In this document: positions 1 to 64,000 of the stretch, piece by piece | Layout: the number at the start of each line of letters is the position of its first letter | How positions within the stretch are numbered: the stretch's first letter is position 1 | Source: Adineta vaga | Taxonomy: Eukaryota > Animalia > Rotifera | Direction of reading: 5' to 3' | Assembly: GCA_021613535.1 (NCBI GenBank) | Contig: CP075496.1 | Span: 3,844,001 to 3,908,000 of the forward strand | DNA length: 64,000 bases | Translations under genes and position numbers: made by a program | The notes under the pieces: model-generated | Seen by the model: only the letters and a program-made list of their open reading frames with translations | The model's database searches: none | Told to the model about the DNA's origin: nothing

Positions 1-2
1 TC

Positions 3-689
3 ACACGTCGTAGTCATATCACCCGTCGATTATTCTCCAAATTCGTTGTCAATGGTCCATTTTACTGCTATGTTACTTGGACAAATCATACACAAGCATT
101 TGACATCTATACAGATGATAACATTCATCCGTATATAATTGTAAATATTAATGGAGATACATTAACGATCATGATTCAATCGGATGGTAATTTTAAATTT
201 ACAAGAATGGATATTCATCTGAATTTAAATCCAACAATCAAGAATATACGATTGGCTGGAATAAGTACTTTACATAGTGCAAATGTTTTAAGCATGAATG
301 TTCCATTCAGATTACAGACAGAAGGTATGAACATAAATAAAAAAGCGTGATGCTTGAAAGTTTTGAGTATCATTCTAGACACAAGTAATGTTATTCTTCA
401 ATTAAATGTTCCACATTTCGATGCTTTATTTTTATCAGCTGGAGTGACTGAATTGATAGGTCTTGTACAAGATACAGCAAATATTCGATACTATGGTATT
501 GGTGATGTAGATATTTCACAATTATTTTGTAAATCTATCAATATCACTGCAAATGGTCTTGGCACTATATGGATGACGGGTATAGATGAATGTGTGATCA
601 AAGCTGAAGGAATCAACATTGTACGATACAATTGTTCGAATAGAAATTCGATTCAGGCAATGGATTTAGCAAAAGTTATTCCTATTTAA
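3..689 (+). CDS. GIN-domain / DUF2807 (autotransporter adhesin head-like) protein, 5'-truncated by window edge; exons 3-324 and 379-689
   Basis: Open frame from nt 3 (…LFSKFVVNGPFYCYVTWTNHTQAFDIYTDDNIHPYIIVNINGDTLTI…) is spliced via a 54-nt GT-AG intron (325-378) into the ORF-track peptide (…YGIGDVDISQLFCKSINITANGLGTI…). The F-x-x-x-V-x-G-x-F…DDN-x-x-x-x-I…G-x-TL-x-I pattern and Gly-x-Gly beta-roll repeats resemble bacterial DUF2807 proteins. Confidence 0.7.
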
Positions 690-939
690 TTGCTTTTCAT
701 CTATCTCGTCGTTTTTTATCAGTTTGGCATAGATAGTTCGCAGTATGAATAATTTGTCAATTGCTAAAACTATAAGTTTATTGATAATACATTTTCGATA
801 CGACAGCAACAGCAATGACATTTCGTATTTTTATCATAAAATAAATACTTCACTGCTCTTTATCTGCAAGATTTATATACTTAAAACTCATTTATTTTGT
901 CCAAATTCTTCTTATCATTCAAAATTCGAACGAATCAGC

Positions 940-1899
940 ATGAACAATACAACGGCATTAGCTGATAGTACACTAGAATTCATTCGTATTTATATTATTT
1001 CTCGTTATTTTTATATAATTGTTTTTATTATTGGTATTATTGGTAATTTCTTTAATTTAGTTGTTTTCTTTCGAAAAAAACTTCGTAGTAATTCATGTTC
1101 TATATATTTCATTGCTTATTCAATTAATAATTTCATGAATTTGACTATGGGTTTATTTCTTTGGTCGTTAACTCTTGGTTTTCAATTTGATTTTGAATGT
1201 AAAATCTTGAGTTATTGTAAAATTCGTCGATATTTTACACATGTGAATTTTCTTCTCTCACTATGTTTATTGACCATGGCATCGGTCAATCGTTATGCAC
1301 GTGTTCAACAAGCGCAAATGACAAAACATCGTCAATACTATATCTCATTTTGTAAACATCGAACGACATATATTGTAGTAATTATAACCATTCTCTTTTG
1401 TCTTATTGCTAATCTACATATTCCAATATATTTTGAAATTAATCAAGAAGAATGTTATGCTCGTCCAGGTCTTTATCGACTTTTATTTGATATTTTCTTT
1501 CTTATTTTCTATGCTATTCTTCCACCAATGTCAATGATTGCAATTAATATTGCAACTGTCATACAAATTCGAAAGATCAAAAAATTAGTTCATCCAACCG
1601 TCTCTCGTAGTGAATATCATCTGATTATTCTTGTAATTACACAAAGTATTTCAAATGCTATTTTCACATTACCATTTACAATTCATAAATTTGTTTACTA
1701 TGTATTTACAAATTCAAATAATTCTGAAAACAATAAATTTGCTTTTGCAACTACACTTTTAATTGCATTTATGAATCCTGGATTCTCATTTTTTTTATAT
1801 ACATTAACAACACAATCGTTTCGACAGGAATTTATTCGAGCTTGTAAAGATTTCTTACTAAAAATCAAAATGTATGCAGAACAATTCAAAACAAACTAA
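940..1899 (+). CDS. Class A (rhodopsin-like) 7TM GPCR, single exon
   Basis: Seven hydrophobic segments; TM1 GIIGN; CKIRRY; DRY-like 'SVNRY'; TM7 'NPGFSFFLY'; helix-8 'FRQEF'. ATG 940 (MNNTT, N-glycosylation sequon) is a more plausible start than ORF-track 745. Confidence 0.85.
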   Translation: MNNTTALADSTLEFIRIYIISRYFYIIVFIIGIIGNFFNLVVFFRKKLRSNSCSIYFIAYSINNFMNLTMGLFLWSLTLGFQFDFECKILSYCKIRRYFTHVNFLLSLCLLTMASVNRYARVQQAQMTKHRQYYISFCKHRTTYIVVIITILFCLIANLHIPIYFEINQEECYARPGLYRLLFDIFFLIFYAILPPMSMIAINIATVIQIRKIKKLVHPTVSRSEYHLIILVITQSISNAIFTLPFTIHKFVYYVFTNSNNSENNKFAFATTLLIAFMNPGFSFFLYTLTTQSFRQEFIRACKDFLLKIKMYAEQFKTN

Positions 1900-4497
1900 A
1901 TAAACCTATAGCTGATTTATCAATAGTTTTCTCAAAGCAAATATCCAAATATAGACTCATCGTTTTGCTTATATTTATTAAGTTAGATACTGTTATGTTT
2001 ATACAAATTCTTTTTTCTTTTGTTTATCAATAAATAAGAGGAGAAAAGCATGTGTTCTTTTTATTAGAAAATTATGTCTACAAATTGATCGATGACAGAT
2101 AGACTATTTATTGATTCACTTATCCTTGGCATAAAACATATCCAACTAGTACACTACTGAATGAGATGCATTTTGTTTAATAAACATAGAATGACATGTC
2201 TCATCTTACTGAACCTCTCTTTCTCACTTGATTGATATATAGATATATTTATGTAAGATACTATACTTAGAAACATTGAAACACAGTTTTGTTAGTATAT
2301 AGACTATCATCGTTGAAATCCTGCTGAGTGATCAAGGCGATCTTACATTAGATTAAGAACTAGACGAGAAAAGTCCTTGAATGTAGTATTAACTATGACA
2401 GAGATCGTTCTTATGTCCCAGTTTGCTAATAATGATTCGTTGATTATTATACATAGGAGAATAGATTCAAATCGAATAGTGTAATGGATATCTAAAAGTG
2501 ATCTATGTGCAGATATTGACATTATTGATGTAATTCCTAGGAGACATAGACAAATGTTCTAGCCAACGTTGATCAAAGATTAGTATTAAATATAGAGCTC
2601 GATCGATTATGATTATCCTTCTTTAAGTAAGTCTCACATGCATATATTCAATGATTTTCTTCTTAGTAAATAAATGATGAGAATCGGAAGAAACATGAAT
2701 TGTTTGAGTTTAATTTTGACAAGGAAAAAGAAGCTTCGATCGATATATTGATAGTTGGTTTTTTTCTCCTCGTTCTGTTTGTTCGATAACAAGATTCATA
2801 TGTCAAGAACAGCGTAAATAATAGAGTTATGTGTGTATCACGCAGACATATCTCACTGTAATGCGTTTTGCACGATTGGCATTAGACTAGCAAATACAAT
2901 TTCCTAGTAAGGAGAAAATGTAGGTCGTAGTCAAAATGTTAATCATCTACTACGATTCCGAACTGAATGAGATAGAACGCACGAATTATTCCATGAGAAA
3001 ATTATCTAATCTTATTCTATCTCAGTCGGAGGTTTTCAACAGACACTATGCTATACATTGTAGTTAATGGAAAAATAATAAGTTATTAGAGTTTTTCTTT
3101 TTCTTTATTCGTTACTTATGACACGACATACATAAGTAATGGGAGTGATTGTATTCATGTAAGTAGTACAATTTTTGAAATTTGTTAGATAATATGTCTA
3201 TTAAATATTTATCGTGCCATACGAATGGGAAGAATATAGTTTAATATCATTTATTAGAGAAAAGTGAAGATAAGAACGAGCTATTATTATGTCAAAAGAT
3301 GATACGAGTGCCGAGTTTTTGTTATAAATAGCAGTTGTTGAATCTTAGAATAAGCATAAAAATGTAGACAGTGAAGTGCATTTTTTATGTTGCTAATTGT
3401 GTTTTTTTCTATAGAAAGACTAAACATCGTACAAGGTCAATCAACTGATGTTAAGCGACCTCTGGTATAATGCCTTTATATATAGGACAAAACTTAATTA
3501 ATTCACAATATGTTACAGATATTCTTGTTTTTTCTTCTAATTACAACTTGATTTTTAATATGTTCTACTTTATCTTCAGATGTCACTAGAATCGTATTAT
3601 CGTCTAAATATTCGATACGATATATTTTTTCTTTAGAAATCTAGTAGATTCTATCTAAAACTAGCAAAACATCTTCTCTGATTGGTAGGTATATCATGAC
3701 AATGTGTTGATGTCTTGTAAAAAAAACCGAGTAATTCAATTTCTTGCGTAGATGAAAAAATAGTTTACATCTATAACATTTTTTTACATGTCTCCCTCTC
3801 GTTCACTCGCTTTCTATATACTATATATATGCATTTATTTATACATTCATAGAATAAATCGAAATCGTCTCTTTATCAAATACCATTTAAATAACTTCCT
3901 ACTCGATTGCGTTTTAAAATCTTTATAGAAGCGAGTTTGAATCAATATATATTTTCCGTGCATATGAAATCGAAACCTATTCGTTAGAGAAAAAAAAGAA
4001 CAGCTTAAGTTTAATCCGAGTTATAAAATGGACGATGATTATCGCCTTCGTTTTCTTTTCTATTTTGAATATTTGAATTAATCTCAATTGATTAAAATCT
4101 ACTTCTCTTAAAAAGAAGAAGAAGAAGAAGTTTTTCCTTTTTTTTCTCTTTCTTTCTTCTTTCAATAGATTTTATTTCATGTTATTGGTCTTCTTATTTT
4201 TTTAACGAGTAGACGAACATCTACTGTTGACTTAATGTGTTGAGACGCGGTTGTTCAAATATAAATCGATTAAAAAAATGCCGATTTTCAATCACAATCC
4301 AATTTTAATAATATCAGCTCTCTCAATTCTTTTTATTCTTCTAATGAAATGTGTCATCTGTCAACTAAGTATCAGTCAAGTATTCTTTCGTTTATTTCAG
4401 ATTCGAACAGATGCAATCGACGAGAATGATGTAATTAGATCGTCGTTTGTATATTCTTTTATTTTCTTTCTCTCTCTCTTCTTCGTCTTCTTCTTGA

Positions 4498-7400
4498 ATG
4501 ATGTTCCCGTCCATTCTTTTAACCTTCATCTTGTATTTCGTATTATTACCAACAACAAATTCAACAAAATCAATCGTTATTGAAGTTAACGGAGATTGTA
4601 AAACTATTGGTAAACAAGTTGCCCATGAACATGGCTATCGATATGTTCGACAAGTCTGTTTCGACAGATTTCATTTCATTCATAATTAAAATATCTTGAA
4701 CATTGTTTTTTTAAAGATTTTCGATGGATTTTGTGAAATAGAAGAAGATCCAACAGCGATTCATCGTCGACGATTTCGACGTGCACTTCGACAAGGAGTT
4801 GATCCTGCAGATATTCTTTCTCAACATAAAAATGTAAATATAGAATTTAATATGTTTTCTTTTCATTAACTTTATTTCAATGTCATCCAGGTACAATGGG
4901 CAGAAAGTCAAATACCAAAAACGCGACAAAAACGTGAATTTGTTTTTAATGATCCTCAATGGAATTCAATGTGGTATTTGGTATGGGATAGTTTATATTG
5001 AAGAATGAAGTATTCTATTAATACATTGTTTAGATAAGAAATTCTCGAACGCCAAGTTTACCGGATTTAAATGTCACGGGCGCTTGGGAAATGGGATATA
5101 CAGGTCGTGGACAAGTAGTCACTTTTCTTGACGATGGATTAGAATTCGATCATCCAGATTTACAAGAAAATTATGTAAGTTTTTGTTATAAAAAAAAGAA
5201 AATATTCATTTTCTGATTAATCCTTCTCTCCATAGGATAAAGATGCAAGTACGGATATCAATGGAAATGATGATGATCCAACTCCACGTTATGAAGCAAC
5301 CAATGAAAATAAGTAAAATATAATTTCATCTACTAGCTTTTACAGAAATGATGAAAAAAAAATCTGTTTTTGTTTAGACATGGAACTCGATGTGCTGGTG
5401 AAGTAGCTGCTAAAGTTAATAATAATATTTGTGGAGTTGGAATTGCTTATCATGCTCGAGTAGGTGGTATTCGAATGTTAGATGGTGATGTAACCGATAG
5501 TGTTGAAGCACGATCACTTAGTCATCGACCTGATCATGTTGATATTTATTCAGCTAGTTGGTAAAGAATTATTTTTAAATGAGAAAAAGATCAAAATGAG
5601 AAATCGCTTATCATTAATATTTATAGGGGACCTGATGATAATGGTTTGGTAGTTGATGGACCCGGTCGTTTAGCAAAGAAAGCATTTGAAGATGGTGCTT
5701 TAAATGTAAATTAAATCTTTTGTTTTTCGATATTTATTCAATTAATTGATTGCAATTTTAGGGACGTGGTGGTAAAGGATCGATCTTTGTTTGGGCTAGT
5801 GGTAATGGTGGACGTCAATCCGATTCATGTGCATGTGATGGTTATATTACATCTATTTATACTGTATATGAAATTAGAGTTTTAAATTGAATAGATTGAT
5901 GAAATTCTTTTGTATATAGATTGCCATCAGTGCTACAACCGAGCATGGTGATAAACCTTGGTATCTTGAAGAATGTTCAGCTACTCTGGCATCAGCTTAT
6001 AGTAGTGGACAATCTAATAATGGTGAACGTGATATCGTATGTATTAGATGATTATTTTTGAAAGAAAACTTTTTCTTTGTTTTTTCTCTTTTGCAGTATA
6101 CCACGGATTTGAATCATGAATGTACCAGTCATCATACAGGTACATCAGCAGCAGCACCATTAGCTGCAGCTATTTATGCTCTTGTTTTGGAAGCGAAGTA
6201 ATTACTTAGATTAATTTGTTCTCTTTCATTTCAATTAATGATTTGATCTTTGTTTAGTCCTGGTTTAACTTGGCGTGACATAATGCATATAACAGTTCTT
6301 GGTTCTCGTCCGTATGCTATTCCATCGAATACAGAAATTGTTCGGAATGCTGCTGGATTCAATGGTAAATATTCTTATAAACAAATCCTGTGCTCTATTC
6401 GATTTTATTTGATTTTTTTATAGTTAGTAATAAATTTGGTTTTGGTTTAATGGATGCTGGTTTAATGACGTGGTATGCTAGTGGATGGAAAAATGTTCCA
6501 TCAATGGCATCATGCGAATCAGCAACAAGTGCTCCTCAACGAGTGATACCAGCACGATCCAATGAAATCTTTCCATTAAGTGTATTGGAATGTAAAGATG
6601 AAAGTGATCCACGACATGAAGTTAATTACATTGAACAAGTACAAGTATTTGTTACTTTAACAACTGAAAGACGTGGTGAAATTGAAATTTATCTTTATTC
6701 ACCATCGAATACTCGAACACAAATATTACCCGTAGGATTAATTATATTTATTATCTTGAAGATCATGTTTTTGTTTTCTACTTTTCAGAAACGTGATCGT
6801 GATCAAAGTAATAAAGGTTTTCAAGAATGGCCTTTTCTAACTGTGCAATTATGGGGTGAAGTTCCGCATGGTTATTGGAAACTTCAAATAGTTAACAAGG
6901 GTAGTGGTTCAGGTAATTAATATTTATACTTTTTTCTTATTAAAGCAAATTATGTATCTTTTGTTTTTATATTCATACATTATTTTTAGCAACATTATTA
7001 TCTTGGAAATTAGTCATCCATGGTACTCGTGAATATCCAATATCATCACGATCAAATTTTCGACCTTCGAATGAACCCGATCGAACTAGTGTAAGTCTTT
7101 ATCCGTCGTCATATTTCGATTCATCATCTCAAACGATCTATACGTTTCAATATTTCTTCATATTTATTTTTATATACTACATAATGTTTTTCTTCAATCT
7201 CGAATAGAGAATGTGATAGTAATTCTCGGGGTTTTTATTTTTCGTTTGTTCTTTTTTATTTTCTACGGAGAAAAAGTTTTTTATATTTCACTGAATATAT
7301 TCCGATTAAGTGTCCCTTTTTTTTAAACATAATTCATCATTTCGTTTGTGGACAGTGCTCGTTCTCTTCTTCTAGCTTCTTCTTAAACCTTTGCATACAA

Positions 7401-10400
7401 ATAACTATCCTTCTCAACGACAACAACGTATTCGGACATATCAATCAACTATCAGACCACCATTCTCACCGTTTGGTCAACCACCGTATTATTTTATTCA
7501 TCCATTCTTTCGTTATTTATCAAATTGGTTTTCTACATCATAATTACTTTTGATTTTTACATTCCAGTTTGTTATTTTCTTCTTTTCAAACAGTGACACG
7601 TCAGGTTTCTATGATCATATACAAATATATATATATATGTTGTTGCTGCTATAACGTTTTCTAAATAAAACAGTATGCGCGCGATAAATCTTTCTCTTTC
7701 TTTCATGCATTTGTTTTCGTTTCAGTTTTTTTTATCTTTTACTGTATTCTACTTCGAATAAAGTGAACTTATGTATCCGTGTAGACGTTTTTGAAGATTT
7801 GAAAAAGAAAGAATATTTATAAAACTTTCTCTCTTAACTAATTTAGAAAGCAATACGAAAAGCCAAAGAGGTAAAAACATTAATTAGGACGAGAAAATCA
7901 AACAATTTCATGTTTTTTACGATGATCTATTAGTTGTTGTTATTATTATTATTGTATACTCTACTTATCTATCTGTTGTATCGTATTTACAATAAATAAT
8001 GATAAGGGATTCAATAGATTTGCTAGTTTCTATCGCGCTATTTCTCTGAACTAAGTCGAATAGACGCTGCTAATTTGTAACGCTCTGTTGTTTGTTTTTA
8101 AGAGATAAAACTATAGACTGCTTTCAGTTAATTTTGTTCTTTTCATTCAAGTTAATTGTTTTTCTATTCTAGTGTCATATCGAATGTAAACCAGATGAAC
8201 CATGTGGTAAAACGGATACAAATTGTACAGCTTGTCGACATTTTAAACAACCATTAGCAGATGGAAAATTGTAAGTTTCGCCAAGGAGAGAGAGAGAGAA
8301 GATTTTTATTCAATAATAATTTTAGCCGTTGTGTTGGCATCTGTCCTGAACGAACATATCCAGTGAATGAAGATAAAACATGTTTACCATGTCATCCTCA
8401 ATGTGGTTCGTGTCGAAATGCGAGTGAAAATAGCTGTATTAGTTGTAAAACTGATTTATTTCTTGTACACGATGCAATGACTTGTACAGAATCTTGTCCT
8501 GAACAGTATTATACCGGTAAGAGAAGATTTTCTTTCAATTGGAAAACGGGCAGAATAAAATCGAATGTTTGATTTTGTTAAAATTAGATCTTCATCTTCG
8601 AAAATGTATTCGGTGTAAAAATGATTGTGCATCATGCGATACAACCTCTCAAATATGTTCATCGTGTTTCGATGGTTATGCTCTTAAGAATGCGGATTGT
8701 GTCAAAGCATCTAAACAGTGTCAATCGAATGAATATTATGATTTTAATGAGAAAGAGTAAAGAATCTCACAACATTTTGTAGTATTCTAAGATTGAACGT
8801 CTCTCTTTTCTCTAGGTGTCGATGGTGTGATTCCAGATGTTTAACTTGTAGTGGATTACGATTTGATCAATGTAGATCATGTGATAAAACTAGCAAATAT
8901 CCAAACCTTCAACACCATACATGTGTTATTTCCTGTTCATCTGGATTTTTTCTTTCAAAAACTTCATTCCAATGTCTTCCTTGTCATGAAACATGTCTCA
9001 ATTGTACATCATCAAGTGAATTAGCATGTACAGCATGTAAACTTGGTTTTGTTTTTCTTGCGGATGAACATCGTTGTGAAAAACATACCGGTAAACCATT
9101 TTATCTTGATATTAAAACAGGTGAAACACATACATGTCATGGATCATGTGCACAATGTAAAGGACCTAACCCGAGTGATTGTATTGCTTGTAATCCAAAA
9201 ACTGAAGTTCTTCTCAACGATGGACATTGTGTCAATCAATGTCCTGAAAGTTTTTATAAAAGTGAAAATAAAGCAATTGAATATGAAACAAATGTTTGTT
9301 TACCTTGTTCAATTGGATGTACGATGTGTACAAATGCAAATCAATGTCGTCGATGTAATGAATCAAAAGGATATAAATTAATGAATGAAATATGTGTACC
9401 AACTTGTAAACCAGGGTAACTAGTTTTTACAATTGAGAAGATTGTTTTGTTTTCTAAATTGATACATTGTTTTGTTTAGGACATTTTTATCGAATGATCA
9501 TTGTGAACTATGTCAAAAACCATGTATAACATGTATGAATTCAACAAGTTGTTTAACATGTGTAGATCAATTACTTTTGTTAAATGATCAATGTATTGAA
9601 CAATGTCCTGAAGGTTATTATCAATATGATCAACAATGTCTACAATGTCATTCAATTTGTGAGACTTGTATAGGTAAATAGTAGAATTAGTAATGAAAAG
9701 AAGAAGAAGAAAGTGATATGACTTTTTTTTAAAGGACCAGCTGAAGACGATTGTAAAACATGTGCAAATGGTTTTACATTCAATGAAAAAGAAAGAAAAT
9801 GTTTAAGTTCGTGTCCAAATGGAAATTATTTTGATAAAAATGAAAATGTAAGTTGAAATCGTTCTATGACATCGAGCATTACTCATTAGTTTGGAAAATC
9901 ATATCTAAATTCTCTGCTTTATTTTCTTTCAAAGGCATGCAAGCTCTGTACAAACAATTGTCTTGAATGTCTTAGTCCCGGTTCCTATTGTCGTCAATGT
10001 ATTTTCCCTATGTCACTTGATACTCTCACTCATCGCTGTTTAAATTGTTGTCCAACGAATATTACTACGAATGATTGTTGTCAATGCCCATCATCTTGGG
10101 ACGGTAAACAAATACATTCATTTTTCACATTTACATCAAACATTAATTTCTTACCTTTTTTCTCTCAAAAAAGGTTTCTGCCTTCACCCACTTGTTACTC
10201 CATCGACACATGGAAATAGTTGGTGGACATTTCCCATGGATACAATTCGTACAAAATTTAATCAATTGAATGATTCACATCAAACAATTTTTATTATTGC
10301 ATTAATTCTACTTTTAATTGGCATCATCGTTTGTCTTGTGACATGTGCTCTCTGTCAAATGTTCACATCTCGTTTATCATCGAACAAAGAACATAACAAT

Positions 10401-10553
10401 GTCGAATATGTTATGTTACAAAATATCGATGATAACGACAATGATGATGATGATGATGAAGAAGAATCAAAACCTATACCTGGTAATGGTCATACAAAAT
10501 ATGCTCAACTAACAGAAACATCCGTTTCAATGGATCATATTGAAAAAACTTGA
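4498..10553 (+). CDS. Furin/PCSK5-like proprotein convertase (S8 peptidase + P domain + long Cys-rich region + TM), multi-exon
   Basis: Signal peptide; prodomain ending RQKR|EFVFNDPQW; catalytic D (FLDDGLE), H ([10 protein letters not shown]), oxyanion N (WASGNGG), S (HTGTSAAAP); P domain with RRGE; many furin-like Cys repeats (8173-10103); TM segment, YxxL motifs and an acidic cluster in the tail. Confidence 0.95.
7376..7543 (+). CDS. Candidate alternative terminal exon of the convertase (55 aa, soluble short isoform)
   Basis: Pyrimidine-rich acceptor ctcttcttctag (AG 7374-7375) in phase 0 with donor 7091; open to TAA 7541-7543; AATAAA at 7664 and 7757. Confidence 0.5.
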   Translation, partial: LLLKPLHTNNYPSQRQQRIRTYQSTIRPPFSPFGQPPYYFIHPFFRYLSNWFSTS

Positions 10554-11024
10554 AAAGATCACGTATCTTTATTTCTTGTTATTATTGTCTTTATTCTTTT
10601 GTCGTTTGTTAATTTTGATTTCTATTCGAACAGTGACTCTATTTCATTCCATCTAAATCTCTGTTTCATGTTTTCTTTTCTCTGAATTAATGTCTTTCAA
10701 TTAAAGAAAAAAAACCCAATTACCTGACATTCTAACTATTCAGAAACAACGAAAAGATTGAATGAAATTGATTGAATCAATATTGCTCTTACGTATATCA
10801 ATCGTAGTTTATGATTGATGATTATGTATGTTCAATGAAATATTTCTCGCACTCTCTATCTTTATTTTAATTTCGATAATAAACACACTCACACCCAACG
10901 AAAAGAAAAACGTCATTTTCATTTTGTTTTCTTTTTCTATCTGTTAAAAATATTAATGAGAATATTTAATTGTTTCCTACATTTGGTTTTCTATGAAATC
11001 ATTGCACAAATATACGTATAAATG

Positions 11025-13736
11025 TTATTTGTCATTGGAGATATGTTCAATACTTTCAGTAGGAGGAGCTATGGGCGGTGAAAAGGTTGTTAAATTGAAT
11101 AATGATGCCGAATGATTGGGTCTAGAGAAAGTAAAAACAAGTATCATTTGTTATGACAATTTATGAAATATTTATATTACCGAAATGTTGAATAGGAATA
11201 ATGATCGCCTTGTGTTATACCTAATCGATCACGGACTAATTGTTTAGCAGCCTATATAATGTAAAAACGATAAGATTTTGACTTTTACATTATATTTCCA
11301 GATCATATCTTACTCGTCTTGATGCTTCGATTGCTTGTTCTTCAGTATCATGTAAACGTTCTTCTAATGTTTTAATACGATTAGTATTTTTTATCAGAAG
11401 TCTTTCCGTCTAAAATCAACATGATTCAAATGTATTTTCTTTTAAACATATGAATACGAACTTCTGCTTCTTTTCGTTTAACATCTCCGATTTCCGATTG
11501 TAATTGTTCATTTCGTCCACGTAAATTATCAATTTTTTGTTTTAATTCATTTATTTTTGTTTCACTTTGACTAGCGATTGTATGACATTCTTCTTTATAT
11601 CTACAAATCAAATGATTCTCTCAATCAAGTAAACTATCTGTGCTAGTCTTACTTGACAATCATACGTTGTTGTCGATTGACAAGATTACGTAATTCATTA
11701 AATGTTGTTCGATTAACATCATCTCTTTGTTTTAAACGTGCTAAACAATCCGTTTCTTTTTCAAGAATTTGTTCTTCATGTCGTTTAATCTAAATTCAAA
11801 TGAGAAAAATTTCAAAACAAAAACTTAATTTCTTGTTTACTAATTCCGTTATTCGTCGTTGCAATAATATTTGTTCATTTTGAGTTGATGATAATCTCTT
11901 TTTCAATTCATTTAATTCAGTGAATGTTGTTGTATAATCTCGTGTCATTTTTTCTAAATCATTATTGACTTTTTGAAATCGATCAGTTAATTCTTTTTGT
12001 TTAAGTTCATGATTTGCTTTTTCAGCTTCGAATGATTGTTGTAGTAATTTATAGGATTGATGAATTTGTTCAAGTTTTAATTGATTTTCATCACGTTCAC
12101 GTTCAGCATGAAAACAACGTTTAGCATAATCTTCATTATCCATCGTACTTTTTTCTAAATTAAATCGTCGTTCTTGTAAAATCTATAGAATCAATTCGTT
12201 TAAATACACATGATTTTTCTTTTAAAAAGCAAAATATCTACTTTATTTAATTCTTCTTCAATAGATCGTTTTGATCGTAAACATTTGTCTAATTCATTCT
12301 GCTTTTTATTTAATTCCTAAATAAAGAAATTTATTTTGCAAATAAAAATAAAAACATTTGTTTTGTCGACATACCGCTTCCATATTATTATATTCTTGCA
12401 TAATTCTTTCTAAATTTTCATTGTATTGTTGTCGAACCTCTTCAACCTAAAACATAGTTCTCGGTTTTAAGAAAGAAAATTATAGTGAGTAAAAATTTAC
12501 ATACAGCAGTACGTGTTTTTACAGCTGCTTGTTCAATCAATTCATTGATAGTTCGATGCATACGTTCATGGTTCTGTTGATCATGTCCAACAGTATCATT
12601 GGTCTGATCAATTGTTGTTTGAAAATGAACTTGATGTTGTAATTGTTCGATTGTATCATTCAATTTTTCTTCTAAAGATTGACTAGTAGAAAACGAAATT
12701 TATTGGAATTCTCGAATAATGAAAATAGAAAAAACATACTTTTGTTGAGATAGATTTTTCACTTTTATTTCCATATCATCACGTTGTTGTTTAGCGTTTT
12801 CTTTCTCTCGTACTGCATGTTCAAGTCTGAAGAATGCTTTGAAAATTTTCATCACGGAACTACATATTTTCTTTACTTACCTAACTTCTAATGCATCAAT
12901 GGAACTTTGAAATGCAACAAAAGTACCATCATATCCATTTTCTTTCTTCAAATGATTACGCAAATCATCTTGCTATAAATATATTCAAATCGATTACTAT
13001 TTTCAATTAAAAAAACTAAATATATCTTTACTATTCGATAAACATCAGCTTGAAGATGTTCATTTTGTCGTTCTAATTCCTTCACACGTAATTGAGAATT
13101 AGTCAATTCTCGACTGCGTTTTCTATAGAAGAAAAAACAATACAAACATTATGAAAGGAAAATCTTTCATACAAAAGTTCTTCGCGTATCATATGAATTT
13201 CTTGTGCTAATTGTACTTCTGCTCGAGCATGTTCTTCTTGTGCCTAAATGAATTTAATAAAATCATAATTTTCCACGAACAAAAAAACAATTTCATCTAA
13301 CTTGTTTTGCTTGCATATCAGATTTCATTAAATAAGGTTTTAATGGATCTTTTAAATCATTATTTTCTGTTTCTAATTGAAAAATTTGTTGTTTACTTTC
13401 TTCATATAAACGTAATGCATTATTTCTTTCCATTTCTAATGCTTCAATTTTTTGTTTTTGAATTTCAATAATTGGATTATTATTTAAATTAGATAGATTA
13501 TCAGGATAATTGCCTGATGATTTTTCTTCTTTAGTACGTCGTAATTCATTTCGTAAAGAATCATTTTCATCCGTTAATCGCTGAACTTTTGATCGAATTG
13601 TTTCTAATTCAGACTAGAATGAAAAGAACAAGTTTGTGCGAAAGAATGTGAAAGAAAACTGTAATACTTGAAATGCATTGATCTGTGAACGTAATTTTGT
13701 TCCATCTAGATTTGTTTCACTTCGATTTGTATTCAT
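11025..13736 (-). CDS. SCLT1: Sodium channel and clathrin linker 1-like centriolar coiled-coil protein, multi-exon
   Basis: Spliced coiled coil containing INELIEQAAVKTRTAVEEVRQQYN…CLRSKRSIEEELNK…KRCFHAERERDE…ELRNLVNRQQ…YKEEC…LEERLHDTEEQA, matching my recollection of SCLT1 motifs (IKEAAIRTRKEV, ELRELLAAQQ..RWKEE). ATG 13736, TAA 11025-11027. Confidence 0.75.
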
Positions 13737-14249
13737 CTTTATTTCGTTGGATAAAAATATCGAGTTCTTTTGCGGTTGAAATTGAAATTCATTCAGGCAT
13801 CATCTCTACCGTTTCATAGTTTGGACCTCTACAGAATTTTATGAACCAATAAGAATTGAACGCAGATGGCATCAGAATTACATTAGTATTTCGTTCATTG
13901 TAGATTGATTATGTCTATGTTATCTAAATGTCATTTACATCATCGAATCTATAATTTTCTAAATAAATGATTTGACATAAAACTGTATTATTAAGAATCA
14001 TTTGGGAAAAACTTTTATTCTTTTCATTATATATTTCTATTAGTGACATAGATATATTAAAGATAGAGATCATTTCAACATTTACCTACTCGAAAGGTTA
14101 ATATCTATCAAAAAAATAGGTGATTATTTCGAACGAAGAAAAAGTATATCATAGATGATAGCATTTGTAAAGTTTAGATCAAATTTAAAATGTGAATAAA
14201 TCATTTGTTGTATAGATAGTCACATCCTTGAGTGTCAATACATATTGGC

Positions 14250-16319
14250 ATGTCAATATCAATGAATGAGATTCATTTACCAATAGAAATCATAGATCAT
14301 GTAGATCAAACGAAGTTGAATATTAGAATACGTCGATTTGTTATTGATCGTGTACAAATGATTAAAAATGAATTGAAAGAAATCTTTACATTTCATCCAA
14401 AAGAATGGGTTGATTCGTTTCGTTGTAATTCATTCTATCCATTATTTGTTAAAGGTGATATCGATGGTTTTATTGCATTATTTATCAATACTCTAGCAAC
14501 ATTATTAGCAGTTATTTTAAGTTTACAACCAGTCTTAGGCAATGAAATTATCTATGAGAAAATTGTACCAGGGTAAATCGTTTGATATTAGAAAGAAACT
14601 TATTCGATTTTTTAACTCTAGAGTAGGATTATCTATGTTATGGGGTAATTTCTATTATGTTTATATGGCACGAAAACTAGCCTACAAAGAAAAACGTGGT
14701 GATGTATGTACTATGCCTTATGGAATTAATACTCCAGGTGCATTCGCTTTTATTTATATTATTATCTTACCAACATATTATGGATGTATTTCAACGCATG
14801 AAAAAAGTTATTGTCAAGAGTTAGCATGGCATGTTGCTTTAGCAAGTAATTTTATTACTGGTATTATTCTGTTAGTATTGAGCGTATTTGGTGAATTTAT
14901 TCGACAAAATACACCAAGTGTCGCTTTACTCTCATCAATTTCTGGTCTAGGATTTGTTTTCTTAGCACTAAATGAATATTTACCAATCGCAGCTACACCG
15001 ATTGTATCATTTGTACCATTTGCAATTGTTATGCTAGGATTTTTTGGACAAGGTAAAACTAAAATCAATTATTATCACCTAAAATTCTATCTTCTTCATC
15101 TTCTTCTTTGCTTATTCTAGTTGAGTTTGGTCCAGTTCCAGTCGCATTTGTAGCATTAATAATTGGTACTATTTTGGCTTGGGTAACATCACTCAATCAA
15201 CTTTCTGATGTACGCGAAGCAGTTCATCTTGTTAAAATTTACACACCTATCTTTCCGATCAAAGAAATATTTCGTCATTTTAATACGATTAGTACTTATC
15301 TTTCAACAACAATACCAACAGCTATATCAATTGCTATTGGAACTATTCAATGTATTGAATCAGCTAAACGTGCAGGTGATTTTTATCCAACAAGAGAAGC
15401 AATGTTTGCAGATGGAATGGGAACAATAATTGCAAGTTTATTTGGATCTATTTTTGGTATGACAAGTGAGTAAAATACGCGAATCGATTATGATCAGATC
15501 AAAAATCTTCTCTTTAGCTTACATTGGTCATTCAGCTTTCAAAAAAATGGGTGCTAAACAAGCGTATTCAATTGCACATGGTATTGTTTATTTGCCATTA
15601 TGTTTTCTTGGACTTAATGCTTTATTTATTTCTATTATTGCAATTGTTTCGATTAATCCTATTGTAGTGAGTAGTTTTTCTCTTTGAAATCATATCTATG
15701 AATAATCATGAATAGTTGAAACATATCATTGATTGTATAGATCTTTATTGGTTTGATCATTTGTGCTGATACTCTATCGATTACTCCTCAACGTCATTAT
15801 CCAGCATTTCTTTTTGGTATTATGTCAATTGTAGCTGATTGGGCACATGGCACAATTATTAATGGTGTGACTGCTGCTTATTCTACTTTTACCATATCGA
15901 ATGTTCAATTTTCACCGAATATTACATCAGCAATTTCAAGTTTTTCGTATCGTGGCTTAATTAATTTTGCTGGTGGATCACAATTACAATGTATTTTTAT
16001 CACGGCTATTATGATGTATATGACTGATCGCAAATTTATCCATGCAGCTGTTTGGTCGTTTCTAGCAGGAATTTTTGCATTTTTTGGATTGATTAATTCA
16101 AGTAATGTTGGTATTTTGATAAAGAATAGTGATGATGGTTGGCGATTTACCATTAGTTATATGTTGATGGTTATTTTATTCGGATGTTTAGAATATGCAC
16201 AACGAAAAAAATGGATTAAGGAACAAGAAACTGAACCTGATGATCTATCAAGTAACGAATGGATTGAATGGAAAAGACAACAAATGTTAACAGATGTCGA
16301 AAAAAACTTCACTAGTTGA
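14250..16319 (+). CDS. NCS2/AzgA-like xanthine-uracil-type permease, bacterial-like, 5 exons
   Basis: FVKGDIDGFIALF…GNFYYVYMARKLA…DVCTMPYGINTPG…IESAKRAGDFYP…YIGHSAFKKMGA; multiple TM helices; four ~46-75 nt GT-AG introns join the ORF-track fragments. Confidence 0.85.
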
Positions 16320-16370
16320 TACAAAAGACTTTTTTCTTGTTAATATATAAAAGAATCTTATTGAAGAAGG

Positions 16371-17396
16371 TTAACAAAAAGTTGGTGCATTTCTTTTCAA
16401 CCAATATATTTCATCAGGCCATGATGTATTTTCTTGTAAATCTAATACTTTACATTGATTATTTATTGGAATATAGTGACGTTGATTCAAAAATTCGATG
16501 ATGATTTTCACTTGATTGGCATCTTGATGAACAATTTTCCATTCCATTTGAATCAATGGAATATCTAATGTATCAAATATTCGATGGCCTGTTTTGAATA
16601 CGAAACTTTCACTTCCTTCGATATCCATTTTTATTGATACACTACGAATAGCATGTGCAAGTAAAATTGGAAGAACTTCATCAAACGTTATAGTTTTAAC
16701 AATATATGGATTAACGATCGGCAGATTCGTTTTTCCATGATAGTTTCGTGAAGGATGTATACTTTGCCCTCCGACATTGGTTGTATCTATGGATAATCGT
16801 AAATATTGTCCTGAGTGATTGAAAATTGCATTTTGAACTAGAACAACTTGATTATAAAGATTCCTCATTTGAATTGCTCGACGTAGACGAACAAGATTTG
16901 GTGCAAAACAATCAATAGCTAAAACGAATCGACCTAGTGTTGCAACATACATTGTATAAGTTCCAATATTTGCACCGATATCAATAAAATGCATATGTGG
17001 ATGACGAACAAGATATTGCAGAAGTCGTGTAACCTGTTCTTCTTCCCAAATCGAAGTTATTTCAGAAAATGCACCACTGACATATCGATCTCGTTTCGTA
17101 TCGTATAAACAAACATTTGTACTGATATTATGAAGTAATGGTTTTGTTTTCACACATCGAAATTTAGTGTTTTTTGTCGTTTCATACAAATCAACAAGTT
17201 GTACATTGGGTGAAATATTATATTGATATTCTTGTTGAATAGGTAAGTACTTGAATAGGATTCTTCTTACTCGATGTCTATCGAATATAAAAGAATAAAT
17301 ACATATGAATACAAGAAGAAAAATTAGAATCTTTCGTAATAGCTTCCAATCGTATAATAAGGAAAAGGGTCGTGTAATATTCCGCAGAAAGTTCAT
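16371..17396 (-). CDS. FkbM-family (Methyltransf_21) SAM-dependent methyltransferase with N-terminal membrane anchor, single exon
   Basis: FIDIGANIG SAM-binding motif and IKMDIEGSE motif; hydrophobic anchor ILIFLLVFICIYSFIF; likely start MNFLRN at 17396. Confidence 0.85.
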   Translation of the reverse strand: MNFLRNITRPFSLLYDWKLLRKILIFLLVFICIYSFIFDRHRVRRILFKYLPIQQEYQYNISPNVQLVDLYETTKNTKFRCVKTKPLLHNISTNVCLYDTKRDRYVSGAFSEITSIWEEEQVTRLLQYLVRHPHMHFIDIGANIGTYTMYVATLGRFVLAIDCFAPNLVRLRRAIQMRNLYNQVVLVQNAIFNHSGQYLRLSIDTTNVGGQSIHPSRNYHGKTNLPIVNPYIVKTITFDEVLPILLAHAIRSVSIKMDIEGSESFVFKTGHRIFDTLDIPLIQMEWKIVHQDANQVKIIIEFLNQRHYIPINNQCKVLDLQENTSWPDEIYWLKRNAPTFC

Positions 17397-18458
17397 ATGA
17401 ATTAAATCGACGTAGAAAAACACATTTGAGTATTTGAAAAAGAGTGTTTGTTCAGAAAAGTAAGTGTTTTTTCTTAAATTATTTCCTTCTTTTTTAAGAT
17501 TCATTAAAAGCGTGATTGTTGAGAGTTTCATTCCGTCTCTCTTTTCTCAACTAATTATTGACACAATCAGAAGAGAAAAAAATTGGTTTCTTTTTGAAAT
17601 AACTGAATGAAATAGCATGTGTCGACTGCTTACATTTCTGTCAGTTCTCATTAGTTTTCTACATATGATGCGTTATAGCGTTTTCCTGGAAATTACATGT
17701 ATTCGGATGTAAGATGAATTTTCCGGAAAACCAAAAAACCTTTTTGCAAAAACTCTTGATAGTCGAATTGGTTATTCTAAATCCACTATACAAAATTTTC
17801 ATTGAGGGTGCCATGAAGGTTGATGAGATTTATGTTTTCTAGCGCAGTCAAAATAAATAACACTCGTCGACCGTAACTCGCTTAACCCTCGACTGAAGAA
17901 GTGACAAAATGGAATTTATTGATTATTGTTCTCATAAGATTTTTCTTTGGAAGTATATATTTTTATAAAAAACGCACACTTCAAGCAATCATTTACTTTA
18001 ACATCAAAGTTGTCATCAACAAATATTTTTCCTTCTAGATCTAATCATTGCAGAGCATCTAAAGCATAAAAACTACCACTTATTACATTGATAATTTCAG
18101 TAAAATCAAACATTAGTGGTGTGCCGATATGATGAATAAGACGATTGGTCATGACCGATTGACCGATGGTAGCTGCTTAGACATTGCATGTCTCTAATAT
18201 ATAAGCGCGTGTTGTTTGTAACTTACGAGGGAACTTCACCAAGTGATACCCTCCGTTTGATCTGATATTCTGCGCATAAGTAGGGCTCATAGAGTAGATA
18301 CAGACCCCAAAAGGGTTGGTGCCATTGGCCTCTTGTTGTTGAGATACTGTACTTTTAAGGTACCGAGAAGACTGACTGCTGTGGTCCACCTAAAGGATAT
18401 CCGAAAAACTCATATTGGAACTTCGAGCTGAAATTTTTTATGAAGAGGTCTCACTGAA

Positions 18459-18868
18459 CAGTGGCGCAACCAGTATTTTTAGGCCAATGGGCAAACTTCT
18501 ACTACGTAAGAAGAAGACGGTGGGCAGGCTTTTTATCGACAGGCCTAACATTTTTGTCTTATCAATACGCGAAAAACGCTCAGTAGAGCATAAACATATT
18601 GAAACGAGATAACGCTTTTCTAATAAGAAACTGCGGTATAAAGAAATTTCGGGCTTAAGTCGAATGATTATTGGCATATTTTTGATGTTTTGCAACATTT
18701 ATTTTTGAAATCGAATGTCAAAATCAAGACGAAAAAGATATAGCTGTTATCTAACTTATAAATCAATGTATCAATTTTAACAAGTAAAATTCGAGTGAGC
18801 AAAAACCTACTCAATAATATTTGAATGGGCAATTGCCCATTTGCCCCCCCCCCCTAGTTGCGCCATTG
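18459..18868. mobile_element. Non-autonomous hAT-like MITE (~410 bp)
   Basis: Ends CAGTGGCGCAAC…GTTGCGCCATTG (11/12 inverted); subterminal AATGGGCAA motifs and a GGGCAATTGCCC palindrome beside a C-run; 8-bp TSD not evident. Confidence 0.6.
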
Positions 18869-19284
18869 GATGATCTTGTAAATTGAATAAAATAGATAAC
18901 AAATTCAATAATATCTCTGAATGAAGAAACTTATGACTAAAACAAATAGTTGAATTGATTGTTTATGAGTCGGTGATAAATATATTTAATTATCAATACA
19001 AAAAAAAGAGATTTTCTTGAAAAAACAAATAATTGATTAAGTGAATTCTATCATACAATTAATAAAAATGAAAAGAAATGTAATTATATGTCTCCTATTC
19101 ACAATGTTCAGTCGTTTTTATTTGATTGATCAGATCCATTGAAGTTCTTGTTTCTTAAATCTAAGAAAAATGAAAAAGATTTAGATGGCATTTTTATTTC
19201 TTTTGTGCTTTGATTGTAATAGAAAACCTAATTACATCTAATTTGAATGATGATATAATAGATGTTATATGTTTGAATTTTTAT

Positions 19285-19874
19285 CTAGTTAATATCTTGA
19301 ATGCCTGAAGGTACTAGTTCTTCATAGAGCAATTGACCAAATGGAGGAGTTGCAAATGAAGGAAGATTTGTTTCTAATGAATCTAAAATTTAAAGGAAAA
19401 TATTAATTTTTTTCTAATGTATATATTTTCTTGAGGACTTACTTGGATTTCGTTGATGTATTCGAATAAGATGTTCATATGGACATCGAACTCGAGTAGC
19501 GTCAGCACCAATACTTGTATTCATTTCTTTTTTTTATCAAAGTCATACAAATCGTCGAAATATAATGTGCAGTTTTTAACTCCTCCATCACCCATGAAAC
19601 AAGTAGAAGGTTTTTGTTCTTGTTTTATTTGATTTTCTACTGGAATATATCGACTAGTTTCTTGTGTTGAAAGAGATTGTAATACATTTGATGATATTCT
19701 AGAAATCGAGTGTTGTTGTTTCAGTACAGTGAGTCTTCGATCGAAGTTATCTTGTCGAATTTTGATTTCATTAATTGTCATATTAATGTCTTTCATTAAC
19801 ACTAAAATTTCTTCGATTTGAAATTTAGATTTTTCTTCAACATCAATATGAATATATGAATCATCTGTAGTCAT
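19285..19874 (-). CDS. Orphan two-exon coiled-coil gene interrupted by a 1-nt frameshift in an A8 run
   Basis: ORF 19874-19521 stops just after the A8 run. One more A continues it (EMNTSIGADATRVRCPYEHLIRIHQRNP) to a GTAAGT donor at ~19442, and an in-phase exon NSLETNLPSFATPPFGQLLYEELVPSGIQDIN* follows. Confidence 0.55.
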
Positions 19875-21080
19875 CTTCCTAGATTCAATCTACAATAGAT
19901 GAATAGAAGAATTTATATTATCAGAATATCATCATATACATGTAATACATATAATTCTAAAATATCATGAATATTAAGCGGGATGTTCAATGAATATGAT
20001 CATATTAAAATAAATAAATAAAACTATAATTCATCAAAAAGTTTTGATATATTAAATATAGATATAAATCAGTGTAATTCTTATTTTTCAAGAAGACTTA
20101 ATGAATATGCTTGTGTTGATATAATAATCAAATGCATCTTGATCTTGATAGTTATTTGTGAAGACAAATCTAAAACGATGAATAAATTTAAAAAATTCGA
20201 GATTTTCAAGTGACAAGTAAACAGAAGGATTTTTCAGCATCCTGTCGACGAGATGACAGGACAGTGTTACATCTCGACTCTTTCAGACAAGGATTATATG
20301 AAATTTTTTCGAGTACCATCTATGTGGAGAAGAAAGAAAACGATTTGTTTTTAAATGTTTATTATAACGTTCAACATAGACAACTGAATGAACAATAATA
20401 AAATATAACTGAGAATATGTTTTTATATGAGTATGAAAGAAAACAATACTGACCATCTGACTTTGTTTGAAATCATCATTTTCCTAAAAAAGATGTTCTT
20501 TAAAATGGATTATCACTTTTAAAGCATCAAACTCACTTATTTCTTTATCAAAATGTCATGTATAAATGTACCTAAACTAATTCCAATAGCAATTATTGTA
20601 CAAAAATTTAACATTGAAATAACTTGGATATTTCCTGCCAAAATTTATAATAATTTAAATGGAATTACAACAATAAAAATTATAATTCGAACTAAAACAA
20701 AAATGAACAGACATGTGCTATCTTTTGTACTTAATTTCTTACTTGAGTCGAAAAGCAATTTTTGTAATTCCATTACCAATCGACAACGAAGAAATCGTTT
20801 TATTAATTGTGGCATGTGTAGATTTAAATATAACATATAATAATATAATTCGAATCATTGTGAATGATTTCACCAACAGAAAATATTAATCAATGCTAGT
20901 TATTCAGTCGAGAGCTTAGCGAGTCTGCATCGACGAGCGTTATTTATCTTTATGATGATTACTGAAAAAAAATATAATTTTATGACCTTCAACCCTGACA
21001 CAAACATACAGACACATAAACTATTTTTTTTCATATGGCCTTCCTTTCAGTCGAGGGAACTATTTTCAAAAAGAATTATA

Positions 21081-21169
21081 AGAACTTTATTTATGACTGC
21101 CATAATGGAAATTATGAAATTCTCCATTATGTCGATTATGTCCATTATGGCAGTCATAACTAAAGTTCT
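21081..21169. repeat. 89-bp hairpin: 29-bp inverted arms (1 mismatch), 31-nt spacer
   Basis: AGAACTTTATTTATGACTGCCATAATGGA (21081-21109) vs TCCATTATGGCAGTCATAACTAAAGTTCT (21141-21169). Confidence 0.9.
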
Positions 21170-22112
21170 GCACCTCCTGTGGGACAGCTATGACAAAATT
21201 GAGTTTCCCCGAAAATGCTATAACGCATCAAATCATTTTCTAAAACTTTCCATACAATATGTATGATGACTAAAACTTCAGTGAAAGATAATTCCTGAAA
21301 TGTGATGACAACTATAATTTCCTCTTCGATTCGTCATTTTCAACGTAATTCAAGTCAAAGTACAATATTTTAATCGATAAAAAAAGCGATGAAAACTAAA
21401 AAATCAATCGAGATAGTCATTTCTAAACTAAATTGTTTTCGATAAAATCTGTTGTATTTTTAAAAATAATAAATCCGTTTTTTACGGGACTATTTAAAAA
21501 ATTAGCATTTTCATTAAAAAAAGTGCGCTGTACATATAATTGTTATCGGAGAATGTCGATACTAAAATGAAGTGTTATTTTAATTTATTTTCGTTATTAT
21601 CATACCAGAACAATGAAGACGAAAATATTTGAAATATTTGGTAAAATAGAGAAACTCAGCGTAATTTCGATATGATGAATACGCTTAGAAATACAGAAAA
21701 TGTGAACTGAAATATTCTTTTCAGTGATTTCAGATCTTTCATCTAACTAACAAACTCATGAGCAGATCACATACGCTTTCGATCGCATTAGAAGTGTTAT
21801 TATTGGATATTATTAACATCTAACATTAATATAAAGTATTTCAAACTACGTATTACTCAAGAATATAGATGATCGAAGATTTCCTCACTGAGACCTTAAC
21901 TTTCTGCATCACAATGACGAATCAGTTTCTTTCTCAAACATTTATCTATACCTCAATGATTACTGTGACACCAAACTGTCATAAGACACATTCATTTCTG
22001 AAATAATCTAATATTGGTTTATTCAACGTTTTCAAAACATTCTTTTATTAATTTTATGCGTAAGCTCTCAAGACAATTTAAATTGCTGTGAACTTTTCTT
22101 TTCATTTTATAA

Positions 22113-24200
22113 CTAATCAGCACTTGATGGCACAACAGTACAGTAACGTAAACTGCAACCAGGTGGTCTCGTTAAACGATAAACGTAAAACGATCCACAG
22201 TTTGTAACTTGTATATCGTTCCGAAAAATACAGCTATTACCATCCCATGAGTAACACACCGTTCCATTTGTAGTTGAGTATGTAGTATTCGGCATACTAC
22301 CTGAATACCAACCTCCTGCATCTGTACCACATCGACTGACCGCGGGCTGTGACGTTGGTATTTGAGTTCCACCTTCTCCAAAGAATCGAATCCATACTCC
22401 ACTTGCATTGAAAACAGATTGATCACACACACCATTAGAACCATTGTTATTGATGCTTCTTGAAGGATCATCGATAATCGTGTGTTCATAACATTGAGGA
22501 AAAGAAAAGGGAATACTTGTTGTCGTTGTCACTATACGGATGAAATTAGAAAATGTGTAATGAGCTCGTCTAGAAAGCAAAAAAGGGAATTATTCGACTC
22601 CGATCCAAACTTACATTCCGTAGTCATCGTAGTTGTAGAAACCACTGGTGTGTCAGTACAGTAACGTAAACTGCAACCAGGTGGTCTCGTTAAACGATAT
22701 ACGTAAAACGATCCACAGTTCGTTACTTGTATATCGTTCTGCCAGTTACAGCTTCTGCCGTTCCATGTGTAACACACCGTTCCATTTGTAGTTGAGTACG
22801 TGCTAGTATTCGGCATACTACCTGAATACCAACCTCCTGCATCTGTACCACATCGACTGACCGCGGGCTGTGACGTTGGTATTTGAGTTCCACCTTCTCC
22901 AAAGAATCGAATCCATACTCCACTTGCATTGAAAACAGATTGATCACACACACCATTAGAACCATTGTTATTGATGCTTCTTGAAGGATCATCGATAATC
23001 GTGTGTTCATAACATTGAGGAAAAGAAAACGGAATACTTGTTGTTGTAGACACTAAACGGTTGAAAGTTTAAAATATGTATCTGTCCTTTTCGAGAAAGC
23101 AAAAGAGGGAATTATCCGACTCCGGTGAAAACTTACTTTCTGTAGTTGTCGTGGTTGTAGAAATCGTCGGTGTATCAGTACAGTAACGTAAACTGCAACC
23201 AGGTGGTCTCGTTAAACGATATACGTAAAACGATCCACAGTTCGTTACTTGTATATCGTTCTGCCAGTTACAGCTTCTGCCGTTCCATGTGTAACACACC
23301 GTTCCATTTGTAGTTGAGTACGTGCTGTTTGGCATACTACCTGAATACCAACCTCCTGCATCTGTACCACATCGACTGACCGCGGGTTGTGACGTTGGTA
23401 TTTGAGTACCACCTTCTCCAACAAATCGAATCCATACTCCACTTGCATTGAAAACAGCTTGATCACATACAACGTTGGAACCATTATTATTGATGTTTCT
23501 TGAAGGATCATCGATAATCGTGTGTTCATAACATTGAGGAAAAGAAAAGGGAATACTTGTTGTCGTTGTCACTATACGGATGAAATTGGAAAATGTGTAA
23601 TGAGCTCGTCTAGAAAGCAAAAAAGGGAATTATTCGACTCCGATCCAAACTTACATTCCGTAGTCATCGTAGTTGTAGAAACCACTGGTGTGTCAGTACA
23701 GTAACGTAATTTACAGTTAGGTGGTCTCGTTAAACGATATACGTAAAACGATCCACAGTTCGTTACTTGTATATCGTTCTGCCAATTACAGCTACTACCT
23801 CTCCATGTGTAACACACCGTTCCATTCGTAGTTGAGTATGTAGTATTCGGCATGCTACCTGAATACCAACCTCCTGCATCCGTACCACATCGACTGACTG
23901 CGGGCTGTGACGTTGGTATTTGAGTACCACCTTCTCCAAAGAATCGAATCCATACTCCACTTGCATTGAAAACAGATTGATCACACACACCATTAGAACC
24001 ATTGTTATTGATGCTTCTTGAAGGATCATCGATAATCGTGTGTTCATAACATTGAGGAAAAGAAATGGGAATACTTGTTGTCGTTGTCACTAAACGGATG
24101 AAATTGGAAAATGTGTAATGAGCTCGTCTAGAAAGCAAAAAAGGGAATTATTCGACTACGATCCAAACTTACATTCCGTAGTCATCGTAGTTGTAAGAAT
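22113..24200. repeat. Four near-identical ~520-bp exon+intron tandem units
   Basis: Acceptors at 24090, 23572, 23053, 22532 (periods 518, 519, 521); long identical stretches including the introns. Confidence 0.95.
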
Positions 24201-24659
24201 CATTGGTGTATCAGTACAATAACGAGCGGGACATACAGGAGGCATAGATAATTGATATACGTAGAAAGATCCACAATTAGTAATAGAAATTGTATTAGTC
24301 CAGCGGCAAGTATTGTTTTGCCAGGAAAAACATACGTTCGCATCATTAAATGTCTGAAAGACAGTTGGCATAGATCCTTGATACCATCCAGTTGCCTGAG
24401 CGCCACATTTATCAAAACTCGTCGGTGATGTAGATAGTTGTGTACCACCTTCACCAACAAAACGAATCCATTTAGGGCCGGAGATGAACATTGTATCGCA
24501 TTGGGTATCACCGTTTGCATTTACATTTCGAGTCTGATCGTTAATTATTGTATTGTCATAACATTGTGCAGGTACTTCAGATTTGTCCGATGCTGATATA
24601 AGGCCAATGAATATAGTCAGTTTGCAAACGAACAGTATGAATATTTTCATACGATTCAT
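22113..24659 (-). CDS. Secreted protein with five tandem D8C (uromodulin/GP2/OIT3-like 8-Cys) domains joined by Thr-rich linkers; exons 24659-24173, 24089-23655, 23571-23137, 23052-22615, 22531-22113
   Basis: Signal peptide MNRMKIFILFVCKLTIFIGLISA; each exon encodes C…CD…WIRFxGEGGTQ…CGT…GW…VC…W…C…I-x-(V/I)TNCGSFYVY-x-L…P…C…RYC; phase-1 introns of 83-84 nt; no ZP domain or TM/GPI tail. Confidence 0.9.
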
Positions 24660-25332
24660 GATAGCTACTGTTTTTGTAAATGAAAAGAGTTAGTTCGATC
24701 GTTGGACACATATATAGTTTTTGTTAGGATGGTATTCAATTTCACTATGTCATTCGAATGAAAGATTAATCCGAATGAAATGAATATTCGTTAGTTTGAA
24801 ACGAGTTTATCCGTATGACTAAGAATCAATATTTGTGTTAATTATTTTTAAAGCTATTCTAAAAATGACAATAACGTTTAGATTAGTTGGACTAACGAAA
24901 ATGAAAAGAACAGTAATTTGATCAAATGAATTACTACATCTTTTTTTTTCTATTATTTTTTATGAATAGAAAGGAAAGAAGCTCATCTTTATTAAAAACT
25001 TTCGTTTTTAATTATCTGTATCTAAGTTCCCTAAGATTAAAACGATATGTTAAACATAATTATGATTGCTTATTTGCTGATGTAAAACCACATTAGATCT
25101 CTTGAACGCATTGAATATTGAAAGAAAGTCGCCATCATAAATAAAGATTATATTCATCAATAAAAATAGTGCTAACAACGTTTTTATTATCAAAATCCAC
25201 GCGCGTTCCTCAATATTACATTTGCTGAAAAGTCATTATTTCTATTCATTTTGCGCTTTGATTCATCTTTTTTTCTGACTCTTCGTTTTCGGTTACAATA
25301 ATAACACTAACAAAATAAAAGTAATTAATCGA

Positions 25333-27436
25333 ATGAATAATCTTTCAACACCACTACCACCACCACCAACAACAACAAACATCTCATGTTCCAATCCATC
25401 TTTGCTTACCGCTGGACTTCCTTCTCGTTCAATGAAACTATCTCAATGCTTTCCATCCTTATCAATCAATAATCATAATCAAAATCGAGCGACTGATACC
25501 CAACCAATAATTTCAAACTCACAACAAAATGATGTTAACAGTGACTATACAATTCTTTCTCATCGAACAATTTCAGATACATATTTAAATCTATCACGAA
25601 AAGATATTGATGATATTATGACAGCTTTGCATACTCTTGCTCAACATCTACAATATGATGTTGAGAGTATCAATCAACAACATATGATTTCAAGTGATGA
25701 TAATGAAAGTCATCATCTGGCAAAGCTTTATTCTAAGGAAACCCATCATACTTTAAAAAGCTCCATTCAAACAAACAGTTCTTCTTATCATCGTCATCAA
25801 TATTCAATACGAAAAAATCGACGTCATTCTTTATCATCAGATCGTTGGTTTCATCATCAAGATCATGTAAAAATAACACACCGAATATATCGATCCATGC
25901 TTATTTAATTACTCATTCTTATATTATCTAGATCAAATCTCATCGAAATTTCATTGCAAAATTTCATCATGATCTATACGATATGAAATATCAACAAAAA
26001 CATCGAATTTATCGACATCTCCAACAACAACAACAAAATTTAATCAGTTATCCTTCCTATAGTACGAACGCAATCGTTTATGCAACACCGTGTAAATCAA
26101 ATCAACAACTTAGACATATCTATCACTGTTCTCGACAACATCAATCAACTACAAGAACATATTCATATGATCAATATCAACCATCAATCAAACAAAATCT
26201 CACATCATCTATCTCGTTATCTTCGTATATCCTTGATCAACTTGTTTCAATTGATCAAAACGAACCTATTCTAAAAAACATACAAATCTTACCAAAACAA
26301 GCTTATAAGTTACAAATACTTCAAAATAATCCTATATACAGTTTTATTTCCGGTGATTCTTTAAATACAAAAGCTAAATCTGATGTAAACGATCGAATTC
26401 AATCAAATAAAATCGATGTTGCAACGCAATGGAGTTTACAAAGTTTGTCATCATCATCACTATTATGTAATGATAATAAAGCAATTGAGTTCAATCATCA
26501 AGATGAAGAAGCTTTGAACTTACATGTAACACATACGAATTCAAATATTTTAACAGAATTAACTACGTCGAACACCGTAGTTGTGGAAAATGATTCAATT
26601 CAATTAAACGATCGTAAGACAAAAACAGATTCTCATGATAAATTCATACTTACCCCTCATCTTTAGTATCGAATGATCAAGAGAACAATATATCTTCGAT
26701 TAAACATAATGAATATGAAATAACAAAAAGTATGACAGAACGACTTTTAACAACGCTTAATCTTCCAACTTGCAAATGCTCAACAACAAACAGAAGTCTC
26801 AAACATTCATTAATTGATAGTGATTCGTCGATCAATGCCGCATCAAATACAAAAAGAATGAAACAACTTTCAAAAAAATGTATATAATCCTTATTTTTAG
26901 AGATTTCAATCGAGTATTAGAATAGAATAAAAACTACCAATACTTTTACATTGAATATCTCGAAACGGAAGGAAACAGTCATTTTGCTTTGAGTGCTTCT
27001 TTATAGTATACATGTATATAGTCTATAGGAACTTGATAGATTCTCGTAAATCGGAACGGAAAACTCACAGGCACTGACTTTTTCCTACGTATACGACAAT
27101 TCTAATCAATAGAAAGTCTTCACTTTCTAGCAGGTAACAAACGATCCTGTCAACATTCATCGAAACCAAATCATACTATAAAACGAACACGTTTTCTACA
27201 ATCAAATGATCGATTAATGAATGCAATTCACTCATGTAAAATAATTGATCTGAATAGTGACGATTCATCTTTTGATTTCTTTGATATTGATACAACATTT
27301 ACGGATGCATACGATCGATTATTTACTGACACAACAACAACATCAGAAAAGTATATTTATTCAAAGAAGAGACAACTAAATCTTTATCTTTAATCATTAT
27401 TGTTTTCTTTTATTTCTTTTTGATAGATCTTCTTAA
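25333..27436 (+). CDS. Uncharacterised low-complexity (Ser/Gln/His/Asn-rich) protein, ~5 exons
   Basis: ORF fragments join in frame through GT-AG introns at ~25867-25931, 26614-26666, ~26880-27130 and ~27351-27426, ending TCT TCT TAA (27436); no recognised domain. Confidence 0.6.
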
Positions 27437-28091
27437 AATAGAAATTATCTGCTCGGTTAACTAACGCCATCTATCATCAAATTAAATCGTATAATTTTTT
27501 TTCAAAAAATTTTTTCTTCATCAATTTTCTTCTGTAAATAAACTAAAAAACGAATTTTTCTAAATAATTTTCTTCTAGAAATTATTTATTGTATTTATTA
27601 TATGTCTAAATACCTATTTGTATGTCATTCGAGAGGCGAAGATGCGCTTACTCAAGATGGCCGATACCTGTACAATAAGCAAGCAAAGCATGTATGTAAT
27701 ACATTAATCGTTGACGAACAAGATGACCATAAAGAGAAGAAAGAGAAAGAAAAAAAAACAGAATATCGTCTACATTTTTTTCATTGAATTTTTTCATTTT
27801 TCAGTTTATAAATAACTCTCTTGATAAATATACATCAGTCTCTTACGCTGGTGTTATTGATTACAAATTTGATTTGTTCTTTTTGTTTCTTTCTTACTTT
27901 AGATTATGAGATTTTGTTTTCTCAAATGGGATAATTAGAAATCGATTGAACATTGATATTGAATATTCATGACTTGGTGAACAGTGTATATCAATCAATC
28001 TTCTATTGAAAAGAACACGAAGAAGACGAAGAAAAAATTACAGTAATCATAGAAATTTTCATATCAAGGGCAATCGAGATTGTATAACAAT

Positions 28092-34206
<6,115 letters not shown>

Positions 34207-35763
34207 TTGATTTCTTTTTTCGTTTCTTCTCTTTATGTTCGATGTCCAAGGCAACTTTCTCTCTCTCGTTCTTTTTTAGTGATTGTATCTCGCATGAGTC
34301 TATCTATCTAGTTCTCTTAAAAATGAATCAAATAACAAAAACACACATCATATGTGTATAGGTGTGTGGGTGTGTATGTGTTGTGTATGTAAGTCACAAA
34401 TTAGGATCTCTCTCGTTCTCTTTCTTTCCTTTTCTCTTCTTCTTCTTCGTCGGTCTCTATCTGCTATGCTGTTGCTCATGCCTAAAAGGCATTTATTTTC
34501 TCTTTCGTGTACGTGTATGTATGTGTGTAAGTGCGAAATTCATCCATGAGAATCGGCTCTTATAAATAATTTTGTTGCTCCTCGCTTCTTTCCTCTACTC
34601 CTATGCACACTTGTAGATCTTAGACAATGAAAACAACTCTTCCCTTCTTTTTTTCTTAATTGAAAAATATGGATGAACAAGATCGTCGTTGCTTTTTGCA
34701 CACTCACACACATATATATATATATATCTATATATACATAACTTGAAATTTTCTTGAGATTATCTGTATGTAATTTATTGTTGACATGAAACGACCAAAA
34801 ACTAGCCTGAAAAATAACAGTGTGTGCTCTATTTGTATATCATGTGTGTTTTCATTACCAAAAAAGTGAAAAGAAAAATTCTTTTTTTTTCTATGTCTGT
34901 GTGTCTGTAAATGTCTTTGTTTTTCTTTGCTCTCGCACATTCTATATTCAATTTGTCTCTTCCTTCTTCGTTGCGCGATATATTTCTTCTTATACTAAAA
35001 TTATACATCATAATTTTATCAACACGCTCATGTACACTTCAATCACATGCAACTTGTTCATTTTTGTTGTGCATGCACGTTTAACTATCTCTCTCTCTCT
35101 CTCAATCGTCTTTTCTTCATCGCTGGTATTCTGGCTTTTCCTGCCTATATCTTCTCACATTTTTTCTCTTTCTTTTTTTCGAAATATGTTCGGTTCCATG
35201 GTATGTTCATTTTGTGTTATCGTTCATATATTTCTATACTCTATTTCGCTCCTTTTTTTGCTGTGTGCGAGCGCGCTGTCTTGAAAGAATATACATATAT
35301 TATATATATACACAACATTCATACGAATGTGCAACGTAATTAGTTTTATTCAAAAAGAAATATTAATCGAAACAAACTGATAGAGAGATAGAAATTGAAT
35401 TGATTGTTTAAAGTACAAACAGAGATTTGACTAGATACTTTTAGGTCATAGAAAAAAAAAATTATTTGGAAAGTATCTCTATTGATATTTCTTACCATAG
35501 AACGATGTATTATGTCTATCAGTCAAGAAGTATCATTGTTAATAGATATATAATATCAAAATGATCAAAAGACGAAAATGCAAAGAATAAAAGACATTCG
35601 ATTTGTTCTATCATCATGTAGCGTTCTCTATCGAGATTTTGTAAAGCGAATTACATCTGTTCGCTAATGGTTCATAGTAAATACCAATATATGTAAAGAT
35701 AATTTGGATTTTCATTTATTTTAATCTATAACACCTATATAAATTTTTTTAGATATCTCAAGA

Positions 35764-38746
35764 ATGTTATCCACCTCATCACAACAGCAACAACATTTAT
35801 TTTCTAGTTATCGTGCTGTAGGTTTAGTAACAAACCATGTGCCATGTGTCTTACGTATACATCAACGTCATTCATCTCATTTACTTTTAACAGCAATCGG
35901 CAAAGTATTTCACGCCTATCGTCTTAATACTCTTCAAGTATTACTTGTTAGTGATCCTCATCCAGAAGATATTCAAGCACTTGCTGCAAATAGTCGATTA
36001 GTTTTTGTTGCTGCTGGATCATCGATCTATGTTTATCGTCGTGTATTTCATCTCTATCAAACTTTAACTGATCATAAAGGTGATGTTCAACATATACTAC
36101 CATTTGGTGATGAACATTTAATTAGTATTGATGCATGTAATACATTACGTGTTTGGGATATTCAATCGGCAAGTGTTTATCTTTCACTTGAATTCGATTC
36201 AAAAAATTTTCATATTACATGTTTACTTCATCCAGCAACGTATGTTAATAAACTTCTTTTAGCATCACGTCAAGGTACAATGCAATTATGGAATATTAAA
36301 TCCAATAAATTACTACATGAATTTTTTACTAATGATAAACAATCATTGAATTCAATAACAGCAATGGCACAATCAACAGTTGTCGATGTTGTTGCTATTG
36401 GATATAATAATGGTCAAATTCGTTTACATAATCTTCGTTATGATGAAACATTAGTTACATTTACACAAGATTTCAATGGACCAATAACATCAATTGCATT
36501 TCGACTTGATAATATTCCACATATGGCAACAGGTTCATCAACTGGACATATATGTATATGGAATTTAGATACATGTCATTTAATTAGTCAAGTACGACAA
36601 GCACATAAAGAATGTTCTATAGCTGCACTTCATTATATTCCTGGTGAACCATTATTGATTTCAAATGGAAATGATAATGCTCTACGTGAATGGATATTTG
36701 ATATGCCTGATGGTCAATCCTGTCGATTATATCGTGAACGTTGTGGACATTCGAAATCGCCACGTTGTGTACGTTTTCATGATAATGAAATAGTCCTATC
36801 GGCTGGTAATGATGGTCGTTTAAGAACATTTCATACAATACTTGATAATCTTTCTCGATGTTTTGGTCGTACGACACGATATAAATGGGAAATGGAATTA
36901 AATGAAGACGATAATGGAAATGATGATAATGATCATAATACTGAACAGCCATTACCAATTATTGATTTACGTTGTGAAATTATCAAAGAAAATGATTGGG
37001 ATGGTATGATAGCTGTACATGAAAATCGACGACGTGTATCAGCATGGAATTTTATACGAGCAACACGAAGTAAACATCGATTTGAACATGAAAGATTTGC
37101 AACAAAAGTTTATCATAATGTCGAAGTTCAAGCAACATCATGTGATATTAGTCCATGTGGAAATTTTTGTGTTATTGGATACTCAACTGGACATATTGAT
37201 ATGTATAATATGCAATCGGGACTTTACCGTGGATCATTTGGTAAATATTCGTTCGTTTTTGAATATGTAAAAATGAATTATTAATCTAGATTTATAGTTA
37301 AACTTTTCTTAGCAGACTAAAATATCTATTTATTGTGCTATGCTAGCTAGAAAAGAATCATTAGGAAGAAATTGATCTTAGACAATAATGAGTACTTTTA
37401 TTAGCAATCTCTATATAAATTTTTGTTTCTTTTCAGACGATAGTCCAATCAAATATGTTGCTAAAAATCCTGGAAAACGTTTAAAATCATCTCCATATGC
37501 TACAGCACATTCATATCCTCTGTGTGGTCTATCATTTGATTCACTTAATACTCGTCTTGTATCATGTGATATCAATGGAAATATTAAATTATGGCGTTTA
37601 AAAACCAAAACATTACTTTCATCAACATCGATTCTTGATCAAGAAATATCTCCACCAACTATTCATATTACGAAAATGATTGTTCATCGTGATAGTGGTC
37701 TAATAGCACTTGCTTTCAATGATCAAACTATTAAAATCTATGATTTTGATACGATGACATTTAAATGTATTCGAACATTTTCAACTAAGATTCATACGAA
37801 AGAAATTACAGCATTAGCATTTATGCCTGATGCTCGTTGGTTATTATCAACATCATTAGATAAAACGATGAAAATTTGGGATATACCAAGTGGAGAATTA
37901 ATTGATATGATTGAATTCGATCAAGCAGTTATTACATTAGGAGTTAGTCCAAATGGTGATATGTTAGCAACTGGACATACAGAAGCATTAGGTGTTTATT
38001 TATGGTCCAATCGATCGATGTATGGTACGTCATCAATAAATTTAACGAATGATCATGAAAATCAACAAGTATTAGTTGGCGAATTTCAATCACCTGAACA
38101 AATATCGAAGAATTTGATTACTTTATCTGCATTACCTGAATCGAAATGGAAAAATCTACTTGTATTGGATACTATTCGTCAACGAAATAAACCCAAAGAA
38201 CCAATAAATATTCCTAAACAAGCACCTTTCTTTTTACCAACTGTTTCCAATCTTCGTGGATTTGTTTTTGTTAATCCTGATGATGAAAATGAAACGAAAG
38301 AAAAAGGAAAAAAACAATCACATATTAATCAAACACAACAATTTCTTTACATGTCTCCATTTACAAATTTACTCGGTCATCATAAAACTAATTCATCAAT
38401 TAGTTCAGATGTGATTAATCTTCTCAAAGATCTTGGTATGGCTAAAATTGAATATGAATTACGATGTCTATCATCTGATCAAGGTGGTTCATTAGAACGT
38501 ATGCTCGTATTTATCGACATACTTTATCAAGCATTTGATAATAAACAAAATTATGATTTGATTAGTTCCTATTTAGCATTGTTTATTCAATTACATGGAA
38601 CGAATTTGATTTGGAAAAATGATGAATTAATTGAAAAGATTCGACAAATTCAATTGAAACAAAAAGAAACATGGAATCATATCCAACGACAACTGAATAC
38701 ATCCATTGCATTGGTCAAGTATATTAAAAGTGTTACTACCATTTAA
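35764..38746 (+). CDS. WDR36: WD repeat protein 36 / Utp21 (SSU processome), 2 exons
   Basis: LFSSYRAVGLVTNHVP N-terminus, HPATYVNKLL, WD repeats, Utp21 C-terminal LITLSALPESKWKNLLVLDTIRQRNKPKEP…KQAPFFLPT; intron ~37241-37436. Confidence 0.93.
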
Positions 38747-38871
38747 CAGTAGTATGATCATCTGCGTGTGCTTTTTTTGTTAAACTTGTTTTGTTTTGTT
38801 TTGTTTTTGTTCTTCATTTTTTGAGAATAAAAAACAAAAAATTCGTATTACATGTCATTGCGTTTTCAGAT

Positions 38872-39676
38872 ATGTTATCCAACACAATTTCATTAGTCAC
38901 TGGAGCAGGGAATGGTATTGGCAGAAGAGTAGCACAATTATTTGCTAATCAAGGCAGCCGAGTTTGTGGCGTGTGAGTTTCCTAAACGATTCTCCTCAAA
39001 TTTGATACCTAATATTCACAAAGATTAGAAACAAAGAAAATTGTTTTTTTGCTTTTTAAGAGATATGAAAACATTCGATTCATCCTGTGAACATTCCTTT
39101 GTTAGTGATATAAGTCAACGTTCGTCTGTTGTTAAACTAGCAGATGAGATCTATGCTCGTACTCAAGCATATCCAACAATTATTGTGAATGCAGCTGGTA
39201 TTACACGTGATGCCTTGTTATTAAAAATGCGTGACGAAGATTTCGATGATGTTATACGTGTTAATTTGAAAGGAACATTTCTTGTCAATCAAATCTTTTG
39301 TCAACGTCTTCTCGCATCGAAACCAACTGATTTAAAAGCAAGTATTATAAATATAGCAAGTATTGTTGGTAAATATGGAAATCCTGGACAATGTAATTAT
39401 TCAGCATCGAAAGCTGGCGTGGAAGCAATGACAAAATCAATGGCACAAGAATTAGGACGTATGGGTATTCGTACAAATGCAATTTTACCGGGATTTATTC
39501 AAACAGCTATGACTGATAAGATTCCCGATAAAGTTAAAGAAAAATTATTATCTATGGTTCCTTTGAATCGAATGGGTACAGTGGATGAAATTGCTCAAGT
39601 GTGCCTATTTTTAGGGTCCAATCAAATGAGTAGCTATGTGAATGGTGCAAGTATTGATGTTACTGGTGGTCTCTAA
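38872..39676 (+). CDS. HSD17B8: Short-chain dehydrogenase, HSD17B8/Ke6-like 3-oxoacyl-ACP reductase, 2 exons
   Basis: TGAGNGIG, P-x-IIVNAAGITRD, VNLKGTFLVNQ, SIVGKYGNPGQCNYSASKAGV, C-terminal IDVTGGL* typical of HSD17B8. Confidence 0.75.
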
Positions 39677-41474
39677 AATTTGACTTTTAATTTATTGTGT
39701 TTTTTTTTCTGACGGAACATGATTTGCTTTTTACAAATTGTTTTTTTTTCAATAAAATAGAAGATAGAACTAGTAAAATCGAGAAAGAATGACGTCAATT
39801 TATTCAGTAGGAAAAATCTTTTAGAATACACTTAATATTTCAATATCTTTTCACGCCCATGATGACGTCCTTAGAACATTTACAGTTGTACTTTTCTCAA
39901 CACGAGTCAATATAATAAAAGAAAGGAAGAGAGAAAGAAAATAATATTATTAATAATGAATGGATACGCCCAAATTTTCTTTTTTTGCTACGCTTTCAGT
40001 TTCAGGGTGTAATGCACAAAAATGTGTATAGAAGACTGTATCTGTGATTGATCATGCATTGAAAAGACTTTGTTCTATATGACTTATAATACGATTTTGC
40101 CCTCAAAGATTAAGCATCACTTATCGATATATGTGTTATATCCAAAGTTCATCAAGAACATTATAAAAGAAAAAGTTCATTTATTGACTCGCCATTATTG
40201 ATGTTAAAAGCTTATACATATAGATGAATTTCTATTTGTGCGGTCATGCTTTACTAAATCTTTCTGTTTAATGAATGTTGATCATATGAGATACAGTCAT
40301 TGTTTTACTCTTAGAGCTCATTTCAATGTCAAAAAGAAAGTTTCATTAGATAAATGACACTAATTCGATATACGTACAAATAATACTTTAGACTTTATAC
40401 CATGACGATCATGATCCAAGCATTTCGAATAAAAATTTAGCTTGCAGGTAGATCGTCATATCATTAAAAAACAGGTAAAGAACGATAAATTATAGATTCA
40501 TTACGCATATCTATGATGAGATAGTTTATTTTTTATTTGATTAAAGTAACTAAAAGTATTATAGATGAGAGGGGAATACAGTGCATCCAGTGCTTCATTT
40601 CTTCTCCTTTTCTCTCTCGTTCTCTTCTTAATATATTAGTATTTAAACGTATCCGTATTTTGCTTATTTCTCCTATTAGTTTATCAGAGCGTACGTAATG
40701 GTGAGTAATTTAGATTCATATGTTTTCAACTATAGTGTGTAAAATAACCACTTCAATTAGATTCTTTGAGAATTGAAAAGAGAAGAAACAAATTTCGGTT
40801 TCCTTAAGATCGTTGTAAAATATATATGTGTCTCAATATTGGATCTTAGGAATCATTGGTAAACGAATGGTGTGTATGGTAATGATGATCATCACCACTG
40901 ATTATACAGAAATCAGGTCGCGAAAACAATCTCAAACTTATTCATGTGTGAATCGAAACAATATAGCGACGAGAAAAATACATTCAATAGGCCATACCAT
41001 AAATTCACGACACCTGATAGTGATGTACAAAAACGTCTGTCATTCATCATATTATACCATATCGTATACTATTTACTTGTTAACTATTGTGAAAAGCTAT
41101 TTTGCTTGTAAGACATATTTATATATTTTAGTTACCTGAATGATCAGTCAGTCTATAGAAATGATTTCTTATTATAGCTCAAGATTGATAACAAATGTCT
41201 TCGTAAATTTTCTTTTTTTTAAATATATATAAAGTTTTTCAATCAAGTATTACAGTGTTCTGTTTTACCTTTATAAAATCATGCTCGATTATATGTCGTA
41301 TTTTTTTATGTACTTCTCGCCGATACGCTTGAAATATTCGTATTTATCTATAAAATAATTTACGTGCATAAATCATTCGTACTTTTAAGGCAACGATATA
41401 TTTTATCTTTTCGTATTTGTTTTCAGAAAGATAATCATTGATTTGCTTATAAGAGAAGGTTTTAACGAAATAAT

Positions 41475-44400
41475 ATGCCACCAGAAGCAGATGGAAAGGA
41501 TAAAGCAACGACTGTGGACATACCAGAAGGTGCAGTTAAAAATTTAACCGTTGAAGAAATGTATGATAAAGAAAAATATGATTTATCAAGTATGGAAGAA
41601 GGTGACGTGTTTAAGATGCTTGAGTAAGTCAATCCAATATGATGGATTCAAATGTTTATCTTCTTGTAAACTTCTAGTGCAACACGGGATGGTTTAACAG
41701 ATGAAGAAGTAAATGAACGTCTGGAAAAAGTAGATATGATGTTATGAACATTGAAGATTTTTACGAAAGAACTTATTTTTCTTTTAGTTTGGTCATAATC
41801 GACTGGATCATAAAGAAAAAAGTCCAATTATAAAATTTCTCTTGTTTATGTGGAATCCACTCTCTTGGGTTATGGAAGCAGCTGCTATTGTAGCTATTGC
41901 TGTTTCGAATGGTGGTGGTCAACCACCTGATTGGGAAGATTTTCTTGGCATTGTTTTACTTCTTCTTGCTAATTCAATTATTGGTTTTATCGAACAAAGT
42001 AAAGCTGGAAATGCAGTCAAAGCGCTAATGGAAGCGTTAGCACCCGAAGCTAAAGCCAAAAGGAATGGTGAATGGAAAGTAATTGACGCAGGTGAACTTG
42101 TTCCAGGTGATATTATTAGTGTAAAATTAGGCGATGTTATACCAGCTGACGCTCGATTAATTGGTAACAGAGAAAATTGGCTTTTTATTCTATGTATACC
42201 GAACATTTTTTGTTCATAATTTTTAGCTGCACACGGTGGAGTTTCCATTGATGAAGCAGCATTGACGGGTGAATCGGTTCCTGCCGATAAAGTCGTTGGA
42301 GATGAAATCTTATCTGGTTCGACTTGTAAACAAGGTGAAGCGGAAGCTATTGGTAAGTGTAAATCAAATCAATATCGAAATAAAAAAATCTTTTTATCGT
42401 TCTTGCAGTTATTGGAACTGGTGTTAATACATTTTTCGGTCGAGCAACTACTTTAGTTAAAAGTGCTGGTGATGAAACTGGTCATCTGCAAGTAATTCTT
42501 GCTCATATTGGAAACTTTTGTATTTTTGGTATTGTGATATTTATTATTGCAGAAATTTTGGTTATGTAGTATGTATCGAAAAGAAAATCAACGCATTCAT
42601 ATTCCATTTATTCTCTATAATGATGTTCTTTTTCAGTGCTGGTTTTCGATATGATTATCGTCGTGGTATTAACAATTTATTAGTACTTTTAATTGGTGGT
42701 ATTCCAATTGCTATGCCAACAGTCTTATCGGTAACATTAGCTATTGGTGCTAAACAATTATCTCAACATAAAGCCATTGTTACACATGTTACAGCTATTG
42801 AAGAACTTGCAGCTGTGACAATTTTATGTTCCGATAAAACAGGAACATTAACATTAAATAAACTTGTGATTGATAAACCGACAATAAAAACATATTCAGA
42901 TGAAACAGCTGATGATGTTATTCACTATGCAGCTATTGCCTCTCGTATGGAAAATCAAGATGCCATGTGAGTTTAATAATAGAGTGGCAATCTTGTTACT
43001 TTATTCATTTTAGTGATACATGTATAACAGGTGCATTTGGTGATATCAAAAAAATACGAGAAGGTATTGAAGAATTAGATTTTCAACCGTAAGTTGATAA
43101 CGAGTTATTTTGTTAAAAAATGTTCTTTTTTTTCTATTATTAAGATTTAATCCTACCAATAAACGAACGGAAATTACTTATAAACTAACAAGTGATGGGA
43201 GTGTACATCGAATTAGTAAAGGTATGTCTCATTCAATATTGGATCTGTGTACACGAGATAAAACGAATGATCAAGTTATACAATTGAATGCTGATGTTGA
43301 TGAATTTGCAAAACGTGGTTTACGAGCATTGGCTGTTGCTGTGGAAGCTGTACCAAATGGAAAAGTAGATGGTGAAGGAAATGGATTTAAACTAACTGGT
43401 CTTTTACCAATCTATGATCCTCCACGTTCTGATACTAAAGAAACGATAGACCGTGCAGTTGAATTAGGTAAAAATCAAGCGTTATTTGATTTAAATAATT
43501 TTTATGAGATTTTTGTAATGTAATAGGTGTAAAAGTTAAAATGATCACTGGAGATCAATTAGCTATTGCTAAGGAAACAGGTCGACGACTTGGAATGGGT
43601 GATAATATGTTTCTATCAAAAACACTTACAGATGGACCACCTCCTGAATCAGGTTATCAAGATGTTGATGATTTAGTTTTGCATGCTGATGGTTTTGCTG
43701 GTGTTTATCCTGAACATAAATATAAAATTATTGAAAAACTACAAGAATTAGGTCATACAGTTGCTATGACTGGTGATGGCGTAAATGATGCACCTGCTCT
43801 TGCTAAAGCAAATGTAGGTGTTGCTGTAGCTGATGCTTCAGATGCAGCACGTTCAGCAGCAGATATTGTCTTAACAGAACCTGGTCTATCGGTTATTATT
43901 GAAGGTAAATTATACTATTTTTAAATAAAATTTCTTGAAAATAAGTCGTTTTCCTGAATAAATAGCTATCATTGGTTCACGACAAATTTTTCAACGTATG
44001 AGAAATTATTCGATTTACACATGTTCAATTACTATTCGTATATTGGTCGGATTTTCTATTCTTATCTTTGCTTTTAAATTCGATTTTCCATCATTTATGG
44101 TAAAGGAAAAAGAAAATCTTTTGTTTTCTATTCGTACTATTTCTCTGATATTCTCTCTAGGTACTTATTCTTGCCATACTTAATGATGGTACAATAATGA
44201 CAATATCAAAAGATCGTGTGAAACCATCACCATATCCAAATAGTTGGAATCTATCAGAAATATTTACCTATGCAATTTTTTATGGAATCTATTTAGCTGC
44301 ATCAACAGTTGTTTTCTTTGCTGTCATAGTTAAAACATCGTTTTTTCAAGATCATTTTCATGTTGATCATTTTGCACAAAATTCTCAATCGGATGATATT

Positions 44401-45231
44401 CCAGGATATAATCATTACAAATTACATTCAATTATTTATTTACAAGTTTCAACTATTAGTCAAGCTTTGATATTCATTACACGTTCACGTGGCTTTTTCT
44501 TTATGGAACGTCCATCTCTTGTATTAGTTGGTGCTTTTATGATTGCACAACTTGTTGCTACCTTTATTGCTGTATATGCTACATGGGAATTTACTGAAAT
44601 TGAAGGTTGTGGTTGGGCATGGGCAGGAATTGTCTGGATATGGAATCTAATTTGGTTTTTTCCATTAGATTTTGTTAAGGTAAACAAGAAATAAAACATG
44701 ATTGTCGTTTTGTATTTAAAGAAAATATTTTCTATTTAACTTCAGTTTGGACTTCGTGCTTACTTTGAACCAAAACATAAACAAGCTGTCGAAGAAGCTT
44801 TAGCAAAAGAACCATCAACACAAGAACAAATTGTTCGTCGTAGAAGTACTATTGCCGGTAGTGTTGGTGCACAATCACGTCGATCAACAATTCATACTAG
44901 TGAAGGTGGTGGACGTTCACGACGAGAAACACTTGCCCAAGCTGCTGCAAAATATTATGCACCAAATGTACAACATCTATCGACATCGCATCATCATAGA
45001 AATTTTGCTCGTATGTTGAAAGTTAATGGTGCAGATGCACCAAGAATTACTGTTGATCATGAGGAACTTCGACGATTTTCACTTGTACAAGTAAGAAAAG
45101 AGCAAACCTCTCATGACTGTTCATTTATCAATATTATCATACTTTTCTATTTTACCTAGGCTCATCATGCATCAAAATTACTCAAATCACCTAGTGTAAA
45201 TGCGAATCGTAGAACAACAACTGCCGTTTAA
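41475..45231 (+). CDS. P3A-type plasma-membrane H+-ATPase (PMA/AHA family), 13 coding exons
   Basis: [51 protein letters not shown] (phospho-Asp), [31 protein letters not shown] (proton-acceptor Asp), ALIFITRS; all exons in frame through 12 short GT-AG introns. Confidence 0.96.
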
Positions 45232-45355
45232 TAGACAATACATTCAATTGTCTTGATAATTGAAAGACTGTTTTTCTGTGTTTTATTGTGTGTGTGTGTG
45301 TGTGAATAATTTTCTTTTCATTTAAACCAAAAAAACTTATAATAATAAATTACTG

Positions 45356-46049
45356 TCAATTCAGTAAACTGTTTTTCTTTACAATCTGTGTATAATCACC
45401 ACAAGCATTCATATCCTGTACGATTGATTCTAAAACAATATTTTCTGTGTTTGATCTCTTATCTTCAATTACTTTTCGAATGATTTCTTCAAGTTCAATA
45501 TCGTCATCATCATCAGGCTTATCCATATCATGTATATCTCCACAATTCATATTTTTTGCAAGTGCTGATTTTTCAACTTTGATTTCAAGTTCAGCTACTT
45601 TCAATCGCATTTGTTCAACTTCGTCATCAATTTCATTTTCAGATGTTTCATTATCAATTTTAAAGAGAAGTTTTTTCATTAGACGAACAAATTTCATTTG
45701 TTGTTTTATTTGTTCCTTACGTCGAATGGTAGCTAGATCTTTTCGTGCTTGTCGATCAAGAGATGATTCACGATAGATTTTTGTTGATGGTAATCCTTGA
45801 CCAGTACGAATGTAATTTTCGTAATTTAATGCATTACGACCTTCACGTGGTTTTAAAATCGAATTTAATGCAGCTAATATTCCAAACATCTATTTTTAGC
45901 GCAAAAAATCATGTTAGAAAATGTAATCTCTCTGTGTAATATAAATGTTCGCACTTAGATTTTTGAAATATTATTCTATTAAAAGTTGTTTTTCATAATG
46001 CAAAGATAGCATACTTACATACCCAACGATGACGTATGAAAAACGTCAT
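45356..46049 (-). CDS. Uncharacterised acidic/coiled-coil protein (~186 aa), probable short first exon 46049-46023
   Basis: 177-aa ORF 45889-45356 preceded by an AG acceptor; upstream ATG exon MTFFIRHRW|GTATGT is in phase 0. Confidence 0.55.
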
Positions 46050-46945
46050 ATCACTCCTTTTTATATCATATGTACATTGTACTCTAGATAAAAATGAAGT
46101 ACTGAGGGCAAAATACTTTTTTCGTTTGATGTAAGAAGAAAAAAAGCAGTAAGAGATAATGATGCTTATTGACTATTTGATCACCAAGTTGCACGGGATT
46201 TTGAATAGACATTTCACAGCGTTAGCTATATACTATTTATATCTATAAATCACGCCTTTTTAATGACATTATAAGCTTATCTTTATGAAAGGCGGCGGTT
46301 GTATGAGAGACAAGCCCAACCGTCAAAGTCCACAAGGGCAAAAAAAAAACGTCCGCAGATATTTATATTTTATAATAAGCCTGAGAAAAATATTGATTTT
46401 CATGATCATATATTCAGACAAAGAAAACGAAGTATAGAGATTGACTTTCGTCATTGGACAACATTGAATATGAAATATTTTCATTATATAACTAAAAGAA
46501 GGCAGCAAAGCAATGGAAATTGAGGAATAAAAATGATAAGTAACTTTATGTCAGACTTTTGTCCAGAAAAACAAAATAATATTGATAGAATCAAGTGAGT
46601 ATCCGAAACTAGATACTGGACAAAAGAATTCCGTTGTTAAAAATTAATGGAATTAAACCATTTCTTTGCGTATATTACGAGTAATAATGACCTTTAGAAA
46701 ATTGTCAACTGACTAAAAACATGTTATGAGAGATGTTGCTCAGTTTTTTCTTCTTTCAGAACACTTGAAAACGAATCATATGATCTTCTTCAATGATATC
46801 AAGTACATTTTCTATGAATCACAAGTGTTTTGTTTATTGCATTTAATATGCTTGATAGAGAAATTTTTCTATTGACTCTCTCGTGCTTCATCACGCAGAC
46901 AACTAGCAAGCTATTTCAATTTTTTTCTCATTTTATGCATGACCT

Positions 46946-46947
<2 letters not shown>

Positions 46948-46977
<30 letters not shown>
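46948..46977 (+). repeat. (GAT)10 microsatellite
   Basis: Direct reading of the sequence. Confidence 0.95.
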
Positions 46978-46978
<1 letters not shown>

Positions 46979-48127
46979 TTGAAAATAATGATAAGCAAAA
47001 GAAAAAATATAACAGAATAAGTCAGCTGTCTGATATTTAACATCGAATCACGCGTCCATCTTCAAATATATAGAATAATAAGGACAATTTATAAACAGAT
47101 TAAAAACCGAGCAATTACTCTTAGAAATGCATTTGTTTTTTTCCATTTTACTCGATGAAATAAAAGAGTAATATGTGAAAAGCATGATAGTTATTTCTAT
47201 GAGTAAGTATGTTTTCATGAACTTTCTTAAAATAAATTTTTGGATATTTATGTTTATGTGGTATGTCATATCTATTGTAGATTTAATATTTCATAGTTTT
47301 TATGCGTCGATTTGGTTATAATATTTAATCAGTATATATAGATTGCAAAAATAAGTAAAGAATAATAAAATGGAATTCTTTCATTTGCTGAAAAGCAAAT
47401 CAAGACGATATTTATGTCATATGGGAAACAAAGAAAATTGTTCGGGTAAGATTGATTTTAATTTAATTGTAAGAAAAAAATGTTCGATTATCAACCTTGA
47501 CTTTTTCTATCTTCTTCTTAGGCGTTTTCTTTTGTACGCCGAAAAAATGTGGATCCACGAGTCTATAATATGATATCGATGTTTGATAATGTTGATATGT
47601 TATTCTATTTAGTTTCTTATGCACGTATACTTCGATATTCTTCTTCCAATAATAGATTAGAAGGTTTGATTCGATGATGTATCTCGTATTAGAAGAGAGA
47701 GAGCAAGATACACCCTCTTTCTGTATGTGTGTATGTATGTGTATATATTACAGCTGAGAATCGAAAGAAGAAAAAGAGAAAGAAAAGGACCTATTCAATC
47801 CTGTATACATGATAAAAGGAAAGAAAAGTCTTTTTTTTCTTTTTTTCCTGTCGGTAGAGAAAAAATCAAGTCGAGAAAAAGATTTTCTTTTCCTCTCACT
47901 CTCCCTCTCTCTCTGTCGTCTCTTTCTCTGACATAACTTGTTCGCATCTGATCGCTTCGTCAGATAGATTAGTTTGAATACGAGTGATTACTGTTCACAA
48001 CATTGTCAACGATTAAGAAATCTCCCGTTGTCGGAATTAAAATCCATTCGACACGGGATAAACAACAGAAACGTAAGAATGGAAACATCCATATTGTTAA
48101 CTTTAATTTGATCAACAAAAAGAAAGT

Positions 48128-48974
48128 ATGGCACATCTAACAGCTTTACCAGAGACCAATACCGATGATGATTGTCAGCTTGTATCTTTTACAAATAAAC
48201 TACCCTATTATGTAAGACATCTATGCAAATCTACCAATAAAAATAAGACAACAGCGGTCATATCAAAATCAAGTAAGTATCAATGAAAGAAGAAAAAAAG
48301 CGTTTACAAGATTAAAGAAGAAAAGAAAAGAAAAGAAAAGAGAAAACAAAAATAGCTTAGTTTGATATTTGTCAACAATCAGCTGGTTTTGCTTTTTACA
48401 CATATGATTATATAATTAAAGCAAAACAAAATAGACGACTGAGGACAGGACAGAAAGAAAAATCCGACTAATCCATTGCCGATAATCATCGATGAGATAT
48501 TTCAGAAAGAATATGATTTCTATCTGAGTTATTTTGTTGTCCTTCTTCAAGGAATTCTATATTTACTATCATCTTTATTTTCACCATTTACATTATATTC
48601 ATTGGTTGATTGATCGTTCTAGTTTATGCACTTCATTTAATTGATGAAGTCTTCCATTCCAAGGTTTTCTTTCTTCTTTATAAATTTAGAGAACATTTGT
48701 TTTGATAAATGTTGTTGTTTTTTTCATAGTTTATACGGTTGTAAAGGCAATCGTATCAGTCTTTTCTTTCCAAATAACAATACGAGTTCTTTCAAAATAG
48801 TATTAGCATTTTCCTTTGCTTTATATCGCTCTTTCTTAACATTTATTGATAGAAAAAAGCGATTCTTTGTCGCCTCTTAACCTTGAATCTCTTTTTTCTC
48901 TCGTGTTCGATCGTTTGCATTTGTAATACTCATACACATACCAAGGTTTCATAGCTAATTACATATTCCTCTAT

Positions 48975-49014
<40 letters not shown>

Positions 49015-50061
49015 GTTCGTTTTTCTTCTCCTACTAGTGGTCTGTGCGGTTGCCTAGATCATATATTGAACAACAAGGTTGTTATGTTTGCTAGTCGCTA
49101 TAGAACATGACGAAGACGACACTACAAGGTCTCGCCAAAACGAGTAAATAGAAAAAACCACTAAGACAGATGTAAAAATAGAAGGAGGAAAAAAGGAAGT
49201 TTTGTTTTTTGTTGTTATTATTATTTTGTAGCTTTGCTTATGAAAGTGTTTCTACAAGGTCGTTCTTTCCCTTCGTTGATTTTTTTCTTTATTATCGTGA
49301 AAGAGAGAGAGAAATGCTGAACTAAGACGTAAAGTTGTTTGCGTGGTGACGATGACAAGTCTCAACGACCTTGTAGCAAATATTATTCATAAGTACAAAA
49401 AGAAAAAAGAAAAGAATAAGACGAACAGATGATTTGTCTCTATCTTGCTTAGTAATGATGCTTCGTGCAAATTGCATGTGATGTGTGCGTGATAGTGTAT
49501 CATAACTACACACAATCTTAACCAACAACCACAAAAAACCCTGTTCTTCTGTTTTTTTTCATTATTCTTCTATTTTGAAGGTTGTTCTGTTTCTTCTCAT
49601 CGTTGTCGTTTTCATCTCATATGGTAGTTTTTCTTCCTCCAACCCTCTAGCTTTGCTCAACTTTGCGGTTAGAACAAGAACCGATCCACATTTTTTCATC
49701 TGCTCAACGAGGCAAAATCGTTGTTGGACGAATCATTTTTGACAACTCCGCCGTTTTTTCTTTCTTTCTCTCTTTCTTTCTTTCTTTCTTTCTTCTTTCA
49801 TTACGTAACTTCTGCAACTATCATCAATTAAAGTGCATCCAACACTCAATTCATCGTGTATACACACACACGAAAAAAGAGACCTTGAACGCATATGTAT
49901 CGTAATAATGTAAGAGAAAAGAGACTAAAGGTACTAACAAAGAAGAAAGAAAGTGTCAAGCGAGAAAAACAATCTTTTCAGTAGGGTCAAATCAGTACTT
50001 TTTTCTGACCGACTATCAAATAATAAGTCAATGTGTCTACATATCGAATGAACGTGGATGA

Positions 50062-50097
<36 letters not shown>

Positions 50098-51831
50098 GAA
50101 AAAAATTTTTCGACAGAATGTTATTGCGCGATGAACATCGACCGATAGACTAGAAAAGAAAAAACAAAATAGCCCATTGTACAATTGCCTTCTAACGGCC
50201 AAAGTAAATATGAACAGAACAGAGTTGCGTGCGCGTGTGGATGTGTATTTAAGATTAGTTTGTATAATAAGAAAAATTGGATTCTTTTGTTTTTAGAAGA
50301 TCATAATATATCCTCCGAAGTGGATCCAATACATCTAAATGAGAAACCTCGTCAATCAGTAGCTGTTTTTTCACTTTCATCATCATCATCTTCATCATCA
50401 CTAAACGAACCAATTGGAATACCATCATTAATGTCAACACGTATTTTACCCGTGGGTTGTTATCATGAACAAGAACAAAACACCTCAACAAAATCTAATG
50501 AAAATAATTCATCAACAACTCCATCATCGATTATGAAATGTTTCAATAGTTATCGTGAACAAATGCCGTTTACGTCAAGTTGTTCATCATCATCGTCATC
50601 CACTTCATCTACATCATCAACAAATCCAACAACAAAACGAGATTTTCTTTCATCAATTAAATCAGCTGGACATTATCTTCCAACAGTTGATTCTTTAACA
50701 ATTGAACAAAATCTTTTCAATATGGTTCGTTTTGATATTGTGAAATCGAATTTTTGTGATTATTATCAATTGGGAGATTTCGTTCGAAGTGGAGGATTTT
50801 CAGATATACATGAAGGCATTCGTTTAAGTGATAATAAACAAGTTGTAGTGAAATTTATTCCAAAAGAAAAAACAAAAAATTGGTTAATGGTTAATCAGAA
50901 AAAATATCCAGCAGAAGTTTTATTACATAAAGCTGTACATGAAATTCAAGGTAAGAGTTTTCCTTTATTTCTACAATCAAATTGTATATTGAAATGTTTT
51001 TCTTCCTTCTTCTAGGAGTTATTCATGTTTATGATTATTTTGAGAATGCTGAACATTGGATATTAGTGATGGAACGATTGAGTAATTGTCAAGATTTATT
51101 TGATTATTTGGAATCGAGCGATCATGGACGGCTTAATGAATCAACAGCAAAAAAATTCTTTCAACAACTAGTGCAAATTAATTTAGCTATGTTAAGGTAA
51201 ATATTAATGAATGATAGCATGTACTTAAAAAACATCATTACCCTTAGAAACAGCTGCTGTTTTCATCAGTCTAGAAATAGATCATTTCATTAAAAGAGTC
51301 TATGTTTATTTTAGTTTCTAACATTTGTAGTAATAATTAGAATGCGAATTAATTCGTTTTTTTTTAGAAAAGGTGTTGTTCATCGTGATCTTAAAAGTGA
51401 AAATATTCTTGTTAATCTCGATACTGACTCACTTGTCTTAATTGATTTCGGTGCTAGTGCCATATACAAATCGCCAGTATCACACTATTCAGATTTTCAT
51501 GGAACTAAACAATACAAATCACCTGAATACGTTCTTCGAAAACGTTATACGGGCGTACCATCAACTGTTTGGACACTTGGAGTATTGCTATACGATATGG
51601 TTAGCATCAACTGAATGGAACTGATTTGTAAATTTTTTATTATTTATTCTGTTTTAGGTATGTGGCAGTTTACCATTTGAAAATGAAGAAGAAATAACTG
51701 GACATAAATTAATATTAAAATCCCATTTATCATCTGAACTGAAAAATTTAATTCAACGATGTTTAGCACAAAATCCTGATAGACGACCATCTCTCGAATC
51801 CGTACTTGAACATGCTTGGATTAAAAATTAA
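48128..51831 (+). CDS. PIM-family Ser/Thr kinase-like with long Ser-rich N-terminus, 5 exons
   Basis: VVVKFIPK, P-x-EV-x-L, hinge [62 protein letters not shown]; first exon 48128-48272 is spliced across a ~2-kb intron to 50297. Confidence 0.85.
48660..49887. promoter_or_regulatory. Homotypic cluster of eight CAAGGT motifs in PIM intron 1 (candidate enhancer)
   Basis: Sites at 48660, 48880(-), 48942, 49074, 49125, 49255, 49368(-), 49882(-); three share CTACAAGGTC. Confidence 0.45.
48978..49014 (+). repeat. (TC)n microsatellite (one interruption)
   Basis: Direct reading; a (GA)n tract also occurs at ~50066-50092. Confidence 0.9.
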
Positions 51832-52635
51832 AATCTTTATTCTTTTGCAATTTCTCCTCTCTTTTTAATCAAACAGTGAGTGTGTATTATGTATGTCCCG
51901 CATTTATTTTCTTCTCAAGTGTGTTGGTGCTCCTCATTCATTTTCCCTCTCCCTCTATCAGGAATAATGTATATTCTTCCATATAGGTCAATTCTGTATG
52001 CTTTAGCTCTACTTCTTCTTCTTCTTCTTCTTCTTCTCAGTGATACCTATTCAGCGGGTTTAATCTATGTTACGTTTCGTTTCCTTTTCCTCTGCATGTA
52101 TTAGATTAGAATGTCTTTTCGTATATCTGTCTTGCTTATCCTTCAAATTCGATGTCTGATAATTGTTAAGAGTAGATAGAAAAAGAAATCATTTTGTGTA
52201 TTTGTTTATTTGCCTTTGTGACGAAAAGAAAAAGCCAAACAATCTCAGTTCATTTTGGAAAAAATCACATATTATTGCATATGTATTAGTTGATTTTCTT
52301 GTAATCTTCTTCGTATGATGTTTACTTATTCTAGAAAACAAACACGAACAATAATAATAATAATAATAAATATGATGAATTATCTTCTCTTCTTTCTTTT
52401 CTCTTTCTCTCTTCTACTTGTTCTTTGTCTCGGTTTTTCTTCTTTTATGCGTACATTTGTGTTTACTCGATTCTGATGAATAAAAAAAAGTCTACATCAT
52501 CCAATTGCATTCATCTATGGTGGTCATAACAACAATCATGTGAAGAAAGAGAAAAGATTTTTAGACTTCATCAACTCTACTCCATTCATTCTTATTACAA
52601 CACATCTTTGTGAACATTCAATACTGCAGAGAAAT

Positions 52636-52890
52636 ATGGCAAGCGCACCTCAATTAGAAATACAAAAACAAGAAGGTGTACCCGTCGCAGAAGATGGTAC
52701 AATTGGTGGTCATCAAGCTGAAAAAGTCAAAGCTCCATTTAAAGAACAAGAAGCTGATGCTAAATTACATGAAACATCTGTTACACAAAATATTACACCT
52801 GGACAAAATTTACTTGGTCATCAAGATTCTGCTCAACCAGGAATTCGTCCAGGTGATGTAGCTGGTAAAGCCGGTGGTCCATCAACTTAA
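52636..52890 (+). CDS. Small hydrophilic Gly/Gln/Glu/Ala/Pro-rich protein (84 aa)
   Basis: ATGG start at 52636; coding-like composition against AT-rich flanks; no Cys/Trp/Tyr; AATAAA at ~52988. Confidence 0.75.
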   Translation: MASAPQLEIQKQEGVPVAEDGTIGGHQAEKVKAPFKEQEADAKLHETSVTQNITPGQNLLGHQDSAQPGIRPGDVAGKAGGPST

Positions 52891-53784
52891 TTACGATGAT
52901 TATTCGAATTTGATACATGGATAACTGACTCATTTTGAGTTGTTCTGTATAATTCTCTCTTGTGTATCTTTTGTTCTCTCTATTTTCAATAAATAATCAA
53001 GTGTCTTTTTTAAGTATTAGAATATACCGATGCATTAACACTTCCTAATGTGAGAAAATATGAGTTCAAAGAAAAGTAAACTTCATCAATTAAAATTTTC
53101 TTCATAATCTTTTCCTGACAACTGAATTCTGCGCTGTTATACAATCAAAGATATGATTCATCTTATTTGATCGATTATATCACGTATTCATAGGAAGAAA
53201 AGAAGAATTTGGTGTTCGAATGGAATTCTATGAAGAGTGAAAGAGTACATGTAAATAATAGGTCTTCTGTGTTTGTTTATAACACTTATATTTATTTACA
53301 TTGAGCAATATAGACTAAATGTAGACATATAAAATTACTCTAAGAATATCTTTCTTCCAAACAAACGACATAATACTTCAACTTAATTTCCTATTTATGA
53401 TATCTCATAAGAAAACAATTCAATATCAAATATAGATAATTCGTATGAACCAAAACATTCGTTTGAGTTTGTCAGAAAACGGACAACCTTGAGGTCGATG
53501 CATACATGTACTAAAATGCCGATAAACGATTTAGACAAAGAAACAAAATCTAATGAATTACGAAGGTAATACATATTCATGTGTCTATATATTTTATATC
53601 GATATATTACGTCAATTGAGAGAATGAAAAAGAAAGTAAAAAGCTAGATTTTGATTCGTGTTGAGTACGTATATTATGATATGGATCGATAATTAACGAT
53701 ATTATTCATTTGCAAAAAAATAAACGAGGAAGAAAGGTAAATATAACGAGTGACTATTTTTTTTTATCAAAATTTTAACGAAAC

Positions 53785-54324
53785 ATGGCTCAGTGTTATG
53801 ATAGTTGGAAAAACCAATATGTTTATTGTTCTTCAAATATAGGCACTTATATGTAAATAGTATTGCAATTTTCCTTGATAGAAAAGATTTTTTCCTTAAT
53901 TTTAGTGCGGTAGGAGTTGTAATTCCTATAGTAATTTTAATACTTGTTGTTCTATTTGCTGTCTATCGTCGATACAGATTAAGAAGACATCAAAGAGGTA
54001 TGTATAATCAATTTCTATTTTAATTGAAAAACTTCCTTTATTATTTTCCTTCTATTAGAACAACAACAGATCAGCATGAATACAATCGTTCCAATTTATA
54101 ATAGTGATGAACAACAACAAGCGCCATATAATTATTCATATCCACCTAATTATACAGCAGTTACTGGTAATCCATATGATAAACCACCAACCTATGAACA
54201 AACTGTTCAACAATTATCAGAAGTTAATCATCATACAACTGATGATAACGCTGCTATTCTACCAATGACAACAATGACGTCAATAACATCACAATCAATT
54301 GATGCATCACAAAATAAAACTTAA
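53785..54324 (+). CDS. Small single-pass membrane protein with cytoplasmic PPxY motifs (WBP1/VOPP1/PMEPA1-like architecture), 3 exons
   Basis: Spliced MAQCYDSWKNQYVYCSSNIGTYIAVGVVIPIVILILVVLFAVYRRYRLRRHQR…YPPNY…KPPTYEQ; introns ~53853-53905 and ~53998-54058. Confidence 0.75.
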
Positions 54325-55037
54325 TTTCTGTCCACTTCTTTCAGAATTATATTCATAGAACATACTTATCTTTTTTTATTTTCTATTTTCCCTAAGACGC
54401 AGTAACCTTGAGTCTTGCGTTACGGTGCGACATCTAAGATGTAAAATCACTTCCTATCCATTTCTGCAACAATCAAATCTTTCTATGGATTATTTGTTAT
54501 CTTCAAAATATCCCTGTTTATTATTAAAATGATTCGATTTCTGCCATTTTTATCTTTCATCGAGGATAGTTCCATAATTTACCATTGAAGAACATAGTAG
54601 CCAGTAGTTATTAGTAAGGAAAAAACAGCAAATAAACAAACAATTCTTACTCTTTTTCTTACCAGACAGAAGAGAGAAAAGTCTCGATCTCGAGTCTCTA
54701 TCATCTATTACACCTTATTGTTAAACTAGGAAGAATGGCGTAAGAATTTTTCTTTTTTCCCAATGCGGAATAGTTTGGGAATTATCCATTGGTTACTCAT
54801 TTTTTTGCATCATATAAATAATTAATTGTATTTTATAAAAATGCTTTTCTTTTTAAGATCTCATCTCTTATTTTTCTATCTAAAAGCAAAAACAGCGAGA
54901 ACGTATCATTCGATTGTCAAGTGCATGTATTAGAGTGTATATATTTTCCTATTTTCTATTCTTATTACCGCCTCATTAAGGCGTTCGATCTGATCAAATA
55001 TAATTATTTCTAATAGGAGAATTAGATTAATTAGACC

Positions 55038-57869
55038 ATGGACGATCTCATCATTGAAGTAGGACATCCCAATGGTGTCTATTACAAAGTGAGTACAAAA
55101 TGAAAAAAAAGAACTTCGTAAAAATATATAATTTCATTCTATTCATAGGCATCTGTACTTAGTTTGGATGAATCAGGTATCAATGTTAAATATGATCAAG
55201 AGTAAATAGAATGAAAGCATTTTCAATAAAGAAAACTATCCTTTTCATTTTCTAGTTTCTTCCCTCCAACTAAAATTCCATTTTCTGAGAATCGCCTTCG
55301 ACTTCCGTCTGAACTGATCGATCTCAAGAAACTACAACCTGGCGATCCTTGCGAAGTATATTATTTCAATCATTTTATTTCATAATACTGACGTTTCTCT
55401 TAACATTCAGGTACTTACAAAATCTAAAGAAGATGAACCACATGGTTGGTGGCCAGCCGTTGCTAAAATGATTAAAGGTGATTTTATTGTTGTGGATTAT
55501 AAAGTTAGTGGTCAAGGTGCTAATTATTCGGAAATTGTATCTAGTGATAAAATTCGTTGTCCAAATACAAAGTAAATTATAATCGTTCGAATACTTATCA
55601 TTTTCAATTCATTTTGTAATTTAGTCCTCCCATAACTTATTCAACGTTTAAAATATTAGAATTACCTGTTAGCAAAGATATTCGAGAAGCGTATGAATTA
55701 GATTTATTAAAGACAAAAGGAATTCAAAATTCACTTGTTGTTTCTTTTTTATAGATGTAGCAGTTCAGCTAATCATAAAGATTTTAAACGAACATCGGGT
55801 GCTGCTGTTGTTCGATATGATGATCAGAAAGAAGCACTTATTGTCATCGTACGTTTTTTAATATTGAAATATTTTACATTATTTCGTATTTATTTGTCTA
55901 TCATTTTTTTATAGTCAGATAATGATAGTACTCTCCGTCGTGCTCAAATCCTATCCGATATGCATTTTCGAAATTTACGTTCAAAATCTAAACTTGTACA
56001 AGAAACAGAAAAAGTTACCAAACAACTTGAAGTAATATTTGATATCTTAAATAACAATGATTAAAAATTTCGTTCTTTCATTAGCTTATAAAAGTAAATA
56101 AAACAGAAAAAAACATGGAAAAATTCGCTCTTAAAAATGAACTCATGGGTCTTGCCATTGGTACACATGGTTCAAATATATTAAAAGCACGAGAAGTACC
56201 CGGTATCATAAGTATTGAAGTTGATGATGAAACTTGCACATTTAAAGTCTGTGGTGATGTAAGTTATGATTTAATTTTGTTGAATTTTTTTTCTTATCAA
56301 ATAATCATTTATTTATAGTCGGAAAAAGCTGTTAAAGAAGCACGCAGTCTACTTGAATATGTTGAAGAAACAGTCTCTATTCCGCGAGATCTTATAGGTA
56401 ACATTTATGATACACAAAGAAACATTATATTATATTTTCTTTTCTATATTTAGGCAAAGTTATTGGTAAGAAAGGACATATCATTCAAGAAATAGTGGAT
56501 AAAAGTGGAGTTATTCGAGTTAAAATCGAAGGTGATAATGAATCATCAACAACACGAGATGAAAGTACTCCAGCCGTAAGATTTTCTTTTCATATAAAAA
56601 AAACAAGTTTTTTTAATAATCTCTTTTAATTTTTCTACAATAGACTGAAGTTCCGTTTGTTTTTGTTGGTACAGTAGAAAGCGTTACTAATGCAAGAGTA
56701 CTACTTGAATATCATATCGCTTGCCTAAAAGTAAACTAATATCAAATGTATTTAGTTATTATTGATTAAAATAACTTTTTTTTTCTTTATTCATAAAGGA
56801 ATTTGATGAATTACAAGAAAAGAAAATTCAAGTTAACGAACAATTTCGTACCATTGTCGGTCCTCAACAAGGTGCCACAATAAATTCAACTATTAATAAT
56901 TCAGGTTATCAAAGTGGACGTTCACAACGGTAAAACATTTCTTAATGAAATTGAAATTTTCTCATATTCTTTCGATTCTAGTTATGATTCGGATAGAATG
57001 AATAACTCGACTGGTACACGTAATTATCGTGATACAGGTTATCAACAACAACAACAACAACGTAATGATAATTATAATAATTCACAAGCACGTCGACCGA
57101 ATAATTATCCCATGGGTAATGGTAATCGTGGACGTCGAGGTTCTGGTCCAAATTCATATCGAACGAGTGGACAAAATGATGGTAGTAAGTGAATTATTGA
57201 TGAAGATGTGCTCATCATTAATACCTATTCATTTATAATTTTATGTATACAAAGATAGTCTCACAGATAGCTAACAAAATATCCAATCGCATGACTATAG
57301 ATGATCAGAAACTATCTTAGTTTTCATTAAAAAAAAAAGAATCTCATCATGACAATTTTTTTTCCTTTGTAGCCTATGATGAACGACGTCGAGAAAATGA
57401 TAATGAAAATACTATGTATGATACTCAAGATGCTAATGGTGAGTAGAATTATTCGAAAAAATGAATTAAAGAAATATCTTTCTATATATTGTTCATTGTA
57501 GATGGTCAACAACAGTATAACGATCAGACGTCATCACAACGCAGTAATAATAATAATCGATATAATAATAATCGTAGTTCTCGTGGCCAACGAGGTGGAT
57601 ATAATAAATACAATTATAATTCAAACGATTATTACGATAATTATGGATATAACAGTCAATCCCAACAGAATTCAACATCACGAAAATCTCAACAATCAAC
57701 AATAGAAAATAATAACAACAACAATGATGATGATAATAATAATAATACTGGCATAGATTCAAACAATGTGCCAACATCTGAAACAATAGAAAGCAATGGT
57801 AATAATAATACTCATGCACCAAAAGGACAACGAACACCAAGACAACATCATAGTAATGGTGTCAAATGA
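55038..57869 (+). CDS. FMR1: Fragile X messenger ribonucleoprotein homolog (FMR1/FXR), multi-exon
   Basis: [18 protein letters not shown], Agenet/Tudor [23 protein letters not shown]1 [15 protein letters not shown]2 [43 protein letters not shown] low-complexity tail. Confidence 0.95.
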
Positions 57870-59311
57870 AGAACAGTAGAGATAGAAATACTAAGATCAA
57901 AGATAACATCAGCAATGTGATTCAAATCGATTTCGTGTCTTTTAAATTTCTGTTTTTTTCCTCTTGTTTGTCTACTTATTTCTAAACTACTACTCCGTTC
58001 ACAAAAAAGATCACAATAAACTTATATATCTCTCGAAAACAAAAAGCAAATTATACGCACGTCTCTTCATTATTATTATTATTATTATTATTATGTATCC
58101 TGTCCAGTTCATGTACGTAAATTGTTCTTTTTTTCTGGTTGCTGATTTTGGTACTCTCATTACCCGTCTCTTCTTTTCATATATTCTATCGAGATGATTT
58201 TGAAAATTGTGAAATGGATGTCTAAAAACGAAACATTTCTGTTAAAGATGAGATTATCGACATGTTATTCATCCATAGTTTTGTCTTCCAGCAACCAAAT
58301 ACAAACTTGATTACGGCATATTCTATTGTCTATAATAACGGTTTTTTTCTTCTTCTCTCTTTTGTGATCCTCATACTTTCTCTTCTTTCGTTTCACGTAT
58401 GGATTTCTTGTTCAGTTTTGCTTTTTGCTACCATAAATCCAGCTCGTTTTGCCTCGTTTCTTTCTTTCACGCTCATTGATGACGTTAATCATGTGTGAGT
58501 GATCTTGTCTATTTGTTTTCTTTTGTTTTCTTCTTTTTTGTTTTCTCTATTTGTTTTGCTACTGATTTTTGTTTCTTTATATTGCACAAGCGAACAACAC
58601 GCATCGTCACATACATGAGAATCTTGCAGTCTTTTTGTTGTGTTTGTTTTCATTTTTTTGGGTTGTTTTTCTCCTGCGTTGATTTCATTACATTTTTTTT
58701 TGCTAAAAAACAAGTATTAAAGCATATATATGATGATGACGACATGATATCGATAATCTTCCATGAATTCAAATGACAACAAGCGGAATATATTAGATAT
58801 TTGAAAGCAATAACCAAATGAAGGGCGTTGTTCCAAAGGATAGTTTTTTTTATCTATAAGAAGTTTTCAACTATCTGAAAATAGGAAACAATTCTTTAAA
58901 CGAACTGCTCTCTACTTACATTTGAGAAGAATAACCTTGTTTTATTAAATAGAAGATATTCTTAGTCGAAAAGAAACTTTAAAATGTTTTTAGTATGTAA
59001 ACATTCTTTTCCCTCTGTACGGTATTTTATCCCAGTGGGTTATTTCAAAATCCAACATCATTAGTACGATCAGCGCGCCCCGCATGATGTTATTCAGAAA
59101 AATGAACGAAATGCTTCTATCAGTTCGTGTACTGTCTAGACATTAAACATTCTTTCATTGATTATTATGACGGATATTATTCTTCATTTGCACTTACATG
59201 ACAGTTATTGTCGAAATCAAAGAGCAAAATTACCATCCTATTTATAGCTTAGCACTAATTCGAACAATCATCATATTATTAACGAAGAAAATTAACACAA
59301 CTTGATAAATC

Positions 59312-59575
59312 ATGAGTGGAAGTCATAATGGCGGTGATCCTTATACCTATAAAAGTGAGTGTATGAGAACGACATAGAGAAAGATGTTCTAATTTAATAT
59401 TACATTTCTAGAAGTTCAAGAGACTGACAACACTAATCGTGATTGTCAAAAACAATCGCATGGAAATATCTCATTATCTAGTGAAGCAAATTCAACTAGT
59501 ACTGATTCTTCTACGAACAATGCACTAGAAACTAATTCATCAACATCATCAAACAGTTCTGGTGAATCATCTTGA
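59312..59575 (+). CDS. Two-exon Ser/Thr/Asn-rich microprotein (68 aa), absent from the ORF track
   Basis: ATG 59312; intron GTGAGT…TTTCTAG 59355-59411 (57 nt) is in frame; MSGSHNGGDPYTYKKVQETDNTNRDCQKQSHGNISLSSEANSTSTDSSTNNALETNSSTSSNSSGESS*. Confidence 0.55.
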
Positions 59576-60867
59576 CATTTTCATGTAGAACAGTTTGATC
59601 TAATTACAAAGAATGGCGATTTATGGAAGTCTATTTTTTGTGGTTTTAATTATCATATACCATTATATTACTTTTGTTGTGTGCTAATGTTTTCCTACCT
59701 TTGAATGCAAGATTCAAGGTACAATTCACTTGAATATGATATTTATAACTGGATCTTTTTAACAGTGTTCTTCAGTATAATCTTGATTATGGCCCATTTT
59801 TCGAATATAAAGTCAGAGTCAATCTCTTATGTATTCTTTCAATAGTTGTAAATTAATGATTTTACTGATGGTTAGTAAGATTCATATCGAATGCCTTCCA
59901 CATCTACAAGATCATTTCTAAAACTCTTTTGAAATACTAACTGTGCTAGTACTAACTCTTCAGAAGTTTCTTGCGACGTGTATTACTTTAATGAGAAGAA
60001 TTTGTGGTTGATATTGTATTTCACTTTTTATCTACTATCGAATATCATCGAATATAATAGTTACATACTACACCCAAGTCTCTATCTTCGCCCCAATTAT
60101 TCATTTATGATATTTAAAGTCATTCTATGATCGTAGGTGTTAAAAATGAATAAATAATCCATTATAAACATAGGATGATACATTGATATCGTACATGCAA
60201 ATGTAAACAAACATTTAGATGATTGAATATGATGAAAGGCGACCAAATTGGTATGTTTTATTTTGCGAGCTTTCGCTATTGCACGTGATCATGCACGTCA
60301 AAAGAACGTATTGAATAATATTTCAAACATTTATTTGATCTATAACAGAAGTCGATCGTCTTTTATCTGTCTTGACATCGGATGTCGATACGTGCCGAAT
60401 AAAACACTTCGGTAAAACTACCATTGTTACTATATCAAATTAGTGATTAGCATGAATTAAAGTATGAAAAATCTTTGAGTTGTACAATATATATGCTGAC
60501 TGTATATCGATCAACTAGTATATCAAAAGCAGAATGATTTTTAATGTAGAGAACCAACGGTATTTAAAAATATATTTCTCATTCAAGTTAGCATCATTGA
60601 TAAAATATGATTCAAAATTTTCATAGATTGAGAAAGCAATATTTGTAGTATTATCATACAATTCTTGTGTTTGATTAAAGAAAGAAGTTACCAAGTCCTT
60701 GACTGAGACTTTATGTATAAGAAAAAAAACGAACAGACAAATAATAGACGCGACGAAAGGAAAAAAACAAAAATCATCTTCTTTTGCTTTTATACACGAA
60801 AAAAAAACAAATTGTTGCATACACACACAGACATAGATATATTCACGTATAGGCTTTTTCTTTCTTC

Positions 60868-63178
60868 TTAGAATTCATCGTTTATTCCAAATGTTTCATG
60901 TGGTCCGTTGCCATTATTATTATTATTTGTTTCATTCTCACCTCGATGATTGCCTGTTCGACGACTGCGATCACGTTCGCGATCACGATCACGTGAACGA
61001 CGTTTTGAAGAATCTTGACGATCTCGAGATGAACGACGGTCACTACGACGTTCATTTGAACGTGAACGAGTTCGACCTAAAGATAAAGAACATAAGATAA
61101 TAGATTTCAATTCGAATTGGAACATTATCAAATACATACGACGTTTATGTTCTCGACTTCGACTTCGTCGGCGATCTACAATACATAAAATACTTTTGCT
61201 TAAAAAATTTCAATACAATAACTTTACCTCGAGATCTTGATCGTCGTTTTCGATCGCGTGAAGTAGATCGTCGTCGTTCATCGCCTACGGGACGTTTACC
61301 TCCAGGTAGACCACCTCGGCGTGTTGAGCCTAGACCACCACCTAAACAAAAAATTATGATTTTGAAATACACATTGATATATTCAAAATACAAACCTAAT
61401 CGTCTTGGTCGCCATCCTTTGACTGTTCGACCTCGTTCAACATCCACAACAACACGTCGACCATCAATTTTGCGTCCATCTGCTCGTTTGTATGCCGCTG
61501 AAAGTGAAGTGCTTACCGTCAACATAATAAAATCTCATCGACCATTTGACCATGTTTTTTATATTCTTACCGCATTAGACTTACCCTCATTGCTAAGCTT
61601 ATGAATAGACTGCTTTTTTTCTTTTTGGTTTTTCAAAAGACAGAGATCGCAGGAGATGAGAGATAGAGAGTTTCATCAAACTTACAAATATTTGTTTCGT
61701 TTTATCGTAAATAAAGAATGGGATGGGATGATAGTAAAGAATACAAAAATGTGAAAAGAAAAAGTTTTATCGGAATATGATCCTCACCTGTATGTCATTT
61801 GATTATTTTACCTTTTATTTTACTTTTGAAGGATACATTATCGGTGAATATACTCTACAAACGTTTTTCAAGCTTACCTATGACTTTTGTCTTTCCTTAC
61901 CCGATTTATGTTTATACAAACCTCGAATCATTTTTTTACTTTACGTGGGAAAAAGCGCTTGGCGCTGAATAGTTTTACCATGAGAAAAGAAGTCCAATAC
62001 ACCTGTCTGATTCTTCCATAGTTTATATATGTAGATTTATACGTACATAAATGGTTTTTCAGCAAAACAACTGAGTGTAACTTACACGCATCGGTGCAAT
62101 TGCGTGTCTAGAAGACAAACAGGCAACGGACAATAGCCTCGAAACAAATGCGACGATTTAAACCGAAATCTATCAACTACTGCATATCGAATGAAAATGA
62201 AGTAATGAACAAACCTGTATATGAATTCGAATGCAAAAAAACAAACAGACGGACTCAGTCAGGCTTACTCAGGTGAACATTTTCAAAAGAAAACTCTCTT
62301 TCATTTTCATTGAATCTCTCAATCGAAAAAGCAAACAAGGGAAATAAACTATCATCTCATCGTTTTCTTACTCGAAATAAAAAGGCAAAACGATAGTTAT
62401 CTTAAAACACCTACCGTGCATATCAGCTTCTTTTTCATATTCAATAAATGCATAACCACGTGGTTTACCCGTTTGAACATCATGCACTAAATTTATCTAA
62501 AATAATTCATTCAATAAAGAGATTTTTCAATGTCAATCTTCACATTAACCTACACTTTTTATTTTTCCATAAATTTCAAATTCACGTTTCAATTTCATTT
62601 CTGATGTATCATAATTCTAAAAGAAATACAATAATTTAATAGTTTTTTTATGCATATTATCTTACTAATCGAGCAATAAACAATGTTTTGTATGGATCTG
62701 CTGTTGCTTTTTCGTTACTATTTGGATCCCCTAGATAAAAAGATCGATTAATAATTTTTCTGAAAATAAATTTAAACAAAAAATGAAATATTACATAGAG
62801 TTACTTCTTGTTCGAGTTTAAGAGCTGCTTTTTCCATTTTTTCTCTAGCCTAGAATATAATTAGACAATAATGAATTGTAATTATTGAAAAAATATCGTT
62901 AACTTACTTTTCGAGCAATTTTCTCTTCTTTTGTTTCAATTTTCGTTGGTGGTGGAGTTTCATGTGCTTCCTAGAAAAAAACAAGGCAATCCAATAGATA
63001 AATTCTTTAACAAACTTTTCGTTTTCGTTCTTACTTCGAATAAATTCGAAAAATCTGATAAACCTCCGTAAGGTAAACGTTTTTTTTCATGTGGTAATTT
63101 GTCAATTGGCGGTAAAAATGGAATTGATTCACGAGGTGCAAATAATGCCAGGAGATTTGGTGGCAAAAATTGTGTCAT
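60868..63178 (-). CDS. SNRNP70: U1 snRNP 70 kDa protein, multi-exon
   Basis: [37 protein letters not shown]…[46 protein letters not shown]-rich tail. Confidence 0.97.
61498..62414 (-). promoter_or_regulatory. 917-nt SNRNP70 intron carrying an array of 5' splice-site-like motifs (candidate autoregulatory element)
   Basis: Nine GTAAG and one CAG|GTGAG on the sense strand; no GTAAG on the opposite strand. Confidence 0.75.
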
Positions 63179-63339
63179 TATTCAATGATTAAGATAAAAT
63201 ACAAATCTAGAAAAGATCAACAAAATCAATATTGTGATTTTCCTTTCAATAAATTTTTGTTGTTGTTAATAAGTCTTTTTATTTCTTGTTCTCATTATAG
63301 TAATAATAAAAAGAAAAACAAACAAATAATAAATATTGT

Positions 63340-63807
63340 TTACGCTTTCTTTTTCGAGACACCAACAGTACGACCACGTCGACCGGTTGTTTTCGTATGT
63401 TGACCACGTACACGTAAGTTCCAGTAGTGACGAAGACCACGATGAACACGAATCTTTTTCATACGTTCTAAATCTTCACGAACTTTGGTATCAACATTGT
63501 TCGATGTTACTTGAGAGTATTTGCCATCTTTAATATCTTTTTGTCTGTTGAGAAACCAATCTGGAATTTTATATTGACGTGGATTGGCAATAATAGTTAT
63601 AACACGTTCAACTTCTTCTTCGGTCAATTCACCGGCACGTTTTGTTGCGTCAACATCAGCCTTACGAATAACAACATGAGCAAAACGACGACCAACACCT
63701 TTGATGGCTGTTAAAGCATAACCAACTTTTCGACGACCATCAATGTTTGTGTTCAAAACACGAAGAATATGTTGAAATTTCTCGGGTTGAATCAATGGTG
63801 ATGACAT
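63340..63807 (-). CDS. RPS18: 40S ribosomal protein S18 (uS13)
   Basis: [17 protein letters not shown]…IKGVGRR…[12 protein letters not shown]…HRGLRHYW[25 protein letters not shown]. Confidence 0.99.
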
Positions 63808-64000
63808 TTTTTATTAGAGATGAGTCTTTCTCTTTTTAAATATCTAAAAAGGAGATGATATATGAATGGTATCATAGTTATGATTATGTAGCAAGATCAA
63901 GATTGTAATTGTAATGAACAAGAGAAAAAGAATCAATGAAAATGAAGATGAAAAAATAAACAAGTAAACAAAGATATGAAATAGTTTTTGTCCACTGTCA

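What the first reader, a model, noticed from the sequence alone, without database searches (positions are those of the whole stretch)
41475..45231. An animal with an intact fungal/plant-type P3A proton pump: possible horizontally acquired proton-motive circuit
Seen: a complete gene with all catalytic motifs and 12 host-style introns, embedded between animal genes, so contamination is unlikely. Knowledge: P3A H+-ATPases energise plant, fungal and some protist plasma membranes and are normally absent from animals, which use Na+/K+- and V-ATPases. Motifs such as [33 protein letters not shown] and ELRRFS recall the plant-like pumps of mucoromycete/basidiomycete fungi (from memory). Inference: with the foreign H+-symporter-type permease at 14.2-16.3 kb, the animal may have assembled a proton-driven uptake system from separate donors, useful in low-Na+ or acidic freshwater and moss habitats. 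The two genes are 25 kb apart, so any coupling is hypothetical, and the pump may already appear in bdelloid HGT lists.
Basis: partly seen in the sequence, partly recalled or inferred. Interest (0 to 1): 0.8.

Follow-up and report, generated by a model that had tools for sequence, protein, structure and literature searches.

The report
Fungal proton pump gene in rotifer
A bdelloid rotifer (an animal) carries an intact, spliced and conserved gene for the plasma-membrane proton pump that textbooks assign to plants and fungi only. It most likely came as genomic DNA from a Mucor-like fungus, because it still has some of the fungal introns and the fungal regulatory tail.

Summary
Window 41475-45231 (+) is a 13-exon, 12-intron gene with an open 1012-codon frame. 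Every intron is GT-AG and 47-71 bp long. All 12 junctions are spliced out in cDNA-like contigs from two studies.

Every exon up to TM10 has TIGR01647 (P3A plasma-membrane H+-ATPase) as its best match, in colinear order. The phosphorylated Asp, the TM4 PIA motif, the TM2 Asn, the TM5 Arg and the TM6 proton-carrying Asp are all in place.

The genome (100.8 Mb, 6 contigs, Adineta-like) holds at least five such genes. One is a syntenic duplicate on contig 1, with dN/dS about 0.18 against the window gene. Adineta, Rotaria and Didymodactylos all have orthologues.

In trees the rotifer pumps form one clade inside the fungal P3A-I group, sister to Mucoromycotina (96/95). An AU test does not exclude a position just outside the fungi (p 0.215).

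Introns 1, 2 and 12 lie at exactly the positions of Mucoromycota introns. A plant gene and a basidiomycete gene share none.

The proposed coupling to the NCS2 permease 25 kb away is untested.

The scan had already noted paralogues of this gene on other contigs of this genome (s1-489541, s1-485059), with the same reading. I found no paper that describes a rotifer P3A pump.

The parts
41475..45231 (+). Whole P3A H+-ATPase gene, ATG to stop: 13 exons, 1012 codons
   Evidence: Open spliced frame. Junctions seen in RNA-like contigs. Each exon up to TM10 has TIGR01647 as best hit, colinear over profile positions 14-755.
41475..41623 (+). Exon 1: N-terminal cytosolic segment
   Evidence: No family hit of its own. 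Aligns to the N-termini of fungal homologues around the motif GDVF.
41624..41677 (+). Intron 1 (54 bp, phase 2, after codon 49): same position and phase as the first intron of the Umbelopsis, Rhizopus, Phycomyces and Apophysomyces genes
   Evidence: Exact protein-to-genome maps of the fungal genes and their local sequence contexts. Spliced in X1 and X2.
41678..41729 (+). Exon 2
41730..41787 (+). Intron 2 (58 bp, phase 0, after codon 67): same position and phase as an intron of the Mortierella alpina gene. All four paralogues in the genome also break here.
41788..42163 (+). Exon 3: TM1-TM2 (with the TM2 Asn that matches AHA2 N106) and the start of the A domain
   Evidence: 164 bits to TIGR01647. 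168 bits to AHA2 structure 5ksd with the Asn aligned, against 72-78 bits to fungal PMA1.
42164..42226 (+). Intron 3 (63 bp, phase 1, in codon 193): 2 nt upstream of an intron shared by Umbelopsis, Rhizopus and Phycomyces
   Evidence: This is a near match, not an exact one.
42227..42352 (+). Exon 4: A domain with the TGES motif
42409..42568 (+). Exon 5: end of the A domain and TM3. The true donor is GTATGT at 42569.
   Evidence: The joint 42568>42637 is seen in X1, X2 and X5.
42637..42966 (+). Exon 6: TM4 with the P3A-specific PIA motif, and the phosphorylation motif DKTGT (42833-42847)
   Evidence: 152 bits to TIGR01647. 124 bits to 5ksd with the motifs identical. PIA is given as the P3A signature in PMC10763278.
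43014..43088 (+). Exon 7: N domain
43145..43467 (+). Exon 8: N domain, DPPR motif
43527..43904 (+). Exon 9: P domain ([16 protein letters not shown])
   Evidence: 208 bits to TIGR01647. Used as the probe that found the paralogues.
43966..44099 (+). Exon 10: TM5 with the Arg that matches AHA2 R655 (codon 44037-44039)
   Evidence: Alignment to 5ksd, ITIRI conserved. Role of this Arg: PMC10654040.
44161..44679 (+). Exon 11: TM6-TM10, with the proton acceptor/donor Asp that matches AHA2 D684 (codon 44185-44187)
   Evidence: 187 bits to AHA2 5ksd against 29-31 bits to fungal PMA1; the stretch around LNDGT is identical.
44746..45231 (+). Exons 12-13 (44746-45090 and 45160-45231): a 138-residue C-terminal tail with several RRxS/T sites. 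It carries the motif ELRRFS (45064-81) followed by LVQAHHAS, and ends in TTAV.
   Evidence: The motif is shared with Mucoromycotina, Mortierellomycotina and Dimargaritales tails. Four Dimargaritales pumps end in TTSV. The tail is 64-73% identical between Adineta and Rotaria.
45091..45159 (+). Intron 12 (69 bp, phase 0, after codon 989, inside the conserved tail motif): same position and phase as an intron of the Apophysomyces gene
   Evidence: Spliced in X1 and X2.

Best explanation
The gene encodes a working P3A-type (AHA-like, clade P3A-I) plasma-membrane H+-ATPase. An ancestor of all living bdelloid rotifers acquired it as genomic DNA from an early-diverging fungus close to Mucoromycota. 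The gene kept some of the donor's introns and its C-terminal regulatory tail. It gained further host-type introns, drifted to the host's AT-rich codon usage, and multiplied to at least five genes, partly through the old bdelloid genome duplication.

Mechanism (inferred from the family): ATP phosphorylates the Asp of DKTGT. The E1P-E2P change carries one H+ from the TM6 Asp, gated by the TM5 Arg and the TM2 Asn, to the outside. This acidifies the outer face and makes the membrane potential more negative. The basic, serine/threonine-rich tail probably holds the pump autoinhibited until it is phosphorylated.

Shown here: gene structure, splicing, family membership, conserved catalytic and proton-path residues, purifying selection, distribution across bdelloids, fungal affinity and shared introns.

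Inferred: proton transport, location at the plasma membrane, regulation through the tail, and physiological role.
For: Structure and splicing.

Family: all eight exons from TM1 to TM10 have TIGR01647 as best hit. Their bits add up to about 905 against a whole-protein cutoff of 615.5; this is a rough sum, because the joined model was not searched. Proton-path and catalytic residues align with AHA2 structure 5ksd.

Selection: dN/dS is 0.135/0.77 against the contig-1 duplicate and 0.18/0.82 against a contig-5 copy. The contig-1 copy keeps the same downstream neighbour gene.

Distribution: orthologues occur in Adineta ricciae (90% identity), A. steineri, four Rotaria taxa and Didymodactylos carnosus.

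Origin: the best non-rotifer relatives are Umbelopsis and Apophysomyces at 70-72% identity. Plants reach 54%, an ichthyosporean 43% and a basidiomycete 47%. In the tree, rotifers are one clade (100/99), sister to Mucoromycotina (96/95), inside the fungal clade (100/97 and 99/100).

Introns: 3 exact matches and 1 near match to 6 distinct Mucoromycota intron positions. A plant gene (about 15 introns) and a basidiomycete gene (6 introns) give no match.

Tail: shared motif.
Against: An AU test does not reject a tree in which all fungi form a clade with the rotifers outside it (p 0.215). Nesting inside fungi therefore rests on bootstrap support, introns and the tail motif.

The 'RNA' label of the runs is the tool's guess. 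Contigs show splicing, but not expression level, tissue or transcript ends.

No transport assay or localisation exists. Plants also place a P3A pump (AHA10/PH5) on the vacuole (PMC10654040), so a plasma-membrane location is not assured.

Other animal genomes were not searched directly. Their absence is inferred from lists of best hits only.
Confidence: 0.8

Rival explanations
1. Vertical descent. The P3A-I pump was present in the opisthokont ancestor, survived only in bdelloids among animals, and was lost everywhere else.
For: The AU test does not reject rotifers lying outside a monophyletic fungal clade. Ichthyosporea, which are holozoans, do have P3A-I pumps (PMC9708826; Chromosphaera P0091).
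Against: The rotifer pumps are 70-72% identical to Mucoromycotina pumps but only 43% identical to the ichthyosporean pump. That pump groups elsewhere in the tree. The introns shared with Mucoromycota are missing from the basidiomycete and plant genes. The tail motif is shared with early-diverging fungi. No non-bdelloid animal appears among the 120 best hits of two searches. This reading would also need many independent losses.
Confidence: 0.04
2. Fungal contamination or misassembly: the gene is not in the animal's genome.
For: The protein is 70% identical to fungal proteins.
Against: The gene lies on a megabase-scale assembly contig between eukaryotic host genes. Its GC3 is 13.5% and its introns are 47-71 bp, as in the host (median Adineta intron 55-58 bp, PMC5916493). 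There are five paralogues on four contigs, with synteny between contigs 4 and 1. Orthologues occur in independent assemblies of three bdelloid genera. An independent DNA run covers the locus.
Confidence: 0.01
3. The gene is real and expressed but repurposed. It may sit on an endomembrane (for example acidifying digestive vacuoles or the stomach syncytium, as AHA10/PH5 does on plant vacuoles), or carry another cation, rather than energise the plasma membrane.
For: Animals already have Na+/K+- and V-ATPases. The genome holds several other P-type ATPases. Plant P3A pumps can work on the tonoplast (PMC10654040). The rotifer family has split into a conserved clade and a fast-evolving one, which suggests subfunctionalisation.
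Against: All residues of the AHA2 proton path are unchanged. The tail, which in relatives regulates a plasma-membrane pump, is conserved. Nothing here speaks to location.
Confidence: 0.12
4. One reading: the pump and the NCS2 permease at 14.2-16.3 kb form one proton-driven uptake system assembled from separate donors.
For: The neighbouring gene does belong to the NCS2 nucleobase:cation symporter family, and its closest feature matches are bacterial. A proton pump is what such symporters need.
Against: No evidence of co-expression, co-localisation or H+ coupling. The two genes are 25 kb apart with many genes between them. Animals have their own Na+-coupled NCS2 members (SLC23; from my own knowledge). 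The four pump paralogues lie elsewhere in the genome.
Confidence: 0.1

Closest known systems
P3A-I plasma-membrane H+-ATPases of Mucoromycota (e.g. Umbelopsis isabellina P0181, Apophysomyces ossiformis P0186, Rhizopus microsporus P0209)
   Same: 70-72% identity over about 956 residues. Sister group in the tree. Same intron positions after codons 49 (phase 2) and 989, and almost the same at codon 193. Same tail motif E[LM]RRFS..VQ..HA.
   Different: The host is an animal. There are nine further introns. GC3 is 13.5%. The tail is longer and ends in TTAV, which the Mucoromycotina tails seen here lack. The family has expanded to at least five genes.
Dimargaritales (Kickxellomycotina) P3A-I pumps (Dimargaris, Dispira, Tieghemiomyces)
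   Same: 65-67% identity. Same tail motif, and a very similar C-terminal end: RTTSV against RRTTTAV.
   Different: The Dimargaris gene has no introns. In the tree these pumps group with Mortierellomycotina, not with the rotifers.
Arabidopsis AHA2 (PDB 5ksd), the reference plant P3A pump
   Same: Same subclade type (AHA-like). The TM and catalytic exons score 124-187 bits against it, compared with 29-78 bits for fungal PMA1. N106, R655, D684 and DKTGT are conserved.
   Different: About 54% identity to a plant pump. No intron is shared with the plant gene examined. The tail is not the plant R domain and does not end in YTV. Steger et al. 2022 found the plant R domain only in streptophytes.
Fungal PMA1 (Neurospora 1mhs/7ny1, yeast 7vh5), clade P3A-II
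   Same: Same family and same chemistry.
   Different: Far more distant: 29-31 bits against 187 bits in the TM6-TM10 exon.
Other horizontally acquired genes of bdelloid rotifers
   Same: Foreign origin, host-type introns, expression and linkage to host genes, as described for bdelloids in general (PMC3499245, PMC5916493).
   Different: The donor is a eukaryote and some of its introns were kept. The gene is a primary membrane energiser rather than a metabolic or defence enzyme. It is not mentioned in the papers I could search.

Membership tests
P3A plasma-membrane H+-ATPase (TIGR01647) | Best match to the family profile over its full length, above the curated cutoff | tested here: met
   Eight exons match profile positions 14-755 in order. 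TIGR01647 is always first by a wide margin. Summed bits are about 905 against a cutoff of 615.5. The sum is rough, because the joined protein was not searched.
P3A plasma-membrane H+-ATPase (TIGR01647) | P-type catalytic core: DKTGT phospho-Asp, TGES, and the hinge [11 protein letters not shown] | tested here: met
P3A plasma-membrane H+-ATPase (TIGR01647) | P3A-specific PIA motif at the TM4 helix break | tested here: met
   GGIPIAMPT is identical to AHA2. Motif definition from PMC10763278.
P3A plasma-membrane H+-ATPase (TIGR01647) | Proton path: TM6 Asp (AHA2 D684), TM5 Arg (R655), TM2 Asn (N106) | tested here: met
   Alignments to 5ksd. Roles of the residues from PMC10654040.
P3A plasma-membrane H+-ATPase (TIGR01647) | ATP-driven, vanadate-sensitive H+ export at the plasma membrane | not testable with these tools
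   Needs yeast complementation, a transport assay and localisation.
P3A-I (AHA-like) subclade, fungal branch | Falls with P3A-I sequences, not with PMA1-type P3A-II | tested here: met
   PDB scores. Tree. Clade naming after PMC9708826. No P3A-II sequence was in my tree.
Horizontally acquired gene (fungus to bdelloid) | Nested within the donor group with support, and absent from the recipient's relatives | tested here: inconclusive
   Bootstrap/SH-aLRT values of 96/95, 100/97 and 99/100 support nesting. The AU test does not reject rotifers outside fungi (p 0.215). Other animals were not searched directly; none is among the best 120 hits.
Horizontally acquired gene (fungus to bdelloid) | Donor-specific characters other than sequence similarity | tested here: met
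   Three exact and one near intron-position match with Mucoromycota, none with the plant or basidiomycete gene. Shared tail motif.
Plant-type R domain regulated through 14-3-3 (penultimate pThr, YTV end) | Homologous R domain with Regions I/II and a YTV terminus | tested here: not met
   The tail ends in TTAV and aligns with fungal tails, not plant tails. It could still be a mode-III 14-3-3 site or a class-I PDZ ligand; that is an idea from memory and was not tested.

The most novel reading that the evidence does not exclude
Bdelloid rotifers run a second, fungal-style proton economy beside the animal sodium economy. A family of at least five regulated P3A pumps exports H+ across the plasma membrane of some tissue (gut syncytium, integument or protonephridia). 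This energises H+-coupled symporters, many of them also acquired from microbes (such as the NCS2 permease in this window), and so aids uptake from dilute, acidic moss and soil water. The retained fungal tail (RRxS/T sites and a TTAV end) has been wired into animal kinases and into 14-3-3 or PDZ scaffolds.
Probability: 0.2. Interest if true: 0.85.

Novelty: new member of a known kind. Interest (0 to 1): 0.6.

Why it matters
Reviews describe P3A proton pumps as belonging to plants and fungi, with the Na+/K+-ATPase as the animal counterpart (PMC11051447 and PMC6985207 abstracts). Here is an animal lineage that has kept, expanded and expressed such pumps for its whole history.

If they pump protons at the cell surface, bdelloids would be a natural experiment in adding H+-based energisation to an animal cell. 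That bears on how they feed and regulate ions in dilute or drying habitats, and on how foreign H+ symporters can become useful after transfer.

The retained donor introns are direct evidence for transfer of genomic DNA from one eukaryote to another. They also narrow the donor to a Mucoromycota-like fungus, and fungi are known enemies of bdelloids (PMC11258130).

One practical note: antifungal compounds aimed at this pump class could affect these animals.

Tried and rejected
1. A site-heterogeneous (C20/PMSF) tree of 66 rows was killed by the memory limit. All trees therefore use LG+G4.

2. The AU test of 'fungi monophyletic, rotifers outside' gave p 0.215, so that tree is not rejected. I do not claim statistically proven nesting.

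3. A word search restricted to the tail (residues 858-995 of P0175) returned bdelloid proteins only. It shows that the tail is conserved but gives nothing on the donor.

4. WDR36/Utp21, the SDR gene and the gene just downstream are single-copy in the genome, so they gave no synteny information. Only the gene at 50185-51015 did.

5. Literature searches for rotifer, bdelloid or Adineta together with P3A, H+-ATPase or P-type ATPase found nothing relevant. Steger 2022, Palmgren 2023, the two-motif inventory paper, Boschetti 2012 (text and supplements held), Nowell 2018 and Nowell 2024 do not mention such a pump.

6. Pfam and NCBIfam find nothing in the tail or in exon 1.

7. My first automatic splice-path search found no path because its donor threshold was too strict. 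The hand-built model was then corrected by the RNA contigs.

8. Exact gene models for the four paralogues were not built. Their intron positions come from the borders of ungapped tblastn matches and are good to a few residues only. One in-frame stop in my contig-2 codon blocks may be a registration error, and I make no claim about it.

9. The joined 1012-residue model was never sent to a database, family, structure or fold search. Those searches were done exon by exon, by reference. The joined sequence was used only inside local scripts, for the frame check, pairwise alignments, intron mapping, dN/dS and trees.

10. No structure prediction or complex prediction was run, because family membership did not need it and I claim no binding partner.
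Full report
**What is there**

Window 41475-45231 (+ strand) holds a 13-exon gene. I placed the splice sites by hand and checked that the spliced frame is open. All 12 introns are GT-AG and 47-71 bp long. That is the size class typical of Adineta genes, whose median intron is 55-58 bp (PMC5916493).

Laying public contigs on the locus settled the model. Contigs from runs X1 and X2 (one study) skip every one of the 12 introns, and X5 (a second study, a different organism label) skips 9 of them. The skips fall at the predicted borders. Run X9 covers the introns and so behaves as DNA. Two details came out of this:
- The donor of intron 5 is GTATGT at 42569, not 42566. The protein therefore has 1012 residues.
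- The odd 'CA..AG' joint at 42963 is only a C/T polymorphism at 42964, which is also seen in the DNA run.

The tool only guesses that these runs are RNA. Intron-free contigs next to an intron-bearing DNA run are what cDNA gives.

**What it is**

I searched the model exon by exon, by reference. The joined protein was not sent to any search tool.

Eight exons, from TM1 to TM10, each have NCBIfam TIGR01647 (plasma-membrane proton-efflux P-type ATPase, type IIIA) as best hit. They cover profile positions 14 to 755 in order. Their scores add up to about 905 bits, against a whole-protein cutoff of 615.5. Pfam sees the generic E1-E2_ATPase, Cation_ATPase_N and Hydrolase domains.

Against solved structures, the membrane and catalytic exons match Arabidopsis AHA2 (5ksd) far better than fungal PMA1. 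The TM6-TM10 exon, for example, scores 187 bits against 29-31 bits. The pump is therefore of the AHA-like type, called P3A-I by Steger et al. 2022.

The residues that define proton transport in AHA2 are unchanged:
- the TM6 aspartate in LNDGT (window 44185-44187);
- the TM5 arginine in ITIRI (44037-44039);
- the TM2 asparagine;
- the TM4 PIA motif;
- DKTGT (42833-42847) (roles from PMC10654040 and PMC10763278).

**Genomic setting**

The genome has 100.8 Mb in six contigs, and the window is contig 4, 3.844-3.908 Mb. This matches a chromosome-level Adineta assembly.

WDR36/Utp21 lies 3-6 kb upstream, followed by a short-chain dehydrogenase. CDS GC is 36%, with GC3 of only 13.5%, in a window of 31% GC. 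Contamination is not tenable.

**A gene family, not a single gene**

The P-domain exon finds four more P3A loci: one on contig 1 (86% identity in that exon), a tandem pair on contig 5 (83%), and a more divergent copy on contig 2. All four align over nearly the full length of the protein.

- The contig-1 copy breaks at all 12 intron positions of the window gene. It also keeps the same downstream neighbour: the window gene at 50185-51015 has its only paralogue 5-6 kb downstream of the contig-1 pump, on the same strand. The two are therefore duplicates of a segment, most simply from the old bdelloid genome duplication.
- dN/dS between them is 0.135/0.77. Against a contig-5 copy it is 0.18/0.82. 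This is clear purifying selection.
- The contig-2 copy has a different and sparser intron set.

**Distribution**

The library of protein representatives and two word searches return bdelloid proteins from Adineta ricciae (90% identical to the window protein), A. steineri, Rotaria sordida, R. magnacalcarata, two unnamed Rotaria, and Didymodactylos carnosus. Several paralogues appear per species, and UniProt auto-names most of them 'Plasma membrane ATPase'.

No other animal appears among the best 120 hits of either search. Other animal genomes were not searched directly.

**Origin**

After the rotifers, the best hits are all early-diverging fungi:

| Group | Example taxa | Identity to window protein |
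|---|---|---|
| Mucoromycotina | Umbelopsis, Apophysomyces, Rhizopus, Mucor, Lichtheimia | 70-72% |
| Dimargaritales | Dimargaris | 67% |
| Mortierellomycotina | Mortierella | 65% |
| Plants | Corymbia | 54% |
| Labyrinthulid | Hondaea | 50% |
| Basidiomycetes | Artomyces | 47% |
| Streptophyte alga | Chlorokybus | 44% |
| Ichthyosporean | Chromosphaera | 43% |

A maximum-likelihood tree of 52 sequences (LG+G4, ultrafast bootstrap / SH-aLRT) gives the following (the quick trees agree):
- rotifers form one clade: 100/99;
- rotifers plus Mucoromycotina: 96/95;
- that group plus Mortierellomycotina and Dimargaritales: 100/97;
- that group plus the basidiomycete branch: 99/100.

Two deep rotifer subclades both contain Didymodactylos and Adineta. 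The first duplications therefore predate the bdelloid radiation.

The caveat is the AU test. The best tree with all fungi held together and the rotifers outside is 22 log-likelihood units worse, but it is not rejected (p 0.215). I could not run a mixture model.

**Independent evidence from introns**

I mapped six fungal proteins exactly onto their own genomic loci.

- **Intron 1** (phase 2, after codon 49) is at exactly the position and phase of the first intron in Umbelopsis, Rhizopus, Phycomyces and Apophysomyces.
- **Intron 2** (phase 0, after codon 67) matches a Mortierella alpina intron.
- **Intron 12** (phase 0, after codon 989, inside the conserved tail motif) matches an Apophysomyces intron.
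- **Intron 3** is 2 nt from an intron shared by three Mucoromycotina genes.

The local alignments at these sites are unambiguous.

Two further points fit this. The contig-2 paralogue has an intron near codon 94, where Mortierella has one. The breaks near codons 50 and 67 are present in all five rotifer paralogues.

The controls share no position with the rotifer gene: a plant gene with about 15 introns and a basidiomycete gene with 6. The Dimargaris gene has no introns.

With about 3000 possible positions, 12 rotifer introns and 6 distinct fungal positions, about 0.02 exact matches are expected by chance. Three were found. The simplest reading is that an intron-bearing fungal gene was transferred as genomic DNA. 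Its introns were kept at their positions and shrank to host size, and about eight or nine more were gained. No single sampled fungus has all the shared introns, so the donor is best described as an unsampled or early-branching Mucoromycota-like lineage.

**The tail**

After TM10 come 138 residues with no family match. Their end carries ELRRFS followed by LVQAHHAS. The same motif occurs in Mucoromycotina, Mortierellomycotina, Dimargaritales and an unnamed relative of the basidiomycete branch. It is absent from plant, algal and agaricomycete tails.

Most members of the conserved rotifer clade end in TT[AGP][VL]. Four Dimargaritales pumps end in TTSV.

The tail is 64-73% identical between Adineta and Rotaria, and it holds several RRxS/T sites. 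I infer that it is a retained autoinhibitory, phosphorylation-controlled regulatory domain. It is not the plant R domain. That the terminus could bind 14-3-3 (mode III) or PDZ domains is an untested idea from memory.

**How it most likely works**

By homology, it is a single-subunit electrogenic pump that exports one H+ per ATP through the Asp/Arg/Asn path and is held in check by its tail. Its site of action in the animal, and its purpose, are unknown.

Acid secretion or H+-coupled uptake at the gut or body surface, or pH control during drying and rehydration, are reasonable guesses. An endomembrane role is a real alternative.

The gene at 14.2-16.3 kb is an NCS2-family permease (PF00860 at 8.9e-07, TIGR00801, and bacterial NCS2 clusters by language-model features). 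Nothing links it to the pump beyond lying in the same 64-kb window.

**Novelty**

The protein family and bdelloid gene acquisition are both well known, and orthologues are already auto-annotated in public databases. Still, I found no paper that notes a P3A pump in rotifers or in any animal.

This scan had already flagged paralogues on other contigs. A follow-up there reached the same reading, including retained fungal introns (s1-489541 and s1-485059). I saw those notes only after my own tree and intron maps.

I rate it a new member of a known kind, of real interest to transport physiologists and students of gene transfer.

Noticed in passing
window 14232-16319 (+): Multi-exon gene for an NCS2-family permease (weak hits to PF00860 Xan_ur_permease and TIGR00801; nearest clusters by language-model features are bacterial NCS2 permeases). 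Its origin and coupling ion were not established.
   Followed up: partly
window 16371-17531 (-): A 386-residue open frame with a Methyltransf_21 (FkbM) domain, a family mostly found in bacteria. It sits right beside the permease and is a possible further acquired gene.
   Followed up: no
window 39041-39676 (+): Short-chain dehydrogenase/reductase exon (adh_short_C2, 1.4e-43) between WDR36/Utp21 and the pump. It is single-copy in the genome. Its origin was not examined.
   Followed up: no
window 22001-24000: A GC-rich patch (0.40-0.41) in a window that is otherwise 0.26-0.36. I did not look at it.
   Followed up: no
window 45290-45306: A (GT)n microsatellite just after the stop codon, in the likely 3' UTR. 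The reads tool also reports contigs cut at 45271-45313.
   Followed up: no
window 41586-41834: One low-depth contig of run X2 joins 41586 to 41834 (skips 247 bases, ends CA..AA, only 27 letters on one side). This is probably a paralogue or an assembly artefact rather than an alternative splice.
   Followed up: no
G000:C5:5097000-5111000 (L012, L013): Two tandem P3A copies about 9 kb apart. They are equally similar to the window gene in the probe exon, and both lack the intron at codon 530.
   Followed up: partly
G000:C2:11238500-11242000 (L014): A divergent P3A paralogue with a sparser, partly different intron set. It has a break near codon 94, where Mortierella has an intron. One in-frame stop appeared in my rough codon blocks, so its intactness is unverified.
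   Followed up: partly
protein P0151 (Didymodactylos carnosus, 1015 aa): This public gene model looks like a fusion. Only about 55-60% of it aligns to P3A pumps, and UniProt names it an ADP-ribosyltransferase.
   Followed up: no
window 50185-51015 (+) and G000:C1:8554700-8555500 (-): A gene with no Pfam family, conserved at 68% between contigs 4 and 1 in the same position relative to the pump copies. It is a useful synteny marker of unknown function.
   Followed up: partly

Follow-up and report, generated by a model that had tools for sequence, protein, structure and literature searches.

The minus strand of the window, the 64,000-nt stretch of Adineta vaga DNA analysed here (contig CP075496.1, positions 3,844,001 to 3,908,000), carries the U1-70K (SNRNP70) gene at positions 60868-63178. 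Open frames, Pfam matches and RNA contigs led to a model of 10 coding exons comprising 310 codons and a stop. The searches behind this model were run per exon, not with a joined spliced query, and the frame, checked exon by exon, was open across all ten. The peptide of exon 1 matched U1snRNP70_N in Pfam with E = 9e-14, and exons 5-6 matched RRM_1. The gene is present in one copy in the 100.8-Mb, six-contig genome, and neither DNA nor exon-peptide searches of the whole genome yielded a second. Since U1-70K is single-copy, conservation was sought outside this genome.

Nine other introns of the gene are 49-64 nt long, whereas intron 6 (61498-62414, minus strand, GT..AG) measures 917 nt. Exon 6 (62415-62496, minus strand) ends in ...DMH and the first base of the next codon, at an authentic 5' splice site that reads ACG/GTAGGT. 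Exon 7 (61396-61497, minus strand; AYKRADGRK...) encodes the second half of the RRM and is supported by RNA contigs and by its open frame. The long intron is in phase 1 and divides the RRM at about profile position 52 of the 70 in RRM_1. A first reading of the DNA, made from its letters only and called here the sequence-only reading, had described a sole long intron of 917 nt interrupting the RRM after DMH; the joint 61497/62415 found in RNA contigs and the open frame across it bore this out.

Two acceptors for one donor

Contigs of four public runs (X1, X5, X6 and X7) were aligned to positions 60800-63300, and the 15 best-supported of the 25 joints were considered. X1 and X5 match the window almost letter for letter, X7 stems from a diverged relative and X6 is a metatranscriptome containing a relative. 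The RNA label of X1, X5 and X7 was itself a guess; we take the contigs to be RNA-derived since they lack every one of the nine short introns.

The normal joint of the long intron, 61497/62415, was present in X1, X5 and X7. A second joint, 62107/62415, started from the same donor, had GT..AG ends as well and skipped 307 nt. It was found in X1, X5 and X7 and, with a one-letter offset, in X6. The AG of this inner acceptor is located at 62109-62108, downstream of a pyrimidine tract. The upstream part of the intron that is removed with it (307 nt, 62108-62414, minus strand) contains two 5' splice-site motifs, at 62367-62371 and 62264-62268. The last 610 nt of the intron (61498-62107, minus strand), holding 8 of the 10 motifs described below, stay in the RNA after inner-acceptor use, through the normal acceptor and into exon 7. 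Indeed, unbroken contigs from the inner acceptor side covered 61469-62098 in X1, 61469-62107 in X5, 61534-62108 in X7 and 61394-61674 in X6. One donor (62414) is shared by two competing acceptors: the one at 61498 leads to full-length U1-70K, the one at 62108 to a premature stop.

The inner acceptor is separated from the first motif of the retained part by 22 nt (62086-62107, minus strand), comparable to the human 'exon 7a'. Reading on from the alternative joint gives D-T-Q-L-H-R-C-V-stop. The stop codon, a TAA at 62082-62084 (minus strand), comes after 8 codons and is embedded in that first motif (GTG TAA GT); a TGA occupies the same frame in L005, the related sequence introduced below. The predicted alternative product would end inside the RRM. 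Its stop codon is located upstream of three spliced introns, an arrangement that fits the rules for nonsense-mediated decay (NMD). The long intron diverts U1-70K transcripts to an unproductive form that carries a premature stop and retained sequence, here through the joint 62107/62415 with a stop after 8 codons and 610 nt retained.

A switch to an unproductive transcript had been anticipated in the sequence-only reading, with other landmarks. The acceptor at 62216-62215 named there was not among the 15 best-supported joints of 25. We set it aside and used the joint 62107/62415, which is among them and which places the acceptor used in RNA at 62108-62109. Likewise, the TAG expected 12 codons into the alternative exon gave way to the TAA found 8 codons after the joint.

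Depths of these contigs (Logan contigs) inform on presence and are otherwise a rough guide only. In X1, the alternative joint had a depth of 24 and the normal joint one of 37.5, with 44 for the retained part and 12 for the upstream 307 nt. The alternative and normal joints reached 5.2 and 18.5 in X5, 8.5 and 52.9 in X7, and 9.8 and 7.2 in X6. Rough as they are, these depths suggest that a sizeable share of the transcripts takes the inner-acceptor route.

The abundance of the retained part in steady-state RNA contigs would also fit a stable nuclear species. U1-70K transcripts might form a reservoir with a detained intron, stored in the nucleus until they are completed or degraded. The cue would be something other than the amount of U1, for example stress, desiccation or temperature/kinase signals, and the motifs would act only as nuclear-retention elements. 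According to Lee et al. in 2022, unspliced RNA reportedly carries nuclear-retention signals in the form of 5' splice-site motifs, and these signals need U1-70K. Human SNRNP70 intron 7, too, has been classed among retained or detained introns (PMC7373989). We nevertheless consider such a reservoir unlikely. After splicing to the inner acceptor, no later step can take out the 22 nt and the stop and so restore the frame, which makes the alternative form a dead end and not a reservoir. Furthermore, retention that operates through U1-70K would be feedback on U1-70K and would overlap with the explanation that we favor, a feedback switch responding to U1 snRNP.

Candidate U1 sites in the long intron

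On its sense strand, the long intron contains nine GTAAG and one GTGAG (61783-61787), whereas the antisense strand contains none. This is the observation from which the sequence-only reading had started, and it is confirmed in number and position. As background for the motifs we used a 200 kb genome sample plus the window, 264 kb in all, on both strands. GTAAG was the top enriched 5-mer of the intron: window frequencies predict 0.71 occurrences, and 9 were counted (Poisson P = 7e-8). In 20,000 dinucleotide shuffles, the count averaged 0.98 and never rose above 7; the predicted 0.71 and this mean agree with the roughly one occurrence that had been estimated beforehand. That the intron should be an outlier in motif density proved correct as well: the next-highest count per 917 nt was 5 in the 264 kb of this genome, both strands considered. 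No repeat family accounting for the motifs was found, nor was a long sense ORF inside the intron.

An Rfam scan of 60300-64000 returned no match at E <= 1, and a hosted snoRNA or other known RNA was ruled out on this basis.

The canonical ATACTTACCTG stands at the start of the U1 snRNA genes in this genome, and the motifs, which we refer to as decoys, are therefore complementary to U1. This complementarity to the canonical U1 5' end makes them candidate U1 sites. Eight GTRAG motifs are found at +22 to +596 nt from the inner acceptor, each agreeing with the U1-complementary consensus at 7-9 of 11 positions. All lie on the minus strand. Decoy 1 (CGT/GTAAGT, 62081-62085) is the one that contains the stop. 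Decoys 2 (CGG/GTAAGG, 61896-61900) and 3 (TAG/GTAAGC, 61873-61877) are followed by decoy 4 (CAG/GTGAGG, 61783-61787), which agrees best with the U1 5' end (9/11), and by decoy 5 (TTT/GTAAGT, 61681-61685). Decoys 6 and 7 (AGG/GTAAGT and GCG/GTAAGA, 61566-61584) are 14 nt apart. Decoy 8 (ACG/GTAAGC, 61512-61516) is situated 13 nt upstream of the authentic acceptor and adjoins a branch-like TTGAC motif; the proximity of one decoy to the true acceptor had already been remarked on from the letters.

Conservation and related loci

Exon 1 of U1-70K was used to search metagenome contigs for relatives, and 80 loci were fetched. In one of them, L005, exon 1 was 88% identical, the gene layout was the same and the long intron had 862 nt. 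To judge from this identity and layout, L005 is a related rotifer-like sequence. Between the window and L005, exons were 78-97% identical and the nine short introns 51-68%. Within the long intron, the first 270 nt were 62% identical, like a neutral intron, whereas the 37 nt preceding the inner acceptor were 100% identical. They belong to a 51-nt block (62100-62150, minus strand) without any difference to L005, which spans the presumed branch region, the pyrimidine tract, the inner AG and 8 nt beyond. The retained 610 nt showed an exon-like identity of 82%, and the final ~90 nt of the intron, decoy 8 included, were almost identical.

All 8 motifs of the retained part were kept as GTRAG in L005, which is how functional U1 sites should behave and in line with the conservation expected from the sequence-only reading. 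Six were identical (decoys 2, 3, 4, 6 and 7, and decoy 8 in the nearly identical terminal block); in the two others, decoys 1 and 5, which read GTGAG in L005, A and G were exchanged at +3. An exchange of A and G at +3 preserves the identity of a 5' splice site. Arbitrary 5-mers in the retained part passed the same comparison at a background rate of 37%, giving P about 3e-4 for 8/8. As to the two motifs of the upstream part, the one at 62264-62268 was kept as GTGAG and the one at 62367-62371 was not conserved. This distribution of identity shows selection on the inner acceptor, the stop and the motifs.

We further searched the 80 fetched metagenome loci with the peptides of the two flanking exons (tblastn). 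An intron or insert at exactly the codon of the long intron was common to many eukaryotic metagenome loci. In fungus-like loci, the introns at that codon had 104-225 nt; two of the seven checked contained one sense GTRAG and the rest none. The picture differed in loci labelled animal-like, a label given from the U1-70K N-terminal peptides alone; they share the type of N-terminus yet differ from one another. There, sense and antisense GTRAG numbered 11 and 0 in L045 (1204 nt scanned), 8 and 0 in L035 (796 nt scanned, to the contig end), 8 and 1 in L022 (544 nt scanned), 12 and 4 in L013 (2323 nt scanned), 8 and 2 in L036, 7 and 0 in L044 and 5 and 1 in L050. Three of these (L022, L036 and L050) had a cDNA-like upstream spacing of 384-393 nt against 390 expected, with extra sequence at that codon only. 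The insert of L022 has no initial GT, runs into a stop after 14 codons and then contains eight GTAAG, six of which are GTAAGT. By these features, L022 has the same form, with inner-acceptor use plus retention. Given the divergence of the peptides, we infer that long motif-rich or retained inserts probably occur at this one codon in several animal lineages. The view that the arrangement is specific to rotifers did not hold up against these similar inserts in several animal-like loci.

U1 sites are enriched in the sense direction of transcribed regions, and those described here might just guard an AT-rich intron of 917 nt, in a genome whose introns otherwise have ~55 nt, from premature cleavage and polyadenylation (telescripting), with no feedback involved. 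The single AATAAA on the sense strand of the intron, as compared to four on the antisense strand, would agree with such a role. It does not explain, however, why the inner acceptor is 100% conserved, why a stop is kept in frame and why the alternative joint is abundant, and the first 270 nt of the very same intron are unconstrained. The motif density, moreover, is about ten times the background and the highest in the 264 kb sampled. We regard protection of this kind as a highly improbable explanation. Chance, the relic of a repeat or transposon, or a non-coding RNA hosted by the intron can scarcely be entertained, as 0 of 20,000 shuffles equalled the motif count, no repeat family, no Rfam match at E <= 1 and no long sense ORF turned up in the searches above, conservation has its focus on the motifs, and unrelated loci show the pattern again.

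A probable feedback on U1 snRNP, and known systems

The long intron, which may lie at the same position as human U1-70K intron 7, is probably the rotifer counterpart of the unproductive-splicing feedback switch of that human intron. By analogy with the human case, intact U1 snRNP would bind to the decoy motifs. Bound to decoy 1, 22 nt downstream, it would activate the inner acceptor, and U1 on the later decoys would keep the remainder of the intron unspliced. Decoy 8, at 13 nt from the true AG and beside the likely branch point, may help to block removal of this remainder. The stop-containing RNA would then be degraded by NMD and/or be held in the nucleus via its 5' splice-site motifs. More functional U1 snRNP would consequently mean less productive U1-70K mRNA, which would constitute negative feedback on U1 snRNP supply. 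The sequence-only reading had proposed a dosage sensor of this type, and its interpretation, as a whole, is partly supported.

The gap of 22 nt between acceptor and decoy is short for classic exon definition and as such speaks against a feedback switch.

A more far-reaching proposal, which we put forward tentatively and would not yet rate as likely, is that the switch is ancestral to animals, with one homologous intron position, and that its invertebrate form is a multi-site titration sensor of U1 snRNP in which the decoys have three jobs. Decoy 1 may activate the inner acceptor and carry the stop, the middle decoys may keep the RNA unspliced or nuclear, and the last decoy may occlude the branch site of the authentic acceptor. 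With eight or more sites, the response to U1 snRNP concentration could be steep and not graded. The switch is possibly even older than animals, given reports of intron retention in plants, where the sixth intron of U1-70K was reportedly found to be retained by Golovkin and Reddy in 1996 (cited in PMC11489095).

The abundance of U1 snRNP sets both the choice of 5' splice sites and the protection from premature polyadenylation, and the means by which cells keep it constant are therefore of basic interest. Published accounts describe conservation of the human U1-70K/U1C switch within vertebrates and give a hint of it in plants. RNA use and conservation in this bdelloid rotifer, together with the inserts at the same codon in several animal-like loci, suggest that the circuit arose long before vertebrates. 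Its rotifer form takes up only 917 nt in a single-copy gene of 2.3 kb, a compactness that makes it convenient for dissection in minigenes. The number of U1 sites needed, their placement and the possible blocking of the true acceptor by a site next to the branch point are questions that could be addressed in this way.

No description of the switch in rotifers or other invertebrates was found in the literature searched. The concept is not new, since the human mechanism was published in 2013. In intron 7 of human U1-70K, an inner 3' splice site is often used and brings in a premature stop; cryptic 5' splice sites just downstream bind U1 snRNP and are required to activate this acceptor while rarely being spliced themselves, the rest of the intron remains unspliced, and the transcript is cleared by NMD (PMC3798272). 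Operation of the switch requires U1C, and its conservation extends to mouse and zebrafish (PMC3798272). The vertebrate SNRNP70 precedent invoked in the sequence-only reading was well chosen, as the rotifer architecture matches this human switch (PMC3798272). It is the same gene, with a substantially used inner acceptor and a premature stop directly after it, 5' splice sites just past the acceptor, an unspliced remainder of the intron, and strong conservation of acceptor and sites.

There are also differences. The intron has 917 nt in the rotifer and 3.2 kb in human. The rotifer has about ten motifs, eight of them across the 610-nt retained part, whereas the human intron has three adjacent ones plus one further downstream. 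Most rotifer sites are strong (GTAAGT-like), in contrast to the weak and tightly clustered U1C-dependent human sites A and B. With strong, spread decoys on one side and weak, clustered ones on the other, the logic may differ. The first decoy is located 22 nt from the acceptor, as compared to the 60/72 nt of human exon 7a. A stop codon embedded in the first decoy and a decoy abutting the authentic acceptor also set the rotifer intron apart from the human one.

In the decoy-exon model of Parra et al. (2018, 2020), an intron is retained because its terminal sites are engaged by non-productive splice sites located deep within it, and SNRNP70 intron 7 is included among the cases (PMC6097662, PMC7373989). 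Its element there is a decoy exon of 60/72 nt, and chiefly the downstream sequence is retained (PMC7373989). The same feature is present in the rotifer, with the acceptor at 62108, 22 nt and then GTAAGT, acceptor and motif both being conserved in L005; retention is mainly downstream of the decoy here as well. The human effect was demonstrated by antisense blocking in erythroblasts (PMC6097662, PMC7373989), whereas the rotifer case builds on sequence and RNA contigs. In Arabidopsis, the U1-70K isoform in which intron six is kept falls in amiR-u1-c plants, whose U1-C is knocked down, and a conserved loop has been suggested (PMC11489095). The likeness consists in the retention of one particular intron that yields a stop-containing transcript, and in the suggested link to U1-C (PMC11489095).

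The USSE elements (U11 snRNP splicing enhancer) of U11-48K and U11/U12-65K offer another parallel. As summarized in PMC3798272, these genes contain tandem 5' splice-site motifs to which the cognate snRNP binds, and a 3' splice site upstream of them is thereby activated; the outcome, attributed there to Verbeeren et al., is an unproductive isoform of a protein belonging to that same snRNP. Tandem motifs, an upstream acceptor and an unproductive isoform of a protein of the own snRNP are shared with the rotifer locus, whereas the USSE belongs to the minor spliceosome, with U12-type motifs and other genes. The human intron 7 switch remains the closest precedent, and the rotifer locus shows every structural feature of it that can be tested by sequence and RNA contigs.

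Conserved sequence in the U1-70K intron and 3' UTR

The window and the related rotifer-like metagenome contig L005 were identical (100%) over 51 nt at the inner acceptor of the long U1-70K intron (62100-62150, minus strand), a block longer than a branch point, a pyrimidine tract and an AG would need. Conservation in the surrounding ~170 nt (62150-61990) was also above that of most exons in this comparison. The excess length of the block and the conservation around it suggest putative binding sites for additional factors, other than U1. A conserved element may also lie in the U1-70K 3' UTR, whose first 70 nt (60800-60869, minus strand) showed 94% identity to L005, far over that of neutral introns.

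Within the same intron, a 14-nt inverted repeat (61870-61883 and 61587-61600, 86% complementary) could, as predicted from the sequence, pair decoy 3, one of the 5' splice-site-like motifs, with sequence beside decoys 6 and 7. The repeat may also be due to chance.

Spacing to the upstream ribosomal protein gene

The intronless gene for ribosomal protein S18 (uS13; 63340-63807, minus strand) lies directly upstream of U1-70K on the same strand, and only 63179-63339 separates it from the U1-70K ATG. An RNA-derived contig of the public run X5 terminated in a poly(A) run at ~63206, with the U1-70K ATG (63178) just 28 nt further, and the U1-70K RNA contigs of run X1 did not cover 63152-63235. The spacing is very tight and resembles that of an operon, and the U1-70K mRNA may be trans-spliced.

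U1 components in the genome and intron position elsewhere

Six U1 snRNA genes scored over the Rfam cut-off in this genome, at contig 6 4233946-4234518 (L105) and in four other places; two of the six are arranged divergently on contig 6, with ~250 nt between them. The three genes read, of the six, all started at the 5' end with ATACTTACCTG. Bdelloid genomes are known to retain ancient duplicates, yet a whole-genome search of the six-contig assembly found no second U1-70K copy, which would fit dosage sensitivity of this gene.

In fungus-like U1-70K metagenome loci (L052-L083), the same codon is interrupted by a short intron (~100-225 nt) essentially without sense GTRAG motifs. It seems that the intron position predates the motif cluster, or that the fungus-like loci lost the cluster.
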